The notes below the pieces were generated by a model, which was not told the DNA's origin, made no database searches, and saw only the letters and a list, made by a program, of their open reading frames with translations. A DNA stretch of 64,000 nucleotides from a virus. The translations under genes were made by a program, and so were the position numbers. The stretch is taken from IMG/VR virus record IMGVR_UViG_3300049216_000035, positions 1-64,000 of that record; one strand, 5' to 3'. Shown here piece by piece: positions 1 to 64,000 of the stretch. Within the stretch, counting starts at the first letter, position 1. Each line of letters opens with the position of its first letter.

Positions 1-248
1 TCGATGTAGTCTGGATCGACCATGAAACTGATCCTCAAACGACCGTCTCCAGCCCACGTCGGCGCTGTTGGTTTGATCGCTTCAAGCGGCAAGTTCTTCT
101 CTTGTGCGTATCGATTCATCTTACGAACAAGTGTTTTTATCGCATCACCATTAGCAATCAATGTGCGTAAATACTTGCTATTCTTACGATTACGAAACTC
201 TTCGAATAGATCAGCTTGGTCGTCAAATACGAGTTCAGATTGTGTCAT
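1..248 (-). CDS. hypothetical protein, partial (runs off window start)
   Basis: Read manually: ATG at 248 overlaps the stop of the upstream ORF (ATGA); open frame MTQSELVFDDQADLFEEF... to position 1. Confidence 0.6.
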   Translation of the reverse strand, partial: MTQSELVFDDQADLFEEFRNRKNSKYLRTLIANGDAIKTLVRKMNRYAQEKNLPLEAIKPTAPTWAGDGRLRISFMVDPDYI

Positions 249-589
249 CTCTTACTCACATCTTCGAGCGTTAGGATCAGCGCACAGTCGTCACTGGTGA
301 GTTGGTCATGTTCGACGGTCTTATCTACTGAGTTTTCAGCTAGGATGGTGAGCGGTAAAATCTCCCCCCGCCAAACAAAATCCACGATCCTGACATCTTC
401 CATCTCGATCTGATGGAAGTGAGCGAACGTCTCGATAGCTCGCAAGACGTTCATTATCAGATCGCCAACGCCAAAGTTACCGCAGTCCATGAAGAAGTCC
501 ATCGGCTGTTCTTTGATCCAGTCGGCTGGACTTGCGGGCTCTTTAACGGTGTTGGTTGGGTTGCTCAGATAGTCTGCGAAGTCGATCAT
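245..589 (-). CDS. hypothetical protein
   Basis: 114-aa ORF in operon orientation, ATGA-coupled to the next gene. Confidence 0.6.
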   Translation of the reverse strand: MIDFADYLSNPTNTVKEPASPADWIKEQPMDFFMDCGNFGVGDLIMNVLRAIETFAHFHQIEMEDVRIVDFVWRGEILPLTILAENSVDKTVEHDQLTSDDCALILTLEDVSKR

Positions 590-819
590 AAGGCGGTAGG
601 AATGGGCACGGCGGTAAACTCCTAGTTTTTAATACTACTCACAGCCGCCACGCGGACACCACGGGGTAAATCCGTTCAGATAGCTCACGCTGGCGAGTTC
701 TTTCTCTACAGATGATTGTACATCAAAGCGACGATGATCGTCGTTGCGGTATTGCGAAGCAACCTCACGAACAGTCGATACCTGCTCGTCAATCGTCCGG
801 TCCAATTTTCTCTGATCCT

Positions 820-1284
820 TTACTTGGCTATGTAGTTAATTAACGCACCGCGAACCGCTTCAGCGAATCGCTTCTTGATCTTGGGTAGGGCATCTCTCAT
901 AGCTGCGCCCGCTGGATCGCGCAAACGCATGACGCTTGTGCCATAACGCAGATATTTGTAATGCTCAGATGTGTTGACGAGTTGAACACTATCACCATGA
1001 TCCTCGATATGCGAACTGTGTAAGAAGTCGCCGGATTGGATGTGAACATACTCGTCTGGATGGACGAAAGAATCGACCCCGTAGCGCGTAGAATATGGAT
1101 TCCCCAACGCATCGAGGTCTTTGAGACTATGATCGTCCAGATTGATAAACTTCTGCCATTCCGGCATCACATCGAGAGTCATGGCGTCCATCAAAGTACG
1201 CTTGAGATATGCTGCCGCACCACCGCCGATAGAGCGAATCTTGGAGATGGAAATCTCAAGGTCGTGAATGTGTGCTTCAATCAT
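820..1284 (-). CDS. HK97 gp10-like neck/tail-completion protein
   Basis: C-terminal YKYLRYGTSVMRLRDPAGAA resembles the gp10 motif Y..F.EYGT.KM..RPF..PA; size 154 aa fits. Confidence 0.6.
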   Translation of the reverse strand: MIEAHIHDLEISISKIRSIGGGAAAYLKRTLMDAMTLDVMPEWQKFINLDDHSLKDLDALGNPYSTRYGVDSFVHPDEYVHIQSGDFLHSSHIEDHGDSVQLVNTSEHYKYLRYGTSVMRLRDPAGAAMRDALPKIKKRFAEAVRGALINYIAK

Positions 1285-1368
1285 GTGATAACCGGGCCGT
1301 AAGACAAGAACAACGACGCTTGCGCGTCGCTGATCGATTCGGGTGTTTGGTTAGTGTACCAGAAAATA

Positions 1369-1935
1369 CTAGGCTGCGGGATCGTCTTTCGGACGTATCA
1401 AGAGCCTGTTTTGCAGGTCAACGGTTGCGCCCTTGCCACTAGCTGGTCCGCCAATCATAAACACCGCCTGTTTGCGATCCCCTGGCATCGACCCACCACG
1501 TTGACCTGGCCGACCATCGTGTCCATAATTGCCTGATCCTGGGCCACCCTCCGTCATCGACTCACGAACTTCGTAGTCTTCGATGTTGAGGTTCTTGGGA
1601 ATGAATCGCGTTGCACCTAGATTGTGGTGCTGTTCTTCAGGCTCTAGCTCGCCCCCGAGCGCGCGAACTTTGGCGTTCAGATCGTCCTGATCCTTAGCAT
1701 CAATGTTCGTAGCGATATGCATGCCGTTGAAGTCGGCATGTTGCCATACGCGACGATCATCGCCAGCCATGACTGACATGATCTTATCTCGCGTATCAGG
1801 TGAGTAGATAGAATCGTCACCTGGATAGCGCGGTTCAGCATCAGCTTTCATATCCCACGGTGCAACAGGTCCGCTATATTCTTCAGCCCCCGGCGCAGCT
1901 TTATCAGGCCTTATCTCCAGGTGCGCTTCCGCCAC
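1369..1935 (-). pseudogene. remnant of MuF-locus cargo polyprotein: unknown module + linker motif + truncated P-loop NTPase
   Basis: MTE-GGPGSGNYGHDGRPGQRGGS followed by AVFMIGGPASGKG (Walker A) and a stop 19 aa later; the 5' end overlaps an out-of-frame linker copy. Confidence 0.55.
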
Positions 1936-1950
1936 GTTGCCCTGGTCGGC

Positions 1951-2661
1951 CTAAGTGGCTCCGGGTCTGCCTGCGTGACCGTAGTTTCCAGAACTAGCCG
2001 TGCCGACTTCAGTCAGATCGCCAGTCGTGACGTACCAGGTGTTGTTTTTGAGTTTGGGGACGTAGCTATCACCAGTCGCATCAGTGAGTGAATCAGCTAG
2101 AGCGTAAGCAGTAACATCATCTGAGATGCCGTTCTTGCCCATCTCGATAGCATCCGCGATCTGATCGGGGTCTTTGAGTAGATCGCTGGCTGCGTCAATA
2201 TCAGCCGAAGCTAAGGCATCGGAAAGACTTCTTACCCCGGCTGCGGCGTCATTGTTTAGCGCGTCTTCAAGCGTTTGATAGTCGTCAGGGTCAATCTCTT
2301 GCTTGAGGTATTCCATTGAAAGGCCACTATCGCTAAGAAAGCCTTCAACATCTGCCTTCGTCAGATCATAGTTCGTGAGTAGCGAATCTAGTACGTCACC
2401 ATATACGGCTGTTGCATCGCCTAAATCGAACTCACCAAAACCAATCGTTCCACGCCACGCCATAAGTTCGAAATCTTCAGGCGCGTCGTCTTCCATTTGA
2501 ACCATGTGGCGACAACGAGAACCACATTCGAAATCCCCCGGCTGCGGTACTTCTTCGCAGGAGTAAGGGTTATTTTGAACTGCATCGCTACAGCCGTCGC
2601 ATGAATCATCGTCATCTGGCCCGACGAACCAAGCGAGCAAGTCCTCAGCATTAACTATCAT
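1951..2661 (-). CDS. MuF-like head morphogenesis protein, Cys-rich C-terminal half + acidic domain + linker motif
   Basis: W..GP...SCDGC...NNPY....P.PG...C...CRH resembles the MuF Zn-binding region; ends LTE-VGTASSGNYGHAGRPG. Confidence 0.65.
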   Translation of the reverse strand: MIVNAEDLLAWFVGPDDDDSCDGCSDAVQNNPYSCEEVPQPGDFECGSRCRHMVQMEDDAPEDFELMAWRGTIGFGEFDLGDATAVYGDVLDSLLTNYDLTKADVEGFLSDSGLSMEYLKQEIDPDDYQTLEDALNNDAAAGVRSLSDALASADIDAASDLLKDPDQIADAIEMGKNGISDDVTAYALADSLTDATGDSYVPKLKNNTWYVTTGDLTEVGTASSGNYGHAGRPGAT

Positions 2662-5279
2662 GCCGCACGACCTGCACGAGATTCAGATGGACGCAAATGA
2701 TCCTCGCGCGTGAAGTGTTCTTCACCGTTACCTAGATCATAGATCGCAATCTCATCACGCGCTTCGGCTTTATCGAGCGCGGTAGCTTTGTCGTTATGAA
2801 CTTCAGAAACATCGAGGTAGGTCTTGCCGTCGTTAACCCACCCGCCGATATAGTGGTTGGGCTGGCTGAGGATGTCTTTGTTTTCGTTGACGAACTTTTG
2901 CACGTCTTCGGGTTTCGCTTCGCCGTTAATAACGGTCTCGACCTTATCACCCGCCGCGTTACGGATTCCAGCTATAGCGAACCCACTACGCGGTCGAACA
3001 CCCGTCGTGCTGATCGTAATGCCGCCATCGCGCACAATGCTGCGAGCGATGATGTTCGGGACAATACTCGACCCACCACCAGCCGAACCACCACGCTGCC
3101 CAGGTCTACCGTCGTGACCGTAATTACCACTGCCTACTCCACCTTCGCGGTACTTTCTATGATTCTGCACTTCAGGGAAATAGCTATGGCGCATCTCATC
3201 AGCTATCTCAACCGGAAATGCGAAGGACTTCTGTTCCGGGAACGAGCGTTGCGAGACGGGCTTACCCTCGTTCTCAGGACTATGATTCACCCAAGCGTTC
3301 TGGGCTAGAGTTTCTGCCGCAAGTGCAGGCAGTGCATCCTTCGAGTACATGCGGCCGTGTGCTTGATAGGCTTTGAACTCGCCACGCTCGCCGAACGTAT
3401 TGTCGGGGAAGAAGTGGCCGTACATATCGTGAACGCCACGAAAGATCGTGTTCGCGGTTTGACCGTCTTCAACGACTTTTGAGAGCGGACTATCGTCAGG
3501 CAAGTCGTCTTTCGAGGATCGCACGAACAGCGTCTTCGTCTGTTGGACTGAACGACGCATATCGGGCTGATCTTTATATGGCTCACCTTTGTCTTCAAAG
3601 TCGAACTTATAGCCCGCCGCTTTGAGGTCGTGATACTGATCTAGCGTTTCTTTTATGAACGCCGCGTAGGCTTTCTGCGTTGCGGGATTCGTGGGGTCGT
3701 GTTTCGCGTCAGCGTATATCTGCGCGATCTTACGCAGCTTGTCGTTCAGATCACCAGTGCTACCAGAACCACCACGTTGACCTGGACGGTCAACATGATC
3801 CCAGTTCCCAGAGCCGCGACCGCCTTCACGCACCTTAATTCGCGGCTTGACTGTCTTGTACGTTACAGCTTCGTCAACGATCTTCTTCGATCCGAAGTCC
3901 ATATTGGAATGAAGAACCATGACGCGAGTATCACGATCAGCTTCCGCCATCGGTGCAGCCTTGAACGTGAACTCCCAATTATGAATGGAGCGGGATTCAG
4001 TGTACGGATTGTATGTTTCGCCGAGGTCTTCTTTGCTTGCGAGAATCCAATCATGCGTATTACCGCGTAGTACGGTTTCATGTTCGTCTTGCAGGTGTAG
4101 GATGCCGTTTCTGGGTTCCGTTAAATACGAGTCAAAGACATCGCTGCTGCGAACACCTTCAAAGTGTATAAGTGACCGACTGAACGACTTCGCTATATCT
4201 TCATCATCAGTTGCAGAGAGAAGCGGTCGGAATTGAACGCGGTCGCCCACAATGGCTTTTGCTAACGCCGCAGCTTCTACGTTGCCAATACCGCGAACAA
4301 GGCCAAGTGCATCATCCCCCATGCGCGTGAACTTCTCAAAGGCTTTGGCTTCCTTATCAGCCTGCTCGGCACACCACTGTTTGACTTGATCTTCGCTTCC
4401 GCCTAACGCTCGAATGTTGCGAAGTTCTGCATCGTACTGTGTTTGCAAGTCTTCCTTGCTACGATACGGCGTAACGAGATTGTCGAACCGATCTTTGCCA
4501 GCCGCCTCGTTCATCACCATTTGCATGAAGTGCGCTGTAGAGTCACGCGACGAGCCAATCCAGTGACCCATCAAATACGACTTGATTTCATCGCTCGTTA
4601 GCGTCTTAGCAGTCGAACCCTCACCGCTGGGCGCTGATCCGCCGACTTGACCAGGACGCCCGGCCTGATCGTGGTTGCCTGAGTTCTCGTTGCCGACTTC
4701 GACCATCGACTCTTTGACTTTATCCTGACGATCACGAGCTTTCACTGCCGTCTGAAAGTCAATCATCGCCTGGATGTAGGCGCGTTCGGCCGCTTTCCAC
4801 AAGAAGTGTCCGTACAGCTTGATACGCGCGATCCGCGCCTTGTCGGACATCCCAGCTTGCAGGTCTGGCTGCAGCGACGTGGTGAGATACTTCTCGTTTT
4901 CGGTCAGTATAGATTGGATGACAGACTGAGGGGCATTAGCGGGAGTGACGGGAGTATAAAACCCCAACCACCCGTTGGTTTTCAGATCGCTAAGACCGCG
5001 CTGATAGCCAGCCGCCACAGCTTGCGGAACGTAGAGTTGCGCCAAGTCCTTGAGTTGCGCGATGCGAGCAACGGGCTTCTTATCAGCACGAGCCGCTTTC
5101 TCAAGATCGCTCTGGTAGCGGCCAATCATCGCCTCAATCGTGAAGATGTGCTTCGAGTGGACGCGCTTCAAGACTGCGGATAGGTTCTTGGTAGTCTCCG
5201 CTCGGAGAGTTTCCGCCTTTTCAGCCGCCTCGATTAAGCGCGAAGCCTCCTCTAGCTTACTCGTCTCCGAGGAGTTCAT
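2658..5279 (-). CDS. MuF-like minor head polyprotein: N-terminal helical half + three cargo modules (ADP-ribosyltransferase-like, HDxxGH domain, unknown domain)
   Basis: Immediately downstream of the portal; three copies of the SGN.xH.xRPGQ.GGS linker; ART motifs LVRG, LSAT, DEHE. Confidence 0.7.
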   Translation of the reverse strand: MNSSETSKLEEASRLIEAAEKAETLRAETTKNLSAVLKRVHSKHIFTIEAMIGRYQSDLEKAARADKKPVARIAQLKDLAQLYVPQAVAAGYQRGLSDLKTNGWLGFYTPVTPANAPQSVIQSILTENEKYLTTSLQPDLQAGMSDKARIARIKLYGHFLWKAAERAYIQAMIDFQTAVKARDRQDKVKESMVEVGNENSGNHDQAGRPGQVGGSAPSGEGSTAKTLTSDEIKSYLMGHWIGSSRDSTAHFMQMVMNEAAGKDRFDNLVTPYRSKEDLQTQYDAELRNIRALGGSEDQVKQWCAEQADKEAKAFEKFTRMGDDALGLVRGIGNVEAAALAKAIVGDRVQFRPLLSATDDEDIAKSFSRSLIHFEGVRSSDVFDSYLTEPRNGILHLQDEHETVLRGNTHDWILASKEDLGETYNPYTESRSIHNWEFTFKAAPMAEADRDTRVMVLHSNMDFGSKKIVDEAVTYKTVKPRIKVREGGRGSGNWDHVDRPGQRGGSGSTGDLNDKLRKIAQIYADAKHDPTNPATQKAYAAFIKETLDQYHDLKAAGYKFDFEDKGEPYKDQPDMRRSVQQTKTLFVRSSKDDLPDDSPLSKVVEDGQTANTIFRGVHDMYGHFFPDNTFGERGEFKAYQAHGRMYSKDALPALAAETLAQNAWVNHSPENEGKPVSQRSFPEQKSFAFPVEIADEMRHSYFPEVQNHRKYREGGVGSGNYGHDGRPGQRGGSAGGGSSIVPNIIARSIVRDGGITISTTGVRPRSGFAIAGIRNAAGDKVETVINGEAKPEDVQKFVNENKDILSQPNHYIGGWVNDGKTYLDVSEVHNDKATALDKAEARDEIAIYDLGNGEEHFTREDHLRPSESRAGRAA

Positions 5280-8200
5280 TGGCGGATTCCACGTTTTCGG
5301 TGATCGACGTAGCGAGTTTCTGAATTGTGTCCATAGCGGGGAGCATGGCTTCCTTGAGGAGATTCATGCGAATAGCACGTTGCAACGACTGCTTACTACG
5401 CATGATCGATGCTTTGCCTTCGTTCGCCATTGGGTTCTTTGCAGCCGAACTGTAGCCACTGGACGGAGCGGTTGGATCGGTATGGATCGGGTCCATCCCC
5501 GCCGCTTTGTTCGTTTTCGTGCTGCCACTGTTCGGCGCTTTACCGGGCGCTGCACTTGGGTTGGATTGTCCACCCGTTCCAGGTGCGCCGCCCTTGGCTT
5601 GTTCTGGCATGAGTTTGTCGCCAGCCACAGCCGGAGGAGTCGGCACGTTGACCATCTGGTTCTGAGGAGCAATCGGCTGCTTCGCGGCCATCTCGGCCTG
5701 CACGTCTTGCGCAATACTCGTCTGAGGAACATGCTCGTTGTCTTGAGTGTAGACGTGAGCGATGGACATCCCGAGTTGCGACTCTTCGAGGATCGTCTGC
5801 CACGAGTCTTCGAAGCTGTACGTCGTGATGTTGAGTTCCTTGGCTGCAATCTTCGCGGCCATAGACTTCGGCATCCACTGCATAGCTTCAGCGAGCGCGA
5901 GGTCTTTCAGCTTCGCACTGCGATCTTCTTGGGCAATAGACGGGAAGATGAACTCTAAGAACTCTTTGGCATAGTTCTGAGACTGTTTGAGAAGTTTTAT
6001 CCGCTTCTTCTGGTCGTCGTTAAGCGGTTTATCGTCGTCGTTGTTTCCGTTGACCGTCTTGTTGAGGTTCTGGTTTGGCTTCTGCTGCGGGTTGTTTGGA
6101 TCGGGGGCTGCTTCGTTGTCCTGATCCTGCGGCTGATTGCCAGCACGAAGCATAGCTTCGCGTAGCTCGAACCCATACTTTGCGGCGACTTCTTCGGGAG
6201 TCATACCCTTCTTGAAGTCGTGGATCGCGGCAGAGAACGGGCTTAGGTCGTGCTTGCCGACCCCGACGCCGTACTTGCCTTTGGAATCGCGAAGCTGATC
6301 GGGATGACCCTCGATCAGTTCAGACTCGGTAAGAGACTCACGCTGCTTGCCAGGCGGAGGTGCCTGTTGCGGGCCATTCTGACCCTGCTGAGGTGGTTGT
6401 TGCCCAGGTTGCGGCTGTTGGCCCGGCTGACCGGGTTGCGGCTGTCCTGGGCCAGCGTTTGGCCCTCCCGGACCCATCGGTGGCGCACCACCAACACCGT
6501 TGAGGCCGAGATTGATATTCGTCTTCGCGCCCGGCTTGTTCAATGCCGTCATGGCCTGCTTGTGCTGCATGCCAAGAGACTGCTTGTCCATCTCGTGACG
6601 GTGCTGCTGATCTTGGACAGACATCGAAAGCGTGGTGTCGTGCAGTTCTTGGGCGTTCTGCTGCTGTTGCTTCTGCTGATCCTGAGCGGCTTGATTCGCC
6701 TGATCCTGTTGGGCCTGTAAATCAGCTTGCAGCGCATCACGATCCGGCAGATCGGTATTGCTCTTAGCCAGCTTCGTTACCGAACGCGCATCAGGAAGGA
6801 TGTCGTTCAGTTTGAGGCGACCACCCTTGATTGCATTGTTAATGACGCGATTCGCCACTGCTTGGCAGAACGATTCAATAAGGCGCTGACGCCGCTCGAA
6901 CCGCTTTACGCCCGGTTCAGTAGCAGTGAGCGCACCGGACTTACCACCCTTACCACTATCTCCGATGAACTCTTTGGGTACGCCAAAACCGACCGCAATA
7001 AGATTGACCAAGGCCGAAATGTCGGACGTAGATTCGTTAGCCTTAATTTCAGAACCAACGGGCTTGAGTTCGAGATTCTTGTTGTGGACGAACGTCGATC
7101 CGGGTTTGTACGGATCGGGAAGGTTTAACTGGACACGCGAGATGTCTTCATTACCGCTGTTGACCGATACGTCCCACACGAACGCTGCTTCGAGTTGGCC
7201 TTTGACCACGCGCGCGTTCATAAGGTCTTGGAGGCGCTTCAACCACCCAAGAATCGAAAACAGGTCACTGCGACCGCGCTTCTCGTACTTCGAGACATTC
7301 AGTTTGATATGCAGGACGTTGTTCGCCGGAATATCCCGCAGAACGTAGCGCATCGAAGGGATGTTGCCCTTCGTATACATTTGATACGCAGTAGAATACT
7401 GCTGACGCATGTAGAAGACTTTTTGGATGTCTTCAGGATCGGTGATAATGTCCCAGATTGTGGACGGATCGATCATCCGATAGTCGGTGTAGCCTTTACC
7501 CAGCTTCGGAACGCTATCGATGAACTCAAGCATGAGTTCACCCGCCCACCACGCATCAGTCGCGATGTTCTCAAGGTCGGTGTAGAAGTCCGTGCGATCC
7601 ACGAACTCGCGCCAGACTTCATCGACTTCTTCGTTCGTAGACGTATGGTCGATACCGCGTCCGAGAACGAACGAGGTTTGTAGTTCGCAGAGTTGGTGCG
7701 CCACTGGGTTGTGGTTGTAAGCCTGAAATGCCTTACGGTGCATGTCAAGCATGTCGTACTGATACAACTGCTTAGACTCTGGTCCGCACATCATGGGGAT
7801 GTACTCTGCGTTAGGATCGCGACCGGAGCCATACGGCGGCATCGCCGTGCCTTGATATGCACTACCACCGCCGAAGTCGTCAGCGTATCCACCGCCGTCG
7901 AAGCCTTCGAGCAAACGATTAGCGGCGGCTTCGATTGCTTCTTCGCGAACGCTATCAGCTTCGCGAAGCGTTACGCCGTAGACATCGGGCGCTTTGTTCG
8001 ACTCGACAAGTTCTTGCCAGCGCGCTTGACCTTCACGCAGCCGCTTCTGAAGTTCCTCACGCGAATTGTACTTCTGAAGACGATACGTCCCGTCAGTACC
8101 AACTTCGAACAGCGTTGCTTGGATTTCCCAGTCAACCTCTTCACCGTTCGGCCCAATCTGTTTGTCAGAAAAGAAGTCGAACTTTCCGACAGTCGGTTCA

Positions 8201-8394
8201 AGAGCTTCCATGAACTCTTTGTCGGGCTGGTAGGGTTCGATAGGGGCTTTGGTCTGGAAAGACTGGGCGAACGTCGCAACTCTCGCTACGGCGCTCTCAG
8301 AGACTTTCTGTGGACTACCACTCTGGTCAACGACAAGAGCCACAGCACTCGACTGTGGCGCGGGGGGTCGTTTTCTAGCTCTAGTCCGTCCCAT
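5257..8394 (-). CDS. portal protein with long N-terminal extension and internal Q/P/G-rich insertion
   Basis: Follows terL; portal-like core (AYNHNPVAHQLCELQTSFVLGRG, IDPSTIWDIITDPED, NVSKYEKRGRSDL, IAVGFGVPKEFIGD). Confidence 0.85.
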   Translation of the reverse strand: MGRTRARKRPPAPQSSAVALVVDQSGSPQKVSESAVARVATFAQSFQTKAPIEPYQPDKEFMEALEPTVGKFDFFSDKQIGPNGEEVDWEIQATLFEVGTDGTYRLQKYNSREELQKRLREGQARWQELVESNKAPDVYGVTLREADSVREEAIEAAANRLLEGFDGGGYADDFGGGSAYQGTAMPPYGSGRDPNAEYIPMMCGPESKQLYQYDMLDMHRKAFQAYNHNPVAHQLCELQTSFVLGRGIDHTSTNEEVDEVWREFVDRTDFYTDLENIATDAWWAGELMLEFIDSVPKLGKGYTDYRMIDPSTIWDIITDPEDIQKVFYMRQQYSTAYQMYTKGNIPSMRYVLRDIPANNVLHIKLNVSKYEKRGRSDLFSILGWLKRLQDLMNARVVKGQLEAAFVWDVSVNSGNEDISRVQLNLPDPYKPGSTFVHNKNLELKPVGSEIKANESTSDISALVNLIAVGFGVPKEFIGDSGKGGKSGALTATEPGVKRFERRQRLIESFCQAVANRVINNAIKGGRLKLNDILPDARSVTKLAKSNTDLPDRDALQADLQAQQDQANQAAQDQQKQQQQNAQELHDTTLSMSVQDQQHRHEMDKQSLGMQHKQAMTALNKPGAKTNINLGLNGVGGAPPMGPGGPNAGPGQPQPGQPGQQPQPGQQPPQQGQNGPQQAPPPGKQRESLTESELIEGHPDQLRDSKGKYGVGVGKHDLSPFSAAIHDFKKGMTPEEVAAKYGFELREAMLRAGNQPQDQDNEAAPDPNNPQQKPNQNLNKTVNGNNDDDKPLNDDQKKRIKLLKQSQNYAKEFLEFIFPSIAQEDRSAKLKDLALAEAMQWMPKSMAAKIAAKELNITTYSFEDSWQTILEESQLGMSIAHVYTQDNEHVPQTSIAQDVQAEMAAKQPIAPQNQMVNVPTPPAVAGDKLMPEQAKGGAPGTGGQSNPSAAPGKAPNSGSTKTNKAAGMDPIHTDPTAPSSGYSSAAKNPMANEGKASIMRSKQSLQRAIRMNLLKEAMLPAMDTIQKLATSITENVESANELLGDE

Positions 8395-8402
8395 CTGTCT
8401 AA

Positions 8403-10022
8403 TTATACGCGATCAAAGCGACGGTAGTTAGCAACCCGAGTCTGGAAACTAGAGCCAATCGTTATGGCTTTGGGGCCACCGCCCTTGAACTGGGACATCG
8501 CGATGGCACTGTAGCTGTTGGCATGAGCATAGTGGTCCGCCCCCAGCTTCTTCCAAATCGCCTTCTGAAGTCCAGTATCTTCGTCCGTGTCGATGACCTT
8601 CGCCATCGCGACAACCTGCTCGATAAACTCTTTGCGGGTGTCGTCTGGCATGCGCGGCAGGATCAGATCGCGGCGCGTAATCTCTTCGTACATGGCATCG
8701 AGCGATTCCGTTCGATTGACGTTAACCGCCCAGTCCTTGAACTCGTCCTGAGTGTTCTCACCCGGCCGAATCCACTTGTACGAGCCCTTCTGTGTGTCAA
8801 CATAGTAGCACAAGTAGACACGGCCACCGAACCGCTTCGCAAAGTCACGGGCTGAGTGCTGATTCGGCAGGCCGTCGATCACGCATATATTCACATCATA
8901 TTCGCGCATGTAGCGATCTAGCTCGAAGAACGTCGCCACCTTGCCGACAAACAGAACGCGCGGTCGGCCAGTGATCTTATCGTTCTGGCGGATGACGATG
9001 TGCAATTCTGATCCACGTTGGTCAACGCCCATGTAGCTGCGCTCGCCCTGGATCATCGCCATGTCTGTGCCTTGATCCATGCACGATTCAACCATGTCTG
9101 CCGTGACGCGCATGTCGCTCGAAATCCACGGAATACCGAGGTCCGAACGCATGAACTCTTCACGACCGCGACCGCTCTCGTACTTGTAGAGCATTTCCGA
9201 TAGATCGGCGACGCCGCCATACAGCCCGCAAAGGTGATAGCCGCGAACGCGCTCAGTCTTCTTTTCTGGTTTCCAGAAGCCGTAGCATTTGTCGAGTTCG
9301 CTATCGCACTTGCGACATACGAGGATCGCCTTCGTCTCGCTGATACGCTTGATAATGTCGGGGAATTGAAACTCGCAGATGTTGTGCGTCTCGCACTTCT
9401 TGCACACGAGATTCCAATAGCGTTTATCCGACAGACCGAACTCGTAGTCGATCCCATAACCATCGAACGTCGGCGTCGATAGCATATACTTCCACTTCAG
9501 ACTGGAGTGGAGCAGCCGCTTCTCGGCGAGTTCTTTCTGATCGGGTGTGACTTCATCGAGTTCGTCAAAGACGAGCATGTCGCCAGGAACAGACTTCAAG
9601 CGAATGTTCGAACGCATGCCTCGGAAATACAAAAAGCCGCGCCCAATCTGACGCAAGCCTACGGAGTCAACATCCTTCGAACCCACGAGTCCTGAAATGT
9701 AGGGACTGTCTTTGATGATCGGCGCAACGCGAGACTTACTAAATTCTCTCACGTCCTCATCGGTCGGGAAATAGTACAAAACATTTTTCCCTAATTTATC
9801 ACAGACGTATAAGGACTTAATCATCCCCAATACCGAAGCACCCATTTGTGCCGATTTTTCAACCACTTGGTATGGGTGAATGTCAGCGTACATATCAATC
9901 AAATAGGCGTGGTCTTCGAAAGAGAACGGCTTGCCGTCCACCTTCACATATTCCTGGGCATACCCGATAAGTGAGGAGTCTGCAATCGCTTGAGCAATCG
10001 CCAGTTCTTCTTTGCTTGCCAT
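8403..10022 (-). CDS. terL: terminase large subunit (lambda gpA-like)
   Basis: VVEKSAQMGAS (gpA-type Walker A), LVFDELDE Walker B, LSTPT, CxxC pairs, nuclease MGVDQ and DHYAHA; ATG at 10022 coupled to the upstream stop. Confidence 0.92.
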   Translation of the reverse strand: MASKEELAIAQAIADSSLIGYAQEYVKVDGKPFSFEDHAYLIDMYADIHPYQVVEKSAQMGASVLGMIKSLYVCDKLGKNVLYYFPTDEDVREFSKSRVAPIIKDSPYISGLVGSKDVDSVGLRQIGRGFLYFRGMRSNIRLKSVPGDMLVFDELDEVTPDQKELAEKRLLHSSLKWKYMLSTPTFDGYGIDYEFGLSDKRYWNLVCKKCETHNICEFQFPDIIKRISETKAILVCRKCDSELDKCYGFWKPEKKTERVRGYHLCGLYGGVADLSEMLYKYESGRGREEFMRSDLGIPWISSDMRVTADMVESCMDQGTDMAMIQGERSYMGVDQRGSELHIVIRQNDKITGRPRVLFVGKVATFFELDRYMREYDVNICVIDGLPNQHSARDFAKRFGGRVYLCYYVDTQKGSYKWIRPGENTQDEFKDWAVNVNRTESLDAMYEEITRRDLILPRMPDDTRKEFIEQVVAMAKVIDTDEDTGLQKAIWKKLGADHYAHANSYSAIAMSQFKGGGPKAITIGSSFQTRVANYRRFDRV

Positions 10023-10432
10023 TAAGCTGCCACCGATTTTCGCGTTGCGAGATAATAGAACGCAGCCGCAACTATAGCGCGACGATCCTTGAACATACCC
10101 AGTCCCGCGTTGCAGTTGAAACATAGCATGCCACGAACCTGACCTGTCTCGTGATCGTGGTCAACGAGTAGCTTCTGGCCTTCTTCGGGAACCATCGCAC
10201 AGATGTTGCACTTTGAATGATCGAGTGAGAGGTATTGTTCGCGCGTTAAGCCGTACTTGCGCTTGACGTGTCCCCAAAAGTCAAGTTCTTTCTTACAAAG
10301 CCCGCAAGTGTTCCAGGTATATCGACCAAAAAGTGCTTCGTCCACATACGCTTCACAACGCGAACACCACCGCAAGCCATCGTGCGGTGGTTTACGTTCT
10401 GATATAGGTGGACGACCTATCTTAGTCGCCAC
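10022..10432 (-). CDS. endonuclease VII-family homing endonuclease
   Basis: CNIC...LLVDHDHETGQVRGMLCFNCNAGLG; lies between terS and terL. Confidence 0.9.
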   Translation of the reverse strand: MATKIGRPPISERKPPHDGLRWCSRCEAYVDEALFGRYTWNTCGLCKKELDFWGHVKRKYGLTREQYLSLDHSKCNICAMVPEEGQKLLVDHDHETGQVRGMLCFNCNAGLGMFKDRRAIVAAAFYYLATRKSVAA

Positions 10433-11015
10433 TAGGCAACGCCTTCACTTCTGCCTCTTCAACGACCGTAACACGCTTAGGTGGCGTATATGCGCCGAAG
10501 GTTCGACGCGCAGCTTCCACTGCAATTTCAACGAGATCAGTCTTGCTAAGTGATTCAGCGACGGGAGACTTGCGTTCGATGACTTCGCGTCGTTCCGTAG
10601 GATCGCCGACAATCAGCCGTTCAATCTTGATAGCTTCGTTGAAGTCCTTGAGGTCTGGGTCGATGGCGCGGGCGCGTTGTGCGTCGGTCAGATCGGGGTT
10701 GTTTGGATCAATGTTCAGGCGCTCGATAAAACGACGCTGCACCTTATGCAACGCCTCGATCTGCTCCTGAACCATGCTTTCGATCACGGGCTGCATGCGC
10801 TCCGTGACCTCTTCGACTACCTTATCGTTGACCTGCTCTGCGAGCTTCGGCCAACCGAATTGGGCCGACCAGCGTTGAATCTGACGGATCGTGATGTGCT
10901 TGTACTTCTCGTCCTCTTGAAGCAAAGCATGGAGCGCGTTAGCCGAACGGCCTTCTCCCATCGTCGCATACTGTTGGAAAACAGCCTGCTGTTCGGGAGT
11001 CATTTTCCCGGCCAC
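10422..11015 (-). CDS. terS: terminase small subunit (putative)
   Basis: Upstream of terL; FQQYATMGEGRS...WSAQFGW HTH followed by a coiled coil and IERLIVGDPTE. Confidence 0.7.
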   Translation of the reverse strand: MAGKMTPEQQAVFQQYATMGEGRSANALHALLQEDEKYKHITIRQIQRWSAQFGWPKLAEQVNDKVVEEVTERMQPVIESMVQEQIEALHKVQRRFIERLNIDPNNPDLTDAQRARAIDPDLKDFNEAIKIERLIVGDPTERREVIERKSPVAESLSKTDLVEIAVEAARRTFGAYTPPKRVTVVEEAEVKALPSGD

Positions 11016-11338
11016 TAGGTGTTGTTCGATCTACCAGCCAGCCGCTGCTGCGCGAATGGTTTGACGGCGGGGTGCGTGACGTGCGGTAAACACTCTTGAC
11101 CATACGAACCAAGGCCGCGATTCGGGTGCGCCTCAATGAACGCGATCATCTTGCGAATGTCTTCGGCGAAATCGGGCTCGACGTTCTCGGCAAGCGTATA
11201 CAACGCAGCAAGATCAGCCGGATTCTTCGCCGGGCTGAGTACGATGGCGGGACCACATTCTACCGAATTAGAATCGTGATGATCCACGATACTGTACCGC
11301 TTCGTAAGGCGCTTAAAGCGTGGTTTGTCTGGGCTCAC
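11015..11338 (-). CDS. hypothetical protein
   Basis: 107-aa ORF coupled to terS. Confidence 0.55.
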   Translation of the reverse strand: MSPDKPRFKRLTKRYSIVDHHDSNSVECGPAIVLSPAKNPADLAALYTLAENVEPDFAEDIRKMIAFIEAHPNRGLGSYGQECLPHVTHPAVKPFAQQRLAGRSNNT

Positions 11339-11498
11339 AATGGCATCCTTTGTTGTCCCGGCAGTTCTTCGCGGGGCTTGTATTTCCGAAAGATTCGTTC
11401 GGCGTTCGAAATTATATCAATAGCCGCGTTACGCGACGCGACCTTAATTGTCACCGTGTATTCGGGATCGTCGCTGCCGTCTGTCAGTTCGAATAGTC

Positions 11499-12101
11499 TC
11501 AACAACTTGTGGCTCGAACGGAAACTCCCGCTCCCTCACTGTACGAAGCTGCCGTTGCGTTAGCACCGGATACTCTTGCGACTTCTCTTGCTCCGCGTTC
11601 GTGTCCAGATAGAGGTCGGCCACGCTTTGGAGTAGGTGAAAGTAGTCCACGTTTCTTAAGTGCGCTCCGCATCTGGTAGACGGCTGGAACGGATCGCCCG
11701 AGCTTCTTGGCTACGTCGGTCGCCTTCTCGGCGTGACTGTCGATCAGCGTGTCTATCTCGGCGCGACTCCACGGCACGTTCGACGGAAGCTTTTGCGTCT
11801 GGAGATAGACGAGCAGACGACGTAGACCTGCCCGAAGTAACTCGTACAGGGAGTTCGAGGTGATGCCCATCGCGATGGCCGTGTCGGCTGCGGAGCGTTC
11901 GTCCAGTAGGTTTAATCGGATTGCTTCTCTTTGGCGCGGAGTCAGTACCCGTTCATCATCGAGTATCTGTCCGAGGTCGAACAGCGTCACCGCCGCATCT
12001 ACGTCATCCGCACTGGATGCGAGCAGGCTGCGGTAGTTGCGGAGTACCTTGCGAAGTGCGGCGGTACTCTCACGCCAAGTATAGCGCGGAACGTCTGTCA
12101 A
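11499..12101 (-). CDS. sigma70 region-4-like HTH transcription regulator (two HTHs)
   Basis: LTPRQREAIRL...AADTAIAMGITSNSL and a second HTH ATDVAKKLGRSVPAVY; precedes the packaging genes. Confidence 0.7.
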   Translation of the reverse strand: MTDVPRYTWRESTAALRKVLRNYRSLLASSADDVDAAVTLFDLGQILDDERVLTPRQREAIRLNLLDERSAADTAIAMGITSNSLYELLRAGLRRLLVYLQTQKLPSNVPWSRAEIDTLIDSHAEKATDVAKKLGRSVPAVYQMRSALKKRGLLSPTPKRGRPLSGHERGAREVARVSGANATAASYSEGAGVSVRATSC

Positions 12102-12454
12102 GTGTTAGTCCTCTCACGGTGCATGAGAGCGTACAAGTCGCGATCCTCGATCACATAGTAGACGCGGTTGGAGTTGTTGCCAAACCGTATCGAAAGAAGT
12201 GAACGCAATCCCCCGAGCATGGCTTCCGTTTGTACTTTACGGAGCCAACGATGCGGGATCGTGATCTGATCCTTGGCTGTGGTCTTGCACTCGACAAGCC
12301 ATTCAGAACGAACGCGAACGTCGCCCGGTGATCCTGGCTGGTTGCCGGAGCCGGGTGTCATCGTCACCTCGTCCTCGCCGTATACTTGAGCCAGGGCTGC
12401 CTGAACGGAGGACTCGTGACTTCTGCTACTCTTCTGGTTTGGCGTCTTAGGCAA
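12098..12454 (-). CDS. PD-(D/E)xK Holliday junction resolvase-like nuclease
   Basis: HE..V...TPGSG...GDV...LVECKTT; TTG start inferred. Confidence 0.75.
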   Translation of the reverse strand: MPKTPNQKSSRSHESSVQAALAQVYGEDEVTMTPGSGNQPGSPGDVRVRSEWLVECKTTAKDQITIPHRWLRKVQTEAMLGGLRSLLSIRFGNNSNRVYYVIEDRDLYALMHRERTNT

Positions 12455-12929
12455 CAGCTTGCCCTCGAACGGCTGCGGGGTGTATGCGAGCGCCTTGCCG
12501 TGAATTGCACGATTTGCACTGACCGACAATGTTTGAAGCATCGTGTTCACCGCCCCGCGACAGTGGTACAAGATGCCCAACAGTCAGGCGGCAGAACACC
12601 CCACAATCGAAGCAACGACTAGCCTGCGCCGCAACGATAGTCCGCCACTGGGTCGCCGTAAACGATCCAGATGCACCGTGTTCTCGCGCTCGGCGAGTTA
12701 AGGCATACTGCCGACGTTTAATCGGGTCTTTGACAACCGATGCTTCGTACTTCCGAGTATGTGCGCGAATCCGGTCGGGGTGTTCCTTTTGCCACTTCTC
12801 GACAAGTGCCCCGCGGCAAGACTTACACTGTCTGCGGTGGTGGTAGTATGTCACGCCCGCTTTGATCGACTTGACGATTTGAAAGTCTGATAACGACCTT
12901 TCTACGCCGCACAGCTTACACTGCCTCAT
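12447..12929 (-). CDS. HNH homing endonuclease
   Basis: CFDCG...TVGHLVPLSRGGEHDASNIVGQCKSCNS with an N-terminal CxxC. Confidence 0.88.
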   Translation of the reverse strand: MRQCKLCGVERSLSDFQIVKSIKAGVTYYHHRRQCKSCRGALVEKWQKEHPDRIRAHTRKYEASVVKDPIKRRQYALTRRAREHGASGSFTATQWRTIVAAQASRCFDCGVFCRLTVGHLVPLSRGGEHDASNIVGQCKSCNSRQGARIHPAAVRGQAVA

Positions 12930-14007
12930 CGGACTCTTCCTCATCGTCTTCACTTCGGTTTAAGTCCATCATGCGAGTCAGTTCAGCCCGCGTCTTCGCG
13001 TCGATCTCTTCGAACAGAGCCTCGTCCTCAAGCAAAGCGGCCTTGAGTTTCTCCTGACCCTGCCACTTCTGATCGCCGTAGACATACCATGCGCCCGTTC
13101 GTTCGACAACGCGAGCGTATGCGGACAACTGAGCTAGTTCGGCGTAGCGATCCAGTCCAACGATTTCACCAAGGTTGTAGACATCGAACTGAGCGGATCG
13201 ACCTTGCGTCGCGTTCGCTTTGTTCTTCTTGACCGTGACCTTGGTGACGTGACCGACTTCGATGCCTTTCAATTCCAGTTCTTCGGCATCGCCCTTGTAT
13301 AGCTCACCCTTACGAACTTCGACACGGGTCGTGGCGTAGTAAGCCAGAGCGCGGCCACCCGTCTGCTTATCCTGTGGCGGCATGCCGTTGAATACGCGAA
13401 CGCCGATGTTGTCTCGACCCTGGCTGACGAAGAAGACGGTTGGCTGAACTTCGTTACGCGCGATCAAGCCGATGAGAATCCGCAGACCCTCTGACATGGC
13501 TTTCGCCGTCAGCATCGGTGCGCTTGCCTCTTGGCCTTTCTCCATCTTCTTGTCGAACTCGTCGCGCGTGACCATCGCGCCCGTCGAGTCGAAACACATG
13601 CAGGCATACTCGTCGCTCGACGTGAGGATCGCTTTCGCCATGTCGAAGGCTGGATCGAGTAGCAGCATCGGCTTGAAGTTGTCGTGGGTGATAACGTCTA
13701 GCATCTCAAGGTTTCCCCCAAGAGCTTCGAATCGCTTCGTGTCGTAAGTCCCTTCGAAGTCGAAGATCAGAGAGCGTTTACCTTCGCGCTTCTGGGCTTC
13801 AACTGCGGCGAGGTCAAACAAGAGAGTCTTGCCGCTGCCCTCTTTTCCAAAGAGTTGCACAATGCCGCGCTTAGGCCAGCCGCCTCCAAGTGCAACGTCG
13901 AGTGCAATCGATCCTGAACTGCGGTACTCACGCGGCGCAAGAGTTGACGCGGGGACGAGAACACCTTTACCGAACTGCTTCTCAAAGTCTTTCTGCCAGT
14001 CACTCAT
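12916..14007 (-). CDS. recA: RecA-like recombinase
   Basis: SGSIALDVALGGGWPK, GKEGSGKT, FDFEG, TGGRALAY, GAWY. Confidence 0.93.
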   Translation of the reverse strand: MSDWQKDFEKQFGKGVLVPASTLAPREYRSSGSIALDVALGGGWPKRGIVQLFGKEGSGKTLLFDLAAVEAQKREGKRSLIFDFEGTYDTKRFEALGGNLEMLDVITHDNFKPMLLLDPAFDMAKAILTSSDEYACMCFDSTGAMVTRDEFDKKMEKGQEASAPMLTAKAMSEGLRILIGLIARNEVQPTVFFVSQGRDNIGVRVFNGMPPQDKQTGGRALAYYATTRVEVRKGELYKGDAEELELKGIEVGHVTKVTVKKNKANATQGRSAQFDVYNLGEIVGLDRYAELAQLSAYARVVERTGAWYVYGDQKWQGQEKLKAALLEDEALFEEIDAKTRAELTRMMDLNRSEDDEEESDEAV

Positions 14008-14146
14008 CTTCCGCCTCGAAGCCATCGCAATCGCAAAAGCCAATAGAGTTAGAGACATTAGGATGCCCCCAGCCCATGCATGGCCATGCCTCGCAAATCA
14101 GATGATCGGCCCTAGTGTGAGCGCAGTGTTTGCATCGGTCGTTCAT
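14000..14146 (-). CDS. small Cys/His-rich protein (48 aa)
   Basis: Read manually: MNDRCKHCAHTRADH...CDCDGF; overlaps both neighbours in coupled fashion. Confidence 0.55.
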   Translation of the reverse strand: MNDRCKHCAHTRADHLICEAWPCMGWGHPNVSNSIGFCDCDGFEAEDE

Positions 14147-14658
14147 CGCTTTTTCTGTTCCATTCCGAAGATGTGTTTCTCAGTATCCCGCGCCGACATG
14201 ATCTTCTTGACGCCTTCATACAGCGCGGTCGCATGTTCGGTCTTGGCTTTCAATTTCTGATACACAGACTTAGCGATGTTGACAACGGACGACTCAGCCG
14301 CAAGTTGTAGCTCTGCGCGAGCGCGGCGTTCTTGCGCGTTGCGACCGTCCGCTTCGAGCAGCTTCTCAGCGAACATGATGTCGAGCGCAGCCTTCGCGAC
14401 CTCAGCCTCTAACGCACTTCGAGAGATGCCATCGCTAAGTCGGTAAAGAAGGACTGGTAGTCGTACCACCATCCGTTGAAGTTCAAAGTCCGACCAACTT
14501 TCACGACTCTCGTTGAGGTATTCATCCACGCGAGCCACGAAGTCATCAAGGTCTTTGGTGAACTGCCTCGCGACTCTATCGGCCAAGTCCGTCGCAACAG
14601 AAGCGGTCTTAACAATAGACTCGTAAGTAGACATAAGACGAACGTCTTCATTCACCAC
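14143..14658 (-). CDS. helical protein, possible recombination mediator
   Basis: Coiled-coil-like ORF between the nucleases and recA; function inferred from position only. Confidence 0.5.
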   Translation of the reverse strand: MVNEDVRLMSTYESIVKTASVATDLADRVARQFTKDLDDFVARVDEYLNESRESWSDFELQRMVVRLPVLLYRLSDGISRSALEAEVAKAALDIMFAEKLLEADGRNAQERRARAELQLAAESSVVNIAKSVYQKLKAKTEHATALYEGVKKIMSARDTEKHIFGMEQKKR

Positions 14659-15022
14659 TTGGCACCTTCAGCGCGTCCATGACGCCTTCGATCTGGAGTA
14701 GCTTGTTCCACAGCCCGCCATCGACCGTGACAAGCCAGCCATGATCGTGCTTCTTCTTGGTGTAGAGGATCGCGTGACGCTTCTTGTGCTTCACGGCGTC
14801 TGCGACGGCATCGGCGAACAGTGTGTGGTGCGCGAACGATGCGCGCAGTTTGCACTCGACCAGAACATCGAGCCCTTGAGGAATGATAACATCCCCACCA
14901 CGCGGGGAGCCGTCGTCTTGCCGACTATTCGCACCGGACAGTGGGTTGCGCTTCGAAGCCCAATCCTGCGCTGCGACTCTGCGCTCGAAACCAGTCCAAC
15001 AGCTTTTACTCGTCTTAGCCAT
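14648..15022 (-). CDS. second PD-(D/E)xK resolvase-like nuclease
   Basis: WTGFERRVA...GGDV...LVECKLR. Confidence 0.7.
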   Translation of the reverse strand: MAKTSKSCWTGFERRVAAQDWASKRNPLSGANSRQDDGSPRGGDVIIPQGLDVLVECKLRASFAHHTLFADAVADAVKHKKRHAILYTKKKHDHGWLVTVDGGLWNKLLQIEGVMDALKVPSGE

Positions 15023-15815
15023 GAATCGCTTTACAGGCTTTCTGCCACGGGCAGTACATGCACCAATCAGTATTCAAAGGCAGCGTGGGTTCGATGCCGT
15101 CCCAAAGCTCCAGCCTGTCGTAGTTCTCACGAAGTTGGTGCAGCTTCGCGTCCTCGAACGGGCGGTCGTAAATCTTTAGCTCGTGGGTGTTCTTATTCTC
15201 GTACAGGATGCAGTAGCGAGTCGGCTGGGTGTACTCAGATAGCCCCGTCATCAAGAGTTTATAGGCATGCACCTGATCGATGTATGCCTGCTGTGGCCCG
15301 AGAAGCTGCTCCCAGTACCGCGCCTTGATGGTCTTGAAATCCAGAATGATCGGCGCGCGATCTAGGATCGGAACGCGGATGATGCGGTCTGGACTACCGC
15401 CAAGTTGCAGTTTCAGATTTGAGAACCGAACTTCGGCTGCGATTGTCTCGACCAGCCCCAGATCGTGCAGCGCGTCGAAGACCATGTGCCACCGAACGCC
15501 AATGAACGTGCCCGTGGAAAGGGCGCGCTGCTGCGCGGGCTTACGGTTGACGACATCCGTCTCCGGCCAGTCACGGGCTTTGAACGCCTGCTGTTGCAAG
15601 CACTTCCCCGCCGAGCTTGCACGATACGGCTGACGTGTGATCCCGTCCGGCTTTGTGAAGTACAGCTTGACCTTATCGAGATGGTCGGCAACGTAGTCGT
15701 CCAGTCGATCTGGGTCGGCCATGTAATCATCAATGACTTTGACGAGATACGCGCTCACGTCTTCTTGCGCGCGATCCTGGCGTTTGAACTCTTTCGCGAA
15801 ATCAGCTAATTTCAT
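15015..15815 (-). CDS. Cas4-like PD-(D/E)xK exonuclease
   Basis: RASSAGKC, GSPD, ILDFKT, QVHAY and C-terminal CMYCPWQKAC Fe-S-type cysteines. Confidence 0.82.
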   Translation of the reverse strand: MKLADFAKEFKRQDRAQEDVSAYLVKVIDDYMADPDRLDDYVADHLDKVKLYFTKPDGITRQPYRASSAGKCLQQQAFKARDWPETDVVNRKPAQQRALSTGTFIGVRWHMVFDALHDLGLVETIAAEVRFSNLKLQLGGSPDRIIRVPILDRAPIILDFKTIKARYWEQLLGPQQAYIDQVHAYKLLMTGLSEYTQPTRYCILYENKNTHELKIYDRPFEDAKLHQLRENYDRLELWDGIEPTLPLNTDWCMYCPWQKACKAIHG

Positions 15816-16059
15816 TGAACCCGCGTATGCCTAGATCGTGCGTCGCCTGGGCTGCGAGTATGGCTACGGCCACGCTCTCAAAGCCACTATCGATCCACTT
15901 TAGGAAGTTGACGTAGAATCGCCAAAAGAAGTACGGATACTCAGTCCCACAGAACACCTTGGGGATCGGTTCCCCCGCTTCAACACGCGCAAGCAGTCCA
16001 CGAATACGCAGACAGGTTGGGTCGTTGTCGGGGGGATAGAGTATCGCCTCCAGTGCCAT
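15802..16059 (-). CDS. hypothetical protein
   Basis: Coupled small ORF starting MALEAILY. Confidence 0.5.
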   Translation of the reverse strand: MALEAILYPPDNDPTCLRIRGLLARVEAGEPIPKVFCGTEYPYFFWRFYVNFLKWIDSGFESVAVAILAAQATHDLGIRGFNEIS

Positions 16060-16325
16060 TAGGACTGCTGAATCTCTTTCGCCACCTTCAGCATGTCGTA
16101 GGTGAACTGGAAAAAGCACTCCTGGCAGCAGTTAAGCTCCACGCGCGCTTTGACAGGCACCTTGGCAATCGAGCCGCCGACATCAGCGTCGCCAATAGTC
16201 GTCTTCTCAAAGGTGATATGCACGAACTTCTCGCTCGCTTCGTGCGAGGGGTCTAGTTCGCAAGGGCGGACGAGTCCACCCGGAGTCTTAAAGGGCTCTG
16301 CCCGGAAGAGGTCACGCAGCTTCAT
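16059..16325 (-). CDS. hypothetical protein (Cys-containing)
   Basis: Coupled small ORF starting MKLRDLF. Confidence 0.5.
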   Translation of the reverse strand: MKLRDLFRAEPFKTPGGLVRPCELDPSHEASEKFVHITFEKTTIGDADVGGSIAKVPVKARVELNCCQECFFQFTYDMLKVAKEIQQS

Positions 16326-19300
16326 CGTCTTCCCAATCGTCGTCAGTAATCTTGTCGCCCCATCGTGTGAGAACGTCCACCGACACCTTGATCGGTACGC
16401 GGAGGGGCACCGCATTTGACATTATACCAGCTAGAACATCCAAAGTGTGTCGGTTCTTTTGAAGCCACGCGAGCGGTACTTCAAATACGAGTTCGTCGTG
16501 GATTGATAGCAAGAACTGGAACGGCCAATGCTCGTCCTTGATCTTGTTGTTGACCTTGATCGCCGCGACCTTAATCATGTCGGCGCTCGAATTGTGCGTT
16601 ACAAAGCCATTTACGCAGAATTGACCCGTCTCGCTGTTTACAACATCAAACATTTCAACATCGAAACCAGTGGTTTTAACCGAACGTACAATCTCAGAAC
16701 GGCCGTAAATTGACGAGATGCGCGAAGGTACTACGGCTGCAAGTAATTCAGCTTTTCGCCGTGACTCGAACCCGATTATATCCTGAAACAAATGTGCATC
16801 TCCGGCCATGACGCTAACTTTGGTTGAATCAGTGTTAAACGCGAGCCGTGAACGTATTCCAAAGAATCTGAGCGCCCTCTGAACTTCACGCGCCCATGCT
16901 AGTTTCTCTCGCCCTTTACCGAAAGTTAAAGTCGGAGACTTGCCTTGCAGCCCACCGTCTCCATCAAATAAACCACGCAAATAGCTTCGAAGAAGCACAC
17001 TGTCAGACCAAACCACGTCGGGGATTCTGTACTTCAAGTCCATCTTTATGGCTTGTTCACCGAGAGTTTTAGAACTCAGGTGATAGCGAAAAAGTTTCTT
17101 GTAGGGTTTACCATGCTTCGTTAATCCGCGCCCAGAATGGCGTTCGTCCACACTAACCGAACCAAGTAGCGCAAGTCCCCTGTCGATAAGCCTGCCGGAT
17201 ATATCGGCCTCGTGCTCGGCCACAAGCACCGTAACACCGACGCTAGAAACGCTACCATCACTCGCGATACGCCCCAGCAAAAAGCCAAGATCAGCACGAT
17301 CTTCAATGTTGGCAAATGATGCTACATGGGCGTTGGCACAATTAGATGTGAAAGTTCGTGGAAACTTTAGATCGTCCGCGCGCCAGATCGGCTGGGTGTC
17401 AGACGCGACGCAATACATTTGGCCGTTAAGGTCTTCAGCACGAACCCAAGATTCGTTACCTTTCGTGTTGCGAACCAAAAATATATGATCGGGGCTGCAC
17501 AATATCTCATGTCTCCCGCCGATATTTACACGAAGCTGACGTTTCTTACCACTTGGTAATACGCTTGCGCTTACGAACTTAGCACCGTCCCAAATTGAAA
17601 CAGCTTGATTGACGACTGTCTCGATAGGTACAATGCCTCGATCTTCAAGCAGCACAAGGCTATCGCCGCTTAAGCACCCTTGGATCGGCGAGTTCACGGC
17701 TTGGCGCTCGGCCATCGAGGCGAACTTGCGATCCGGGTTGTTAATCGGCTTATGCAGCCGACGCTTGCGGCCGAGGATCGTCTCGACATATCCCTGCTGG
17801 TGTGCGAGCAGCTTCGATCCGTCGATCCACGCCTTCACGCGAGGATAGGCTTTGAAATACGCTTTGACGGCGGCTTGCGAACTGACTTCGGTCAAGAAGC
17901 CTTCGGTTGCGCCTAGCTCCTGAAGCCGGATGTTCACGGTGTCCATCAGCTTCGGCGCACCGATGCCGTAAGGGATACCGAAGTTGACGTTCTTGGCCGT
18001 AATACGAGGTGGCATGTCCTTGTCAGCTTCGAGGGCTGCAAGCGATATGCCGAACATGTTGTGGGCGGTCATCGAATGAAAATCTTCACCCGACATAAAG
18101 CCCGCGATCATCGCCTCGTCACCCGATAGGTGCGCGAGGATGCGTAGCTCGATCTGCGAGTAATCGAACGTCACGAGGACCATTCCCGGCGAAGGAACGA
18201 AACCACGCCGGATCACTGGACCGATGGCTTGCTTCGGCAACTGTTGAAGATTAGGCTTACTGCACGATAGCCGCCCGCTCACTGCCCCGATTGGCTTCAA
18301 TGAACAGTAGATGCGGCCGCCTTCTACGAACGTCGGTAACTTGTTCACGAATAGCTTGCGGATCGTATCGTACTTCCGCCAATTCGTGATAAGCGGAATG
18401 ACCGGATGCTCGTCCTTGATCTTCGCCAGCGCCCGCTTGTCGGTGCTGCGGTTGCTAAGGTCTGGGAGGTGAAGCCCATCGAACAGCGCGGATGCGAGTT
18501 GTTGCGGCGATCCGGGGTTTATATCACCGAGAACGTCCGTGACCTTCTTGAGAGCCTTTTGATACTCGTCCTCGATGGTCGGATACATTACGTCCCGATA
18601 GTAATCCCAGTCCCACTGAACGCCTTGCTTCTCGCCTTCGTAGAGAAGCTGGCTGTGCGGCATCTCCACGTCGTACATCAGCGACCACAGCTTCGGCTGC
18701 TGCTTCAGATGCTCGCGCTGAAACTCGGCCAGTGCGAACGTACCTTCCACGTCTTTGCCGAGATATATCGTCGCCATCTTCAGGGGCCAGTTGCCGAACT
18801 TACCGTCTTGCTTGATCTTGTAGTCCGGCCAACCCAGATACAGCGAAAGGTTATCTTCGAGGCCGTGATCGATCAGATTCTCGTCAAGCAACCAGGATGC
18901 AATCACGGCGTCATGCTCGATGCCGCCAATTTCAAGGCCAAAGGTGCGGCGAATCGCATGCTGGTCGAACTTGCCGTTTGCGACGTACTTCTTGATCGTC
19001 TCACTACTGAACACGTCGCCGAGTTCGTCTTGCATGACGCCACGGTCGAAGTTCTGCTCTGCGTAGATCATACCGTTCGGAATGATGTACGCCTCGTTAG
19101 CGACGAATATACCAGTCGCCACCACGCGGAACTCTGGCTTGTACCAGTGAAGCCCTGTCGTTTCCGTGTCAAACGAGAATAGACCAGTATCGCGACACGC
19201 CTGGGCGCACTCGCGAATCTGGTCGATGCTCGTAACGAAATGGAAGTTGTCCGGGACCACGGCTGTACGCTCGCGTTCGCGGAGAGACTTCAGGACCTTG

Positions 19301-19374
19301 ATGTCGCCATCGTGACTCGGTAAGTCATCGAACAGTGCGACTTGGCCCTCAGCGACTTTTGGTTTTCGCGGCAT
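16312..19374 (-). CDS. polA: family A DNA polymerase (3'-5' exonuclease + polymerase) containing an intein
   Basis: FDTETTGL, GRLSCSKPNLQQ, DYSQIELR, AKNVNFGIPYG (Phe at the PolI-762-equivalent position), IHDEL. Confidence 0.96.
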   Translation of the reverse strand: MPRKPKVAEGQVALFDDLPSHDGDIKVLKSLRERERTAVVPDNFHFVTSIDQIRECAQACRDTGLFSFDTETTGLHWYKPEFRVVATGIFVANEAYIIPNGMIYAEQNFDRGVMQDELGDVFSSETIKKYVANGKFDQHAIRRTFGLEIGGIEHDAVIASWLLDENLIDHGLEDNLSLYLGWPDYKIKQDGKFGNWPLKMATIYLGKDVEGTFALAEFQREHLKQQPKLWSLMYDVEMPHSQLLYEGEKQGVQWDWDYYRDVMYPTIEDEYQKALKKVTDVLGDINPGSPQQLASALFDGLHLPDLSNRSTDKRALAKIKDEHPVIPLITNWRKYDTIRKLFVNKLPTFVEGGRIYCSLKPIGAVSGRLSCSKPNLQQLPKQAIGPVIRRGFVPSPGMVLVTFDYSQIELRILAHLSGDEAMIAGFMSGEDFHSMTAHNMFGISLAALEADKDMPPRITAKNVNFGIPYGIGAPKLMDTVNIRLQELGATEGFLTEVSSQAAVKAYFKAYPRVKAWIDGSKLLAHQQGYVETILGRKRRLHKPINNPDRKFASMAERQAVNSPIQGCLSGDSLVLLEDRGIVPIETVVNQAVSIWDGAKFVSASVLPSGKKRQLRVNIGGRHEILCSPDHIFLVRNTKGNESWVRAEDLNGQMYCVASDTQPIWRADDLKFPRTFTSNCANAHVASFANIEDRADLGFLLGRIASDGSVSSVGVTVLVAEHEADISGRLIDRGLALLGSVSVDERHSGRGLTKHGKPYKKLFRYHLSSKTLGEQAIKMDLKYRIPDVVWSDSVLLRSYLRGLFDGDGGLQGKSPTLTFGKGREKLAWAREVQRALRFFGIRSRLAFNTDSTKVSVMAGDAHLFQDIIGFESRRKAELLAAVVPSRISSIYGRSEIVRSVKTTGFDVEMFDVVNSETGQFCVNGFVTHNSSADMIKVAAIKVNNKIKDEHWPFQFLLSIHDELVFEVPLAWLQKNRHTLDVLAGIMSNAVPLRVPIKVSVDVLTRWGDKITDDDWEDDEAA
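16591..17676 (-). mobile_element. intein with LAGLIDADG endonuclease (362 aa) in polA
   Basis: NSPIQG|CLSGDS...CSPDH...LGRIASDG...LRGLFDGDG...FVTHN|SSADMIK; removing it restores the conserved IQG-S-AD motif. Confidence 0.95.
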
Positions 19375-19519
19375 TTTCGGCTACACGTTTGGCGTCACAA
19401 ATCTTACAGGTGCCCTTAGCGCACTTGCGTCTGTGAACTGCTTTGAACAGGCGGACGAGCCCACCGAAGTCGTACCCCGGTAGGTCGTCCACGGCGACGA
19501 TCTGAGCGTGTTTCAAGAC

Positions 19520-20155
19520 CTAGAAGCGCGAACGACTCGCAGCCCCTTTGTCCTCGTCTTCGTCCCGAGCAACTGGCGTCACCGTGCTTGAATTGATGTA
19601 CGCCTTAACTCGCTGCGTAGCGAGCAGAAGATCGGCCGGAAGGAGTTCTTCCATGTCCGGGATTTCGAGCGCCTTTTCGGCTTCGCCAAGAGCGCCCTTC
19701 GTGTCGTTCTGCGCAATCCACTTGTAGGTCGTGTCGAGCTTGAGGCCCTTACGCTTGATCTTGAAATCAAAGTTCGTGATGTCGGTGCCTGCCGGAAGTT
19801 CCTCGATCTGCGAGACAACTTCTTCGAGAGCATTACGTCCGTACTCGATTACCTGGACACGCGATTCGTTCTGGTCGCCGCGCACTCGCACGGGGATGAA
19901 CGTCTTGACGGAACGCTTCGCTTCGCAGAGGCAAAGTGGGCACTTGTCCGGGTCTTTCTCCAGCGTTTCGGACAAGCAACGAGTGGACTTGAGCCCCTTG
20001 TTGAAGTCCTGGTGAATCGCCAGACACACCCATTCGTCTTGGGGCTGGAGGACGCGCACGACGGCACTCTCGCCGTCCTTTTCGAGCTTGAACGGCATGT
20101 AGCCGAGGCCCGTATTGTTCTTGTGATACTCTTGGGCTGCTTTGTATCCGCGCAT
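19520..20155 (-). CDS. gp32-like single-stranded DNA-binding protein
   Basis: FKL.KDGES..VRVL, H...C...CPLC, DFKIKRKG..LDTTY, acidic C-terminus. Confidence 0.78.
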   Translation of the reverse strand: MRGYKAAQEYHKNNTGLGYMPFKLEKDGESAVVRVLQPQDEWVCLAIHQDFNKGLKSTRCLSETLEKDPDKCPLCLCEAKRSVKTFIPVRVRGDQNESRVQVIEYGRNALEEVVSQIEELPAGTDITNFDFKIKRKGLKLDTTYKWIAQNDTKGALGEAEKALEIPDMEELLPADLLLATQRVKAYINSSTVTPVARDEDEDKGAASRSRF

Positions 20156-20162
20156 TGTTGTT

Positions 20163-21104
20163 CTAGCCTTTTTGTTGTATGAGTTTTGCGGTTTGTACGA
20201 TCTGTTCGTATGTCATCGCGTTTGGGTCTTTGGGTCCCACTGGGTACTCGGCCGCGACTGTCTTACAGCCGCCTTCGAGTAGCTTGGAACGAACGATAGC
20301 TTGGGCTGAGGTGCCCGCCTCGTCGTTATCAAGCATAAGCACAACCAGTGAGGGTTGCTTGCGAACGAGTTCCGCTACTTGACCTGAGTGTATGTCTTTT
20401 CCGCCGAGCGCGCAGGCCGAGAACTTCTCGAAGTGTGCGATCCGAAAAACTTGGTCGAGGGTCATCGCGTCTATCTCGCCCTCAGTCAACCATACCACAT
20501 TCTGTGGCCTCACAAGGTTGAGTCCGAAGAGAGTCTTGCTAAGATCAGCACCGGGAGTGAACAAGTAACGTTTCTCATCCACGTTCCGCTTTTTGATCGC
20601 TACGAGATTTCCCGAACGGTCGAACCACGGGATCGTGATTGAGTTTGACTGCTTGTCGAATCCGATGTCAAATCTTCGCAGTGTGTCTTCGTTCAGTCCA
20701 CGCTCGTAGAGATAGGGGTGTCTCCACGCATACTCTTCGAGGACAGACTTATCCGGCGGCGGACTCTTGGGAGCGCGCTCCGGGACTCCATCTTCTTCGA
20801 CTCGAAGTCTAATTTTCCTGCAAAACTGGAGTATCTTCACTAGCGGCCAGCCAGTTAACTGGACTAGATACGTTGTGAAGTCTCCCTTCGCCCCGCACAC
20901 GAAACAGCGAAACACACCGGGCTTGTCTTGCACATTCATCGAGAAGTTGGGCTTACCCGTGTCGTTGTGAAAGATGCACGGCATGACCGCTTCTTTCTCG
21001 GACGCCCAGTAGTCTACGTCAAGCGAATCGAGAGCTACGAGAACCATGTCCCCCGACAACATGCGCTCGATCTTCTCCTCCGCGCCAGCCGATGATGGTC
21101 GCAT
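20163..21104 (-). CDS. DNA primase (CHC2 Zn finger + TOPRIM)
   Basis: CIFHND..PNF, CFVCGAKGD, TEGEIDAM, LDNDEAG. Confidence 0.92.
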   Translation of the reverse strand: MRPSSAGAEEKIERMLSGDMVLVALDSLDVDYWASEKEAVMPCIFHNDTGKPNFSMNVQDKPGVFRCFVCGAKGDFTTYLVQLTGWPLVKILQFCRKIRLRVEEDGVPERAPKSPPPDKSVLEEYAWRHPYLYERGLNEDTLRRFDIGFDKQSNSITIPWFDRSGNLVAIKKRNVDEKRYLFTPGADLSKTLFGLNLVRPQNVVWLTEGEIDAMTLDQVFRIAHFEKFSACALGGKDIHSGQVAELVRKQPSLVVLMLDNDEAGTSAQAIVRSKLLEGGCKTVAAEYPVGPKDPNAMTYEQIVQTAKLIQQKG

Positions 21105-22417
21105 CAGAACACGCTCGACGGATCGCGTTCGATCAGTTGCTCTTGGACTTGATAAAGCACCGCTTGCACAACCTGATCGACTTCCTGATCGCCGTCGATC
21201 CGAACGTCCTCTTCGAAACGTCCACGGTCGATGTCGTGCCGCACGGAGATGAATCGCCCGCTCGGGCCGTTGCGGTTCTTGCGAACACCCATCAGCAGTT
21301 GCCCACCGACGCGCGCGAGTCCGATGGCGCGGTTCGCATACTGCTCGACGGAGCCAGACTCAGCCATGTGGTGCAGCGACGGAATGATGTCTTCGACCAC
21401 GACCGCATCGCGGCGACGTGGCTGCTCGCTCGAACGATTCGCTTGGTGCGCGAGCCGGATCGGAATACCCGTCTCGACCGAGATGTCTTTTAGCTCGGCC
21501 ATGACATTGATAATCCGCTTGCGGATGTCTTTGTCTTGGCGAACTGGCTCGATCAGCATCAGACCGTCGATGCATACGACGCCCGGCTGCTCGTGGCGAA
21601 TGATCTGCATTACGTCAGCCGTGGTGAACTGCCGACCAATAGTGGACGGCTCGTAGAACAAGATCGGTTCGCCTTCGCTCGCATGCTTCATCGCTCGTGA
21701 TCGGAACGCCTCAATCTCTTCGGAGTCCATGTCACCGCTAAAGAGGTCCATCGAACTGACATGCGTGACGTAGCTCGCGTAACGAGTTCCGACTTCGAAT
21801 CGATCCATCTCTGGGCTGATAAAGGCAACCTTGACGCCAGCGCGTGAAGCGGCCAGCGCACCCCACAGTAAAACAAAAGACTTACCGATACCCGGACGTG
21901 CGAAGTAAACCTCGATCTCTCCTGGCTGTGTTCCCTTGCATACATCGTCCAGTAGGTCAAAGCCAAGGGTAACGCCCGTAATGCCAGATGCTTTCCGGCG
22001 TCGTTCAATCTCGTCAATAATCGGTTGGGCATCGCGTAAGTCTCCACTACTGCTGATCGCGCCGCCCATGTACGCAAGCATGTCGCGCGTCGCGTCACTC
22101 AGCGAAAGAATCGCTTCGCGCGGGTTCGTATCGCACTGTGCCTTGATCGTTTCGAGATGCAGCGCGATCTTCGCTTCGATGAGGTCTTGCTCGACTTCAT
22201 CGCGTAGCCAGTGCGCGGTGACACCCGTGTCTGAAAACTCGAAGCCGGGGAACTGCTCTACGAACGTCTCGCGGTTGGGGTACTGGCCGTTCTGTTGGTG
22301 ATAGGTCTTGAGAAAGTCCCATTCATCTTCGAACGACTTGAAGTATTCGTCGCGCAGATCGCGTGGCGCAATCTCCTGCGCGATCACGAGACGAGAGAGA
22401 AGTTCGGCGACTCTCAA
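21104..22417 (-). CDS. dnaB: DnaB-like replicative helicase
   Basis: ARPGIGKS, ISPEM, VCIDG, HQANR, KNRNG. Confidence 0.92.
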   Translation of the reverse strand: MRVAELLSRLVIAQEIAPRDLRDEYFKSFEDEWDFLKTYHQQNGQYPNRETFVEQFPGFEFSDTGVTAHWLRDEVEQDLIEAKIALHLETIKAQCDTNPREAILSLSDATRDMLAYMGGAISSSGDLRDAQPIIDEIERRRKASGITGVTLGFDLLDDVCKGTQPGEIEVYFARPGIGKSFVLLWGALAASRAGVKVAFISPEMDRFEVGTRYASYVTHVSSMDLFSGDMDSEEIEAFRSRAMKHASEGEPILFYEPSTIGRQFTTADVMQIIRHEQPGVVCIDGLMLIEPVRQDKDIRKRIINVMAELKDISVETGIPIRLAHQANRSSEQPRRRDAVVVEDIIPSLHHMAESGSVEQYANRAIGLARVGGQLLMGVRKNRNGPSGRFISVRHDIDRGRFEEDVRIDGDQEVDQVVQAVLYQVQEQLIERDPSSVF

Positions 22418-22938
22418 AGTGAAATGTACTTTCCTGTCTTGAGGACTTCGGCAAGGTTGTCAGGGATCGTTGCCGTAGGCGAGAGCGTAACCACCGTCAT
22501 CTTACGGTTATTGCGTCGCGTTCGAAGAAGGCTCGCGATGTTGTCCTCGGGCGGCAGGTCGCCAATCTCGGTGAGCGTGAGGTATCGACATGCCTCCATT
22601 ACGATATTGAAGTCGTCGTCCTCATCGCTGCGCCGGATCGCGACCTTGTAGCGAGTCATCGCCAAGCCCGCTTCGCTCATGTAGAAATGCAGATCGTCGG
22701 GCAGCGCGAGTTGTACGGACTGGGCTAGGTGGTAGCGCGCGAGATACGCCGCCGCGCCTGTGCGCTCGATTTCCGAGCCACCCGAAATGGTGAGCAGTGT
22801 CGTCGGCGTCGTCAGCCACGCCTTATCAAGTGCGGGCTCGACGGCCAACTTAGCGGACTGGGAAACGGGAAGCGTGGGGATTTGACACACACGATGCCAG
22901 TCTTCAAGTTCAGTGGGCGTGAGTCTAATGCTGTTCAC
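22414..22938 (-). CDS. degenerate DnaC/IstB-like helicase loader
   Basis: Between the initiator and DnaB; LTISGGSEIERT, YLTLTEIG and LLRTRRNNRKMTVVT echo DnaC motifs but lack the catalytic residues. Confidence 0.55.
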   Translation of the reverse strand: MNSIRLTPTELEDWHRVCQIPTLPVSQSAKLAVEPALDKAWLTTPTTLLTISGGSEIERTGAAAYLARYHLAQSVQLALPDDLHFYMSEAGLAMTRYKVAIRRSDEDDDFNIVMEACRYLTLTEIGDLPPEDNIASLLRTRRNNRKMTVVTLSPTATIPDNLAEVLKTGKYISL

Positions 22939-23728
22939 TGAAAATCTCGCTCACCGTCCGCCCCTTCGGTTTCTTGTTCTTGAACTTCCAAGTTGGAGCG
23001 AAATGCTCGACGCGGTATGAAGTGCAGGGCCCATCCCAACTGGGCCAAGGATGCTCCTGAAAGTTACGGAACGCGGCTTCAACAAGTTCGATGCCTTCAG
23101 CGCCGGGGAACTGTCTGGCTAGGAGGAGCCAGCGTTCGCGATCCCTGGCTGTACGCCCGAGTGTAACACCATTCAAGGCATCAAGGCGGTCAGCCATAGC
23201 TTCCGCATCAGGAGTCAGTGCCGTGCGCTTCTCTTTCTGCTTTTCAAGTTTAGCCGCAATCCCGGTTGAAAGACCGTCACGTTTTACCGTAGCTTTTCCT
23301 GACACTCGTGGTTGAATATCGTCGTCTTCCGAGACTCGCTTTACTCCAGTAATCTTCAAATCGGCTGTTCCTGTATCTGTTCTTTCTCTGTTATATGTAT
23401 AGGGGTCCGCCACGGCGGACTTTTCAGTCCGCGACGGCGGACTTTCTGGTCCGTCTAGGCGGACTCCAGTCCGCGACGGCGGACTCCCGTCGAAGTCCGA
23501 AAAGATGAAGTATCGGCCTGGTCCGTTTCGCTCGATCCAGCTTTCCTCACGCAAGAACTTCAAAGCGTCGAAGATCGCGGTCTGCTTCAGTCCAGTGTAT
23601 TCTTCCAGTGTCTCGATAGTGGGCCACGCCTCCCCATTTCCGTTCGCGCATGCAGAAAGAGCCGTGAACACCTTCAGTGGGGTGCCCGGCATCTTTGCGG
23701 CGGAGAGGGGAATCTTACCAAACCTCAT
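22925..23728 (-). CDS. replication initiator (N-terminal wHTH, lambda O-like layout)
   Basis: KVFTALSACAN...AWPTIETLEEYTGL...LKFLREESWI; contains internal iterons. Confidence 0.78.
   Translation of the reverse strand: MRFGKIPLSAAKMPGTPLKVFTALSACANGNGEAWPTIETLEEYTGLKQTAIFDALKFLREESWIERNGPGRYFIFSDFDGSPPSRTGVRLDGPESPPSRTEKSAVADPYTYNRERTDTGTADLKITGVKRVSEDDDIQPRVSGKATVKRDGLSTGIAAKLEKQKEKRTALTPDAEAMADRLDALNGVTLGRTARDRERWLLLARQFPGAEGIELVEAAFRNFQEHPWPSWDGPCTSYRVEHFAPTWKFKNKKPKGRTVSEIFSEQH
23405..23484. repeat. four palindromic 16-bp iterons (GTCCGY-N4-GCGGAC), probable replication origin
   Basis: Copies start at 23405, 23427, 23449 and 23469; AT-rich tract adjacent at about 23378-23401. Confidence 0.8.
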
Positions 23729-23730
23729 CT

Positions 23731-23770
23731 AGTCTTATTTCGTCTTATCAAGTCTTATCTCGTCTTACTC
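23731..23770. repeat. four phased 10-bp tandem repeats (core GTCTTA) upstream of the initiator
   Basis: agtcttattt cgtcttatca agtcttatct cgtcttactc. Confidence 0.75.
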
Positions 23771-23782
23771 CCTCAGATAGCA

Positions 23783-23820
23783 CGAAAGGGGAGGCTTGTT
23801 TTTTCGCCTTCCCCCTTTCG
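23783..23820. promoter_or_regulatory. strong hairpin in the leader of the replication operon
   Basis: CGAAAGGGGAGGC-ttgttttttc-GCCTTCCCCTTTCG. Confidence 0.55.
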
Positions 23821-23892
23821 CTACTGAGCGTCGATCACAATCGCTACTTACCCGAAACCACAGCCCTTGACGTTTAGTTAGAGTGTGAAGTA

Positions 23893-23910
23893 AGTATTGT
23901 GGGAGTGATC
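23893..23910 (-). promoter_or_regulatory. candidate promoter of the replication operon
   Basis: - strand GATCACTCCCAC-AATACT; similar motifs at 45494-45510 and 53847-53868. Confidence 0.45.
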
Positions 23911-23958
23911 CACGATAGCAGTATACACCCGCCGTCAAGATAGAGTTGCACTAGACTT

Positions 23959-24216
23959 ATGTTCATCTCCGAAATTACGTTCTCTCTCGGAAACTCCATG
24001 CCACTGGAGGTTATCACACGGCACCCCGATGATCGGTACGCCAGTGTGAAACCCCACGCTAGCGCGAAGGTCTGCTTCGATCCCCACGAGTGCGATCCCG
24101 AAACCGAAGCTGGTCAAGCCCTCATCAATCAGGCTTTTGACAATCTCTTCGGGATCGTATTGTCCAAGGTCGTCCAGTTCAAGCACGAGTTCGAAGAGTT
24201 CGCCAAACCCACCTAG
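23959..24216 (+). CDS. hypothetical protein
   Basis: First ORF of the divergent + strand block. Confidence 0.5.
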   Translation: MFISEITFSLGNSMPLEVITRHPDDRYASVKPHASAKVCFDPHECDPETEAGQALINQAFDNLFGIVLSKVVQFKHEFEEFAKPT

Positions 24217-24271
24217 TCTGCTATACTAGGGGAACCGCCCCAACTCGAACTATAGTTAGGATCATTAGAGT

Positions 24272-24499
24272 ATGTCCGCAACAGGTGGAAGCATCAGTGG
24301 TGGCCCGTACCGGGTAGACGTTACGCCGCAGGTACCGACGTTCTATGCGCTGCCGGACGCCAAAGCCCCGGACGCCACCGCGTCTAGCGCCCCGTTCACC
24401 CTCGTCGGTGATACGTCCACGGCGCAGATCGAAGTGACTCAGGGCTGGCCGCACGTCCGCCCGAATGAGTCCCCGGCTCGCGTAGTTACCCCGGTCTAA
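24272..24499 (+). CDS. hypothetical protein
   Basis: 75-aa ORF. Confidence 0.4.
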   Translation: MSATGGSISGGPYRVDVTPQVPTFYALPDAKAPDATASSAPFTLVGDTSTAQIEVTQGWPHVRPNESPARVVTPV

Positions 24500-24881
24500 A
24501 CCCGGACCAAAGCGGTGGAACGACACCCTCAGTGGCGGCTGCTGGACATCGTTCTGGCATCCGTCGCTGTTGCATCCGCGATGACAATCATCCAGATCGA
24601 GCAGCGTCCGCACAACTGGCGGGAGATGAACTTTTGGGGCGTCCGTGATCGTGGTCGCTGCCGTCGGTGCGGGGTCGCCCCAAAGGATCACGACGGACTC
24701 CCACGGCCCTGTTTAGAACTTTCGGCAAAGGTCGAGCAAGACTTGGACTAGATTCGGAACTTTTGGTGAGAGTCCGGCAGGACTTAGACCAGAGTCGGCG
24801 AATAGAGACACAGCGGGTCCCCGCCTGTTAAAAGGTCACGACGTGAAAGCGTTCGTGGCCTTCTCTATTTTCTGAGGTTCA

Positions 24882-26528
24882 ATGGTCAGTATTCACCGAG
24901 AAGGCGACGTAGCCAGGATCGATACAGACGGTCTAAGCCCCGCCATGCGTACCGTGCTAGTTGGGCTTGCCCAGTTAGACTGGGAGCGTCGGCAGTTCAT
25001 CATGCCCGCGACCCGACTGCCTCGGTTTGTACGCCAGTTCGGGCGCTCTGCGTTCGACTTGTCTGCGTTTCAGGACATCGAGGAGCTTCGACCGTACTGG
25101 GTCCCGCACATCGCTGAGGGCTTCGCGCCGTACCTCCCGACCTACACCGCGATCAATGACCCCATCTACGCGGGAACGGATCGAGATTTCCAGGCGGTCG
25201 GCTCGACCTTTCTGATCGATCACGAAGCCTGCATCCTCGGGGACGAGCAAGGGCTCGGGAAGACCAAGCAATTCATCGACGCCGTTATGTACGTTGCCCC
25301 GCGCGAAGCCCATAGGCCCGGCTACGATCCCGTCTATCAGGTCTTGGTAATTACGCGCAAGAGCGTGGTAGATGTCTGGCTTGACGAAATCGCGCGCTTC
25401 GCGCCGTCCGCCTATATCGGAGACTTCTCCAGCGCCGCCAAGATCGCAGAAACTCCCACGACCGACGACCCGGTGCAGTTCTACGTCACGACGTTTGAAA
25501 CGATGTCTGCCTACAGCGAGATGTTCGGGAACTTCGGCTTCGATTGGGTGTGCATCGACGAAGGCCACAAGATTAAGTCCAATCCGATGGTTAAGCAGGC
25601 TGCGGTCGCGATTAACGTCCACGACATCTGGGCACCTCGTCGCACGATCCTGACGGCTTCGCCCATGACGCTCGGGCCGGAAGATGCGTGGAACCTGTTC
25701 CACTGGTTGGAAATCGACACGCGCCCGTGGGAGCAGTTCAAGTCCGAGACGATCAAGATTGATCTTGAAAAGTCGAGCAAGAATCGATTCAGCGTAGACT
25801 ACATCCCGGCCGGGCTCGACACGATCCGCGAGATGTTCGAGAAGTACATGCTCCGTCGCCTGAAAGCCGATGTAGTCAACCTACCGGGTAAGATTCCACG
25901 CACAGTCGATTACGTCTTAAACGCAGAAGAGACGGCGCGTTATCTCCAGGCCGAGCAAGAACTTCTATACCTCGCGCATGAAAAGTACGGCGGCGACGTT
26001 CGTAAGATTCCGAACGATCACGTTCTGGTTTTGAGACTTAGGCAGATCACATCTGCGGCTAAAGTTTTAGTTGCTAAAGCAATCGCAGAAACTCACGCTC
26101 TCTCTGCGAAACTGATAATATATTCACAGTACCGCGACGTGATCGATGACCTTGCTCGCGAACTGAAGCCGCTTAATCCCGTGGTCCTCACTGGGTCAAC
26201 CACCAAGCGCCGCGAGGTCGTTAATACGTTTCAGTCCGAGGACTGGTGTCGTGTCTTCATCGGATCGACTCCCGCATGTCGCGAGGGGATCACGTTGACT
26301 GCCGCTACGCACGTCGTCTTCGTGGAAAAAGAGTGGTCCCCTAAGTACACCGAGCAGGCCATCGACCGGGCTCACCGGATCGGGCAGACCGATCCCGTGA
26401 CCGTCTGGACGATCAATACGCTGATCGAGGACGCGCAGGGACACCGTAGACCCACCATTGACCTCGGCGTCGAGTTAAACGCCAAACGTAAACAGAGAAA
26501 CATCCAGAGGGTTTTAGCTAGTGCCTAA
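24882..26528 (+). CDS. SNF2-family helicase/ATPase
   Basis: LGDEQGLGKT, IDEGHKIK, LTASP, MLRRLK, EGITLT, QAIDRAHRIGQ. Confidence 0.92.
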   Translation: MVSIHREGDVARIDTDGLSPAMRTVLVGLAQLDWERRQFIMPATRLPRFVRQFGRSAFDLSAFQDIEELRPYWVPHIAEGFAPYLPTYTAINDPIYAGTDRDFQAVGSTFLIDHEACILGDEQGLGKTKQFIDAVMYVAPREAHRPGYDPVYQVLVITRKSVVDVWLDEIARFAPSAYIGDFSSAAKIAETPTTDDPVQFYVTTFETMSAYSEMFGNFGFDWVCIDEGHKIKSNPMVKQAAVAINVHDIWAPRRTILTASPMTLGPEDAWNLFHWLEIDTRPWEQFKSETIKIDLEKSSKNRFSVDYIPAGLDTIREMFEKYMLRRLKADVVNLPGKIPRTVDYVLNAEETARYLQAEQELLYLAHEKYGGDVRKIPNDHVLVLRLRQITSAAKVLVAKAIAETHALSAKLIIYSQYRDVIDDLARELKPLNPVVLTGSTTKRREVVNTFQSEDWCRVFIGSTPACREGITLTAATHVVFVEKEWSPKYTEQAIDRAHRIGQTDPVTVWTINTLIEDAQGHRRPTIDLGVELNAKRKQRNIQRVLASA

Positions 26529-26823
26529 CTTTGAAGAGTTGCAATCCCCGCTCATCAGCATGGAGCAGTTGGCGAAGTATGTAGGACGCCATGTCCAGCT
26601 ACTTCGACGTTATTTTGCCGAAGGTGCCCTTCCAGAGCCCGAATATCGGGTCCAGCACAAGCGTAAGCTGATCCGACGTTTCACCCGCGCGGAGGCAGAT
26701 CGCGTGAAGGCCGTGTTTGATAATGTCGGCTACGGCACCATCGCCAAACGCAAGAAGAACGCCGCGCTGACCCGTCGCGAGCCGCTGATCGAGAGCAAGG
26801 CCGATGACGCCGGAACTCAGTAG
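26521..26823 (+). CDS. MerR/excisionase-like HTH protein
   Basis: SMEQLAKYVGRHVQLLRRY..EG.LPEP...RRFT. Confidence 0.65.
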   Translation: MPNFEELQSPLISMEQLAKYVGRHVQLLRRYFAEGALPEPEYRVQHKRKLIRRFTRAEADRVKAVFDNVGYGTIAKRKKNAALTRREPLIESKADDAGTQ

Positions 26824-26948
26824 CCTTCTGTTTATCGCGACGCTCGTCGCGCTTCTCTGCTACAAGCTTGGCTTTTACCACGGTCGGGCTCACGCTACCC
26901 AGACTACCGCGCCCAAACGGGACTCCAACGGAAGGTTCACCAAGAAAA

Positions 26949-27158
26949 ATGTCCGCCGCTAACCCTACCGACAACGAAAAGGCCATCGGTGGCCTTGTAA
27001 TCGCACTCTGGGCGCTGATCTTCGCGTTCGTCATCCGGCCGTATTGCTTCTGCCTGGTCATCGGCCACGTTCTCGGCGGGATTCACGTCTCGTACTGGGA
27101 CGGATTATTGCTCGCGATCCTGGTCGGCGGACCTGTGTCTGTCTCGAACAAGAAGTGA
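26949..27158 (+). CDS. small membrane protein
   Basis: Two hydrophobic segments. Confidence 0.5.
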   Translation: MSAANPTDNEKAIGGLVIALWALIFAFVIRPYCFCLVIGHVLGGIHVSYWDGLLLAILVGGPVSVSNKK

Positions 27159-27559
27159 CGGAGCCCGAACTCCGGGGGCTCGCCGCAGAGTGGCGAGAAC
27201 TCAAAGCAGCCCAGGCCAGACTCTCCGAGAAGGAAGGCCGACTCAAGAAAGAGTTAACCAAGGCCCTCGGCGATCAGGCCGCGATCCCCATCGCGATCAG
27301 TGATCGGGAGCGTTACGTCTTGAAGCGGGTCGAGCGTGATAATCGAAAGCCAGACCTCGTGAGGCTGGCGCAGATCGCACTAAAGAAGGGCGTTCCAAAG
27401 GAACAGTTCAGCCTGACCCTTACGGAAGCGGACGCCGTGACTCTACTGGAGGACGGAACCCTGGATCGGGCCGACTACGAGGCCGTACTCAAGGGCAACG
27501 TCACTTCGTATGTCGAGATGCGCTTGCAAGAAGTCGAATCGGATGATGGCACCGCGTAG
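27155..27559 (+). CDS. hypothetical coiled-coil protein
   Basis: GTGA-coupled start; N-terminal coiled coil. Confidence 0.55.
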   Translation: MTEPELRGLAAEWRELKAAQARLSEKEGRLKKELTKALGDQAAIPIAISDRERYVLKRVERDNRKPDLVRLAQIALKKGVPKEQFSLTLTEADAVTLLEDGTLDRADYEAVLKGNVTSYVEMRLQEVESDDGTA

Positions 27560-27925
27560 AGCTTACGCGCCCGGTAGCGGGACTCGATAGCGTTGAACGC
27601 CTGAGCCTCCGCGATGTCCACGAGCCGAGCCATGCACTCTAGCTCGACTAGCATGGGCGCGAACCTTCGCAGTGTTCGGATGGTTTTCCGGTAACGATGC
27701 GTTCCATACGCGAATTGTATCGAACACCCAAGGAACAACCGCAACGGTCGCACACAAGTTCGAAACTTCCGTCTGACTTTGGGTTCGTCGTGGCCTGGAT
27801 GTGTGATTCGTACATTTTGAAAGCCTCCTTACGAGACTCATAACAAGACTTGAAAGTCAGTGATTGCACTGAAACCTAGTCTTTAAAACTAGGATTATGA
27901 GGAACGTAAAGGAGATGCAACCAAA

Positions 27926-28169
27926 ATGGCTACATTCGTAATCCAGGTCCTGGAGCCCGGCAAGAAGAACCGCAAGATGTATGCGGGCGGGGGGTCAATT
28001 AACGACCAAGTGGATTCACGCCAAGCAATATCGCGTGACCGACCCGCAATCGCAGTTTGAGGTCGATTCCCTCGTCTCGTGGATGAACGATCACAATCCT
28101 GACTTCGAGTTTCGAACCAAAGACATCACCGGAACCGGGCACGATATGTACCGCAACGAAGCGGCCTAG
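27926..28169 (+). pseudogene. small gene frameshifted at a G6 tract
   Basis: AAGGAG RBS and ATG at 27926; removing one G at 27989-27994 joins it to the 27981-28169 frame. Confidence 0.5.
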
Positions 28170-28936
28170 ATCGTCGGGTCGGGAGCGACTGCTTTACGCG
28201 GTCGCTTTGCCACTTTCTTTGGCTCAGGACGCACGGGAGACTTGCCCAGGGTAGGAATACTCGTAATCTCGTCTACGAAGCCCTCAGCGAGAGCTTCTTC
28301 GGCTGAGACGTAGAAGTCTTTGCCGTCCACGAGCTTTTGATAATACGAGATGGGGCGACCCGTTCGCGCCGACAGAACCTCGTAAATCTGCTTCTCCAGC
28401 TTCTTGGAGAACAACGCATCGCGGAGATGGTTGCTCGTCGCATCCGCCGACTTACCGTACTGCGATTCGTGCATCATCATGCCGCCCTGCGGATCGATGG
28501 ATCGGTGATCGCAGAACTGCACGATGTCGAAGGCGGCCGACAGGGCAAACCCCGTGACGTGCGCGTTCACGACGCGGCCTTCTCGCCGCATCCGCGAGAT
28601 AGCACCGATGACCGCGAGGCCGAGCCCAACGTCGCCGCCGACCGACGAGATTTCAAGAGTAATGGGCTTGTCAGGCGGGAGTACGAGGTGAACCCGCTCT
28701 AACCGCGCCAGCAGTGAGGAGCCCATCGTTTGGCCGTCGTTGCTCGGGTCTTCTTCGTCCAGCATACCGACGAACGCGACGATGCCCTTGTCTTCGTTCG
28801 AGGGAGTAAACGCTTCTTCTGGTAGAAGCGCCACGAGCTTCGCCGCGAGCGAACGATCTATGTCGGCGCTCTCAGCCGTCATCGTCTGGATGAACAGGTC
28901 GATCAGCTTGGCGCGGGTCGAGAGTTCCTCAGCCAT
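28166..28936 (-). CDS. clpP: ClpP-like protease
   Basis: ITLEISSVGGDV, GFALSAA (Ser), MMMHE (His), DFYVSAEEALAEGFVDEI. Confidence 0.88.
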   Translation of the reverse strand: MAEELSTRAKLIDLFIQTMTAESADIDRSLAAKLVALLPEEAFTPSNEDKGIVAFVGMLDEEDPSNDGQTMGSSLLARLERVHLVLPPDKPITLEISSVGGDVGLGLAVIGAISRMRREGRVVNAHVTGFALSAAFDIVQFCDHRSIDPQGGMMMHESQYGKSADATSNHLRDALFSKKLEKQIYEVLSARTGRPISYYQKLVDGKDFYVSAEEALAEGFVDEITSIPTLGKSPVRPEPKKVAKRPRKAVAPDPTI

Positions 28937-28937
28937 T

Positions 28938-29486
28938 TTATGCCGCCATCTCCGTTCTGTCAAAAAGGCTGAACTGCGTTCCGACCGCAATCGTGTGCCG
29001 CTTTGCGGAATTACAGCTTATGCACAAGCCTTGAATGTTGTGGATGAAATTATTGCCTCCGCGCGCAAGCGGAATTATGTGATCGCGTTGTAGCTTTGCT
29101 TTCACGCCGCACCGGGCGCAACAGCCATTCTGTGTTGCGATGACGGCCTGCCATTCTTGCAACGAATGTGAACCAAAAGCGCCAAGTCGCGCAGCCCGGC
29201 GACGCGCACAAATCGCCCGCCATTCATCCGGGTGCGATCTGATCCAGGCTTGGTTTCGGGCACGTTCTTTATCGCGATTAGTGGCGTATTCGGCTTTTCG
29301 TTTTATCTGATACCTTGACTTATGCTTACGATAGTGTCGGGCACACTTCGCGCGTGATTGTTCACGAAACGTATCAGTCTTACTGTAGATCGTTCTGCGT
29401 CTATGACTATCGCAAGTTTTGCAAAACGCTTCTCCCGCGAGTTTTATGTGCCCGCATTTTCGTGGATGACCTACGGGTATCATCAC
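28938..29486 (-). CDS. HNH homing endonuclease
   Basis: CARCG...RDHIIPLARGGNNFIHNIQGLCISCNSAK. Confidence 0.9.
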   Translation of the reverse strand: MMIPVGHPRKCGHIKLAGEAFCKTCDSHRRRTIYSKTDTFREQSRAKCARHYRKHKSRYQIKRKAEYATNRDKERARNQAWIRSHPDEWRAICARRRAARLGAFGSHSLQEWQAVIATQNGCCARCGVKAKLQRDHIIPLARGGNNFIHNIQGLCISCNSAKRHTIAVGTQFSLFDRTEMAA

Positions 29487-30814
29487 GATGCAGCGTCATA
29501 GCCGTAAGTAGAGACGATACCTTCCGTGAAATCTCGCACCTCGAAATGTTGTCCTTGATATAAAGCCGCGCCTTCGACTATATGAATGGGATGAATCTGG
29601 TGCTTAGATTCGCCACCGAAATCGATCCACTCGAAGTGGATGATCCCCTGGAGCCAGTTCGTGCGCGCCTGATCGGACGGCACGGAGGTCTGCATGAGGC
29701 GACGCTTGCTCGTCGTGGCGTCTGTCCGGCAGAGGCAGCCAGTATCATAAGTCAAGTATTCTCGACGCCCCGCGCTTGAATGGACGACGTGGGTCGTAGC
29801 CTGTCCTAACTTATGCAAATGGCCGTGAATAACATTAGCCGCAAACTCTTTGGCCTTCGGCGGGGCGTGCATCAGCGCGAGGTCGTCCAGGACGTAGTAC
29901 GCGCCGCCCGGATACTGACCTGAGAACTCGATCCCTAGCTCGTCGTAGCGGAGCAAGAACTGCTCGCTGAAGACAGGCCATTCGGTTGGGTCGCCCGGAC
30001 GTTTTGCTCGCGTAAGGCCAAGCGATTCGCGGTTGTATTCGAGGAGGAAGACTTCCGGCCGGATCGCGTGGTTCGAGCCAATCTCGACCTTCTTCGCGCT
30101 CGACGGGGCAGCAGCGACAAAGCGCGCCTTCCACTCGTAGCCCGCTTGGATCGACGGTTGCGCGATCCCGAAGAATTCGGGGCGCTTCTGCCAGCGACTA
30201 ATCCAAGAGAAGTCCACCCAGTCGCCGATGAAGCCCATGAACTCCGGCTGGATGGAACCGATGATCTGCCGAGTCACTTCCATCGCCATCGGATCGTGGA
30301 TCGGTTCGACCTCACCACTCTCAATGTCGCGTAGGTAGCCAATCTGCGCGTCGCTAATGATAATGCCCTGATGGACCTTACGCATGATGCGCGGCGCGTC
30401 GTTGTATACAATCGTCGTCGGAGTAGCTGGCTGGACGAGCGGAAACTCGGGCGACGGGGGTATGATCCGCATCGCCTTCTTATAGAGGCCATGCTCCTCC
30501 CACTCACCGTCCTTGTTCTTGATACCGCCGCCCCACTCCGAAATATCGACGTGCTTGACGGTGCCGATGGACTCGACATCAATTGAGTTGTTGTCGATCA
30601 GTTCTTGAAGGCGGTTCGTCCGTTCGGGAATTGACCTTTCAAAAACAGTCGGGCGATTCGATGTGCCCGCGAGCCGGATGCGAGCGATGCGCTTCCGCAC
30701 TTGAGACGCAGAAAGGCCCACGACCTTTGCGGTCTGGGCAGCATCTTGTTCCAATGCAGTGTATGTTTTAAGAAGCTCGGCATCGCTAACGATGTAGCTC
30801 GGAGTCAAGTCCAA
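29483..30814 (-). CDS. calcineurin-like metallophosphoesterase with N-terminal HTH
   Basis: ISDAQIG, GDWVD, SNH, MH, IHGHLH. Confidence 0.8.
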   Translation of the reverse strand: MDLTPSYIVSDAELLKTYTALEQDAAQTAKVVGLSASQVRKRIARIRLAGTSNRPTVFERSIPERTNRLQELIDNNSIDVESIGTVKHVDISEWGGGIKNKDGEWEEHGLYKKAMRIIPPSPEFPLVQPATPTTIVYNDAPRIMRKVHQGIIISDAQIGYLRDIESGEVEPIHDPMAMEVTRQIIGSIQPEFMGFIGDWVDFSWISRWQKRPEFFGIAQPSIQAGYEWKARFVAAAPSSAKKVEIGSNHAIRPEVFLLEYNRESLGLTRAKRPGDPTEWPVFSEQFLLRYDELGIEFSGQYPGGAYYVLDDLALMHAPPKAKEFAANVIHGHLHKLGQATTHVVHSSAGRREYLTYDTGCLCRTDATTSKRRLMQTSVPSDQARTNWLQGIIHFEWIDFGGESKHQIHPIHIVEGAALYQGQHFEVRDFTEGIVSTYGYDAAS

Positions 30815-30828
30815 GGTATTTCTAGCCT

Positions 30829-31110
30829 TTACTTAGCGGGGTTAGTCGGCGCGGGGGGCGTGACCGGAGCGTTCGTTGAGGCCGAACGCGGATTCACGAC
30901 CGACGAGACATAGTTGTGGAACAGGCCCACACCAATGACATACGCGACTGCAGCGACTGGGTGCGCCGTCAAGTACGCCTGAGTTCCGCCAGTCGGGTTC
31001 GTGAGAACCGTATCGACTGAATTAGCCGCCGCAGCCAAGGCTGCGCCAGCGATCTGCGAAAACAGAGTCTTGAGAAAAGGGTTACTGCCAATAGAGTTCC
31101 AGATAGACAC
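30829..31110 (-). CDS. small membrane protein, holin candidate
   Basis: Two hydrophobic helices; downstream of the amidase. Confidence 0.5.
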   Translation of the reverse strand: MSIWNSIGSNPFLKTLFSQIAGAALAAAANSVDTVLTNPTGGTQAYLTAHPVAAVAYVIGVGLFHNYVSSVVNPRSASTNAPVTPPAPTNPAK

Positions 31111-31124
31111 GGAAAGTCCTTCCT

Positions 31125-31358
31125 TTACTCCCTTAGTGTATCAGGAACCGTGGAGACAAGGGTAGTCTCGGCGGCGTCAAACCGGACTTGACTTAGCAGA
31201 AGACCAGAGAACAGTCCCGAAAAGTAGACTAGCGCCAGAGTCGTACCAATCTGGACCCACTCGTGACGGGTGAAGTGGTGGAACTGATCCACGATGATCG
31301 CTGCACCCACGAGCAGCAGAATGATAATCCCGAGGACCGCGCGCTGAATCCCTACCAG
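31125..31358 (-). CDS. membrane protein (start uncertain)
   Basis: Two TM segments in the C-terminal part of ORF 31125-31718. Confidence 0.45.
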   Translation of the reverse strand: MVGIQRAVLGIIILLLVGAAIIVDQFHHFTRHEWVQIGTTLALVYFSGLFSGLLLSQVRFDAAETTLVSTVPDTLRE

Positions 31359-31663
31359 TCGTCGCTGGGCGATACGGGTGGGGGCGTCTCCGTAGGCGGT
31401 TTGGATGAAGACGGGTTCCGATTGTCCAGGTCGAATCGGATCGGGAAGAGTCTGCTTTTGACTTCCAGACTGATGCGTAGGCCCTGGAGCAGCGAGAGCC
31501 AACTGCCGTTCCCGAGGACGCTGACCCCAATCATCAAACCGAAAAGTTTCAATAGCACTGGCCTGTCCGCGTGTTCCCATATCGTCTCGTAGAGAACGCC
31601 GCCGATTCCAACCACTTGAGCTAGAATCAGCACCCACTGACGCACCAAAGTTATGAGTGCCAT
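31352..31663 (-). CDS. membrane protein, holin candidate
   Basis: Two TM segments and a Pro-rich tail; in the lysis cluster. Confidence 0.5.
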   Translation of the reverse strand: MALITLVRQWVLILAQVVGIGGVLYETIWEHADRPVLLKLFGLMIGVSVLGNGSWLSLLQGLRISLEVKSRLFPIRFDLDNRNPSSSKPPTETPPPVSPSDDW

Positions 31664-31701
31664 TAGCCCATCCCAGGACGGTAGAAAGTGAAAGCATACA
31701 C

Positions 31702-32406
31702 TTATCCTTGAAGTGCAAGTTTGTAAGAGCGGATTAGAGTGCGGAGCGCGTTTCCGCAGATCGTCGCCGAGTCAGCCGTCACTGGTCCCGGTACGAACGC
31801 TGCGAGGTCCCAACGCTCTACATCGCCTATGGGAGACGGACCATAGGGCGTATATGCGGCTGGCGTACCCGGAAGGTTCGCAGCCTCGGCGTGAGTCAGC
31901 ACGTTGACTTCGCCGTAGAACGGGTCAGTATCTAATGATAATCCCGAGATGTCGATGCCGTACTTCGTCGCGACCGCAGCCGCCGCAGCGCAAAGCCACG
32001 TCAGCCCTTCGACCGTTACGCCGTCCGGGCCAAAGTTGTCTGCCGTTGCGCCGTCCATGCCATCGAGCGCGATCCCGACACCGCCCGTATTGCGGTGATA
32101 GGTATGTTCGGCGTAGCCGTTAGAATCGAACGTGGATCGGGCGTTCTTGCGAACGTCCGTTGAATGATTGATCGCGTAGTGGCCGTTCGATTCCGTTATG
32201 ACGAAGTTGTAGGCCGCATCGACGCAGCCCATCGCCTGGACTGACCAGTGCAAGTAGATGCGCGTCAGATCGGGATCGGCGTAGTCTACGTTGGATCGAT
32301 TCCCCATGTTCACATCGGGGAGCGTAGCCATGAACGCCTTCGCCGCTGCGAGGATCGCAGGATCGACGGGGGCTTTCGGATCGAACGCCCCTAATGGAAA
32401 ACTCAT
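31702..32406 (-). CDS. N-acetylmuramoyl-L-alanine amidase-like endolysin
   Basis: IYLHWS, YNFVI, HTYHRNTG.VGIAL, VLTHAE, RWD. Confidence 0.8.
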   Translation of the reverse strand: MSFPLGAFDPKAPVDPAILAAAKAFMATLPDVNMGNRSNVDYADPDLTRIYLHWSVQAMGCVDAAYNFVITESNGHYAINHSTDVRKNARSTFDSNGYAEHTYHRNTGGVGIALDGMDGATADNFGPDGVTVEGLTWLCAAAAAVATKYGIDISGLSLDTDPFYGEVNVLTHAEAANLPGTPAAYTPYGPSPIGDVERWDLAAFVPGPVTADSATICGNALRTLIRSYKLALQG

Positions 32407-32939
32407 GCCGCCAACCTCGCTTTGACGGATTCACTGATCCGCGCTCGCGTTACGTCTGAAACGGCATGACCTTTCAGAGTCGCTGCGATCCTGGCACGGT
32501 ATTCTGGAGTGCTGCGTTTGCGAGCGGCTTCGGCCATTCTCTCACGGGTTTCCGCAGACTTAGGTCGGCGCGATGACGGCTTCGATACTCCGCGTTGGGC
32601 AAGTGCGATCTTCGCACGGCGCTCGGCGGGCATCGGGCCGTGCTTTACCCCGAGGCAATTTCCGGCTATCTTCGCCTCGTTGAACGCGGGCCGGAGTGTG
32701 TCCAAGAATAACTGCTCACGCGCCAGTAGGTCGGGACTTGCACACGTCTCAAGAATGACAAAGCCGAACGCATCGGGACCATACTTGTCCCAGGCGCGTT
32801 GGAGGAACGCCGAGTGATGAAGCCCCTTACGCAGATCGCGCTTATGCCGCAGCCAGCGATCTTCGACGCTAACGCTCGATCCGACGTACTGCCGACCTGT
32901 TGCGAGATGCTGTATCGCGTAAATGCCGCTAGTTTTCAT
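32403..32939 (-). CDS. GIY-YIG homing endonuclease with NUMOD3-like repeats
   Basis: SGIYAI...YVGSS...RW..H, LQRAW.KYG. Confidence 0.92.
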   Translation of the reverse strand: MKTSGIYAIQHLATGRQYVGSSVSVEDRWLRHKRDLRKGLHHSAFLQRAWDKYGPDAFGFVILETCASPDLLAREQLFLDTLRPAFNEAKIAGNCLGVKHGPMPAERRAKIALAQRGVSKPSSRRPKSAETRERMAEAARKRSTPEYRARIAATLKGHAVSDVTRARISESVKARLAA

Positions 32940-32941
32940 AT

Positions 32942-33466
32942 CTAGGGCCACACAACGTCCAATTTGACGACTCCGCCCTGGGCCTGAACCCATTTAACGA
33001 AAGGTACAAAGATTTGTTCATTGTCGTGGTTTTGCAGGCGCAAGCAACCGAATGTGTACTCAAACCCTTGGTACATCGCGAACGGGTCGGGAAGATCGGA
33101 GCCGCCCCCGTGGATGCCGATACCGCCGCGTCCGTGGATCGCGAACGAGTGCTGATCGGAATCACCGAGCGGGGTGAACCAGCAGCCGTAGGCCGGATCG
33201 TCGCTGTTGTTGAGATGGACCTGCCCGTCCGTAAGGCGCGTAGCGCACGGTTCCGGGGCCATGACGGCGTAGTTCGTGCCCGGCGGGCACTTGCAGTCGT
33301 GGCCGTAGACATCCTCGCCCTGGGTGATCGTAGAGTCGTCTACGCCCACGTCATGGCAAGGGACAGTATGAAGCAGACCGTCCGGCTTCCCGAGGGCGGC
33401 CGCTCCCTTGATGAACATCTTCAAGACGCGCGAAGCGCCGTTGAACACCAAGTGTCCTTCGATCAT
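32942..33466 (-). CDS. L,D-transpeptidase (YkuD) catalytic-domain protein
   Basis: GRGGIGIHGGGS...TFGCLRLQN (His/Cys pair). Confidence 0.8.
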   Translation of the reverse strand: MIEGHLVFNGASRVLKMFIKGAAALGKPDGLLHTVPCHDVGVDDSTITQGEDVYGHDCKCPPGTNYAVMAPEPCATRLTDGQVHLNNSDDPAYGCWFTPLGDSDQHSFAIHGRGGIGIHGGGSDLPDPFAMYQGFEYTFGCLRLQNHDNEQIFVPFVKWVQAQGGVVKLDVVWP

Positions 33467-33538
33467 ACTATCTCTTGATTTGAAAACTAGAGTGAGGCGG
33501 TACTCTTAGTCTACCATCAAGAGAGAGTCAAGTGTTAG

Positions 33539-36500
33539 CTAAACACTCCACAGGCGGGGTGTTCCGTCTCCGGCGACTTTTCGATCAGTATCAATAGTAT
33601 AGCGGAGGTCTTTGATCTGTACGATATTCGAATCGGTGAATAGGCCAATGCCCATTCCCTCGGTAGTGAAATTGAGAGATAGTGGTCCGCATAGAGTAGA
33701 GTACCCGTTGTAACTTAGGTACATCAATACCGTCCCATCGCCGCAATCTGTCAAGGTGATGCGAAAGTAAACGTACTGATTTGAAGACGGCGGATACTGA
33801 GTATCGTCATTAACGGAGTTTGTGTATGTCGCGGTACCGCTCGTAGGGTCTCCGGTATATGTATAAAATACGTCGGCTCCGGTACCAGAATCGCTTCTAC
33901 CAATTACGATAACGCCGCCAGTCGAGTTACCCATTAAAAGACCAAAGGCACCCGTTCCGCTGTTGGACTTCATCCAGCCATCCATTACGACTGTTGCGCC
34001 GACGGCATATGCGGCGGTTTGATCTGCGAAGATGGCTCTTATCCCGCCAGAAGTGGTTCCGGGCGTAACGATGTACGTTCCATCGCTTTGCAGTACAGAA
34101 GACGTAGCGTGGGTGTTGAACGTAAGCGGTGTTGAAGTTATTCCGCCACCACCGCCCCCGCCCGCCGCTTTAAGGTCAATGTGACCAGCCGACGGAGTGA
34201 TCGTTACCGAACTGTCTGACGATCCGAGTGTGATCGCACCCGTTTCGCCTGCAAGCGAAGTAACGCCCCCGCCCCCACCACCGCCTGCGACTTCGAGAGT
34301 GATATTGCTACCGCTGGACCCAATGGTAACGGAACTATCGGGCGACGTAATGGAAACCGCACCAGTCTTGGAGTTAATTGAGCTAACGCCGCCACCGCCA
34401 CCTGCCGCTTCAAGGTGAATGACGCCGCCGGACTCAGAGATCGTAACGCTAGAGTCGGGAGAATTGAATGTAACGGCTCCCGTCGCACCCTGTACGCTCT
34501 TGACGGCCGCTTCAAGGTGAATGTCCGAGCCGGACGGCGTGACCGAAATCGAAGAGTCGGGCGAGTCAATAGTCAGCGCGCCCGCTTCACCGTTGACGGA
34601 CTTGACGCCGTTGTTCTCGATGTTTATGTCGGTGCCGGAAGCCGTGACCGTAAGCGAGCCGTCCGTCGATTCAATCGTCAGATCGCCCGTAAGTCCATTA
34701 AGCTCACCAACGCCACCACCTACTGCTTCTAGATGGATCGTATCCCCGGTCGAAGTGATCGCTATCGACGAGTCGGGCGAGTCGAGTACAACTGCACCAG
34801 TCTTCCCCTGGAGGCTAGAAACGCCCGCGCTCGCTCCCGTCACGGACAAATTGATACTTTCGCCCGTCACGGTAATATCTACCGAAGAGTCAGTAGACTC
34901 AATCGTGACATCCCCTTTAAGGGTGTTGAGGCTCGTAACAGCGACGTCAGTCAACGCGCCACTTTGAAGGGCAGATGACGGGATGCTACCCGGTTGGTAA
35001 TTATTCTTCCCGATACCGCCCTGAACGCGCAGGTCTTTGTTTCCGATGATGCTGCCGTTTTGAACACTGAAGCGCCAACCGGGAATGACGCCATTGTCAT
35101 ACGCCGGAGGCAGCCCCTTTACTACCTGGAGGCCAGGACCGCTCGGGCCCGTTCCAAACGATTCGTTTTGATTCTGGGCAAAGACGACGTGGTACGTCCC
35201 GTCGCCTGATTCTAAACTCGAACTGTCCTTCAACGGCAGCGTGATGTTACTGCCGCCCGTCGATACCGTCGTCGTGCCGCCGTAGAATACGCCCGTCGGG
35301 GGCGTAAAGGTAACGGTCGGGGGCGTCGTGCTACTGTCGTTAGATACATAATCTAAGCCAGCCTGGAGGTATGTTTGCGATACCTTGGTCGAGTTCGCCG
35401 CCGCCGCTTGTTGCGATTGTTGTGTCGTCGCTGCGGCACCGATAGCTGCGTAATATGCCTGGTCAATGTATGGGCGCGGCGCGGTGAACGAAACCTCTTG
35501 TTCGATGCGGTCCCCGTCTTCGGACTGGCCGAAAGACGTTACGACCTGAATTACGCGCACTTGCTTGACGTTTTGAGGGTGCGTCGTAGAGATTTCGTTT
35601 GTACCGATGATAAAGGTTTCGCCCGTATCTTGAATACCCGGTTCCATGATCTGGAGCCACTGACCGGATCGCATTTGATCGGTCGGCGCGAACTTCTTGA
35701 ACGTCCCTTGCGGCTGAGGGTAGCCGTTCATAATCAGGTACGCGGTCGCGTAGTTCGAAAGCGAAGCGGTTGAAATCAGGCTCGTGTCCGTAACCTGCTT
35801 TTGACGCAGCCCGTAAAGACTGATCGACGTCGAGTCCTTGAACGGCCCGTAGACCGTCAGTCCAGTCGTTGGGTCTTGTCCGCCGTATAGCGCGATTTGA
35901 TTTGCGAGGTCCGCCGCTGAGTTCTGGATCGAGTAGTCGTACATCGTGGAGTTTTTGTACTCCGGGAAATACGCTGATGCGATCTTACGCGCGGGCGTAT
36001 AATACGACTCCGTTACGAGTGCGGGGTCTTGTTGGGGCTGAATGATAAGTTGCGGCAGTCCGTAACGGGTGCCACGCACCCACCATTCGTACAGGTTTCC
36101 ACTTTCGTTCAGGACTTGCTTTACAACGGTATCAATACATTGATCTAACCCCGTACCGTCGAAACTGATCGCATCCAAACCGATAGGCATCGAAGCGACG
36201 AAGCTCGTCCCGAAATGTTCAGAGTCGAGATATGTCGTGATGAGGTGAAGGAGATACTCGTCCGCGTATTCGATCCCGTTATCGACGCCATTTGACTGTA
36301 CGCCAGGGGATAGCGTTTCCGTGACAATCGCACGGGACATGAACGTAGACCAGCCGTCCGTAATAACGGTAATCGAATCATGGTCGTACTCGTCATCGTC
36401 TTGGGTTTGATCGAACTCTGAAACGTAGCCGTCGTACCACGGATCAATAGAATCGTTCAAATAGAATTGAACACGGTAATCGTAGTTTATCCAGCCCACA

Positions 36501-36826
36501 TCTACGAAGTTACGCGGAACCTGGAAGGTGCCAGAACTAGAGCCGCCGTTGACAATATCCGTGAACGACCCTTGCAGCGCATCCACGATAACGGTGATTA
36601 ATTGTCCCGACGTGTTGAAGACGTAGATTGCGTAGGTTACATAGTCACCCTGCACGCCGAGATTGTCCAGGACTTCTTTGACAATATCGAGTGTGGGGCG
36701 CGCTGGGCTCGTGCGGGTGAACTGCGACGCTTTTGCAGTAAAGACGGAGGTTGTCGTTTGGCTTCTTGAATACTGACCCGCAAGGACAATAACTTCGTCA
36801 GGTTGAGGCGTAATAGGCGTTGGCAA
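33539..36826 (-). CDS. tail tip/receptor-binding protein with seven internal repeats
   Basis: Last tail gene; Tal/hub-like N-terminal part (SISLYGLRQK), repeat stalk, beta-rich C-terminal domain. Confidence 0.75.
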   Translation of the reverse strand: MPTPITPQPDEVIVLAGQYSRSQTTTSVFTAKASQFTRTSPARPTLDIVKEVLDNLGVQGDYVTYAIYVFNTSGQLITVIVDALQGSFTDIVNGGSSSGTFQVPRNFVDVGWINYDYRVQFYLNDSIDPWYDGYVSEFDQTQDDDEYDHDSITVITDGWSTFMSRAIVTETLSPGVQSNGVDNGIEYADEYLLHLITTYLDSEHFGTSFVASMPIGLDAISFDGTGLDQCIDTVVKQVLNESGNLYEWWVRGTRYGLPQLIIQPQQDPALVTESYYTPARKIASAYFPEYKNSTMYDYSIQNSAADLANQIALYGGQDPTTGLTVYGPFKDSTSISLYGLRQKQVTDTSLISTASLSNYATAYLIMNGYPQPQGTFKKFAPTDQMRSGQWLQIMEPGIQDTGETFIIGTNEISTTHPQNVKQVRVIQVVTSFGQSEDGDRIEQEVSFTAPRPYIDQAYYAAIGAAATTQQSQQAAAANSTKVSQTYLQAGLDYVSNDSSTTPPTVTFTPPTGVFYGGTTTVSTGGSNITLPLKDSSSLESGDGTYHVVFAQNQNESFGTGPSGPGLQVVKGLPPAYDNGVIPGWRFSVQNGSIIGNKDLRVQGGIGKNNYQPGSIPSSALQSGALTDVAVTSLNTLKGDVTIESTDSSVDITVTGESINLSVTGASAGVSSLQGKTGAVVLDSPDSSIAITSTGDTIHLEAVGGGVGELNGLTGDLTIESTDGSLTVTASGTDINIENNGVKSVNGEAGALTIDSPDSSISVTPSGSDIHLEAAVKSVQGATGAVTFNSPDSSVTISESGGVIHLEAAGGGGGVSSINSKTGAVSITSPDSSVTIGSSGSNITLEVAGGGGGGGVTSLAGETGAITLGSSDSSVTITPSAGHIDLKAAGGGGGGGITSTPLTFNTHATSSVLQSDGTYIVTPGTTSGGIRAIFADQTAAYAVGATVVMDGWMKSNSGTGAFGLLMGNSTGGVIVIGRSDSGTGADVFYTYTGDPTSGTATYTNSVNDDTQYPPSSNQYVYFRITLTDCGDGTVLMYLSYNGYSTLCGPLSLNFTTEGMGIGLFTDSNIVQIKDLRYTIDTDRKVAGDGTPRLWSV
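34160..34950 (-). repeat. seven ~35-40 aa repeats (V.S.NG.TG...I.S.DSS...T.SG..I.LE)
   Basis: Visible in the translation of 33539-36826. Confidence 0.85.
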
Positions 36827-36835
36827 AATATGACT

Positions 36836-37729
36836 CTATTCGTAACGCATCAAAATATGAGCACCCGCCGGATTAGACGGGGACTGTGCCGGATTTGACG
36901 TTAAGACCATGTAGTTATGATTGACCCCATCGTACATCGGAAGCGTTTGCGCGACGTAGGATGTGAAATCGGTTCCGAGATAACACGCGAAGTTCAGGCC
37001 CGGTACGCATGGATAGGTATTAAAGTAACCAGGGATCGCGACACCAATCTTTGACCCGGTTGCCATCGTCGGCAGCACGCGATTTAATGCAAGCGGCCAG
37101 TACGGCTGTGCAGTTGAAAATGGACCTCCAGCGCTTGTCGCTGGTAGCATGCCGATATTAACGGAGGCTGTGTTAGCGCCGTTACTGCAGAACGCAAATA
37201 ACAAACCCGCTGAAGAATCAGACCCGTCAAGATTCTTCGTTCGCTCGAAGCCCCATACGGCCGAATTGAAGACGTTCGGTCCGTCATTGTAGGCCATGCA
37301 GAATCTATTCGTATCACCAGAGAAATACGAATTGAGGCTCACACCGAGCGTACCGGAACTCATGTACGCGCCCCAATTGTAAGTGTCGGTTAGTTGTGTC
37401 CCAGTAAAATTACCAGCGCCGTCCGTTGCCGTTCCGAACGTCACTCCGAGATTAGTCTGAGAGTTGTTATAACTGAAGGAAGCTGCCTGGTATTCTATTT
37501 TTATGAAAAACGGTGCAGTAGCCTGGAGGGAGTCCCCAAACTTCCACATCTGATAGCCATAGCTTGTGGCGTCGCTCCACGTTAAAGACGACGGCGTGCA
37601 TTGACCCGTGTCGCTAGTTTGAACGAGCCCTGCCGCCGCAAGCTGGTTTGCGATTGTGCTATAGACTGACTGAAGCTGCGCCGTATTACCGACGTTTGTA
37701 GGCAGGCTGATTTTGTGTGCAATACTCAT
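36836..37729 (-). CDS. virion structural/tail-associated protein (paralog A)
   Basis: 297 aa; shares F.DSLQAT.P, SGDTNR, ERTK..G.D and HI.MR.E with the next ORF. Confidence 0.65.
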   Translation of the reverse strand: MSIAHKISLPTNVGNTAQLQSVYSTIANQLAAAGLVQTSDTGQCTPSSLTWSDATSYGYQMWKFGDSLQATAPFFIKIEYQAASFSYNNSQTNLGVTFGTATDGAGNFTGTQLTDTYNWGAYMSSGTLGVSLNSYFSGDTNRFCMAYNDGPNVFNSAVWGFERTKNLDGSDSSAGLLFAFCSNGANTASVNIGMLPATSAGGPFSTAQPYWPLALNRVLPTMATGSKIGVAIPGYFNTYPCVPGLNFACYLGTDFTSYVAQTLPMYDGVNHNYMVLTSNPAQSPSNPAGAHILMRYE

Positions 37730-37733
37730 ATGA

Positions 37734-38627
37734 CTATTCCCAACGCATCATGATATGGGTCGCCGAGTTACCGCAGGGTCCGCCTGCATATCCACCCGCA
37801 GCCCCAAAACCACTATAGCCATTCTGTAACGGCAAGTATGTATGCGACGCACCGTAGAGTTCAAACGATGTCGGAGTGTAAACCGGATAATCCGACCCGT
37901 AATAAAGAAGAACTCCAAGGCCGGGGTTATACGGAATGAAATTGAAAGGTACGCACTGTAACGTACCGATATTCGTTTCGTTGTTGAGTGTGGAGGAGTT
38001 GTAGTTGAACTGCGTATTCCACACGGGCTGATAACCCGCAACTGGGCCAGAGAACGGAAGGACCGTGCTTACGAGTCCCCCGGCCGGGCGCGTAACGTCG
38101 GAACTACCATCACCATCTCCTACGCAGGCTTGAATGATAATCCCGTCGCCCGTGTCGTTGCCGCTTGCATCCTTCGTGCGTTCAATGTTCAGGAAATAGT
38201 ATGCAAAAATATTCGGGCCTTCGAACAATGCGAGGCTTAGTCTGTTCGTATCGCCCGAGACGTAACAGTTCGAAATCTCACTATTGTCGTGCGATCTCGT
38301 TCCGTTTGATATTGCTTGCGGTAGACCCATGACTTGCCCCGCAGCGTTTGGGGCCGTACTAATAGTGAACGTATAGCCGAGGACGAATCCGGTCCCGCCG
38401 ACGGCACCATAATCTATGCGTAAGTGAACGGGGTACGTTGCTTGGAGACTGTCGGCGAATGAAAATAACTCATAGCCATTGACTTGACCACCTGTCCAGT
38501 CTATCTGTCCGGCGGTCCCGTCCTTGGTAATTCCCACGCTCGTGATATTGGTCCCAATGCGCGAGTTGGTTGCCCATCGCGACGTTAGTGAGCAGTCGGC
38601 CCAGACCTGAAATGCTGAAGTAGACAT
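37734..38627 (-). CDS. virion structural/tail-associated protein (paralog B)
   Basis: 297 aa; paralog of 36836-37729. Confidence 0.65.
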   Translation of the reverse strand: MSTSAFQVWADCSLTSRWATNSRIGTNITSVGITKDGTAGQIDWTGGQVNGYELFSFADSLQATYPVHLRIDYGAVGGTGFVLGYTFTISTAPNAAGQVMGLPQAISNGTRSHDNSEISNCYVSGDTNRLSLALFEGPNIFAYYFLNIERTKDASGNDTGDGIIIQACVGDGDGSSDVTRPAGGLVSTVLPFSGPVAGYQPVWNTQFNYNSSTLNNETNIGTLQCVPFNFIPYNPGLGVLLYYGSDYPVYTPTSFELYGASHTYLPLQNGYSGFGAAGGYAGGPCGNSATHIMMRWE

Positions 38628-38631
38628 AATC

Positions 38632-39582
38632 CTATAGCCAAGTATTCAAGTAAGAGATAGAGACGCTGAAGTTTACGTTCGGATCGCCACCAACGCACCC
38701 AGCTTGAAGCGTCGTTGGCTCTGCGCCGGGGGAGATGAACGGGAAGAAGTACCGGAAATCCAAGTTATTTTGGAAATCGGACGGTTGAATATAGATCATA
38801 CCATTTTGGGGCAGTGCACCGGACGGGGTGTAAACTGCGCCACGCGAACGATATTCTGGGCGGGGATCGCACGTTACGACGAGGGTATCGCCGCCCTTGA
38901 GTGAGAGTTGCGAGAACGTAACGATAATGTGTTCGCCGCCGTAAGTACACTCAACATAGGGGCCGATTCCGCACACGACATTGGGCGCGGAAAGCCCCGT
39001 GAAGGTAAAGACCGGGAACGATAGAGTGTTTCCCTGGTGGGTTGCCGTTACGATGTACGGATCGAGCGTGCTTTCAATGTTAACGGGGCCGTAGCTCGTT
39101 GCGGTGATTCCGTAATAGCGAGGATCATCGGCGATAAACTTTAGATCGTAATCCGCATAACGAAATGCACCACCGTCCTGCTGCGGGTTGAAAGAGAACT
39201 CCGTCAGATATGCGTTCTGGTAGCGATCATAGCGGGTGAATAACGAAGAGCGTCCTTGATTCTGTAGGGCGGCCAGTGCGGCGCGCTCGGTTTCAAGATC
39301 GTCCGCAGTCTGAAGGACGGTACCGCTAATCCCAATCATGCCGGAACCTACTGTCCCGGTCAGATTTATCTCTCGTGCTTTAACATTCGTCGCGGGCGGG
39401 ATGTGGTCACCAATAAGCATCGGCACGCGCTTCTGGTCAACACCGAGCTTGATGTCACGCGATTTTTCTTGGAAGGTTAATGGAAATAGGTACGTCCCGA
39501 ACGCAAACTGACGATACCCAATGAGGGGTACGCCTGGCGTCCAGGTTGACGGATCGACGTATTCAGGATCGTAGAAAGGCAT
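38632..39582 (-). CDS. distal tail (Dit-like) protein
   Basis: Directly after the tape measure; REINLTG, LKFIADDPRYY, GNTLSFPVF. Confidence 0.7.
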   Translation of the reverse strand: MPFYDPEYVDPSTWTPGVPLIGYRQFAFGTYLFPLTFQEKSRDIKLGVDQKRVPMLIGDHIPPATNVKAREINLTGTVGSGMIGISGTVLQTADDLETERAALAALQNQGRSSLFTRYDRYQNAYLTEFSFNPQQDGGAFRYADYDLKFIADDPRYYGITATSYGPVNIESTLDPYIVTATHQGNTLSFPVFTFTGLSAPNVVCGIGPYVECTYGGEHIIVTFSQLSLKGGDTLVVTCDPRPEYRSRGAVYTPSGALPQNGMIYIQPSDFQNNLDFRYFFPFISPGAEPTTLQAGCVGGDPNVNFSVSISYLNTWL

Positions 39583-42500
39583 TAGCCCGGAACCCTACCC
39601 ACTAAAGAACTCATGTTTCGTGTCGCGATCTTTTGCTGACGTGAAAGCTGCTGCTGAAACGCGGTGAGCGCGGGCTGCAGTGCTGCTGTAATTGTATCAG
39701 GATCGGTGCCGTGCACGTTCTCAATGTTGACATTAACCTGCGGCGTAGACGGGGCCCCATCCCCACCAGTTCCTCCCGGCGTAACAGAGTAGCCACCGTT
39801 GACCGTAGTCACGCCATTACCAAACATAGCCGCGAGATTCATATCCCCGGCCTGATCGTTCAAGTTCTGAAGCGATCCGACACTGTTCTGCACGGCCTGT
39901 GCGAACTGGTTAAGAAGCGTCGCTAGGGTCGTATAGCTCTCTTCAACGCCGCCGCCCGTGGTTGCACCCGTAACGGTCTGCTCACCAATGTTCTTACCGT
40001 AAGAGAGGCCGCCGTTCGATCCGCTGTTCTCACCAAAGACTTGCTCCAGTTGGTTGAACATCGGCTGCAACCACGCCGGGGCGTTCTGCTCCGAGCCGTA
40101 TTGCGCGAGCGTGTTCTGAACGGCCTGGATGCCGTTAAGGCCACCGAAGGTCTGAAGATCAGAAGCGGATTCGGTGAACGACTGACCGTTTGCCCCAGCC
40201 GTGCCGACGAGATTCGCGGTACCTTGGCCGTAGTTCTGAGTGTCGGTGATGTCGGGCTCGTCTTTGCCCGGCTTTTTACCAAACAACCCACCGAAGACCG
40301 TCATCGCAACAGTCAGCACCGCGATAGCTGCGCCGACAATGCCGAGGGCGGCGGTATTGGCCGATGTGGCTACCGTATTGCCCGTGACCGCAAGCGAGTT
40401 CCCGCCTGTAACGGCAGTATTTCCAGCCGTCCCAACAGTCTGACCAGTCGTCGCGGCTGTCTGTGCGGTGAGTGCGGTCGTTCCTGTCGTATGCGCGGTC
40501 GTGTTCGTTTGCGTGATCGCGTTATTCTGTTGCGTCGCCGCCGTGTTTTGGGTCGTCGCCGTCGTGCCTTGCGTATGGGCCGTCGAGTTTTGTTGAGTGG
40601 TCGTCGTATTTTGACGGAGGCTCGTGGAGTTGTGTTGGTGCGCTGACGTGTTTTGACGATTAGCCGCAGTTCCTTGCGTAACTGCCGAAGTGTTTTGTTG
40701 GTGCGCCGTATTGCTCTGTTGGGTGGTGGTGGTGTTCTGCTGCGTGGTGGTGCTGTTTTGCGTAGTAGAAGCCCGAGCTTGTTGGAGCGCCGCCGTGTTT
40801 TGGGTAACTGCTTGAGTTTCAGAAGTGACGGCTTGCGTGTTCTGCGTTTCAGCCGTACTCGCACCGCCGCCCGAAGCCGCCTTCTTCGCGCCGCCGAACG
40901 AGTTCTTGAACATGCCGAAGATGCCGCCGCCCTTGCCGAATAGGCCCTGGCCCATGACAACGGACAGAACCATACGGATGCCGAGCAGCGTACCAGCGAT
41001 CTCTCCGAGCTTCACTGCCTGCTGATTGAAGCCGTTGTTGAGGACGTTGGTCTGTTCTTCTTGCTTCGCGATTAGCGGCCCCCACTTGCCATCGTTGTAC
41101 TCGTTCATCGTCGGCAAGTCGTGGGTGATCTGCAAGAGCGGCTGCGCCGTCTGATTCAGATCGTTGAGGTTTGCGTTCAACATGTTAATTCGCTGCACGT
41201 TAATACCGAGCATGCGAATCAGGTCCACGAGGACGTTATACATCGCGAGGAAGACATCGACGCAGCCCATGACGACACCGAGCAACAGATCGACGGCCGG
41301 GCGCAACATGTCGAACACCTGCGCGAGCGCTTGCGAGATTTCCGTCAGTGCACGCTGCACGTCGCGGAACGATCCGCTCTGCGATACAAGCGCCTGAAAG
41401 ATCGCAACAAGCGGGTTCATGCCTGTTACAATGTTCTGGATTGCACCATAAAGCGGACCCGCAACCTGCTGCGCGAGCTTATCGAAACCGGAACGAACCT
41501 GCAGCGTCTGCTGATACGTCGCCATCGTGTCTTGCTTGAGGGTACGCTGCGCGTCCTCCAGATCGTTCGTCGCGGTGATCGCAGCCGTCTCAGCGTCGGT
41601 TAGCTCTGCGCGAGCTTCTGAGATTGCATGGAAATCGTTCGGCGTCTGCTCGAGGACATTGTTCAGTTTCTCTTGAGCGGTGTTCTGATCGTTCTGTGCC
41701 TGGGTGAGCTTCAGCGTCGCTTCTTGGAGGAGAAGCTGATCGTCGGCCGTCTTCTTCTCGTTCTCGTAGTCGGGATCGCTCTTGTCGATTTGAGATTCTT
41801 GCGCCCCCTTACTCGATTTAAGGCTGGCGATCTGCTGGTCGATCTTCGCGTTCGCGAGCTTGTTGCTATCCTCAATTTGCTGGTTCTTCAGCGCGAGGAT
41901 CGCCTTCTCTACTTCGAGACGTTCCTTGGCCGCGTCGCTCATACGCACGGCGACGGCCAGTTCTTTCTCTAGGATCGAGAGCGCCTTGGAATAGCTACCC
42001 GCGAGTTCTTCCTGACCCTTGAGGTAGTCCATCTGGGTCGTGAGGGCTTGTTTACGAATCTCTTGAATCTTCGATTCGTTCTCGTAGACCTTCGATTGAG
42101 CGCCCTGGCCTTCGCCCTTCATCTCGGTTGCGGCGGAAGTGTACTCGCGTTTGATCTTCGGGTCTTTTTGTTCCGAGGCGAGCTTGCTCAGACGCGCGGC
42201 GTCCGCGAAAGCCCTGGCCGCGAGTTCCTGCTCCAGTTGCTTCTCGCGGATCGTATTGGAAATCTGAGCGTTGTAGTACGCTTGGGCAGCCGCCAACTTC
42301 TGCGGTGTATTTATATCGCCCAGTTGTTTGATCGCAGCGTCGAGTTTGGTAGCTTCGAACTCGTTGTCTTTAAGCGCGCCCTTTAGCGGTTCGAGCCCCT
42401 GCTTAATGGCGTCAATGTTTTCACGCGCAGCTTCGCCCGCTTCACCTTTTGCGGGCGGGTTGGTGAGCATGGCGTCGCCATGATAATCGTCATCTTCGTC

Positions 42501-44540
42501 ATCGGTCGGCTTCTTTTTCTTCGCGCCGCCTTTATGTTTGCCGCCGCCCTTGCCGAAATTGTCGTGCAGCTTCTGGAGGTTGTCGGCGAGGTCTTTCGTG
42601 CGATCTGCAGACCATTGGGCCGCTTCCCCAATACCCTTGAGTGCGATGCCGACCGCTTCCATGCCGGGGGCTTTGGAAATGACATCGCCGAGGTATTCTA
42701 AGAACTTCGCAAGGCCACCAAGAACCATCGAAATCCAGCGCATGGTGTTTGCGCCCCACTGTTCGACGGTAGCGCCCCACTTACTCCAGTTCGCGATCAC
42801 CACACCCACAGCGACCGCGATCAGCAGGAAGATGATCTGGATTGCAGCGAGGATCGGATTCGAGAACATGAGTGCGATCAGCCCGAGTCGGAAGGCATTG
42901 ATTGCCCCAATCGCAACCTGAACTGCAGTGAATACGGACATGAATCCCCGTACGAGAAGACCGAGCCCGGCATAGGACGCCAGGATCGTGAGGTACGGGA
43001 TAAGCGTCGTGCCAATGGCAATCGCAATCGCGTTAATCCAGGTGCGGTTCTGCTGGTACCAGTTGACGCACTTGGCGAGCCACGAGATTACAACGGCGAG
43101 TGCGCTCGCAAGCGCCTGGACGACGCCGAGTGCCGCGCTCCATGCATCGTTGCTACTAAGGATCGAAGACGACGCATCAGCGAACTCTTGCAGAACAGGA
43201 GCGAGCGCCTTCGATAGTTCGGAGAGCGCGGGGCCGAGCGTGGAGTCGAAGATCGCCTTAGCTTGCGAGAAGAACTTCTCGGCATTCTGGGCAAGTTGCA
43301 GTAGCGCTTGACCGATTTCGGTAAGCGGGGCGCGGGCGTTTGCGAAGTTCGCCTGCCACGCTGCCGAGAACGTACCAACCAGCGCCACCAAGAGTCGAAT
43401 GGTACCAAGGAATGGTAATAGACCCTCACCCAGCGTGGTGAAGATGCCGGGCGTAAGACGACTCTTGAAGAACTCCAGGGCCTTCTCAGCCGAGAAGAAG
43501 ATCGCCGTAAGCCCCCCGAATACGATACCTAACTTAGACTGAGTGCTGAGACGTTCGAACGCCGCGTAGAGGTTCTGGACTCCCGTGATGACGCGATTAA
43601 TTGCGTCCATGAACGGGGCCACGAAGTCCGCCATGAACGTATCAGCCGTCTGGCTGAGTTGCATCATCTCGACGTGGAACTCGTGGAACTTCGCGAGGTT
43701 CATCTTGCCGATGACCGCGCCCGCGCCATCCGCCGAGGCTTCGAGTTTCTTCAGACCCGCCGAGCCCTGGTCGAGTAATGGTAATAGTTGTGGGCCGAGC
43801 AGTCGGCTAAAAAGGCTGCTGGCTGCTTGGGTCTGTTGCGACGATTCCTTGAGGTTGCGAATCTTGTCCGCGACCATGTTCAAGTTCGTCATCACATCGT
43901 TCCCTTGCATCGCTTTGGGATCGAGGCCGAGTCGTTCGAACTCGGACTTACCATTGTTTGCCGACGCCGCCTGCTCCAGCTTCGCCTGGAATTGGGCGAA
44001 CATACGCTGCGCGCGATCTGACGAAACGCCGACGCTCGCGAACGCATATTGGAGACGCTGAAGCTGTTCTTCAGAGTCTCCGGTTTCGAGGGAGAGGGTC
44101 TTCAGCTTAGTAGCCTTCTGGCCCAGTTCCTCGATCTTCTCTTTCATCGAGTCGAGAAACTTCAAACCCTCATAGGCGAATAGGGTGTTGAGTCCAGAGG
44201 CGAAGTTCTCAACAAACCCGCGACTGGACTCTTCACCCGCTTTAGAAGCCCCTTCGACCGCAGCCGTGTGGACTTTCTGCATACCGTCTTGGGTATGCCC
44301 TTCGAGTTTGTCGGTACCGTCCTTGAAGCCGGACGACAACTGCGACCCGGCTTCGGTTCCGGCAGCCTGGGCCTTGTCGGCCATGTCGGACTGGACGCCG
44401 GACATCGTGTCCGAGATGTTGTCACGCAGCGATTGCATAGCAGAGCCAACCGCCGAGGCCATGTTATTGATCGCCGAGATGGCGTCTTCAACTTTGGCCT
44501 GGAGTTCTACTACTACATTAATCTCTGCGTCGCCAGCCAC
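39582..44540 (-). CDS. tape measure protein
   Basis: 1652 aa, Ala-rich and helical with TM segments; follows the tail chaperones. Confidence 0.9.
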   Translation of the reverse strand: MAGDAEINVVVELQAKVEDAISAINNMASAVGSAMQSLRDNISDTMSGVQSDMADKAQAAGTEAGSQLSSGFKDGTDKLEGHTQDGMQKVHTAAVEGASKAGEESSRGFVENFASGLNTLFAYEGLKFLDSMKEKIEELGQKATKLKTLSLETGDSEEQLQRLQYAFASVGVSSDRAQRMFAQFQAKLEQAASANNGKSEFERLGLDPKAMQGNDVMTNLNMVADKIRNLKESSQQTQAASSLFSRLLGPQLLPLLDQGSAGLKKLEASADGAGAVIGKMNLAKFHEFHVEMMQLSQTADTFMADFVAPFMDAINRVITGVQNLYAAFERLSTQSKLGIVFGGLTAIFFSAEKALEFFKSRLTPGIFTTLGEGLLPFLGTIRLLVALVGTFSAAWQANFANARAPLTEIGQALLQLAQNAEKFFSQAKAIFDSTLGPALSELSKALAPVLQEFADASSSILSSNDAWSAALGVVQALASALAVVISWLAKCVNWYQQNRTWINAIAIAIGTTLIPYLTILASYAGLGLLVRGFMSVFTAVQVAIGAINAFRLGLIALMFSNPILAAIQIIFLLIAVAVGVVIANWSKWGATVEQWGANTMRWISMVLGGLAKFLEYLGDVISKAPGMEAVGIALKGIGEAAQWSADRTKDLADNLQKLHDNFGKGGGKHKGGAKKKKPTDDEDDDYHGDAMLTNPPAKGEAGEAARENIDAIKQGLEPLKGALKDNEFEATKLDAAIKQLGDINTPQKLAAAQAYYNAQISNTIREKQLEQELAARAFADAARLSKLASEQKDPKIKREYTSAATEMKGEGQGAQSKVYENESKIQEIRKQALTTQMDYLKGQEELAGSYSKALSILEKELAVAVRMSDAAKERLEVEKAILALKNQQIEDSNKLANAKIDQQIASLKSSKGAQESQIDKSDPDYENEKKTADDQLLLQEATLKLTQAQNDQNTAQEKLNNVLEQTPNDFHAISEARAELTDAETAAITATNDLEDAQRTLKQDTMATYQQTLQVRSGFDKLAQQVAGPLYGAIQNIVTGMNPLVAIFQALVSQSGSFRDVQRALTEISQALAQVFDMLRPAVDLLLGVVMGCVDVFLAMYNVLVDLIRMLGINVQRINMLNANLNDLNQTAQPLLQITHDLPTMNEYNDGKWGPLIAKQEEQTNVLNNGFNQQAVKLGEIAGTLLGIRMVLSVVMGQGLFGKGGGIFGMFKNSFGGAKKAASGGGASTAETQNTQAVTSETQAVTQNTAALQQARASTTQNSTTTQQNTTTTQQSNTAHQQNTSAVTQGTAANRQNTSAHQHNSTSLRQNTTTTQQNSTAHTQGTTATTQNTAATQQNNAITQTNTTAHTTGTTALTAQTAATTGQTVGTAGNTAVTGGNSLAVTGNTVATSANTAALGIVGAAIAVLTVAMTVFGGLFGKKPGKDEPDITDTQNYGQGTANLVGTAGANGQSFTESASDLQTFGGLNGIQAVQNTLAQYGSEQNAPAWLQPMFNQLEQVFGENSGSNGGLSYGKNIGEQTVTGATTGGGVEESYTTLATLLNQFAQAVQNSVGSLQNLNDQAGDMNLAAMFGNGVTTVNGGYSVTPGGTGGDGAPSTPQVNVNIENVHGTDPDTITAALQPALTAFQQQLSRQQKIATRNMSSLVGRVPG

Positions 44541-44543
44541 GCT

Positions 44544-44969
44544 CTATGCGTCCCTCGTCTTGAAGAGTTCACTCTTCAGTGTCTTTCCGGTTTTGAGACG
44601 GTGCTGTTCCGCGAGTAGCACGGATCGCACGTCTTCCGGTAGGTCTTCCATGTTCATCGCTCGCACTGGGCCAGCGTCGAACCCACCCACGACTTCCGAG
44701 ACAGTCGGAAGCTCGGCGTTCTCTTCCGCCTCGTCTTCATGTCCGACGTAGCCGAGAATGACTTCTTTGATGCCTGCTTCCGCACGCTGTTGCATCTGCA
44801 TCTGCTCACAGTAGAGAAGCAACTGGGCAAAGGTGAGGTCGTCCCAAACCGATGCTTCGCTCCATCCAAAGTGTTTCGAAACAAATGCAACAACGGGGAT
44901 TATGCCGCCGTCAACGCGCTTTTCGGGCTTCCCGACTTGGATGTCGGGCCGCCCGACTCGCCTTTTGGG
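44544..44969 (-). CDS. tail assembly chaperone, -1 frameshift extension (gpGT-like)
   Basis: -1 frame after the slippery heptamer C CCA AAA; HFGWSEASVWDDLTFAQL. Confidence 0.7.
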   Translation of the reverse strand, partial: PKRRVGRPDIQVGKPEKRVDGGIIPVVAFVSKHFGWSEASVWDDLTFAQLLLYCEQMQMQQRAEAGIKEVILGYVGHEDEAEENAELPTVSEVVGGFDAGPVRAMNMEDLPEDVRSVLLAEQHRLKTGKTLKSELFKTRDA

Positions 44970-45451
44970 CCGAACATCTTGTCCAGGGCGTTCTGCTTCA
45001 GGAAGATCGGAATGATAATCTGAAGGTCGAGTAGGATGTCGAGATTCTCTTCGATCCAATCCTTCGAGACGTTGTTACCGCGCTCTAGGATGATCCCGAT
45101 TAGCTCCGGCACCTTTTCGATGTTCGGGCCGATAGCCGAGATAAGATCAGCGAGTGAGATGTTCGTGTTCGCACGGAACAGCGAAGCGAGCGGGAGGACG
45201 ATTTCCTGGATGAGCCCGTAAGCACGGATCATCTGGCGCGGGTTCAATGGCCGGATCACGACCTTGCGGCGCTCGTCGCCGGAGCCAATCCAGACTTCAG
45301 ACGGGTCGGCTTTGATGACTTCGATTTCCTCGGCCGAGGTGAACAACTTGTAGACCCGTTCGGTCTTTTGACCTTGGCCGTTAGGGTTCACGGGTGCCCC
45401 CGGATACGCGGGGCGGGAGACTTCTTCGTCGTCGGGCATTGGTAATGACAA
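44900..45451 (-). CDS. tail assembly chaperone (gpG-like)
   Basis: Upstream of the TMP; ends shortly after the slippery site. Confidence 0.72.
   Translation of the reverse strand: MSLPMPDDEEVSRPAYPGAPVNPNGQGQKTERVYKLFTSAEEIEVIKADPSEVWIGSGDERRKVVIRPLNPRQMIRAYGLIQEIVLPLASLFRANTNISLADLISAIGPNIEKVPELIGIILERGNNVSKDWIEENLDILLDLQIIIPIFLKQNALDKMFGPKGESGGPTSKSGSPKSALTAA
44963..44969 (-). other. programmed -1 ribosomal frameshift site CCCAAAA
   Basis: XXXYYYZ heptamer in the correct phase (GGC CCA AAA GGC). Confidence 0.7.
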
Positions 45452-45493
45452 TCCTTGTTAGGGTGAGACGGTGTGCCATTGATGGCTAAATAC

Positions 45494-45510
45494 AGTATAG
45501 TGAGAGTATC
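45494..45510 (-). promoter_or_regulatory. candidate promoter for the chaperone/TMP genes
   Basis: - strand GATACTCTCAC-TATACT, preceded by a hairpin at 45513-45533. Confidence 0.5.
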
Positions 45511-45650
45511 GACTGCCCAGACTCTATGGGCAGCATAAAGGATTAGCATGAAATTACGCACAGTGGAAGACAACTTCCAACCCTACAGAGAGTCTGTTAA
45601 ACTAGAGAAGTCCCCCGATGGGGAGACGACTTCTAAGGAGAAGACCCCTA

Positions 45651-45968
45651 GTGAACGTGATCGAGAAACAAGCGATCTCAATCGTACTTCAAGCGTTGCT
45701 TGATGCCGCTGCGGCCAATAAGGCCAAGGTACTCGCGTACCTCCAGTCTCAGAACACGACTGTTCTGGAACTCGTCCAGGCTGCGGCAAACAAGATCAGC
45801 CCCGTCGCGGGTGCGGTTGTTGCCACTCTCGGGCCGGAAATTACCTCGTACCTGGGCAGCGAAGAGGATGCGATTTTCGCGATCCTCGTCGCGGACGTGG
45901 CCGCATACCAGGAAAGCCTGGGCGTGACGCTTCCGGCCCCGGTTACGGAAGCCGTTAAGGCCGCGTAA
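45651..45968 (+). CDS. hypothetical helical protein (antisense insertion in tail operon)
   Basis: AAGGAG RBS, GTG start. Confidence 0.65.
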   Translation: MNVIEKQAISIVLQALLDAAAANKAKVLAYLQSQNTTVLELVQAAANKISPVAGAVVATLGPEITSYLGSEEDAIFAILVADVAAYQESLGVTLPAPVTEAVKAA

Positions 45969-46186
45969 TGAATATCGCCGCGCAGATCGCAGCAGCCGTG
46001 CTCGCCGCGATCTTTACCAAGTCCTTCTCGGTGAGGCTCGGCCCTGGTACGCTCACAGCCTCGGATGCGACTGGTGCGCCGCAAAAGCTGACGGTGGCGC
46101 TGATCCTCAAGGCTGCGAGTCTTGCATACGCTAAGCAAACGGCGTTCATCCAGTCCGGCAACGTCAAGCTGACGTATACCGTCTAA
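45968..46186 (+). CDS. hypothetical protein (antisense insertion)
   Basis: TAATG coupling; hydrophobic N-terminus. Confidence 0.6.
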   Translation: MNIAAQIAAAVLAAIFTKSFSVRLGPGTLTASDATGAPQKLTVALILKAASLAYAKQTAFIQSGNVKLTYTV

Positions 46187-46199
46187 AAGACTCAAGGGT

Positions 46200-46242
46200 A
46201 AAAAGAAAGAAGCCCTCGGATCGCTCCGGGGGCTTCTTTCTT
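46200..46242. terminator. bidirectional intrinsic terminator
   Basis: AAGAAAGAAGCCCTCGG-atcgct-CCGGGGGCTTCTTTCTT between convergent genes. Confidence 0.8.
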
Positions 46243-46264
46243 GTGCCAGGACGGCTGTCAGTTT

Positions 46265-47080
46265 TTACGCGGCTGCCGAAACGCCGCCCGGATTGACCAG
46301 GAACATCTCGCCGAGGTTGCCGTAAGCGTCGATGAACGCCATGAAGTCGAGGTCGATGTACGTCCAGTCATCGAGTTTGAAGTCCATCTTGAGAGACGGA
46401 GCCAAGCAGGCATTGAAGCGAACGATGAACTGTTGCGCCTGATTCGTGAAGCTGTTCTTCGCAGCCGTACCGATGAGGGTAAGCTGGAAGGTCGCTGCCG
46501 AGTTCATGCCGACCTGTTGGATGTTAATCGTGTTCGAATTGACATCCATCGCCGGGGTGTAGAGGTAGCTCACGATCACCGTGAGGCCCGCATCCGCAGC
46601 CGCGAACGTCAGAACGCCCGTCGTGTTATTGATCGAGTATGCGCCGTTCGCTTGGCCCGCTGTCGAAGACGAGGCTTCGCTGGACGCCGCCACGCGATTG
46701 TAGTACACCGGGTCGCCCGTCGCGTCTACAACTGCAACGATTTCCGAACCCGCAACGAACGTCGAAGCGTTCGCAAGCGTCACGGTATGCGCCGAAGAAC
46801 CGACCGTCAACGTCTCGCCGATGGCTGCATGCTGTGCGCCATTCGAAAGCGTTCCACCGAGGACCGAGGAAAGCGTCTCCGGCCAGAACGATGCGAAGGT
46901 CACCTTACCCGACGCAGTGCCCTTACCGTCCGCGACGGCAATCGGGTAGCGATAGGGTCCGCGAAGTTCTTTCAGATCGACTTTGAGTTCAACCGAAGCC
47001 GACTGGACAACGCCAAGCTCGACGGGTTGACCACCACCCGCAGGAATCAAGCGGGCACGGCCCGCACCGAAATTAAACAC
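46265..47080 (-). CDS. major tail tube protein
   Basis: FGAG..., LG.VQ.ASVE, KELRGPYRYPIAVA.GK, DFKLDDW; position after the tail terminator. Confidence 0.8.
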   Translation of the reverse strand: MFNFGAGRARLIPAGGGQPVELGVVQSASVELKVDLKELRGPYRYPIAVADGKGTASGKVTFASFWPETLSSVLGGTLSNGAQHAAIGETLTVGSSAHTVTLANASTFVAGSEIVAVVDATGDPVYYNRVAASSEASSSTAGQANGAYSINNTTGVLTFAAADAGLTVIVSYLYTPAMDVNSNTINIQQVGMNSAATFQLTLIGTAAKNSFTNQAQQFIVRFNACLAPSLKMDFKLDDWTYIDLDFMAFIDAYGNLGEMFLVNPGGVSAAA

Positions 47081-47447
47081 TTAGTTCTTCTCCTACGACT
47101 GTAGTGTGACTCGACTCGGACTCGATCCATTCTCGCGCCAGCGCGTCGGCTTCTTTGGCCGTAGCTGGCTCGGGCTTGGGTGCCGTGCCGTCTGAAAGAC
47201 GCAACAGACCATCCGTCTGGTGTGCGTCGAAGGTTAGGCGGTAAACTTCGTCATTGACTGTGACCGAAACGGACTTGGCGAAGTCGAAGTCAGATTCACC
47301 AGTCGCCACGCCATCTTCATTGGCTTTCAAGTTCAGGACTTTGGAACCGCCTCGGCTCGTGTCCTGGATAGCCAGAGTCGCCGTAGCTCCCGCAGGAACG
47401 CCACTTAGCGCAATCTTTTTAGTGCGTGTGTCGGCTGTTAAAACCAT
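47073..47447 (-). CDS. hypothetical virion-operon protein
   Basis: ORF between the terminator and tube genes. Confidence 0.55.
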   Translation of the reverse strand: MVLTADTRTKKIALSGVPAGATATLAIQDTSRGGSKVLNLKANEDGVATGESDFDFAKSVSVTVNDEVYRLTFDAHQTDGLLRLSDGTAPKPEPATAKEADALAREWIESESSHTTVVGEELSV

Positions 47448-47461
47448 AGTCTCTTCACCTA

Positions 47462-47944
47462 TTATGCCGGAATCGACACGGGATTGACAGGGTTATCATA
47501 GACCCAAGTGCTGTACTCGGAGTGAATATGATAGGCCGCGAGCGCGTCGTCCCACAGATCGTCGCGCAAGATTAGCCGCTTGAAGCGGTAATTCGTAATG
47601 TGGCGGCTCGGAAGGGCAACTGGGAGAGGTGAGCCGCGCAAGAGTTGGTCAATTCTTCGATATACGGCGTAGGCGCTATCGAGCGAAGCCTTGTCCCATA
47701 CGCAGATTTCGATCTTCGGATTGTCCATACGCCCAGCGAACAAAGCATCTTCATCGAACAGCCCGTCGCGCAGGCCGCTACCAACCCGCCCCATCGTGAT
47801 TAATGGAAATACGGGATCGGCAACGTCCTGAAAGTGGTTCGTCGCAATCGAAAGTGAGTTGTCGGGCCGCTTACCAACGAGCGTCTGAAGAACAGAGTCG
47901 CCCTGGAACAGTATGTAGAGGCCGTTCAGAAGTGAATAGCTCAT
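47462..47944 (-). CDS. tail terminator (DUF3168/gp17-like)
   Basis: D..LQTLVG, FPLIT, IEICVWD, RIDQLL. Confidence 0.7.
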   Translation of the reverse strand: MSYSLLNGLYILFQGDSVLQTLVGKRPDNSLSIATNHFQDVADPVFPLITMGRVGSGLRDGLFDEDALFAGRMDNPKIEICVWDKASLDSAYAVYRRIDQLLRGSPLPVALPSRHITNYRFKRLILRDDLWDDALAAYHIHSEYSTWVYDNPVNPVSIPA

Positions 47945-48351
47945 TAACCGTTCGGGACCTTGCCCTTAAGCGCGCGGCAACGGATGTACGACAGGTCTTG
48001 CGACGGTTCCAGTACCTCGGTAATGAGGTAGGTGTCGCCGACGTTGCCGTAGTTGCCGGGCTGCGGTGCGTAGACGATCACGATTTCGGATCGATCCGCA
48101 ATCGGAGTGCCGGGTTGAAAATGAATGATGTGCGTCAGCGTGGACTGCTGGCCGAGTTGGGCGAACACAAGCTGGTCCGACATCGGCGACACGTCGCACG
48201 GGAACACACCATCGAGCAACGTGAAGCCGGGGGTGCGCGATCCGACCCCGGTGTAGGTCGTGATCGGCACCTTGATTCGGCACCCGTATTCCAGTTGCAT
48301 GAACGGGATCGAGTCTGCGCCGACGATCCCCCCGCCGTTGAGAACCCCCAC
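47944..48351 (-). CDS. head closure protein (gp16-like)
   Basis: Beta-rich 135 aa; THIIH, YLITEV; position. Confidence 0.65.
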   Translation of the reverse strand: MGVLNGGGIVGADSIPFMQLEYGCRIKVPITTYTGVGSRTPGFTLLDGVFPCDVSPMSDQLVFAQLGQQSTLTHIIHFQPGTPIADRSEIVIVYAPQPGNYGNVGDTYLITEVLEPSQDLSYIRCRALKGKVPNG

Positions 48352-49032
48352 TTAGCGTCGGGGCGTCCAAGGGCGCGGGATCATCTGCTGGATCGCAAAC
48401 TGCGGGGACTCCTTAGAGCCGCTGCCACGGTAAGCGTCGTCGCGCATGAGTAGAGCCGACTTGCGGAGTCGATCCGACAGGTCTGCCCACTTTTTAGAAA
48501 TAGAGTCGCGGTCTTCCACGCGCTCTTGGAGTCGCTGGTTGTACCAGAGTCCGGTCTGCGAGGCCACGCGGCTGGCATACCAGGATCGCGTGAGTGCCTT
48601 CACCGCACCGAGGAACTGGTCCGGGATCACGGACACAGCTTGATCGAGCGACTGCGTGGTCGCGTCGTAGAAGTTGAGTTCTTCGAGCGCCGCCGTCACG
48701 AACTCTTGCCACGTCGCGTCCGGGAACAGATAGTAGTAGTAGTTCGCGAAGACGCTCGTAGTCGGGGCCGTCGCCAGCACAAACTGCCCGGTCGCCTCGT
48801 CTATCGACGTGACGCGAGCGTCAGTGTACGGATTGGCAATCAGCGCGTTGTCGATCCGAAGCTGGATCAGCCCGCCCACAGCGATAGGGGCCTTCTCGAC
48901 GTAGAAGACCTCGTTCGTACCGTCGATAGGAGAGTCGTTGTTGAGACAGTTCTCCGACCGGGCGTAGTTGTCCATCGGACCATCCCCGCTGAGAACGCGA
49001 ACGCTCGTCAGGAGTGTCGTCAGGTCAACCAC
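48352..49032 (-). CDS. head-tail adaptor (gp15/gp6-like) with inserted beta domain
   Basis: VRVLSGD N-terminus, helical C-terminal part; position. Confidence 0.62.
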   Translation of the reverse strand: MVDLTTLLTSVRVLSGDGPMDNYARSENCLNNDSPIDGTNEVFYVEKAPIAVGGLIQLRIDNALIANPYTDARVTSIDEATGQFVLATAPTTSVFANYYYYLFPDATWQEFVTAALEELNFYDATTQSLDQAVSVIPDQFLGAVKALTRSWYASRVASQTGLWYNQRLQERVEDRDSISKKWADLSDRLRKSALLMRDDAYRGSGSKESPQFAIQQMIPRPWTPRR

Positions 49033-49034
49033 GA

Positions 49035-49457
49035 TTACGCCGCTATCGCTTCCGCGATTTCCTCATACGTTGCGGAGCCCAGGATCGCGAGGTACTGATA
49101 GCCCTCGGCCTTGGCGTACTCACGCTTGCGCGCGATGTCTTTCGCCGTCTCTTCCTTCTGCGCGTCCGTCATCGGGGGCGAGAAGAAGTCAACGAGCAAG
49201 TTCAGCCCGTTTGAAAAGTAGAAGCGGTCGTAGACAATCTCTTCCGGGAGGCTCGAATACTTCACCGGGATCGAGAACTGCTTCGCTTCGATGTGCCCGC
49301 CAGGGGACTTCTTGAGGATTTCCGCGAGCGCCATGTCCAGCACGTCGGACGTGCGGAGGTTCAGGGGCTCTGCGAGTTCGGACGCTTCGCTATCGATCTT
49401 AGAGATACGATCCGAGCGGTCCAGGAGGTCGGTGCCCCCAATCGTCTTAGCAGACAT
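49035..49457 (-). CDS. hypothetical protein with a DUF559/Vsr-like C-terminal pattern
   Basis: YDRFY...LLVDF...KREYAKAEGYQYLAI. Confidence 0.45.
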   Translation of the reverse strand: MSAKTIGGTDLLDRSDRISKIDSEASELAEPLNLRTSDVLDMALAEILKKSPGGHIEAKQFSIPVKYSSLPEEIVYDRFYFSNGLNLLVDFFSPPMTDAQKEETAKDIARKREYAKAEGYQYLAILGSATYEEIAEAIAA

Positions 49458-49554
49458 TTGATAATCCTTGTAGGCGGTAGTCGGCGCGCACCGCCTCTAA
49501 CGCGCCGCCCACCTTGTATGCTCTCGTAGAGGCGATAGAGCGTATGGGGAAGTC

Positions 49555-49770
49555 TTAGCTCGGAGTCGTGACCGTAGCCGCGATAGCGACGAAGACCTTC
49601 TGATTCTGAGAAACAAGGTTGCCGCTAATGATAATCGCGTTGCCAGCAGCCGCAGCCGAGTTCATCGCCGTGGCGTCGGTCTGCGCCGCGCTCAGGGTCG
49701 AATACTCAGCTACCAGGTCTTCGCCGAACTGGGTCCGATACTGGATGAAACCACCCGATGCGGTAGCCAT
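49555..49770 (-). CDS. small putative virion protein
   Basis: 71 aa, A/T/S-rich, downstream of MCP. Confidence 0.55.
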   Translation of the reverse strand: MATASGGFIQYRTQFGEDLVAEYSTLSAAQTDATAMNSAAAAGNAIIISGNLVSQNQKVFVAIAATVTTPS

Positions 49771-50426
49771 TACGCTGCTTTCCTTACTGCCCAGCGCGTC
49801 AGTTGTGCGTCGCGCATCTTCTGACGAGTCTCTGGGCTGTGTTTCTTGCCTCGCAACGCGACGCTATTGGCGGCACCAATCTTCGCGCGATGTTCGGGCG
49901 TGAGTTTCGCACCCTTTCGCCCCTTCACCGCAGCCGCGACCATGATCGCCTTCTGCTCGGGGGTGTACTGGTACGGATTAGCCAGCTTCGATGCCCTGAT
50001 CTTCTCTTTTTTCTCTGTTGAACAAGGAATGCGTCGCTTATCGCCAGCCTTCTTTTGTGCCGCTGCGGAGTTGACTTTACGCCGTGCTATCGTCTCCGGG
50101 GAGAGATGGAACAACGGCGAATCAGCCGACTTAGTAGCATTGTATACTGGCTCTAATTTGTTAATCCAGTATTGTTCAAGGGCTACACGCTTTTCCGGCT
50201 CGCACAGTTCGATCACAAAGAAGTCGAACTGATCTTCACCATACTTTGCCCACGCGGCCCGCAGATGCGGGGTAACGTGCCCACCTGTTCTGAGTCGGTG
50301 CAAGTGCTGACGCCACCGGGAGTGGATGTCGATACTCGACCCTATGTACATGTTGCTGTTAATCTTGTTCTGGATTCCGTAGACTCCAGATAGTCTTTTT
50401 GACGCCATATACCTAGTATAACTCAT
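49770..50426 (-). CDS. GIY-YIG homing endonuclease with NUMOD3 repeats
   Basis: SGVYGIQN...MYIGSS...RW..H; GKKHSPETRQKM. Confidence 0.92.
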   Translation of the reverse strand: MSYTRYMASKRLSGVYGIQNKINSNMYIGSSIDIHSRWRQHLHRLRTGGHVTPHLRAAWAKYGEDQFDFFVIELCEPEKRVALEQYWINKLEPVYNATKSADSPLFHLSPETIARRKVNSAAAQKKAGDKRRIPCSTEKKEKIRASKLANPYQYTPEQKAIMVAAAVKGRKGAKLTPEHRAKIGAANSVALRGKKHSPETRQKMRDAQLTRWAVRKAA

Positions 50427-50429
50427 ACT

Positions 50430-50471
50430 AGAGTGTGACAGTTACCCTACATAAGCAGAGTGTGACAGTTA
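50430..50471. repeat. 15-bp direct repeat AGAGTGTGACAGTTA x2
   Basis: 50430-50444 and 50457-50471, between the MCP stop and the GIY-YIG gene. Confidence 0.8.
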
Positions 50472-51617
50472 TATGCCATTTCCGGCGTATAGGTAACGGT
50501 ACTCGATGACCGCCGTCGCGTAGCGACGACGAACACGGTAGCGATACTCGTCCTTTTCGAAGGACGCGCCAGCGTTGCGGGCTTCCTGGAGCAGTTCGAG
50601 CGGATCGCGATCCTGCCACACGATGGACGTTTTCGGTTCCATCAGGTACCAGTAACCGTTGCCCGAGCCGTCAACAGGCAGCCATCGGCTGATCTTCAGC
50701 GTGTAGAGGCCCTGAAGGGGATTGATCGTCCCAGACCAACCCGTCGCGCCACCGCTGAAGAAGGCCGTCTGCGTCGCGCCCGTACCATTGGTCGTGGTAT
50801 TCGGAACGCTCGGTTGCAGCGTCGAGTTCAACAGCTTCGCAGCGTTGAACTTTTCAGCCGGAGCCGTGAGCAGAACGCCCGGCTTGACCATGATCTTGTT
50901 CCCGAGGGGATCGACCATGTTCATCAGAGCGATGTCGGCAGCTTCGAGGCCAGCCTGCGAGAGCTTCGCATACGAGGTCGGACGGTTGCCGATGGCAGTC
51001 GTGTACGACGTGTTCGCGACGCCCGTGATACCACGACCCTGGGTCGTGATCTTGAAGACATCGACGCCCATAACGTCCGCTTCTTCTTTGTAGCGGAGGC
51101 GCTGGCCGAGGCCCGTCGCGCGCTGTTCGATCTGGCCCGTCTGATCGTCATCAATCAGTTCGCGCTCGACCGTGAACATGCGACCGACCTTCTTGTTGAC
51201 GACTTCCACGTCAAGGCCGGACACACGCGAGTCCTCGAACTTGCCGCCGAGCGGCACGTCACGCGGAATCTCGACGCCGAACATCGGGGCGTACCATTCT
51301 TGGCGATTGCTCGACGGACGCGCCGACACGAGGTCGGTATACACGAAGTCGTCAACGCTCTTGTACGCATCGAACATGAAGTGCTGGACGCCGTAGCGCA
51401 GGAGTTGGCCGAAGGCCGTCTCCGACGTGGCTTCCGAGAGCTTCGCTTCAGCTTCCTGAAGGTTCTTGTTGAGACGGCCGAAGCTAAAGTTGTCGGACTC
51501 TAAGAGTTCCTCATACTTCTTCGGATCGACTTTCGCCGAGCGGCGGATCGATTCACCGAGGCGCGTTTGCTGCGCTTCGAGTGCGATTGCCTGACGCTCG
51601 ATCAGAGACTTTCTCAT
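50469..51617 (-). CDS. major capsid protein (HK97 fold, Mu gpT-like)
   Basis: KVGRMFTVERELIDDD.TG, GNKIMVKP..LL, YRVRRRY; probable cleaved prodomain ending KLSE|ATS. Confidence 0.9.
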   Translation of the reverse strand: MRKSLIERQAIALEAQQTRLGESIRRSAKVDPKKYEELLESDNFSFGRLNKNLQEAEAKLSEATSETAFGQLLRYGVQHFMFDAYKSVDDFVYTDLVSARPSSNRQEWYAPMFGVEIPRDVPLGGKFEDSRVSGLDVEVVNKKVGRMFTVERELIDDDQTGQIEQRATGLGQRLRYKEEADVMGVDVFKITTQGRGITGVANTSYTTAIGNRPTSYAKLSQAGLEAADIALMNMVDPLGNKIMVKPGVLLTAPAEKFNAAKLLNSTLQPSVPNTTTNGTGATQTAFFSGGATGWSGTINPLQGLYTLKISRWLPVDGSGNGYWYLMEPKTSIVWQDRDPLELLQEARNAGASFEKDEYRYRVRRRYATAVIEYRYLYAGNGI

Positions 51618-51634
51618 ATCTGTTCCTTAGCTCC

Positions 51635-52144
51635 TTACGCCAGCGTCGGGGTCGGATACGTTGCGACCACCGCAATCGGGATCGTTACGCCAGCCGCGCC
51701 CGTCACCGAGAGCGTACCGTTCATAATGAACTCGTTCGGAAGAATGACGTAGCCAATCTTCACCGTGCGAGCGCCGGAGTTCGTGCTGACCGTAACGGTC
51801 TGCGCGTCGGCAGTCTCGTTGAAGTAGACTGGCGCGAGGTGCGTGTAAACGTCACCCGCCGTCGTCTTGAAGTTGAAGACGTTCTTGAACGCCACTTCGA
51901 GCGTCAGAAGAATATCGTTCAACGAGTTGAGGATCGAGTTCTGAGTCGCGACGCCAATGTACTTGGCGAGGTCGGCCTGCGTGACCGCCGTGCGCGCTCC
52001 ACCCGAGCCGCCGTTCAACGTCGTGTCAAAGACAACGATGTCGCCCTGATTCACAACGTCGGTACCCGACTGATCGGGCGCGTAGATCAGCGTCCCGTCA
52101 TCGATGTCCTTGTTGTGCGTGTTTTGTGCCCCAGCAGTAGACAT
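51635..52144 (-). CDS. capsid cement/decoration protein (putative)
   Basis: VNQGDIVV...YIGVA pattern; between scaffold and MCP. Confidence 0.65.
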   Translation of the reverse strand: MSTAGAQNTHNKDIDDGTLIYAPDQSGTDVVNQGDIVVFDTTLNGGSGGARTAVTQADLAKYIGVATQNSILNSLNDILLTLEVAFKNVFNFKTTAGDVYTHLAPVYFNETADAQTVTVSTNSGARTVKIGYVILPNEFIMNGTLSVTGAAGVTIPIAVVATYPTPTLA

Positions 52145-52148
52145 CTAC

Positions 52149-53819
52149 TTAGACTCCCATTCCCGCGAAGATGATCGATTCGTTGGCACGAGCATCGCTC
52201 TCGCGAATCTGGACCTGGCGACCGGGGTTGCCGACGATCTTCTTCGTGCCGATTTCGGCAACGTAGTTGACCTCAGTCTCGATCAGAGAGTCCATCTCCT
52301 CAGCCGTCTTGCCAACAAGCGACGGGAGAAGTTTGGTGGCCGCAGCCGCCGGGAGATTGCTCTCCTTCAGCTTGTTCTTGGCCGTCTCGATAGACTCGCG
52401 CATCTCATTTTTGGTGCGCTCTGCCTTGAGTTCTTTCTTGAGGCGCGCTACTTCGGCCGCAGCTTCCGCGCGAGCTTCCGTGAGCGCCGCTTGGAAAGCC
52501 GAACTATTGCGCGAGCGAACATCGCTCTCTTTAGTTTTAGATTCCGAAGTCTGCTCGGACTCATCGTCCTCGTCATCATCGTCATCTTGCGGGGCTTGTT
52601 CGCCCTTCGCAACGAACGGCGGGGCTTTCTTCCCACCGAAATTGGCCGTGCCAGCTTCCTTAGCTTTCGCCTCGGACATGCTCTCGGAACACTCGTCGCA
52701 CTTGCAGTCGTCCTTGTGCGCTTCTTTCATGTCCGTGCCGCTGGTGAGAGCTTCAACGAGCGTTGCGAGGTCTTCCGGGTCAACCGAACCCTCTTTGCTC
52801 TGAGCCTTCAGCCGCTTGGCAGTCTCCACGAGTTTCTTGTCCATCGTAGCTCCCTTATCGCTTTCGACTAGTGCGAGGAATCTGCCGCCCCGCGCGGGTT
52901 TCGTGACCAGATCGGCGCTGAAGGCGTCCGTAATCGAGTTCACATAGTTGACGGACATGCCGCCCACATCTTTAGGTGACACGTCGCCGTCTGCATTGAT
53001 GCTGATACCAGCGTAGACTTTGTTTGGAAATTGCTTCGAATACGCAATCGCCTCTTTGATGAGGCCAACCGCCCAGTCTTGTCCGTCCTGAATCTTGAGC
53101 TTGGCAGCGATAGCCGTCTTGCCGTTGTTCTGGACGATGTGCGAATCGAAGTAGTAACCGAACAGATCGCGCACCGAGCGTTCGGGACGATCAGTCTCTT
53201 CGAACGCGCTCGGATGATCCGCATACGCTTGCGCGCCATCGAACACTTTGTTGGCGACCGCTTTGATGAGCGTGTCTGCCGCGTAATAGTGCTTGTCGCG
53301 CTTGTTGCCCAGACCTTCCTCAATGATAATCACGCTCGCGGTGCGAGTCGCATCATCGTAGGTGCCTTCGATCAGACGAGGATTGAAGACCAGCGTTTCA
53401 CGGAGGTTCTGAACCGACTCTGTTATCGCCGACTCTTTACTCTTCGTGCCGAGCATCTTGTGCGCTCGTACTTTGATCTTCTTCTTATCTTCTGCCGAGA
53501 GGTTCTTGCCTCGCGATAGCATCTGGAGCGCCAGCCGTGCATGCTTCTTGTCCGGCATCGGGAACCGACCACCGGGAAGAGTCTCAGTACGCTGACGTAC
53601 CTTTTTGCCTACCGCCTCTTCGATGCTGTTGTCGGTCGGATGAGTCGTCTCAGGAGAGATCGTATCCGTCCGGCGAGTCTTGGCATCGAAGGGTCCGGGC
53701 ACTTTTTCAGTTTTCAAAGGCAGATAGGCCCTCGACTTACCAAGTCGGGGCTGTGCACCGTCCCGGAAGAGTTGTCCGGCCGCAGTTCCAGACTGCGCCT
53801 GACGCGAGGCGACCATCAT
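52149..53819 (-). CDS. prohead protease-scaffold with N-terminal DUF6582-like domain (start uncertain)
   Basis: IIEEGLGN..HYY, YADHP, RSVRD, GISIN, SADLVTKPARGG; C-terminal coiled coil; RFPMPDKKHARLAL. Confidence 0.8.
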   Translation of the reverse strand: MMVASRQAQSGTAAGQLFRDGAQPRLGKSRAYLPLKTEKVPGPFDAKTRRTDTISPETTHPTDNSIEEAVGKKVRQRTETLPGGRFPMPDKKHARLALQMLSRGKNLSAEDKKKIKVRAHKMLGTKSKESAITESVQNLRETLVFNPRLIEGTYDDATRTASVIIIEEGLGNKRDKHYYAADTLIKAVANKVFDGAQAYADHPSAFEETDRPERSVRDLFGYYFDSHIVQNNGKTAIAAKLKIQDGQDWAVGLIKEAIAYSKQFPNKVYAGISINADGDVSPKDVGGMSVNYVNSITDAFSADLVTKPARGGRFLALVESDKGATMDKKLVETAKRLKAQSKEGSVDPEDLATLVEALTSGTDMKEAHKDDCKCDECSESMSEAKAKEAGTANFGGKKAPPFVAKGEQAPQDDDDDEDDESEQTSESKTKESDVRSRNSSAFQAALTEARAEAAAEVARLKKELKAERTKNEMRESIETAKNKLKESNLPAAAATKLLPSLVGKTAEEMDSLIETEVNYVAEIGTKKIVGNPGRQVQIRESDARANESIIFAGMGV

Positions 53820-53846
53820 TCTCACCCTTATCCGCCACGAAGTCAC

Positions 53847-53868
53847 ATTATTGTGGGGATAACGATAG
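53847..53868 (-). promoter_or_regulatory. candidate promoter of the head/tail operon
   Basis: - strand CTATCGTTATCCCCAC-AATAAT. Confidence 0.45.
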
Positions 53869-53909
53869 AAACGGCAGGCTTAAATAAGAGTAGATAAGAA
53901 GATGGGCGC

Positions 53910-54440
53910 ATGAGTAAAGCACCAGTTCCTAGTCCTGGAACCCGCTATCCAGGACTGCGCGGGAACCTCACCGACATGTTCAAGCGAAACGCGGGCAAAT
54001 CGTTTGACATCACCCAACTTCGAAAGTCTTTCAAGGGCGTCTCCGAGTCGGCCCTGACCTACCACCTGAGCCAGATGAAGGCCGAGAAGCTGATCGACAC
54101 CCCAAAGCGGGGGTTCTATATCCTAAACCCGGAACACAAAACGGTCGAACAGATCAGGGAAGAGATTGCGAACCGCCCCAACCCCACTAGGATCGTTACC
54201 TCAGACGACGGCTTCGCTTATGGCAAGCAGAACGGGATCACTGGCGTCGACACATATTGGAAGCGCCTCCTCCACCGCTCTATCGAGAGTCTAATAGTAC
54301 GCACTGAGAGTGCTGCCCCCGCCAAGGAAGTTTTCACGTCCGAGGATCGGGACTTAGTTCGTGAACTGCTTCAGATCGCCACAGGCGAGCGTGAGGCTGG
54401 CAACGCCCGCATGAACGTAAAAGAAACAGCCCCCGCTTAA
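53910..54440 (+). CDS. winged-HTH DNA-binding protein
   Basis: VSESALTYHLSQMKAEKLIDTPKRGFY. Confidence 0.65.
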   Translation: MSKAPVPSPGTRYPGLRGNLTDMFKRNAGKSFDITQLRKSFKGVSESALTYHLSQMKAEKLIDTPKRGFYILNPEHKTVEQIREEIANRPNPTRIVTSDDGFAYGKQNGITGVDTYWKRLLHRSIESLIVRTESAAPAKEVFTSEDRDLVRELLQIATGEREAGNARMNVKETAPA

Positions 54441-54451
54441 GGGGCTGTTTC
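54423..54451. terminator. hairpin between convergent genes
   Basis: GAAACAGCCCC-cgcttaa-GGGGCTGTTTC. Confidence 0.65.
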
Positions 54452-54670
54452 GATCCTGGACTTCGGTACTCGTGGTCTTCGGATAATGGCAATCATACTG
54501 AGAGGGGCTGGCCGCTCGGCATACTGTCTGTCGCTCAGGTACCAGACGATCATCCCCCGCGTGGGGTGATCCTCCAGCCGCGTAACTGTACCGTTCTCGG
54601 CGCGGTAGAGTGAGTCGCCCTTGCGGTGGACTCTGACGCCGGGCACGAGGCCCTTGGTGGAAGTCCTCAC
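54437..54670 (-). CDS. small hypothetical protein
   Basis: GTG start inferred (VRTSTKGL...), coupled to an upstream 20-aa CxxC micro-ORF. Confidence 0.45.
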   Translation of the reverse strand: MRTSTKGLVPGVRVHRKGDSLYRAENGTVTRLEDHPTRGMIVWYLSDRQYAERPAPLSMIAIIRRPRVPKSRIETAP

Positions 54671-54773
54671 GGACAGTGCGTCCCGCCGTAGTATTCCTCG
54701 CCACAGACCGGGCACGTTAGATAGCGCATGAATGATAATCCGGGGGCCGTTGCCGACCCCCGGTTCCTTTCTC

Positions 54774-55826
54774 TTAGTTGAGGGAGAGGGCCGTCGATGC
54801 GATCCGTTCGAGTGCCACCCGAGCGTCGGGCTGGAGTTCGCGGGCCGTCGCCGTGATCGCGTTGACCACATCGTACTGGGTCGCGGTGTTGTCCGGCGCG
54901 ATGTCCGGTTGGAGTTCGGCGAAGATCGCCTTCTCTTCGCGCTTCGTCACGCGGTTGCGGGCCAGTAGGTTCCGCAGGTACTCGTCCACGTTGTCGATGG
55001 TCAGCCCTTGGCTGGCCGCGAACTGTTGGGCGAAGACTTGCGAGCCCCGGACGATCTCCTCGGCCTGCTCGACCACATACTTGGCGAGGTCCGAGGTGTC
55101 CCCGAAGTGGCGCTTCGAGAGTTGAACGTCGCCCTTACCGAAGGGCTTCACGAGGCCGTTCGCGCAGACCAACCGGTAGACTCCACCCTGAAGCCCGGTC
55201 GATCCGAGGCCGACTTCGCTGTTCGAGAGGTGGAGCATCGGGAAGAGGAAGTCTTCCGAGCCCTTCGGGAGGAAGCTGGTGTGCCCGGCGGCCGTCGCAG
55301 CATTGATCGCTTGGCTCTTGTCGCCGAAGCGGACGTGGAAGCTGCGATCCGTCTGCCAGAACTCCATGATTGAGAGGTCGGCCAGTCCGGCGTTCGCGAG
55401 GGCGTCGTGGGCGGCTTCGAGGACTTCGCGGTCATCGAGGATGCCGTACTTGTCGGAGAGGAACGCGCGGGCTTCGAACCCGGTCGATCCGCCCTGAAGG
55501 GTGCGGACCAGGAGGTCTTTGTCCTGAGGCTGCACGTTCAGCCAGTAGTTGACGTGCGGGACGATCAGGTCGCCCTGGCCGCGCTTCAGCATCTCTGCGG
55601 TGTACGGGGCCGGGAGTCCAATGCGGCGAGCCATCTGGCTCAGGCCGAGGTCGTTCAGACCGTAGCTGACGCCGTTAGCCGCGTCATTGATGTAGAGTTC
55701 CTTGCCGTTCGTGTCGGCCGAGAGTGCGCCGAACTTAGTCGTAAAGTCCGCCGCCTTGGAGGCGCGGGCTTCGACCGCTTGGGTGATGGCTTCCCAGGTC
55801 TTGGGGAGCGTGAGGGTTGTCGTCAT
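54774..55826 (-). CDS. DUF932/DUF945-like protein
   Basis: ARAFLSDKY, LSNSEVG.GS, YRLVCANG, YDVVNAIT. Confidence 0.78.
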   Translation of the reverse strand: MTTTLTLPKTWEAITQAVEARASKAADFTTKFGALSADTNGKELYINDAANGVSYGLNDLGLSQMARRIGLPAPYTAEMLKRGQGDLIVPHVNYWLNVQPQDKDLLVRTLQGGSTGFEARAFLSDKYGILDDREVLEAAHDALANAGLADLSIMEFWQTDRSFHVRFGDKSQAINAATAAGHTSFLPKGSEDFLFPMLHLSNSEVGLGSTGLQGGVYRLVCANGLVKPFGKGDVQLSKRHFGDTSDLAKYVVEQAEEIVRGSQVFAQQFAASQGLTIDNVDEYLRNLLARNRVTKREEKAIFAELQPDIAPDNTATQYDVVNAITATARELQPDARVALERIASTALSLN

Positions 55827-55994
55827 TGGTGGGTGTCTAGCCTTTCAGAAGTAGTGGTTACACCCCTTAGACCGCAGAACTAGAACGTGGGTTGCAAAAC
55901 TAGTCCCGATAGCCGGAGTGTGATATGGAGGACAGTCTAGCTAGACTCCCTAGACTTGAAACCTAGACTTCGGGAGTCGGGTTATGAGGGATGT

Positions 55995-56147
55995 ATGAAG
56001 ACACTGAACACCGCCGAGTTAGAACTCGAACTCCAAAAGCACAAGAAGCGTCCCCACAAAGGCATGGGCTTCGTGCAGTACGGCTGCTCGACTTGCCGGA
56101 TGCTGGAGTACGCGCTCGCGAATCGTAAAGCGAAAGGGAAGCCGTGA
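55995..56147 (+). CDS. small hypothetical protein (CxxC)
   Basis: GAGG RBS; first gene of a + strand cluster. Confidence 0.5.
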   Translation: MKTLNTAELELELQKHKKRPHKGMGFVQYGCSTCRMLEYALANRKAKGKP

Positions 56148-56341
56148 ACTTAGACTGCAAAGCCTGCGGGGGCGAGTCCCCCGCCGAACAGTTCGGATCG
56201 AACACCTACGGTACCACGAACGCTCGCGAACTTCTCGGTAAGTACAAGAGCGAACTGTCCGCGACTCAACGCAAGAACCTGGACGGGGCAGTCGCACACC
56301 TTAACGAGGCGCGCCGCCTGCTGAACGAGGTGAACCAATAG
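56144..56341 (+). CDS. small hypothetical protein
   Basis: GTGA coupling. Confidence 0.5.
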   Translation: MNLDCKACGGESPAEQFGSNTYGTTNARELLGKYKSELSATQRKNLDGAVAHLNEARRLLNEVNQ

Positions 56342-56477
56342 AAATGTACACGATCACCAAGCCAGACGGCTCACTTTACTTCGTCGGTGAACCGAAAGCA
56401 TGCCTAGAGGTCTGGAAGCAGCACCCCACCTACCTCGTGCGTGAGGGGCTGCTGACGGAACGCAAGAGGCTAGAAGC

Positions 56478-56834
56478 ATGCGCCTAAATCTCAAACGTGC
56501 CGCCGTACTGGCGCTCTACCTACTCGCGGGCGCGGGGATCGGCGAGAAGATGCTCTTACAAGAACACGAGATGCACGCTGCCACCACCGTCTGCGGGCAT
56601 CCGAAGTACGTTCGGGTCGTATGGTCACTCCCCGGCCAGCGCGATGACGACTATTCCGACGACGGGGCGTTTGTTCCCGACTGCGGGTCTATCGATCCGG
56701 GCAGGGAGTCAGCGATCCTACAAGGCATGGCTGACCCACCGCACCAACCGACACCTGACGAGGTGAATGATAATCTCCGTCAGATCACGGCGGACGACGC
56801 AGCATTTGCCGCTAGGCTCTCAAAATTGAAGTAG
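56478..56834 (+). CDS. putative exported/membrane protein
   Basis: Signal-like N-terminus. Confidence 0.5.
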   Translation: MRLNLKRAAVLALYLLAGAGIGEKMLLQEHEMHAATTVCGHPKYVRVVWSLPGQRDDDYSDDGAFVPDCGSIDPGRESAILQGMADPPHQPTPDEVNDNLRQITADDAAFAARLSKLK

Positions 56835-56918
56835 GGGCAGCGCGCCCCACCTCGCACTGCCCCCGTCCACACGCGAAAGCCACCCTGGAGGACTAGGGGG
56901 CTCTCAAGCTGCGGACTC

Positions 56919-57128
56919 TTACAAGTCTACCAGATACGGCTTGTAGGTGTGGCCGAGTTCCGGGCACTGGAAGTGGAAGTGGAAGTCAGCTATTGGGACA
57001 CAGGCAAAGTCATGGAAATCGCACTGCTTCGCCTTGGTCAAGACATAGTGGCCTTCCGTGTCGGTCGCTCGTTGGATCGCCATTACGAAGTCCTCGAACT
57101 CTATCGGGCGAAGGTGAACGAGAGTCAC
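56919..57128 (-). CDS. hypothetical protein
   Basis: Coupled small ORF. Confidence 0.45.
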   Translation of the reverse strand: MTLVHLRPIEFEDFVMAIQRATDTEGHYVLTKAKQCDFHDFACVPIADFHFHFQCPELGHTYKPYLVDL

Positions 57129-57364
57129 GCCGGAACCTCACGGTACCGGAGTACGGGCTGGCCGCCGTTGGACGTGTCGGTATACTGCTCGGCCCGAACG
57201 CCCCCAAACATCAGGGTGCGAACGCGGTCCTCAACCAGCTTGCCGAACGCATCTCGATCCTGGTAGTAGGCATTGTTGCCGTAAGTATCCCAGATACGCT
57301 GGCGTACAAGGCCGCGAAGTAGATCAATCTCCGCGAGGGTGTAGGAGAAGCGGGAGTCTACCAA
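57125..57364 (-). CDS. hypothetical protein
   Basis: Coupled small ORF. Confidence 0.5.
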   Translation of the reverse strand: MVDSRFSYTLAEIDLLRGLVRQRIWDTYGNNAYYQDRDAFGKLVEDRVRTLMFGGVRAEQYTDTSNGGQPVLRYREVPA

Positions 57365-57365
57365 C

Positions 57366-57515
57366 TTAACGGTTCACTCGGCGCGCGATCCGCGCCGCCT
57401 TGTTGGCCTTGCGCCGGGCAGGCTTGCGGGCCTTAACCGCGTTCGCTTCGACTTTCTTGTGCATCCGCGCCATCATTACGCGGAACCAGGGTGGTACGAG
57501 TCTCGTAGACTTCAT
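57366..57515 (-). CDS. small basic protein (49 aa)
   Basis: Read manually: ends ARRKANKAARIARRVNR; TGATG coupling. Confidence 0.55.
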   Translation of the reverse strand: MKSTRLVPPWFRVMMARMHKKVEANAVKARKPARRKANKAARIARRVNR

Positions 57516-58180
57516 CAGAATGTCTCCTCACCGTCGATGGCATAGGGATCGTCTGCACTGCTATAGCTCCCCGCCGCTCCGTTCATAAAGCACTGCGGGC
57601 AACCGGGGACCGTGCGATTGAAAATGTAGCCGTGACCGTTACGGCAGGCGTAGACTGGCTCGCCAGCCGCGTCGAGTCGCGCGCACTGATCGCCCCACTG
57701 ATTCTTCTCGCCGGGCACGACCTTCGGTGCTTGCGGCGTGGCCGGGAGGTCTGGCTCCGCGAAGGCGGCGTTCAGGTTGCTCGCGTTCTTCTCGCCGACG
57801 ATGGGGACGTAGTTAGCGCGGAGTCTGTTCTGCGCTTCAAGAGCAGCGTCGGCCGCTGCGTTAATGTTGTCGATGTCTTCCTGAGTGAAGCCCCTGGCTA
57901 TCTCTTTGGGGCCGAGGACTGCCCGGCCAGTGCCGCCCTGCGTCAGCGACGCGCGAATATCCGCGATGTCTAGCTCGGGGGTGCCGGGCGGGAACTTCGC
58001 GGGCGGCTCTACGTCTGCCGGATCGCGAATGCTAATGGCGACACCGGACTTGCGTGTCGGGATCGCGCCGGGCGGGGCACCCGTGATACCAGACTCCAGA
58101 CGTAGACGGACTCCAGGATCGAGTCCTGGGCCGACGTTGGCTAAGATGTCCCGGACTTCAGGGCCAGAGAGCGTAACCAT
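57515..58180 (-). CDS. hypothetical protein with C-terminal Zn-finger-like motif
   Basis: CRNGH...GCPQC. Confidence 0.55.
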   Translation of the reverse strand: MVTLSGPEVRDILANVGPGLDPGVRLRLESGITGAPPGAIPTRKSGVAISIRDPADVEPPAKFPPGTPELDIADIRASLTQGGTGRAVLGPKEIARGFTQEDIDNINAAADAALEAQNRLRANYVPIVGEKNASNLNAAFAEPDLPATPQAPKVVPGEKNQWGDQCARLDAAGEPVYACRNGHGYIFNRTVPGCPQCFMNGAAGSYSSADDPYAIDGEETF

Positions 58181-58356
58181 TACGCCTTAGCCCCGTGCCA
58201 CTTGAACACGTCTAGCTCCGGCAGTTCGTTCAGCAGGTCTTCCGGTGCGCCGGAAGCCTCGGCTAAGTCAGCGTAGCGCCGAAGTTCTTCAGCGAACATC
58301 TTGCGCGTGAAATGCGGTGGGCTCGTGATCGTCAGGACGTGGTTCTCGTTCTTCAC
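58180..58356 (-). CDS. hypothetical protein
   Basis: GTG start coupled to the upstream micro-ORF. Confidence 0.45.
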   Translation of the reverse strand: MKNENHVLTITSPPHFTRKMFAEELRRYADLAEASGAPEDLLNELPELDVFKWHGAKA

Positions 58357-58490
58357 GCGGCGTATCCTCGCGGCTGCGCCGCACCAGTCCCACGGCACTT
58401 GCCGCAGGTGACTTCCTCGAAGCTCCCAATCTCACGGATCGAGCCCCAGCCCTTACAGCGATGGCAGTGAACCACCGGATCATATTCCAC
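58353..58490 (-). CDS. DnaJ-type Zn-finger microprotein (45 aa)
   Basis: Read manually: CHRCKGWG...CGKCRGTG. Confidence 0.6.
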   Translation of the reverse strand: MEYDPVVHCHRCKGWGSIREIGSFEEVTCGKCRGTGAAQPRGYAA

Positions 58491-59265
58491 GCAGAACGGC
58501 ATCGATTACCTCATCAGGATTCCAGTCGGGGCGTTCTGGCCCGAGCGACCGGACTTGGATAGACTCCGGCTCGGCTACCCACGCTTCGGGGTAGATCACC
58601 GGGGAGAGTACAACGTGACGCTTCACCCCCACCACTTGGGCGAGTCGGCTAGGGCCGGAGTCTATGGAGAGAACTCCGAACTCTGCCTTACGCATCAGAT
58701 AGCCGACATCGGATAGGGGTCGGCCATAGTAGTAGTCTACCTCATCCCAGGGTTGAGGATCACTGGCTGCGCCAACAACCGTGATCGGAACGTCCGCCCC
58801 AAGAAACGATTCGATGACATAGTTCCACTTCTCGACTGGCCACATGCGGTCGCGATCCTGGGTGAAGGGCGCGATCACGAGCCCCGCTTGCGGGACATCC
58901 GGCTTGTCGAAGGTCCCCGTTTCCTTGTTGAAGACTTCGAGCAAGTCGATACGGGCCTTGGGGATCGGCACCCCCGGCAGTCCGGCTTCCTTGAGGTAGT
59001 GCTGCTCGGGGGTACCGAGTCCACGCCCCCACCTACGGAAGCAGTTCTGGATCGAGAAGTGCTTGACGTGATAGAGCCCCGACTCCGGTATCTCGGAAAT
59101 AGACTTCGCGTTGCGGGGGCGCATGAGGAGTTCTACCTCCGCGTTCAGCGAATGGAGGTAGACCAGTTTACGATCCTTCGCAAGAACCTGGACGGCATGC
59201 ATAGCGCAGATCGCGTCCCCAATGTTCGGATCGGAGACGATAATGACGGTGGGTATCTCAGGCAT
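58480..59265 (-). CDS. glycosyltransferase family 9 (heptosyltransferase-like)
   Basis: IGDAI, VIAPF..RMWPVEKW, LSIDSGPSRLA. Confidence 0.8.
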   Translation of the reverse strand: MPEIPTVIIVSDPNIGDAICAMHAVQVLAKDRKLVYLHSLNAEVELLMRPRNAKSISEIPESGLYHVKHFSIQNCFRRWGRGLGTPEQHYLKEAGLPGVPIPKARIDLLEVFNKETGTFDKPDVPQAGLVIAPFTQDRDRMWPVEKWNYVIESFLGADVPITVVGAASDPQPWDEVDYYYGRPLSDVGYLMRKAEFGVLSIDSGPSRLAQVVGVKRHVVLSPVIYPEAWVAEPESIQVRSLGPERPDWNPDEVIDAVLRGI

Positions 59266-59387
59266 CGTGCCACTTCACCAAGCAGAACGGCCCGAACCAA
59301 TACCGCGAGAAGTTCGACGTTACGAAGCCGCCCATAAAACCGCCATCGTAATGGCGACGCCGGAACAAGAAGTAGCGGTTCCCAAAG

Positions 59388-59867
59388 TTAGGCACTCGTG
59401 AGCGCCTTTCGCGGCGTACCGCCCATCGGAATCGGGGGCTTCGGATCGCTGCGCGGGGGTGACTTCAGCAGCATGATAATCTTCACCACGTCGCTGGCTG
59501 GGTCGCCCGTGCCCTCGAAGATCATGCGGGTCTTACCCCCGGTCATACCGTTCAGCCAGATCGCCAGATCGACTTCCACGTTCGCGCCGACCGAGTTCTC
59601 CCAACCCGGTAAGCAGTAGATGATGTCCGCCTCGGCGACCCGTTCGAGGTCCCACTTCGCGAACGTCTCCCACGGATCGAGATTGAGATAGTCGGCACTC
59701 GTTGCCCCGGTCGTGGGGTCGAAGCCCATCTCACGATCATGGTCGGCTGGGCTAAAGACGGTGATCCCCGCAGCCGCGAACATATCGCGCGCCTCATCGA
59801 ACGCGGGGAAGTTCCAGAGCGGAAACGACCTCATTGGACCTGAAAGATAGACAGAGTACCTACGCAT
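59388..59867 (-). CDS. DUF4406 / nucleoside 2-deoxyribosyltransferase-like protein
   Basis: VYLSGPM...NFPAF...D.IYCLPGWENS.GA.VE. Confidence 0.8.
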   Translation of the reverse strand: MRRYSVYLSGPMRSFPLWNFPAFDEARDMFAAAGITVFSPADHDREMGFDPTTGATSADYLNLDPWETFAKWDLERVAEADIIYCLPGWENSVGANVEVDLAIWLNGMTGGKTRMIFEGTGDPASDVVKIIMLLKSPPRSDPKPPIPMGGTPRKALTSA

Positions 59868-60387
59868 GTTCACTCCAGATTCGGCCACGCTTGATAGCCG
59901 AGATTAGGGACTTCGAAACCCCGAACTCTTGGGCGAGCCGCTTAACGACTCCATGAATCCCTACTGCGAGTTCCGCTTTGATGGTGGCGACCTGGGTTGG
60001 GTTCAGCTTCAGATAGGCAGGCGGGCGATTCTCGTACTCGATGGCCTTCAGGGCTTTTGCGGTATAACGATCTGAAAGCCAAGGCATCAAGCGATGCAGG
60101 ATGATCGGAACTTTCCAACCAGACACACGCCACGCATAACGGGGCTGTTTACCTAACCCGGATGCCGGAAGCGGGCCAGCGATTTCGTTACCGAACAGTT
60201 CTGAAAAGCGAACTAACGGATCGATGTCACATAGGGCAAATGACAATCGAGGCCGCTGATGCTCGTCAACGAAACCTATAGAGCCGTCCGCGCAAAGCCA
60301 GCCGGCGAACCACGCCATAGTGGGTTCGTCTATTGCGTCGATCCGCGCTTGGTATTCGGACACATCTTTTTGCCGTACAGGGGTCAT
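59860..60387 (-). CDS. free-standing LAGLIDADG homing endonuclease with C-terminal HTH
   Basis: WFAGWLCADGSI; LAQEFGVSKSLISAIKRG..W. Confidence 0.8.
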   Translation of the reverse strand: MTPVRQKDVSEYQARIDAIDEPTMAWFAGWLCADGSIGFVDEHQRPRLSFALCDIDPLVRFSELFGNEIAGPLPASGLGKQPRYAWRVSGWKVPIILHRLMPWLSDRYTAKALKAIEYENRPPAYLKLNPTQVATIKAELAVGIHGVVKRLAQEFGVSKSLISAIKRGRIWSEHA

Positions 60388-60543
60388 CTTATCTAGCCTT
60401 ATTTGCTCTTAGGGTTGCCCAAACCGTAGCCCGTGAGGATCGAACCACGTTTCGTGCGTGAATTGGGGGTGCGCTATGTTGTGGAAGGTATCTAATCTAA
60501 CACAAGATAAGGGCTAATAAGGCCCGGTAATGTTCAGCACTGT

Positions 60544-60610
60544 GTCTTCAAAACCGTAGAGGAGGGTCTCAAAAACCCTTTGGTGAGTTCGATTCTCACA
60601 CTCTCCCGCC
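60544..60610 (+). pseudogene. 3' fragment of a tRNA-Sec-like gene (anticodon UCA); possible attP core
   Basis: CTTCAAA loop, long variable arm GAGGGT/ACCCTT, T-arm GTGAG-TTCGATT-CTCAC, 8-nt acceptor strand ACTCTCCC + G + CC; no matching 5' half. Confidence 0.6.
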
Positions 60611-60635
60611 TCAAAGTAGCCCAAATCGTTGCCCA

Positions 60636-60812
60636 TCAGCTTTTACGGTCGGTCAGATCGCTTATCGCGCCGCATAAGCACTCCGCGAATAGGAAGCGAA
60701 AGTCCGCGTCGCGGTCGGCAAGCTGCGCCTTTAGCTCCGCGATCTGCGGATAGAAGATCGAGACTGCGTAGTCGTAGCCTTTCCAGAATCCGGCCTTCTC
60801 GTCGTCGTTCAT
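60636..60812 (-). CDS. small hypothetical protein
   Basis: Read manually: MNDDEKAGFWKGYDYA...; ATGA coupling. Confidence 0.5.
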   Translation of the reverse strand: MNDDEKAGFWKGYDYAVSIFYPQIAELKAQLADRDADFRFLFAECLCGAISDLTDRKS

Positions 60813-61189
60813 TTCGCGGCAGGCTCGTCCGTGGATTCGAACACCGCGCAGATATACTTGATGGCTTCCTCGGCGGCGATTCCAGGTGCTATATAATGGT
60901 GCATGTATTCATGTATCGCCTCGCGCTGCGCGTCCGTCACCTTGCGGGGCTGTGCGATGACGCACTTAAACCAAACCCGTTCACCCGTACTCACGTCTAG
61001 CTTATGTTGGTAACCGAACCCACTTAAAACCGCTTCTAGCCGCGCAATCTCTGCGTCTTTCTCCGCAACGACTTCACGAACTATGGCGGCGGCTACGTCA
61101 AAGCCGTTAAGCCAATGTGGATTTTGTCGTGTGTACGGATTCACAAGACGCTCGCGTTCCTCGGCGAGTTTGGTTTCGAGGTCAGTCAC
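60809..61189 (-). CDS. hypothetical protein
   Basis: Coupled ORF with a coiled coil. Confidence 0.55.
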   Translation of the reverse strand: MTDLETKLAEERERLVNPYTRQNPHWLNGFDVAAAIVREVVAEKDAEIARLEAVLSGFGYQHKLDVSTGERVWFKCVIAQPRKVTDAQREAIHEYMHHYIAPGIAAEEAIKYICAVFESTDEPAAK

Positions 61190-61410
61190 GTTGACTCTCC
61201 TTCTCGCGCGGCGATGTACGCGGTCGTTTTTGCGAACGCGGCCATATACTCACGACTCGGTTTCTTATCGCGTTCTTGCCCTGGTCGGTACGTGCGCCAT
61301 ATCTCGTCGCGCAGCGACTTCGGAAGCATAAACCAATGTCGCTTGCACGTATGCATTTTAGGGGGAACCGGAACGGCACAGTTGGGTGCATGACAATGGT
61401 GCGCGCTCAT
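61186..61410 (-). CDS. small Zn-binding phage protein
   Basis: HCHAPNC...TCKRHWFMLP. Confidence 0.6.
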   Translation of the reverse strand: MSAHHCHAPNCAVPVPPKMHTCKRHWFMLPKSLRDEIWRTYRPGQERDKKPSREYMAAFAKTTAYIAAREGEST

Positions 61411-61453
61411 TCGTGACGCCCGCGAGCCTCGGCGAGCCGAATATCGAGGTCAC

Positions 61454-61810
61454 TCATTTCGTCACCTGAGCGTACCAGGGACACCCGAGCGTCCCCGAAC
61501 ACCTGAGCGCTCCCGTACACCCGAGCAGTAGGTTCGATGTAGGCCGTGTCCGCAACCGTCGCGGTATCGGCAACCCAGCCTCCGCCGTTGGGGTGTTTGT
61601 GAGCGGGTACGGGCCCGTTACCGTCGCCAAAGTCAAACGTCGTGACAGCGGGCTTTTCGGGTTTCTCTGCGGGGGGGGTGCGTTCTCTGCGAGCATCTCA
61701 CGCACGACGGCGCGAACGTGCGCGTCGATTGCTTCGGCCTCCCTCGGACGCAAGCCGTTGACGGTCATCCGTGAGTAGGTTTCTGCGCTTGTGAGCAACG
61801 AATTGTCCAT
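61454..61810 (-). CDS. hypothetical protein
   Basis: 118-aa ORF. Confidence 0.4.
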   Translation of the reverse strand: MDNSLLTSAETYSRMTVNGLRPREAEAIDAHVRAVVREMLAENAPPPQRNPKSPLSRRLTLATVTGPYPLTNTPTAEAGLPIPRRLRTRPTSNLLLGCTGALRCSGTLGCPWYAQVTK

Positions 61811-61988
61811 TTAGAATGGGCGTCCTTTCAGGGTGTCTTTAATAGCTTGAATGTAGTAGGCGACCTTACGAAAGAACTTACCAATCACGATGCTGCCCCC
61901 GGCATTAAATAGAGTACGAAAACCCAGACCCAGAGAAAGCACGCGAGGATCGTCAGTGCAGCGTTGAGGTCAATCTCTTCATCGTCTT

Positions 61989-62237
61989 TCACGGGCATGT
62001 TGCCCCCTCGAACGAGTGCCGCCCACGGTGGCCTAAGTTAAACGCGCACGGCATCGTCGTGCGACCCTTGACGCCAATCTCGACGTACTTAACTGGGCAC
62101 TGGTCGTCCAGGTGCCCCTCAACATCAAACACCAACTGAGGATTCAAGTTACGGATCGCGTCTAAAGTCCGCTTCAGTCTAGCTATCTCAGCTTCACATT
62201 CTGCGTGAACTGGCCCACCCATAGTGTACTCAGACAT
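61989..62237 (-). CDS. hypothetical protein (C..C...GH.G.H motif)
   Basis: 82-aa coupled ORF. Confidence 0.5.
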   Translation of the reverse strand: MSEYTMGGPVHAECEAEIARLKRTLDAIRNLNPQLVFDVEGHLDDQCPVKYVEIGVKGRTTMPCAFNLGHRGRHSFEGATCP

Positions 62238-62511
62238 CGCGCAGCCACTTGATGACCTTGCGCGCGTCGCGGCTCACGCGGCGCTCGGCAAAACCGACTG
62301 TCTCAGAGGCGAACACGAGCGCGAACAGATCGGATGTGAATCTATCCATTTGCGCGAGTGTGTAGTCGTGGCGCTCACCCGGTTCGCAGTAGCCCCAACA
62401 GTTGAAGTGATTAACCAACTTCTGAACCGCAAGAAGCCAGTCGTTCGAAGTCCACAATTTAGGGTCTAAGCACCAAGGGCGCTCGTAGAACTTCTTTACT
62501 TTCGGCATGCG
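62230..62511 (-). CDS. hypothetical protein (start uncertain)
   Basis: Part of ORF 62230-62538. Confidence 0.45.
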   Translation of the reverse strand, partial: RMPKVKKFYERPWCLDPKLWTSNDWLLAVQKLVNHFNCWGYCEPGERHDYTLAQMDRFTSDLFALVFASETVGFAERRVSRDARKVIKWLRDV

Positions 62512-63143
62512 AACTCCGCGTTCGATCCGGCGGAGCATGGCGGAGGGGTCGTACCCCCACCACCGAGATGCGTCACGCCGTAAATGATTCCACCGATAAT
62601 GGGAATCGCGTAGATACCGCTAGGCTGGGTCGCCGGAGCGGGGATCGAGTCGGGGTAACTCGGCGCTTCGCTCACCACGACGGGTGCGGGCTCGACCTGC
62701 GCGAGCGTCGGAACGTATGGCACCGTTGCCACATCGACCCGTGTCACGTTTTGATGCAGAATAACGTGACGAACCGGGATTGAAACGTAGGTCGGCTCGA
62801 CCACGCTTAAGTTGCCGCACGTCTGCGGAACGTACACCGTCTTGCCGTCATGCAGCCGCACACGCCAGCCGAGGACCGAAGAGGTCATCTGCGCGTTGCG
62901 GATCGCGTAAACGTGGCCGTGGTGGTTCCCCGCCATCGCATCGACGTGCCGGGGCAGGCGAACGTAGGCCGCATCCCCATCGAGCAGACGCTTCCGAAAC
63001 TCCGCATACTCTGCGGAGGTTAGCCCGACTTTCTCCGCAGCCTGTGCATAGACTGTGGATTGGGCTTTCGTATCGAGCCAGACTTCCTCAGCAGACTGCG
63101 GGCGAGTCTGGGCTAGGTGATCTGCGAAAAGATTAACGATCAT
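62496..63143 (-). CDS. putative membrane-anchored protein
   Basis: Pro-rich linker and C-terminal TM segment followed by PPPC...C. Confidence 0.55.
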   Translation of the reverse strand: MIVNLFADHLAQTRPQSAEEVWLDTKAQSTVYAQAAEKVGLTSAEYAEFRKRLLDGDAAYVRLPRHVDAMAGNHHGHVYAIRNAQMTSSVLGWRVRLHDGKTVYVPQTCGNLSVVEPTYVSIPVRHVILHQNVTRVDVATVPYVPTLAQVEPAPVVVSEAPSYPDSIPAPATQPSGIYAIPIIGGIIYGVTHLGGGGTTPPPCSAGSNAEFACRK

Positions 63144-63378
63144 TTACGGCCAAAGGCTCCCAGTGGTAAGTGTCCATGTAGATGTCATCAATACGGGCGT
63201 GAACGCCACGAATCGTCCATTTTGAACCGCACCTATCATACGTCCCCACCGCTGTCTCCGACGAAAGCTGGACTGCTGGGTTATCGGGGTGGCATCCCGG
63301 AATGTCTTTCAGATAGACACTCGCGGTCGCATGACACGGCGGCGCTAATTGGAAAAGGTACCCTTTAGACTGCTTCAT
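63133..63378 (-). CDS. hypothetical protein
   Basis: 81-aa ORF. Confidence 0.4.
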   Translation of the reverse strand: MKQSKGYLFQLAPPCHATASVYLKDIPGCHPDNPAVQLSSETAVGTYDRCGSKWTIRGVHARIDDIYMDTYHWEPLAVNDR

Positions 63379-63463
63379 ACGATTCGAGACTTTCTGAGGG
63401 AGAACATGAGGAGGCCACCGACGAGACTAATCGCCAACGCGATACAGAGTGCGACATGCGCGG

Positions 63464-64000
63464 CTACGCCCATTTCTTGCGAAGAGCTTCCGCGAAGTCA
63501 GCAACGGCTTTCGTGCCAAGCGTATTGTTTTTCAGAACTGATCCGTCAGTCGGGATCAGTGGATAGTCGAGCGGCGTCAGACCAAGAACATTACAGAACG
63601 CATCGTAGCGACCTACGACTCCGGCCCCGTAAGCGAAGCTCGTGGCTTCGACGGACCCTAGTTGTCCAGTGTTGTACGCCTGACTCCCAACAGTAAGTTG
63701 GCCGACGAACGGAGTATCGTCATCGCCCACCGAGACGGGTATCGTCTGAGCGAACGCGAGGTTCGCCGCGAGAACGCTCGTGACTTTGATGATAGAGAGA
63801 TTGATCTGGCCGAGGTACTCGGGCTGACCATTGATCTGTCCCAGACCATAGTCGGTGCGCTTCGCGATCACGTCCGGCGGATCGTTCGCACTCCCGTTCT
63901 GGTTGTTGGGGTTCTTAGCGAACGGATCGAAGCAAGACTCACCCGCAATCACGGCTGCGATGTACGGGTAGTGAACGGTGAACTTCTTACCGCCGACGAT
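63464..64000 (-). CDS. SLT/lysozyme-like lytic transglycosylase, 5' partial
   Basis: AVIAGES.FDPFA.N, DYGLGQIN, AYNTG; frame open to the window end. Confidence 0.72.
   Translation of the reverse strand: MVGGKKFTVHYPYIAAVIAGESCFDPFAKNPNNQNGSANDPPDVIAKRTDYGLGQINGQPEYLGQINLSIIKVTSVLAANLAFAQTIPVSVGDDDTPFVGQLTVGSQAYNTGQLGSVEATSFAYGAGVVGRYDAFCNVLGLTPLDYPLIPTDGSVLKNNTLGTKAVADFAEALRKKWA

Follow-up and report, generated by a model that had tools for sequence, protein, structure and literature searches.

Why does a phage repeat one glycine-rich peptide five times in the genes behind its portal, each time after the same kind of tripeptide? Injection of proteins along with phage DNA is known, but how such cargo is chosen, processed and delivered is unclear outside T4 and a few giant phages. 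The locus examined here belongs to a phage from a moss metagenome, represented by a 64,000-nt stretch of DNA, hereafter the window. Five in-frame copies of the peptide, which we call the tag, lie on the minus strand in three consecutive ORFs after the genes for the terminase large subunit (8403..10124, minus strand) and the portal protein (5257..8394, minus strand). We conclude that the three ORFs are probably the remnants of a cargo polyprotein carried in the head, belonging to the 'polyvalent proteins' of phages, with each module placed behind a cut site for the phage's own protease and a header tag. Taken as a whole, this is the best explanation, and we hold it with reasonable rather than firm confidence.

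Five tags in three ORFs

In the window, the consensus is a hydrophobic residue, any residue and Glu, followed by GGxGSGN[YW]xHxGRPGQ[RV]GGS. With a slash for the proposed cut, the minus-strand copies read MVE/VGNENSGNHDQAGRPGQVGGS (a diverged copy; cut site 4698-4706, tag 4635-4697), VRE/GGRGSGNWDHVDRPGQRGGS (3825-3833, 3765-3824), YRE/GGVGSGNYGHDGRPGQRGGS (3144-3152, 3084-3143), LTE/VGTASSGNYGHAGRPG (2008-2016, 1960-2007; ended early by TAG at 1951-1953) and MTE/GGPGSGNYGHDGRPGQRGGS (1549-1557, 1489-1548). A first-pass annotation had placed five copies in these post-portal ORFs, each behind hydrophobic-x-Glu, and both observations hold: the coordinates agree, and a degenerate DNA pattern for the tag core matches the window at these five copies only, where shuffled sequences lead one to expect 0.03 matches. 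No additional copy was found in the 74.5-kb contig. DNA identity among the copies is only 39–62%, so the conservation is at the protein level. Site 3, tag 3 and the linker that follows are predicted to be disordered (model residues 197-248, pLDDT <40).

Sites and tags 1 to 3 separate the four modules of the first ORF (873 aa; 2658..5279, minus strand), which overlaps the portal stop by 23 nt. Module A (aa 1-191; 4707..5279, minus strand) is a helical N-terminal domain without an assigned family, kept at the N-terminus of the relatives P0002, P0003 and P0006; it gave no MuF similarity and no atlas match, and may serve as an anchor by which the chain reaches the inside of the prohead. Module B (aa 216-482; 3834..4634, minus strand) is probably an R-S-E type ADP-ribosyltransferase (ART), judging from its structure neighbors in the atlas, which are ART clusters (TM 0.42–0.55), from feature matches (0.89–0.91) that include ART clusters, and from motifs read by eye (VRG ... 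SAT ... DEHE); there was no Pfam match. In P0002, an 80%-identical relative, a HEMGH zincin module fills the same slot. Module C (aa 506-709; 3153..3764, minus strand; phrog_3170) is well folded (pLDDT >90), has no assigned family, and carries the invariant signature N..FR.VHD..GH...GE..A...H...ET..Q..W.N. It is probably an enzyme and possibly a zincin-like HDxxxH variant, a weak lead; its best structural match, also weak, is ArdC (Z 3.5). Module D (aa 733-873; 2661..3083, minus strand; phrog_17808) is a small alpha/beta domain without an assigned family. Modules C and D co-occur in other phages and form one untagged protein in Bxz1-like mycobacteriophages.

The second ORF (236 aa; 1951..2661, minus strand) has a Cys-rich N-terminus (CDGC...PQPGDFECGSRCRH), an acidic region, site LTE and tag 4. 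The third (188 aa; 1369..1935, minus strand) begins with a module without an assigned family (aa 1-126) that is homologous to part of P0006, followed by site MTE, tag 5 and a 39-aa remnant of a Zeta-toxin-like kinase that retains the Walker A motif, GGPASGKG; the Zeta_toxin match (E 0.16) covers only positions 13-38 of the 199 in the profile. A full Zeta-toxin or AAA_33 kinase domain was considered for this ORF and rejected, the Walker A stretch alone being left; in the relatives P0005 and P0018 the whole Zeta kinase domain stands behind the same tag. The idea that four different, unrelated domains follow the tags was therefore overstated: copy 5 leads into a P-loop remnant, copy 4 runs to a stop, and C and D are a conserved pair. 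The four modules of the 873-aa ORF are separately conserved.

Out of frame, 20 nt past the GRPG of copy 4, lies the remnant of a sixth tag (1925..1959, minus strand), which reads HLGRPGQRGGS at 1925-1957. Tag 4 ends after GRPG at a deletion joint (1959/1960), and both ends of the deletion fall inside tags. In related strains the sixth tag is intact (E/GGPGSGNHGHLGRPGQRGGS) and heads the next module. The deletion scar and the kinase remnant mark this as a decaying cargo locus, part of which may no longer be made.

The locus had also been described as MuF-anchored. That description is not supported for the window: Phage_Mu_F (PF04233) was not detected at E<=10 in module A, the 236-aa ORF or the 188-aa ORF, and hhalign comparison with the MuF domains of tagged phages returned probabilities of 3% and 0.1%. 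A CxxC...C..CRH pattern recalls MuF by eye only. MuF-toxin fusions of temperate phages, reportedly described by Jamet and colleagues in 2017, are said to join a portal-adjacent head protein to a variable toxin domain. They differ in having one toxin per MuF fusion, whereas the window ORFs have no MuF match, and we know of no report of the tag in them.

The tag across phages

A profile of the tag matched 6,664 protein cluster representatives at E<=1e-3, 173 of them at E<=1e-30, and a single protein can contain as many as 10 copies. Its DNA pattern was found in more than 113 stretches in IMG/VR, versus 43 in 185,579 species genomes, mostly on contigs of metagenome-assembled genomes (MAGs); the MAG contigs with the tag are binned to bacteria and archaea. 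Such a scan had been suggested as a check in the first-pass annotation. The tag is nearly restricted to viral contigs and sits in head-gene neighborhoods, with a phage-specific residue before it and variable domains after it. It heads capsid-associated proteins of thousands of uncultured phages; no cultured phage or virion proteome with it was found, and no published paper or catalogue describing it.

In its general form the tag is a near-invariant run of 20 residues, GGxGSGN[FWY]GHxGRPGxxGGS, followed by a Gly/Ser linker. Among 143 ORFs, the first tag lies within 60 aa of the start in 55%, and every tag lies at least 89 aa from the C-terminal end. Leaders of 10–60 aa before the tag are conserved among the paralogues of one phage. 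Pfam domains in tagged proteins are always positioned between tags, and most modules behind a tag have no known family. Gly codon identity is 0.35 among copies within one phage, where codon usage predicts 0.29, and copies from different phages reach 0.27; the copies of one phage thus have no synonymous similarity, and selection acts on the protein.

Among 73 upstream neighbors of tagged ORFs, MuF (13), terminase (about 15) and portal (8) domains occur, and MuF is the commonest upstream neighbor of tagged genes elsewhere. Fourteen of 73 tagged ORFs contain a portal domain themselves; ART, NUDIX, Zeta toxin, GNAT and 2H phosphoesterase domains are also present.

The residue before the tag follows the head protease

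Of all columns, the residue immediately before the tag contrasts most strongly between comparisons within one phage (identity 0.76) and comparisons of different phages (0.19), and in 138 further multi-tag proteins the majority residue is carried by 89% of tags. Across about 90 viral records, this residue tracks the protease family encoded in the same record. Records with Peptidase_S78, the HK97 type, have Lys at 24 and Arg at 1 of 25 sites (9 records). Strong matches to DUF2213, whose ORFs match 'head maturation protease' PHROGs, go with Asp at 44 of 44 sites (25 records). The sole Peptidase_S77 record has L-x-E at 4/4 sites, and with proteases of the T4 gp21 fold the residue is Glu. In the relatives P0002 to P0006 every listed tag follows Glu, with a nearly always hydrophobic P3, as do all five in the window; within the window clade and two further phages with the window's protease, all tags stand behind [LVMYF]-x-E. 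Because the protease families are few and related phages share both traits, the association reflects a small number of independent events, perhaps 4–6.

The archetypes HK97, T4 and SPN3US agree with this pairing. T4 gp21 cuts after (L/I)-x-E. Cleavage falls at K103/S104 in HK97 (PMC10275583) and after A-x-E in SPN3US (PMC10052503).

The proposed cutter in the window is a candidate head-maturation protease (52149..53846, minus strand) with a T4 gp21 fold at about aa 148-315 and a scaffold-like helical tail in which hydrophobic-[RK]-E-S sites are conserved. In searches with its AF2 model (core pLDDT >90), the sole PDB match at E<=0.001 was T4 gp21 (5JBL chains A-C; best E 1e-6, prob 1.00, TM by target 0.53). 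Across 41 homologues, residues H211 and S282 do not vary. Pfam Peptidase_S77 had no match at E<=1 in the whole contig, and fold together with a weak profile alignment suggests the link to gp21. Only 2 of 40 records of this protease family have tags, so the protease does not need the tag; in those two further phages, [LVM]-x-E precedes 8/8 tags. These observations fit a window protease that would cut after the Glu of hydrophobic-x-Glu. About 45 kb separate the genes for the protease and the major capsid protein (50469..51617, minus strand) from the portal-cargo locus, and a gene is interrupted at the contig end, which makes the layout unusual.

The first-pass annotation had proposed that the phage protease cuts the polyprotein into tag-headed effectors. 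Since the residue tracks the protease family, the window protease folds like gp21 and tags in phages with related proteases follow [LVM]-x-E, this proposal is well supported, by comparison.

Could the entire 20-residue element instead be a mere extended recognition or docking site for head proteases of the assemblin fold, with no role after the cut? We think this unlikely. Cut site and tag do always adjoin, one fold is common to all the protease families involved, and the small residues that begin the tag (GGPGS) would be well placed just past a cleaved bond, on its prime side. The tag, however, is invariant although the specificity of the P1 pocket varies, and it is absent in most phages with the window's protease family. 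None of the 73 tagged ORFs showed a capsid-protein family, and an alternative tag type, QPRDxHGR[WF], can replace the tag at a given junction with the L-R-E site before it unchanged. To our knowledge, the known substrates of HK97 gp4 and T4 gp21 are also without the tag.

It is improbable that the chains stay uncut, with tags as inter-domain linkers binding a common partner such as DNA and the phage-specific residue otherwise caused. That account explains neither why the preceding residue matches the protease family nor why a phage's own P1 residue is depleted across the 45 aa after the tag. Behind the tag, a second fixed cut site was not found. Half of the tagged ORFs, moreover, have the mere 10–60-aa leader noted above, like the capsid-targeting leaders of T4. 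Uncut chains would agree with modules C and D being a single uncut protein in Bxz1-like mycobacteriophages, and with the full-length transfer of some polyvalent-type proteins (PMC5512222).

For polyvalent proteins, processing by zincin modules has been proposed (Iyer et al., 2017, PMC5512222), and a zincin-like metallopeptidase module within the polyprotein might replace the prohead protease as cutter. The relatives P0002, P0005 and P0006 have HExxH modules, and module C combines an HDxxGH...E...H signature with a weak likeness to the ArdC metallopeptidase. We nonetheless regard this as highly improbable: the family of the prohead protease is mirrored in the residue before the tag, and the P1 preferences known for HK97 (K) and T4 (E) are among the matches; a metallopeptidase Pfam family was matched by 1 of 73 tagged ORFs; and the window has a probable ART where its closest relative has the HEMGH module, yet the sites are the same. 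Asn-dependent self-cleavage occurs in some capsid proteins and inteins, and the invariant Asn-aromatic-Gly-His recalls it by resemblance only, but we give almost no credence to a tag that cleaves itself without need of a protease, for example if its invariant Asn cyclised with help from the invariant His, as this leaves unexplained a phage-specific residue six positions upstream that tracks the protease family.

A model for loading and delivery

From the anatomy, protein-level conservation, head-gene context, covariation of site and protease, and protease fold, we infer the following course of packaging, cleavage and ejection for the cargo polyprotein. The chain would enter the prohead via its N-terminal module, and the prohead protease would cut after each Glu. 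Each module would thereby be freed inside the head with a tag at its new N-terminus, and the modules, an ADP-ribosyltransferase-like enzyme and others, would exit with the DNA at infection.

For the role of the tag, our leading guess, a tentative one, is that it associates with the DNA packed into the head or with the channel through which it exits, a partner that every tailed phage has. More speculatively, the tag may be a universal 'ride-along' signal of tailed phages, exposed at the N-terminus by the protease and tying any protein domain to the packaged DNA or exit channel, for retention in the head and then delivery to the host cell along with the genome. AT-hooks offer a lead for tag function, not membership: the invariant G-R-P-G lies in a disordered glycine-rich peptide and contains the GRP core of that DNA minor-groove motif, whereas the tag is without the AT-hook's flanking basic residues. 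AT_hook was not among the Pfam families listed for tagged proteins at E<=10, a search in which HMMER filters drop weak short matches. The invariant 20-mer far exceeds any known prohead-protease footprint.

Relation to known head cargo

Polyvalent proteins carry 2–15 effector domains per polypeptide (ART, Zeta kinase, NUDIX, GNAT, metallopeptidase). Their genes adjoin those for portal or MuF, or are fused with them, and the proteins are predicted to be carried by the head and processed (Iyer, Burroughs, Anand, de Souza and Aravind, 2017, PMC5512222). The window resembles them in having at least two unrelated effector-type domains per polypeptide, with four modules in the 873-aa ORF and B swapped in P0002, and in its head-morphogenesis neighborhood, the ORFs following directly after terminase and portal. 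It differs in having a defined site and a 20-residue tag, whereas the sections of that paper considered here hold no conserved tag or inter-domain cut site, and in that the site follows the prohead-protease family, whereas zincins are the processing enzymes proposed there.

In T4, IPI-III and Alt, an ADP-ribosyltransferase, are head-internal injected proteins whose short N-terminal leader gp21 strips off after hydrophobic-x-Glu (PMC5694885). The likeness extends to the gp21 fold of the window protease and to the conserved leaders of many tagged proteins elsewhere. A short T4-type capsid-targeting leader (10–20 aa) was considered for the window itself and rejected; the first site follows a 191-aa module. 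T4 cargo, in contrast, consists of single proteins with nothing conserved at the new N-terminus, whereas here modules are strung together, each with an invariant tag shared across differing proteases, portals and hosts. Giant phages come close in another respect: a gp21-related protease cuts many proteins that lie inside the head and are ejected, in each case after x-E and in some at more than one site, and the ejection proteins phiKZ gp175 and SPN3US gp245 are cut after A/S/G-x-E. These are propeptides, not polyproteins of unrelated enzymes, and the sections considered here report no shared post-cut tag (PMC10052503, PMC5694885).

Implications

With its cut site matched to the head protease of each phage, the tag offers a way to learn the P1 preference of a prohead protease from nothing but the genome sequence: K/R in the case of S78, E with S77, and D with the uncharacterised DUF2213 proteases. 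The deletion scar, with both ends in tags, illustrates how modules are gained and lost in cargo arrays. Tag and site together provide a sequence rule for finding head cargo such as anti-defence enzymes and toxins in metagenomes, and the tag is a testable handle on the retention of proteins in capsids and their expulsion, with use in loading phage particles. If it is a ride-along signal, QPRDxHGR[WF] would be another form of this device, and foreign proteins could be loaded into phage heads and injected by means of a portable, programmable address made up of cut site and tag.

Tag copies and gene order in the window

The first-pass annotation had reported five copies of a Gly-rich element of about 21 residues (GGxGSGN[FWY]GHxGRPG, hereafter the tag), and all five were found where it had placed them, each behind hydrophobic-x-Glu: MVE (tag 1, 4635-4700), VRE (tag 2, 3765-3827), YRE (tag 3, 3084-3146), LTE (tag 4, 1954-2010) and MTE (tag 5, 1489-1551). 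They lie at the end of a minus-strand series that runs from the terminase large subunit (8403-10124) through the portal (5257-8394) to ORFs of 873 aa (2658-5279), 236 aa (1951-2661) and 188 aa (1369-1935). Searched with a degenerate DNA pattern of the tag core, the window gives exactly five matches, all at tags 1-5 (shuffles predict 0.03), and the 74.5-kb contig holds no further copies. Before tags 1 (4692-4712) and 5 (1546-1566) the site is doubled, [KR]-E-S-M-[VT]-E, placing two Glu sites four residues apart.

The window copies share only 39-62% DNA identity and use Gly codons at random, so the conserved thing is the peptide. Gly codon identity is 0.35 between copies in one phage, 0.27 between phages and 0.29 as expected from codon usage. 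The randomised synonymous sites exclude both gene conversion and recent duplication as the source of the repeats; they also rule out the tag DNA as a homologous recombination site, while illegitimate tag-to-tag joins do occur.

The surrounding layout is atypical. Integrase and early genes come first, followed by protease and capsid and by the tail genes, and the contig end is occupied by terminase, portal and cargo. An ORF is cut by the first bases of the contig (window 1-250; the other end comprises contig 64000-74541), so the contig ends are not true genome ends. At 1045 aa the portal ORF is exceptionally long; it includes a low-complexity region rich in Q and P as well as a long C-terminal extension. 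A GIY-YIG homing endonuclease gene (49770-50426) directly follows the major capsid gene.

The residue before the tag follows the head protease

Across phages, the residue before the first Gly (P1) is K in 31%, D in 26%, L in 13% and E in 6% of 193 instances. Its identity is 0.76 within a phage vs 0.19 between phages, the largest contrast among all columns, followed by that of P3, two residues further upstream (0.33 vs 0.10). In 138 further multi-tag proteins, the majority P1 residue of the protein is found at 89% of tags.

We compared P1 with the head-protease family encoded in the same viral record. The nine records with Peptidase_S78 (HK97 type) have K at 24 and R at one of 25 sites, and the single Peptidase_S78_2 record has K at both of its sites. 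Records with a strong DUF2213 match (25) have D at 44 of 44 sites; the 30 sites of 13 records with a weak DUF2213-like match are mostly [RK]-x-[LA], with a few H. One record encodes Peptidase_S77 (T4 gp21 type), and its four sites all read L-x-E. For the DUF2213 ORFs, the matching PHROGs (E 1e-55) carry the annotation head maturation protease.

T4 gp21 cleaves after (L/I)-x-E. HK97 gp4, an S78 enzyme, cuts the capsid protein at K103/S104 (PMC10275583); gp21 removes leaders from internal proteins, Alt, gp23 and gp24 (PMC5694885), and an SPN3US enzyme related to gp21 cuts after A-x-E (PMC10052503). The pairing of P1 with protease family agrees with both archetypes of known specificity, HK97 gp4 and T4 gp21, and the independent pairings are few because related phages have both traits in common. 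The correspondence between P1 residues and known protease specificities is nevertheless hard to account for in another way.

A candidate protease with a gp21 fold

The window encodes a candidate head-maturation protease (52149-53846, minus strand) that falls in a phrog annotated 'head maturation protease' and has no Pfam match. A structure model based on 41 homologues is confident in its core; T4 gp21 is the model's sole PDB match at E<=0.001 (5JBL, E 1e-6, probability 1.00), and His211 and Ser282 are invariant across the family. The helical, scaffold-like tail of the protein contains conserved hydrophobic-[RK]-E-S sites at aa 324-329, 480-485, 491-496 and 545-550, which are likely self-processing sites; one tail site, LALVE|S, stands directly behind the protease domain. 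A complex prediction of protease aa 140-330 with a peptide spanning the site and tag 3 scored 0.05 and gave no usable answer.

Glu precedes all tags in the window and all tags listed in the related proteins P0002-P0006, and P3 is nearly always hydrophobic. As a check, 40 other viral records that encode this protease family were examined; tags occur in just two of them, and each of the eight tags there stands behind [LVM]-x-E. The first-pass proposal that the head protease cleaves after hydrophobic-x-Glu is thus upheld as far as sequence comparison allows, by the Glu sites, the gp21-fold protease and these eight further tags.

The tag as a header of the module behind it

In 143 tagged ORFs, the first tag lies <=60 residues from the start in 55%, successive tags are spaced 127-878 residues apart, and a tag is never <89 residues from the C-terminus. 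Recognised domains are always between tags, at a distance of 20-70 residues behind one. In an AlphaFold model of modules C and D, the last two of the four domains (A-D) of the 873-aa ORF that tags 1, 2 and 3 separate, both domains fold; pLDDT is <40 over the site, the tag and the linker. From these placement rules and the low pLDDT, the tag is predicted to be a disordered header of the module behind it. A search for a further fixed cut site behind the tag found none, and over the 45 residues after the tag the P1 residue typical of a given phage is depleted; both results fit retention of the tag.

Within one phage, paralogous cargo genes have in common an N-terminal leader of 10-40 aa before the cut site (viral records L074, L082, L089, L096 and L107), for example MTITLLVRVK|GG and ..EVLTxLFE|GG. 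These leaders look much like the capsid-targeting leaders of T4.

Modules behind the tags

A Pfam search of the 873-, 236- and 188-aa ORFs returned no matches. Module A has no atlas neighbour, and neither it nor the 236-aa ORF has significant likeness to MuF. Judging by its atlas neighbours, module B resembles an R-S-E ADP-ribosyltransferase; in the 80%-identical relative P0002, the same slot between the same tags holds a HEMGH zincin module instead. Module C (3153-3764) is well folded in the model and rich in invariant polar residues (HDxxGH...E...H). Foldseek gave no PDB fold match for modules C and D, with VIA-align Z<=3.5 at best; in structure, module C weakly resembles YbeY, minigluzincins and the ArdC metallopeptidase (Z 2.7-3.5), and it may belong to the HEXXXH zincin variants that Iyer et al. 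(PMC5512222) mention. Of a Zeta-like kinase, only the Walker-A stretch is left behind tag 5 (1369-1488).

Module D travels with module C. In some 200 Bxz1-like mycobacteriophages the two form one tagless 433-aa protein away from obvious head genes, such as gp107 of Mycobacterium phage Ava3 (L162 2518-3819). In the related proteins P0004 and P0249, a comparable Glu site at the C-D junction is followed by another tag, QPRDxHGR[WF]. This second header type, NP(D)QPRDxHGR[WF] followed by glycines, occurs in P0004, P0005 and P0249; preceded by the same L-R-E / K-E sites, it takes the place of the GGxGSGN tag at the C-D junction and looks like its functional equivalent. It is rare in loci of the first type (one match).

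Spread of the tag among viruses

The 193 distinct instances give the consensus GGPGSGN[FWY]GHxGRPG[EKQ][VRI]GGS, and then a Gly/Ser run. Although the search pattern did not include them, GGPGS and the last S are conserved at 94-99%, P (57%) excepted. Of 1.84 billion cluster representatives scored with a 32-column profile built from the tag (A1), 6,664 proteins passed E<=1e-3; 1,003 of them reached E<=1e-10 and 173 reached E<=1e-30. Proteins linked to the query by the tag alone contain ART, GNAT, NUDIX, Zeta-toxin, 2H-phosphoesterase, glutamine-deamidase, protease or portal domains. The back-translated tag pattern found >113 stretches in IMG/VR, with up to nine copies per locus among the matches listed, and only 43 in 185,579 prokaryote species (one genome each), mostly on MAG contigs and some binned to archaea. 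Among 73 tagged ORFs, 14 have a portal domain, four MuF and several a head-protease domain; their 73 untagged upstream neighbours include 13 MuF, about 15 terminase and eight portal genes. The tag is part of a head-morphogenesis module.

The tag profile has no match among PDB chains, no Pfam model covers the tag, and neither tag strings nor QPRD strings were found in the searchable literature; a term search of the polyvalent-protein paper (PMC5512222) returned no mention of the tag. A tblastn search of cultured phages with a 37-aa tag peptide gave no matches and is uninformative on absence, since the low-complexity filter probably masks the tag. The tag is absent from the regions read of Bordetella IFTN9 and Hafnia yong1, cultured phages with DUF2213 proteases, and of mycobacteriophage Ava3, and no laboratory model phage carrying it was found among the cultured phages examined.

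A deletion scar in a decaying cargo locus

A second moss-metagenome run, X3, reproduces the window letters around 1894-2044; among the sequencing runs listed for the sequence, none was an RNA run. Contigs of strains 95-99% similar, from two other moss-metagenome runs, X5 and X7, diverge exactly at 1959|1960. In these strains the 236-aa ORF continues past the joint (...GRPGQ[IV]GGSAGGTD), and an intact E|GGPGSGNHGHLGRPGQRGGS heads the 188-aa module, a reading that requires a 1-nt difference at 1907, present in both runs; both tags around the joint are intact, with other sequence between them. Because the X5/X7 strains hold intact tags and extra sequence at 1959|1960, the window phage must have lost at least one module, by a deletion with both ends inside tags that was joined 20 nt out of register. 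This joint accounts for the stop at 1951-1953 and for an out-of-frame sixth copy. The cargo locus is decaying, and the tags are its break points.

Contigs of related strains also diverge at 1401/1422, behind tag 5, and may therefore contain the full kinase. At 1799, within the module of the 188-aa ORF, contigs of the X5 and X7 strains break off from either side, which suggests an insertion or rearrangement.

Proposed mechanism

Phages with different proteases, portals and hosts all carry the same invariant tag, and its partner should therefore be common to all of them. DNA is a tentative first guess for this partner, prompted by the invariant GRPG, His and aromatic residue. In the mechanism that we propose, the polyprotein chain would enter the prohead via its N-terminal part and the gp21-like protease would cleave behind each Glu; the freed modules would remain in the head, each with the tag at its new N-terminus, and would exit with the DNA at infection.

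Follow-up and report, generated by a model that had tools for sequence, protein, structure and literature searches.

A probable deletion scar between two linker copies in a cargo gene string of a moss-metagenome phage

Modular phage proteins and the layout of the locus

The polyvalent proteins of phages and conjugative elements carry two to fifteen distinct effector-type domains per polypeptide and are highly mosaic (Iyer, Burroughs, Anand, de Souza and Aravind, 2017, PMC5512222). The gene string described here is like them in having several unrelated modules per polypeptide, in lying beside head genes and in being mosaic among relatives. Phage mosaicism reportedly arises by illegitimate recombination and then selection, the Hendrix-Hatfull model. 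In phage T4, the internal head proteins and Alt are trimmed by the prohead protease after L/I-x-E. The abstract of Zhang et al. (2012, PMC3482391) attributes the diversity of polymorphic toxins to recombination with stand-alone cassettes. In the Rhs, CDI and MuF members of this group variable modules lie behind a conserved boundary motif, and the locus analysed here shares this arrangement.

The window, the whole 64-kb stretch of DNA that was analysed, is the first part of a 74.5-kb IMG/VR phage contig that CheckV rates as complete. On its minus strand the genes follow in the order large terminase (8403-10124), portal (1045 aa; 5257-8394), an 873-aa multi-module gene immediately after the portal (2658-5279), a 236-aa ORF (1951-2661), a 188-aa ORF (1369-1935) and two small ORFs. 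Reading on round the permuted contig, the head maturation protease (52149-53846) and the major capsid protein (50469-51617) come next. The locus is thus the slot between portal and protease where packaged cargo genes sit in many phages. Three linkers, whole copies near 4682, 3812 and 3131, divide the 873-aa protein into four modules. The ATG of the 236-aa ORF overlaps the TGA of the 873-aa gene (ATGA), and its product consists of a Cys-rich N-terminal module and an acidic helical region that ends in the front half of a linker, followed by Ala-Thr-TAG. The 188-aa ORF, which starts with a GTG at 1935, is a remnant.

No Pfam or PHROG family was found for the 236-aa and 188-aa ORFs, nor for the downstream 154-aa and 114-aa ORFs. 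Among the window proteins of this string the only family trace, apart from the Zeta-toxin-like stub described below, was to phrog_832 (ADP-ribosylase, E 0.0094), with no Pfam match. In the portal, the Pfam family Phage_portal_2 matches residues 243-475 only and the PHROG portal family spans about 218-653, and the protein carries long Q/P/G-rich and helical extensions after the portal match. The major capsid gene is followed immediately by that of a homing endonuclease (49770-50426; phrog_314, E 2e-26).

Compared with the polyvalent proteins, the locus is likewise phage-encoded next to virion genes, and the 873-aa protein is likewise multi-domain, with up to nine linkers in its relatives. It differs in that the window modules match no Pfam LPD or ART family and in that a 16-aa linker core stands at each boundary. 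Compared with the Rhs and CDI toxins, the boundary motif here is conserved as protein and not as DNA, the joint described below is non-homologous, and the modules are internal, not solely C-terminal. No orphan cassettes or immunity genes of the Rhs/CDI type were found, and the 74.5-kb genome holds no further copies of the linker or of the lost sequence. The MuF toxins (SPP1 gp7, Phage_Mu_F) differ again, as neither the 873-aa nor the 236-aa protein has an N-terminal PF04233; no match to this family was found in these two proteins or in nine homologues of the Cys-rich module, and a few relatives of another module, here called module X, have PF04233 elsewhere in the protein.

The linker family and the joint of two half-linkers

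Each module boundary bears a 16-aa linker core, SG(N/D)xxHxGR(P/K)GxxGGS. Among 87 fetched proteins, 29 contain the motif (28 relatives and the 188-aa ORF of the window, the latter entered twice under two ids), with 82 instances in all. The linker stands between successive modules, at one to nine copies per protein, and the order of the modules varies; P0078, with nine, has the most. A linker between modules of varying order is an expression of the mosaicism already described for polyvalent proteins (PMC5512222), in a paper from whose text the word 'linker' is absent. A search of the accessible literature for spellings of the motif found no paper.

The invariant portion of the linker is its Gly/His/Arg core. 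Each linker in the window phage and its nearest relatives is preceded by hydrophobic-x-Glu, which, together with the position of the cargo genes near the head genes and the protease at 52149-53846, recalls the trimmed head proteins and Alt of T4. The likeness is incomplete, however: the Glu is absent in many members of the linker family (P0048, P0064, P0071, P0078), and cleavage at the linker is putative here.

The whole genome contains four full linkers of the form SGNxxHxGRPGQxGGS (three in the 873-aa gene and one in the 188-aa ORF) and two halves, and no others. As DNA, all pairs of copies in the genome are 58-73% identical with exact runs of at most 17 nt, and two copies whose 16-aa cores are identical share 35 of 48 nt, the longest exact run being 8 nt. 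The linker is conserved as protein and scrambled at synonymous sites, a state that could reflect selection against repeat-mediated deletion.

The two halves lie side by side at the end of the 236-aa ORF. Frame 0 of the minus strand reads ..VGTASSGNYGHAGRPGAT and then the TAG (1953-1951) that ends this ORF, and includes the front half of one linker, SGNYGHAGRPG (1960..1992), here called linker (i). From 1957 the -1 frame reads HLGRPGQRGGSAPGDKA up to a TGA at 1906-1904; this segment (1907..1957), open in the -1 frame only, is the back half of a second linker, linker (ii), with its spacer. Its GRPGQRGGS recurs letter for letter in three in-frame linkers (near 3812, 3131 and 1536), and its tail, APGDKA, is similar to MPGDRK in the copy at 1536. 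With an exact match of nine residues in about 128,000 six-frame positions, chance is excluded. The sequence is therefore as an earlier note on this DNA described it, a half-motif followed by an out-of-frame back half, the two halves coming from different copies of the linker.

The joint falls at 1959..1960, where the left end is ..CCCGGA and the right side starts with GCCACTTA; the longer flanks are ..AGACCCGGA on the left and GCCACTTAGG on the right. It is 20 nt out of register, giving the -1 frame, and has no microhomology, the corresponding sister sequences having no base in common at that point. The 236-aa and 188-aa ORFs share one frame with a single TAG between them, and the -1 frame gives a proper reading only over the 51 nt from 1957 to 1907. 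In the doubled HxGRPG segments 13 of 18 bases agree and most of the mismatches are synonymous, which marks the segments as two old copies that now adjoin and not as a fresh duplication. A fresh 20-nt tandem duplication is ruled out by these synonymous-site differences and by the different continuations of the two segments in sister alleles.

Sister haplotypes and the eroded remnant

The stretch was found in moss-metagenome runs, and Logan contigs from four of these (X1, X3, X5 and X7) were compared over 1200-2800. Logan data are contigs and not raw reads, with 30 letters visible at each loose end. One X1 contig matches 1200-2442 with zero differences and crosses all joints. X1 is probably the source sample of the window assembly, and X3 is thus the sole independent sample with the scar. 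In X3, which carries another sample and study code, contigs of 1334-1817 and 1894-2044 match the window, again with zero differences, at the joints as elsewhere.

A second haplotype is present in X5 and X7. The contigs of these runs are 95-99% identical to the window, and they stop at 1959/1960, with both sides loose, and at 1799. Past 1960, downstream in the gene, they translate in frame as GHAGRPG followed by Q(I/V)GGSAGGTD, and before 1959 they translate in frame as EGGPGSGNHG followed by HLGRPGQRGGSAPGDKADKAAPG (HLGRPGQRGGS). The loose ends thus give whole linkers, and both half-motifs are parts of whole linkers in the sister phages. The sequence beyond these linker ends is absent from the entire window genome. 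The earlier note had supposed that sequence between two motif copies was deleted and had looked to mixed alleles or intact relatives as a check; both linkers are whole in X5 and X7, each half leading there into absent sequence, and in P0035, a more distant relative, a DUF7178 module separates modules of the kinds that flank the joint here. No single contig joins linker (i) to linker (ii) in X5 or X7, and we infer that both intact linkers stood in one parental genome.

The differences between the haplotypes also bear on the reading frame, as 10 of 11 in 1493-1905 (our count) are at third positions of frame-0 codons, so that frame 0 is confirmed as coding. Neither IMG/VR nor the JGI metagenome contigs nor the protein collections yielded a long contig of the intact haplotype. 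Viral contigs were searched with the 236-aa, 188-aa and P0002 proteins and with exact DNA patterns for the intact joints and loose ends, and metagenome contigs with the 236-aa protein and with the front half-linker at 1960-1983, which is common to both alleles; this blank is of little weight. Nor did blastn against the INPHARED phages return such a contig. A look-up of clusters gave no variant members, and a length-restricted search with module X returned only the window's own protein.

The 236-aa ORF has 84 homologues, mostly long multi-module proteins in which a whole linker follows the module. The closest, P0002 (61% identity, 471 aa), joins the module through one whole linker (..GRPGERGGSATGDKAAK..) to a full Zeta module, which scores above the Pfam Zeta_toxin cut-off (E 3.9e-9). 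In P0005, ART-PolyVal reaches 31.1 bits, just below the Pfam cut-off of 31.2, and a weak Zeta_toxin match 17.6 bits (cut-off 22.3); relatives of the window modules as a whole bear ART-PolyVal, Zeta_toxin and metallopeptidase-like domains. Residues 8-60 of the 236-aa protein (CDGC..C..CRH) match the extreme C-termini of many proteins of 190-1090 aa. In P0035, encoded on a 73-kb contig, a single protein has a 236-like module, a linker, DUF7178, a linker and then full module X; in P0003 and P0007, too, the first linker is followed by DUF7178. By analogy with these relatives, a DUF7178-like module is a reasonable guess for the lost piece, one that the ten residues at the loose end cannot confirm.

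Downstream of the joint, the window has one extra C at 1907..1908 (CC against C in the intact haplotype), present in X1 and X3 and absent, as a single omitted base at 1907, from both X5 and X7. It returns the reading from the -1 frame to frame 0. With this base left out, the sequence reads GDKADKAAPGAEEY without a break from linker (ii) into the next module and matches ..SEKAAPGAEGY.. of P0088. The near-repeat GATAAGGC/GATAAAGC, which the earlier note had marked as a possible second junction, is present, and its DKADKA is a genuine peptide repeat; as a second recombination joint it was rejected, what lies there being the 1-nt indel.

The 188-aa remnant is a predicted ORF whose GTG is in frame thanks to this extra C. 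The GTG lies 15 nt after the TAG and has no clear Shine-Dalgarno sequence, as is the case for most genes of the phage. From linker (ii) the ORF has 17 codons, read out of frame, and from module X the first 35 and the last 90 aa; it also contains a whole linker (SGNYGHDGRPGQRGGS, 1489..1536) between module X and what follows, a Walker A stub and a tail of 17 aa.

Module X lacks its core at a second deletion joint, an in-frame one (1798..1800), between ..SIYSP and DTRDK. The spacing from APWDMKA to HADFNG is 41 aa in the window against 196-198 aa in nine relatives, and a MAFFT alignment with P0088, P0039, P0035 and P0028 places a single gap of 157 columns at window position 1799. The X5 and X7 contigs that break here continue with ALKDATDKY on one side and ..NTVGTPSLSS on the other, matching SPAIKDAQGNY and ENTVGTPSVSA of the relatives. 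Module X is therefore full in the sister haplotype, whereas in the window about 156 codons have been deleted in frame from its interior. This deletion has one shared base at its ends and lies inside the module.

Homologues of module X sit inside long multi-module proteins. The full module is a conserved domain of about 300 aa with the motifs DHAQLHPGEIA, RVVVPF, WQHADFNGxHIA and GATRFIP (P0088 217-520, P0039 1366-1640, P0035 550-869). No Pfam family was found for it in P0088 or P0028, nor any PDB relative or ESM Atlas neighbour, and it is an uncharacterised cargo domain. P0088 itself (672 aa, on a 73-kb contig) has counterparts of the two end modules of the 873-aa window protein but full module X in place of the two middle ones, a clear instance of module replacement between related phages.

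The Zeta-toxin-like P-loop stub (RKQAVFMIGGPASGKGATV, 1420..1476) is shorter still. In blastx, 19 aa around the Walker A motif and no more match the Zeta modules, full ones, of P0005, P0004, P0006, P0002 and P0007. Tested against Zeta toxin (PF06414), the stub gave no Pfam match and is not a full domain of about 200 aa, the remainder being absent. The stop of the ORF (1369) comes 17 codons after the stub, and the join of stub and tail is in frame. The X5 and X7 contigs depart from the window at 1422 and 1401, the X7 contig having another 818 nt of different sequence upstream. Simple divergence was rejected for these breaks, as the tails are homologous but the sequence upstream is unrelated to the Walker A stub. 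Since distant relatives have the complete forms, the window state is derived at every site.

Alternative explanations and proposed history

Our reading, to which we give a probability of about 0.8, is that a true deletion has left this scar in a decaying part of a phage string of 'polyvalent' cargo genes, where linker (i) was joined to linker (ii) and the intervening sequence was lost. The two haplotypes, with their exact break points, and the relatives, which supply the missing parts by comparison, have been described above; for all three deletions we infer breakage by illegitimate end-joining or template switching. An artefact of assembly, which the earlier note had named as something that would overturn its reading, or of sequencing is very improbable. 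The window is indeed a metagenome contig with a repeated motif at low depth (8.3 and 2.6), but the independent Logan assemblies give the identical joint in X1 and X3, two runs with different sample and study codes, and the junction in X3, having been filed separately, is not the artefact of a single assembly. The DNA copies of the linker are, moreover, too dissimilar to confuse an assembler, and the junction words are not ones that a graph assembler could invent. Equally little weight attaches to a programmed -1 frameshift that would complete the linker at the C-terminus of the 236-aa protein. Shifting into the -1 frame ahead of the TAG does yield ..GRPG.HLGRPGQRGGSAPGDKA, but no slippery heptamer (X XXY YYZ) was found at 1996-1951, the gain would be 17 residues only with HxGRPG doubled, and the sister haplotype has plain in-frame linkers with no change of frame.

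The remaining alternatives accept the joint and differ as to its origin. Two co-infecting phages, one with [236-aa module]-linker-Y and the other with Z-linker-[module X], might have recombined illegitimately in a failed module swap. Such a swap accords with the lack of a contig joining the two intact linkers, with relatives that carry their modules in many orders (module X precedes the Cys-rich module in P0021, P0028, P0089, P0092 and P0093) and with piece depths in X5 that are about two-fold apart (6.8 against 3.3-3.6). The pieces in X7, however, have like depths (4.2-4.9), as expected for one genome, the flanks on either side match the window at 95-99% identity in X5 and X7 alike, as they would in one sister genome, and a single protein of P0035 holds the 236-like module, linker, one module, linker and module X; we regard the swap as unlikely. 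Somewhat harder to sustain is the view of the earlier note that the linker drives shuffling as in polymorphic toxin loci, that is, that it is a recombination site promoting homologous cassette exchange, like the pre-toxin motifs of Rhs and CDI proteins, and that the scar is a misfire. Both deletion ends do lie within linker-coding DNA, and in the 28 relatives the linker separates successive modules while their order differs, so that the claim that the motif bounds exchangeable modules stands at the level of the protein family; the linker DNA as a driver of exchange does not. With copies of 58-73% identity and short exact runs, the linkers are poor substrates for homologous recombination, even where their 16-aa cores are identical. 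Microhomology is lacking at the joint, where the two linkers are out of register; two further deletions, at 1799 and about 1422, lie outside linkers; the genome has no orphan cassettes; and selection alone explains the placement, as only joints within linkers leave modules whole.

On the preferred reading, that of a deletion scar, the parental string would have been [Cys-rich 236-aa module]-linker (i)-[one or more modules]-linker (ii)-[full module X, about 300 aa]-linker-[Zeta-toxin-like kinase], a form that would still be present in sister phages of other moss samples. A non-homologous deletion would have joined linker (i), right after its GRPG, to linker (ii), right before its His, removing all between. 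With the two linkers misaligned by 20 nt at the joint, the upstream protein would have come to end three codons later at the TAG, as a half-linker plus Ala-Thr. A single-base insertion 52 nt downstream would then have restored the original frame, in which the GTG may open the remnant of 188 codons. The remnant itself would have been gutted, module X losing its central 156 or so codons and the Zeta module being reduced to its Walker A loop. The joint probably persisted since a break inside a linker keeps the upstream module whole; tolerance of this kind is the simplest explanation of its placement. Joints without homology that survive where the folding unit is unbroken, and close haplotypes that differ by clean indels, are features shared with the Hendrix-Hatfull mosaicism, whereas the joint in the window is unclean and out of frame, with its half-and-half motif visible and the adjoining modules also decaying.

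All four lesions (+20 nt, +1 nt and two in-frame deletions) keep frame 0, though the TAG interrupts it; were they neutral and independent, this would be expected in about 1 case in 27. The deletions may have occurred while the polyprotein was still read through, or there may be residual selection. TAG is a normal stop that ends many genes of the phage, which encodes no tRNA, so that read-through by recoding is unlikely; TAG recoding was rejected on these grounds, there being no suppressor tRNA. The four frame-keeping lesions and the GTG also leave a long shot, that the remnant, mainly linker sequence and stumps of modules, is still made and selected and the linker is a functional unit (e.g. 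a capsid-targeting or self-processing signal), or that linker DNA is preferred for template switching in replication.

The locus is a case of erosion by illegitimate recombination within a mosaic polyvalent gene of a phage, a known kind of change that needs no new mechanism of recombination. The locus offers a natural before-and-after pair, in which haplotypes 95-99% alike differ by whole and partial cargo modules at break points resolved to the base. It indicates that cargo strings shrink by non-homologous deletion and that a break in a linker leaves the upstream module intact. It also carries the caution that conservation of the linker is at the level of protein and not of DNA. If the remnant were selected, or template switching occurred at the linker, the linker would be more than a passive spacer. 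Many uncultured phages encode the linker, in as many as nine copies per protein, and its role is a more interesting question than the scar.

Follow-up and report, generated by a model that had tools for sequence, protein, structure and literature searches.

MuF proteins are carried by about a third of tailed phages, many of which deliver toxins or counter-defence enzymes by means of them, and their role is still poorly known. The published architectures of the family (SPP1 gp7, PF04233) are 'short' or 'with C-terminal extension' only, with the usual place of muf genes being directly after the portal gene (PMC5576092), and fusions of ART/Alt-VIP2 domains to MuF are known (PMC9503650); no split or inserted MuF form was found in the literature searched. 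Internal proteins of the T4 and phiKZ type are also pertinent. Once directed to the procapsid, they are cleaved on the C-terminal side of Glu within short motifs by a Glu-specific prohead protease, and they are later ejected; one of them, T4 Alt, is an ADP-ribosyltransferase (ART) (PMC5694885, PMC9026906).

In the window considered here, the whole stretch of 64,000 nt that was analysed (positions 1 to 64,000 of IMG/VR virus record IMGVR_UViG_3300049216_000035), two ORFs, P0001 and P0002, quite likely encode together a divergent minor head protein of MuF-like type that has been divided where its two subdomains hinge. The likeness to MuF lies in the position of the P0001 gene directly after the portal gene, in a helical body with a small W/F-x-G-x-D...(C/R)-x-x-(C/H)...P-x-P-G...C-R-(C/H) element behind it, and in the predicted fold of a contiguous relative, P0024, which superposes on PF04233 proteins. 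However, the unit has no significant PF04233 sequence match, its metal-binding part has four Cys plus C-R-H and, instead of being one polypeptide, it is interrupted by ~700 residues of cargo and a gene boundary. As in phage polyvalent proteins (Iyer et al. 2017, PMC5512222) and in the polymorphic toxins of MuF type, strings of putative effector domains are attached to a predicted head-packaged carrier, cassettes shuffle between relatives and delivery with the DNA is predicted, but here the putative effectors interrupt the carrier instead of trailing it and are divided between two carriers and two genes; the cassettes are bounded by R-E plus a Gly/His linker and not by embedded zincin peptidases. 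As with the T4 and phiKZ-type packaged proteins, the predicted cleavage sites all end in Glu, but targeting would use a MuF-like carrier rather than a capsid targeting sequence of 10-20 residues, and cleavage by the protease encoded at 52149-53846 is predicted from motifs. Portal-MuF and protease-MuF fusions of actinobacteriophages (PMC7302621) have a parallel in distant, portal-fused members of the present family; there, however, an intact unit is fused, whereas the window would represent the opposite process, fission.

Two coupled genes behind the portal gene

The P0001 ORF overlaps the portal stop by 23 nt, lying immediately downstream of the portal gene as is usual in the MuF superfamily, and is followed by P0002 (Table 1). 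The first-pass annotation had placed the end of a helical domain in the 873-aa ORF and a Cys-rich part at the start of the ATGA-coupled next gene, and both are confirmed; the gap from where the helical domain ends to the Cys module is ~2.1 kb. Comparable overlaps between such genes are present in L005 (ATGA), L009 (TGATG), L003 and L008, and the layout as a whole recurs in at least eight related phages.

Table 1. Features of the locus, listed in the direction of transcription; positions are those of the window
Feature	Position	Strand	Basis
Portal gene, immediately upstream of P0001	5257..8394	minus	PF05136 E 1e-8; phrog_21 E 2e-22
P0001	2658-5279	minus	873-aa ORF; helical N-terminal domain of ~190 aa first
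N-half, helical part of MuF-like unit (P0001 residues 1-190)	4710..5279	minus	N-domain HMM match 4731-5240, E 5e-67
Insertion point: K-V-K-E / M-V-E site, then first, degenerate Gly/His linker (N-S-G-N-H-D-Q-A-G-R-P-G-Q-V-G-G-S)	4635..4721	minus	Conserved motif; DNA repeat copy 4639-4661
Cargo 1, ADP-ribosyltransferase-like module (P0001 residues ~225-480)	3840..4607	minus	Weak phrog_832 match; structure matches
Linker 2: V-R-E / G-G-R-G-S-G-N-W-D-H-V-D-R-P-G-Q-R-G-G-S	3765..3839	minus	63-nt DNA repeat copy 3765-3827
Cargo 2, with H-D-x-x-G-H motif (P0001 residues ~506-707)	3159..3764	minus	phrog_3170 (function unknown), E 2e-15
Linker 3: Y-R-E / G-G-V-G-S-G-N-Y-G-H-D-G-R-P-G-Q-R-G-G-S	3084..3158	minus	DNA repeat copy 3084-3146
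Cargo 3, C-terminus ...RPSESRAGRAA (P0001 residues ~733-873)	2661..3083	minus	phrog_17808 (function unknown), E 6e-9
ATGA stop/start overlap coupling P0001 and P0002	2658..2661	minus	Read from sequence
P0002	1951-2661	minus	236-aa ORF next after P0001; four-Cys module first, residues 8-57
C-half, four-Cys zinc-knuckle part of MuF-like unit (P0002 residues 8-57)	2491..2640	minus	Cys HMM E 3e-26
Acidic helical domain after Cys module, ending W-Y-V (P0002 residues ~58-215)	2017..2490	minus	Family-wide alignment
Truncated linker T-E / V-G-T-A-S-S-G-N-Y-G-H-A-G-R-P-G-A-T, then TAG stop	1951..2016	minus	DNA repeat copy 1961-1990
Decayed downstream cargo, including ORF P0005	1369..1950	minus	Out-of-frame half linker; truncated P-loop

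The reading frame of P0002 is -1 relative to that of P0001. Programmed -1 frameshifting joining the two was considered and rejected: the junction has no slippery heptamer, the -1 frame is open for only 21 nt before the ATG, and the frame relation varies among relatives. An origin of the split in gene decay or faulty assembly, with a frameshift having broken a once-continuous polyvalent gene whose downstream piece is not made, is extremely improbable. The frame relation is as such an origin would have it, and the adjoining downstream region is visibly decayed (it has a TAG, half a linker in another frame and a P-loop cut short past Walker A), but the C-terminus of P0001 is kept in the relative P0006, both ending ...RPSES-x-AGRAA, and P0006 and the Cys-first P0009 are on one shared longest contig of 61,407 nt. 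Furthermore, in eight other, independent viral loci the Cys-module ORF begins, with ATG or TTG, 6-10 residues before an F-x-G-P-D-D motif, in varied frames with respect to the gene upstream, which is often an unrelated one, and the module itself is strongly conserved, with 10-11 invariant columns in all, C21, C24, C46, C50, R51 and H52 of P0002 being invariant. Given the P0006 terminus match and the ORF starts in those eight loci, the boundary between the two genes is not a sequencing error.

Searches of Pfam, NCBIfam and PDB sequences with P0001, P0002 and P0005 yielded nothing useful, and the further downstream ORFs at 820-1284 and 245-589 are without a family match. Neither megablast nor tblastn against cultured phage records gave a match for the region, P0002, P0024 or P0060; judged by such comparisons, the clade is known only from metagenomes.

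A bipartite unit and its relation to MuF

The helical part of P0001 ends in an R-x3-Y-G-H-F-L-W...E-R-A-Y helix, the stretch ARIARIKLYGHFLWKAAERAY at residues 148-168 closing the domain. One relative is 59% identical to it (E 6.5e-61), and it matches six proteins that have the Cys module on the same chain (E 1.7e-26 to 5e-16). Residues 11-52 of P0002 read W-x3-P-D-D-D-S-C-D-G-C ... N-P-Y ... P-x-P-G ... C-x3-C-R-H, and a search of 1.84 billion representative proteins gives 84 relatives of the Cys module at E<=1e-3, of which 38 reach E<=1e-10. In view of the 84, the 59%-identical helical relative and the six same-chain matches, the two parts are not chance resemblances. In a set of 76 Cys-module representatives the module comes first in 42, is contiguous with the helical part in 20 and probably so in a further 11, and is separated from it by cargo in three.

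Three architectures are thus represented among relatives. P0011, P0030 and P0024 have both pieces on one chain, about 10-15 residues apart, with the helical part at 7-178, 5-165 and 50-166 and the Cys module starting at 195, 184 and 175, respectively; the N-half of the window is homologous to the N-terminal part of all three. In the inserted one-chain forms P0021, P0028 and P0035, 320-630 residues of cargo lie between the pieces, the helical part ending at ~200 and the Cys module beginning at 777, 829 and 517, respectively. The split form has the order terminase, portal, helical-part ORF, 0-7 ORFs, Cys-module ORF, and is present in the window, L003-L006 and L008-L010, with L007 being a one-ORF form; both pieces follow terminase and portal in nine of nine loci with enough downstream DNA (the window and L003-L010). 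In more distant members (P0052, P0067, L011, L014, L033), the helical and Cys parts are at the C-terminus of portal-like proteins of 750-820 aa. The acidic helical domain behind the Cys module is common to the close clade, aligning with P0011 195-437, P0009, P0010, P0012-P0016 and others, is modelled with confidence as a bundle of helices in P0024 (residues 311-425) and is also present in contiguous forms; it is not a variable effector. Taken together, the alignments support the helical part and the Cys module being one bipartite unit that is contiguous in relatives. Each half can nevertheless exist as its own protein, as with the 188-aa stand-alone helical part of L010.

Whether this unit is MuF is a separate matter. 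A match to MuF-like sequence profiles, expected by the first-pass annotation, did not materialize: PF04233 matches neither P0001, P0002 nor their sub-parts at E<=1 to 10, nor the full 74.5-kb record in six-frame translation at E<=10, nor any of 43 relatives at E cut-offs of 0.1 to 5, with Mu F (111 bits) and gp7 (114 bits) as positive controls. Alignment of the family to an SPP1-gp7/Mu-F alignment with hhalign is not significant (E 0.075 and 0.14, probability under 1%), though the register is as expected, with R-x3-Y-A on R-x-A-R-T-E, F-x-G-x-D-D..C..C on W..D.R-T-R..H, and C-R-H on C-R-C. Profile searching with short contiguous forms gave three proteins only, without a Pfam-labelled bridge to MuF. 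Since the sequence test set beforehand fails, it is on structure and context only that the MuF call survives.

The fold evidence comes from the relative P0024 and is carried to the window's proteins by homology (E 3e-21 and 1.6e-27); an AF2 model of the whole of P0001 from a 5-row alignment had a mean pLDDT of 36 and was discarded, and no solved MuF structure was found for comparison. The AF2 model of P0024 has a mean pLDDT of 76, with both subdomains at 85-94 and values below 50 at hinge residues 169-172. Nearly every named match in BFVD is to a 'minor capsid', 'MuF-like' or 'head morphogenesis' protein (probability up to 1.00, target-normalised TM up to 0.66) and in the Atlas the model matches over residues 13-232 (213 aligned), at TM 0.64, a cluster with PF04233 in 100% of members, as well as portal-plus-PF04233 fusion clusters, TM scores of such a mostly helical unit being dominated by the helical part. 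The PF04233 model itself spans the last helices and the W..D..(R/C)..(H/C)...CRC part (149-270 of SPP1 gp7, 59-188 of Mu F), and the break between the halves falls within that span. The earlier proposal of a split MuF domain is accordingly supported in part, by the modelled fold, the gene position and the place of the break, but not by sequence matching; it is on predicted fold and gene position that the MuF identity of the bipartite unit is supported.

That the proteins instead belong to an unrelated portal-proximal head or ejection family, alike only in helices and a small metal-binding tail, is very unlikely. It would accord with the PF04233 and hhalign results, and middling structural scores come easily to helical bundles. 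But random helical proteins are not what the named BFVD matches consist of, the Pfam-labelled Atlas rows are PF04233 or portal plus PF04233, the gene takes the +1 position behind the portal that muf genes have (PMC5576092), and the portal-fused P0052, P0067, L011 and L014 mirror known portal-MuF fusions (PMC7302621). The absence of any PF04233 match in the whole record also leaves the P0001/P0002 unit as the only MuF candidate in the genome.

Also unlikely, though less remote, is a reading in which helical part and Cys knuckle fold independently, have separate jobs (e.g. portal binding versus DNA or zinc-dependent binding) and are merely often fused, in which case no reassembly is needed and 'split MuF domain' becomes mere wording. 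The flexible hinge of the P0024 model and a probable protease site there point this way, as do the 42 Cys-first representatives and L010, where six ORFs stand between the lone helical part and the Cys-module gene. Against it, in gp7 and in Mu F the curated PF04233 model extends over sequence of either type, the two parts occur together in every one of the nine loci, and the superposition on PF04233 proteins spans both.

Linkers, probable cleavage sites and cargo cassettes

A linker with the consensus (V/L)-R-E, then G-G-x-G-S-G-N-x-G-H-x-G-R-P-G-x-x-G-G-S, closes every cassette. At the hinge, a (V/L/M)-(R/K)-E motif stands 33-40 residues past the Y-G-H motif in eight of eight N-domain proteins, whether Cys module or cargo comes next, and in the inserted one-chain forms it also precedes the Cys module. 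More generally, x-(R/K/T)-E is present at the hinge and before every linker, the sites all ending in Glu (V-R-E, Y-R-E, M-T-E, L-T-E). P0088 has the same linker together with a genuine PF04233 domain (55.5 bits). The genome has a head maturation protease gene, at 52149-53846, and Glu-specific prohead proteases that process packaged and ejected proteins are documented (PMC5694885); the (V/L)-R-E site at the break and at cassette ends is probably a prohead-protease site.

Behind the P0001 carrier are three linker-bounded modules, one ART-like and two matching only PHROGs of unknown function, and P0001 cassettes recur in other polyvalent-like proteins. Cargo 1 looks, at the level of a lead, like an ADP-ribosyltransferase: its match to phrog_832 'RNA polymerase ADP-ribosylase' is weak (E 0.0094) and its structure matches in the ESM Atlas are ART, ADPrib_exo_Tox and DRAT clusters at TM 0.46-0.55. 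In P0006 it is replaced by unrelated sequence, cargo 2 there being 80% identical. The cargo 2 cassette also follows the Cys-half of P0012 and P0013 (E 1e-56 to 1e-58), and the cargo 3 cassette that of P0032 (E 1e-26), so that the same cassettes stand behind either carrier in different phages. The earlier suggestion of cargo between the halves is thereby borne out, the cargo being linker-bounded cassettes that are found at other positions in relatives. Its companion, that each half carries cargo of its own, holds for P0001; in P0002, however, residues ~58-215 are the family-wide acidic domain and the cargo behind is cut off by the TAG.

That downstream cargo opens with an out-of-frame half linker, R-P-G-Q-R-G-G-S (1929-1951), and P0005, behind the TAG, is in frame with P0002. 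Its module immediately precedes the Cys module in P0021, P0028 and P0035, and its end has a fifth linker and then a P-loop that stops 19 residues past the Walker A motif, with a weak Zeta_toxin match (residues 152-177, E 0.16); P0011 has an intact Zeta-like kinase at the equivalent place. It looks like variable cargo behind the P0002 tail that was cut off by the TAG and has decayed. Read-through of the TAG joining P0002 and P0005 was considered, but long standard-code ORFs run all through the window and the half linker at the junction is out of frame, which fits a scar.

A proposed divided carrier and its implications

If the two ORFs are a MuF-like protein divided at its hinge, gene 1 would provide the helical subdomain with three cassettes, one of them ART-like, and gene 2, started by stop/start coupling, the four-Cys subdomain with the acidic domain. 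Given that the hinge site recurs, with the linker behind it, at the close of every cassette, the hinge seems to have been the place where cassettes went in and where recombination between linkers swapped them. Like MuF proteins, both products would enter the procapsid beside the portal, the head maturation protease would cut after the Glu of each site in the manner of the T4 and phiKZ-type proteases, and the freed modules, including the ART-like one, would leave with the DNA and act on the host. Should the hinge also be cut in contiguous forms, separate encoding of the halves would cost little, which would explain the coexistence of contiguous, inserted and split forms. A more far-reaching version, possible though rather doubtful, has a MuF carrier split at its own maturation-cleavage site, giving two autonomous capsid-targeting tags that re-associate at the portal and each load exchangeable injected effectors.

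From a practical perspective, the whole clade is missed by profile searches and its halves would be labelled by gene callers as unrelated hypothetical proteins. Handles are provided for experiments on which half binds the portal, which suffices to package a passenger, and whether the modules are cut free and injected. The natural series from contiguous through interrupted to split shows where a MuF-like protein can be opened without loss, suggests two separable functional parts within it, and points to each effector being bounded by specific sites of processing and recombination. If the autonomous-tag version is true, either the helical part or the 50-residue zinc knuckle would suffice, as a minimal portable signal, to have foreign proteins packed into a phage head, and R-E plus the Gly/His linker would serve generally to mark cassette boundaries as 'cut here, swap here', in canonical MuF proteins as well.

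Coupling of the two genes and their membership of one unit

The helix A-R-I-A-R-I-K-L-Y-G-H-F-L-W-K-A-A-E-R-A-Y (residues 148-168 of P0001) and the Cys-rich string W..G-P..S-C-D-G-C..N-P-Y..P-x-P-G..C...C-R-H (residues 11-52 of P0002) are present as the first-pass annotation had described, and the ORFs carrying them do share an ATGA. The start of the Cys ORF lies 6-10 residues ahead of F-x-G-P-D-D in every split locus, and the ORF frequently overlaps the stop of the preceding gene (ATGA in the window and in related locus L005, TGATG in locus L009). P0006, the closest relative of P0001, has the same C-terminus, and its longest contig and that of P0009, the closest relative of P0002, are both 61,407 nt. 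The gene boundary is thus conserved and not an error.

The proposal that the helical and Cys parts are halves of one unit holds at the level of family architecture, since six relatives carry both on one chain. Exhaustive HMMER searching gave 84 representative relatives of P0002, 6 of which also have the helical part (local phmmer, query P0001 residues 1-195). With the contiguous P0011, P0030 and P0024, the Cys module begins 10-15 residues past the end of the helical part; the inserted one-chain forms P0035, P0028 and P0021 have the helical part N-terminally, with the Cys module 320-630 residues further on. A census of 76 Cys-module representatives, skewed towards the query's own type, has 42 with the module at the extreme N-terminus, 20 contiguous by HMM and 11 more probably so, and 3 with a helical-cargo-Cys layout.

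Scans of viral and metagenome contigs yielded related loci L003-L022 and L024-L035. Wherever a locus with the helical part extends far enough downstream, the Cys module is there too, on the same strand and after terminase and portal. The two parts are separate ORFs in the window, L003-L006 and L008-L010, and one ORF in L007, with the number of ORFs between halves ranging from 0 (window, L003, L009) to 7 (L006). The helical part of L010 is a stand-alone protein of 188 aa, and the intervening gene of L005, coupled through an ATGA to the gene for the Cys-half, encodes an HNH endonuclease.

The window covers the opening 64 kb of an IMG/VR virus record of 74.5 kb. The very long portal contains a Q/P/G-rich insertion, and phmmer matches its C-terminal residues 825-909 to the helical part of P0001 only weakly and without significance (E 0.2). 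P0083 (1091 aa) is portal-sized with helical and Cys parts at its end, and is interrupted by an insertion of LAGLIDADG/intein type (Pfam LAGLIDADG_3, E 5e-9). In L005, portal and helical-part gene have between them an ORF of 701 aa that contains three linkers. Given the integrase and thymidylate synthase genes in the remainder of the record, the phage is probably temperate. The 154-aa product, ending ...R-F-A-E-A-V-R-G-A-L-I-N-Y-I-A-K, has no family match; ORFs similar to it, with a like C-terminus, are directly or a few ORFs downstream of the Cys-half gene in L004, L006 and L007, and L005 has one of the same size but with a different end. It could represent one more conserved gene of the head module.

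Features of the window, of the rest of its record (L023, record 64001-74541) and of related locus L005
Feature	Coordinates	Strand	Remarks
Large terminase	8403-10124	minus	GpA_ATPase, phrog_675
Portal (P0003), 1045 aa	5257-8394	minus	PF05136, phrog_21
P0001, 873 aa	2658-5279	minus	after portal in gene order
Shared ATGA	2658-2661		couples P0001 and P0002
P0002, 236 aa	1951-2661	minus	after P0001 in gene order
P0002 end region	1929-1990	minus	
P0005, 188 aa	1369-1935	minus	after P0002 in gene order
Fifth linker to P0005 stop	1369-1500	minus	
154-aa ORF	820-1284	minus	
Head maturation protease	52149-53846		away from terminase-portal-P0001-P0002 cluster
Major capsid protein	50469-51617		away from the same cluster
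GIY-YIG and HNH homing-endonuclease-like genes	49770-50426, 59860-60387	minus	one directly adjoins major capsid protein gene
Tyrosine integrase	L023 3090-4208		
Thymidylate synthase	L023 2150-2911		
701-aa ORF	L005 4359-6464		
HNH endonuclease	L005 7587-8108		

Relationship to MuF proteins

The designation of the unit as MuF stands by structure and gene context but not by sequence. PF04233, which scores 111 bits with Mu F and 114 bits with SPP1 gp7 as positive controls, has no match in the whole record, P0001/P0002 or 43 relatives, and when hhalign compares the contiguous family with aligned gp7 and Mu F, the motifs fall in the expected register, though at no better than E 0.075-0.14 and probability <1%. 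An AF2 model of contiguous P0024 (mean pLDDT 76) has six helices followed by a knuckle of β-hairpin, helix and strand, a disordered acidic segment and another helical domain. Of the BFVD matches that have names, nearly all are labelled 'minor capsid protein', 'MuF-like' or 'head morphogenesis', and among them are fusions of ART-MuF, protease-MuF and portal type. In an ESM Atlas structure search, its residues 13-232 superpose (213 aligned, TM 0.64) on a cluster with PF04233 in all members; two clusters that combine portal and PF04233 align with it as well. The P0001 gene is at +1 of the portal, a position typical of muf genes (PMC5576092). On modeled structure and context, a MuF-like identity for the bipartite unit is likely. 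In gp7 the PF04233 span (149-270) takes in three helices and the W..D..R..H...C-R-C part, which places the window's break within the stretch that the Pfam model covers.

Linkers, cargo and the break point

P0001 and its neighbors have five to six linker copies that follow the pattern x-(R/T)-E, G-G-x-G-S-G-N-x-G-H-x-G-R-P-G-Q-R-G-G-S, apparent in the DNA as 63-nt repeats of 68-71% identity. In 8/8 helical-part proteins a (V/L/M)-(R/K)-E motif is 33-40 residues past the Y-G-H..W motif. Contiguous forms go on from there to an acidic segment and then the Cys module (S-L-R-E/A-S-S-D-D and H-V-R-E/A-E-A-D-D, the slash marking the junction), inserted and split forms to a Gly/His linker and then cargo. 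One-chain inserted forms have a second such site directly ahead of the Cys module (G-L-R-E/A-E-D-D), and the P0002 N-terminus, M-I-V-N-A-E-D-L-L, starts nearly exactly at the residue after the G-L-R-E site. Every cargo module closes with the same R-E-type motif. On the simplest reading, cassettes of linker, module and R-E would be inserted at the hinge site and exchanged through recombination between linkers.

Cargo 1 (P0001 residues ~225-480) is ART-like, from Atlas structure rows (ART, ADPrib_exo_Tox and DRAT clusters, TM 0.46-0.55) and a weak phrog_832 match, and is replaced by unrelated sequence in P0006. For cargo 2 and cargo 3 the matches are to PHROGs of unknown function. Relatives have these modules behind the Cys-half, cargo 2 in P0012 and P0013 and cargo 3 in P0032, and P0021, P0028 and P0035 have the P0005 module just ahead of the Cys module. 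Cassettes thus move between the two carriers. Two proteins found via the linker motif tie the system to true MuF carriers: P0088 (1129 aa), where a canonical PF04233 domain (146-245) is joined by the same Gly/His linkers, with a pretoxin-HINT/intein-like domain and a eukaryotic-type topoisomerase I catalytic core (topoisomerase-IB-like) as cargo, and P0080 (860 aa), with GNAT cargo ahead of a C-terminal PF04233-like domain (near-threshold match).

That each half has its own cargo is borne out for P0001, where the cargo is variable, but the P0002 tail is a conserved acidic helical domain common to the close clade, contiguous forms included. The variable part expected after P0002, intact layouts of which are in P0009 and P0011, is broken by a TAG stop, by half a linker in another frame and by truncation of a kinase after its P-loop. 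P0002 ends ...S-G-N-Y-G-H-A-G-R-P-G-A-T-TAG; directly beyond, R-P-G-Q-R-G-G-S is encoded in another frame, and P0005 follows in the frame of P0002, as if two linker copies had recombined there, leaving a scar, and a frameshift had come later. The fifth linker in P0005 is followed by a Walker A motif, G-G-P-A-S-G-K-G, 19 residues beyond which the ORF ends; since P0011 has the full Zeta-toxin-like kinase at this position (Pfam Zeta_toxin, E 4e-9), as P0009 apparently does, this phage's kinase cargo is truncated.

Place among MuF architectures

The limited literature searched describes short MuF, MuF with C-terminal extension or toxin, and portal-MuF, protease-MuF and ART-MuF fusions; no architecture with a break or insertion inside the MuF unit turned up in it. 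Prohead proteases of T4, phiKZ and SPN3US cut after Glu in packaged, ejected proteins (PMC5694885), and the window's R-E site is similar to these cuts; by analogy, the hinge R-E site may be a prohead-protease processing site, and a hinge of that kind is a plausible mechanistic reason for the split. The arrangement is likely a bipartite MuF-like carrier that has been split and has had cassettes inserted. The unit is best classed as one that would work like a MuF protein but has no match to the MuF profile, and the split MuF-like arrangement is recurrent in an uncultured phage clade.
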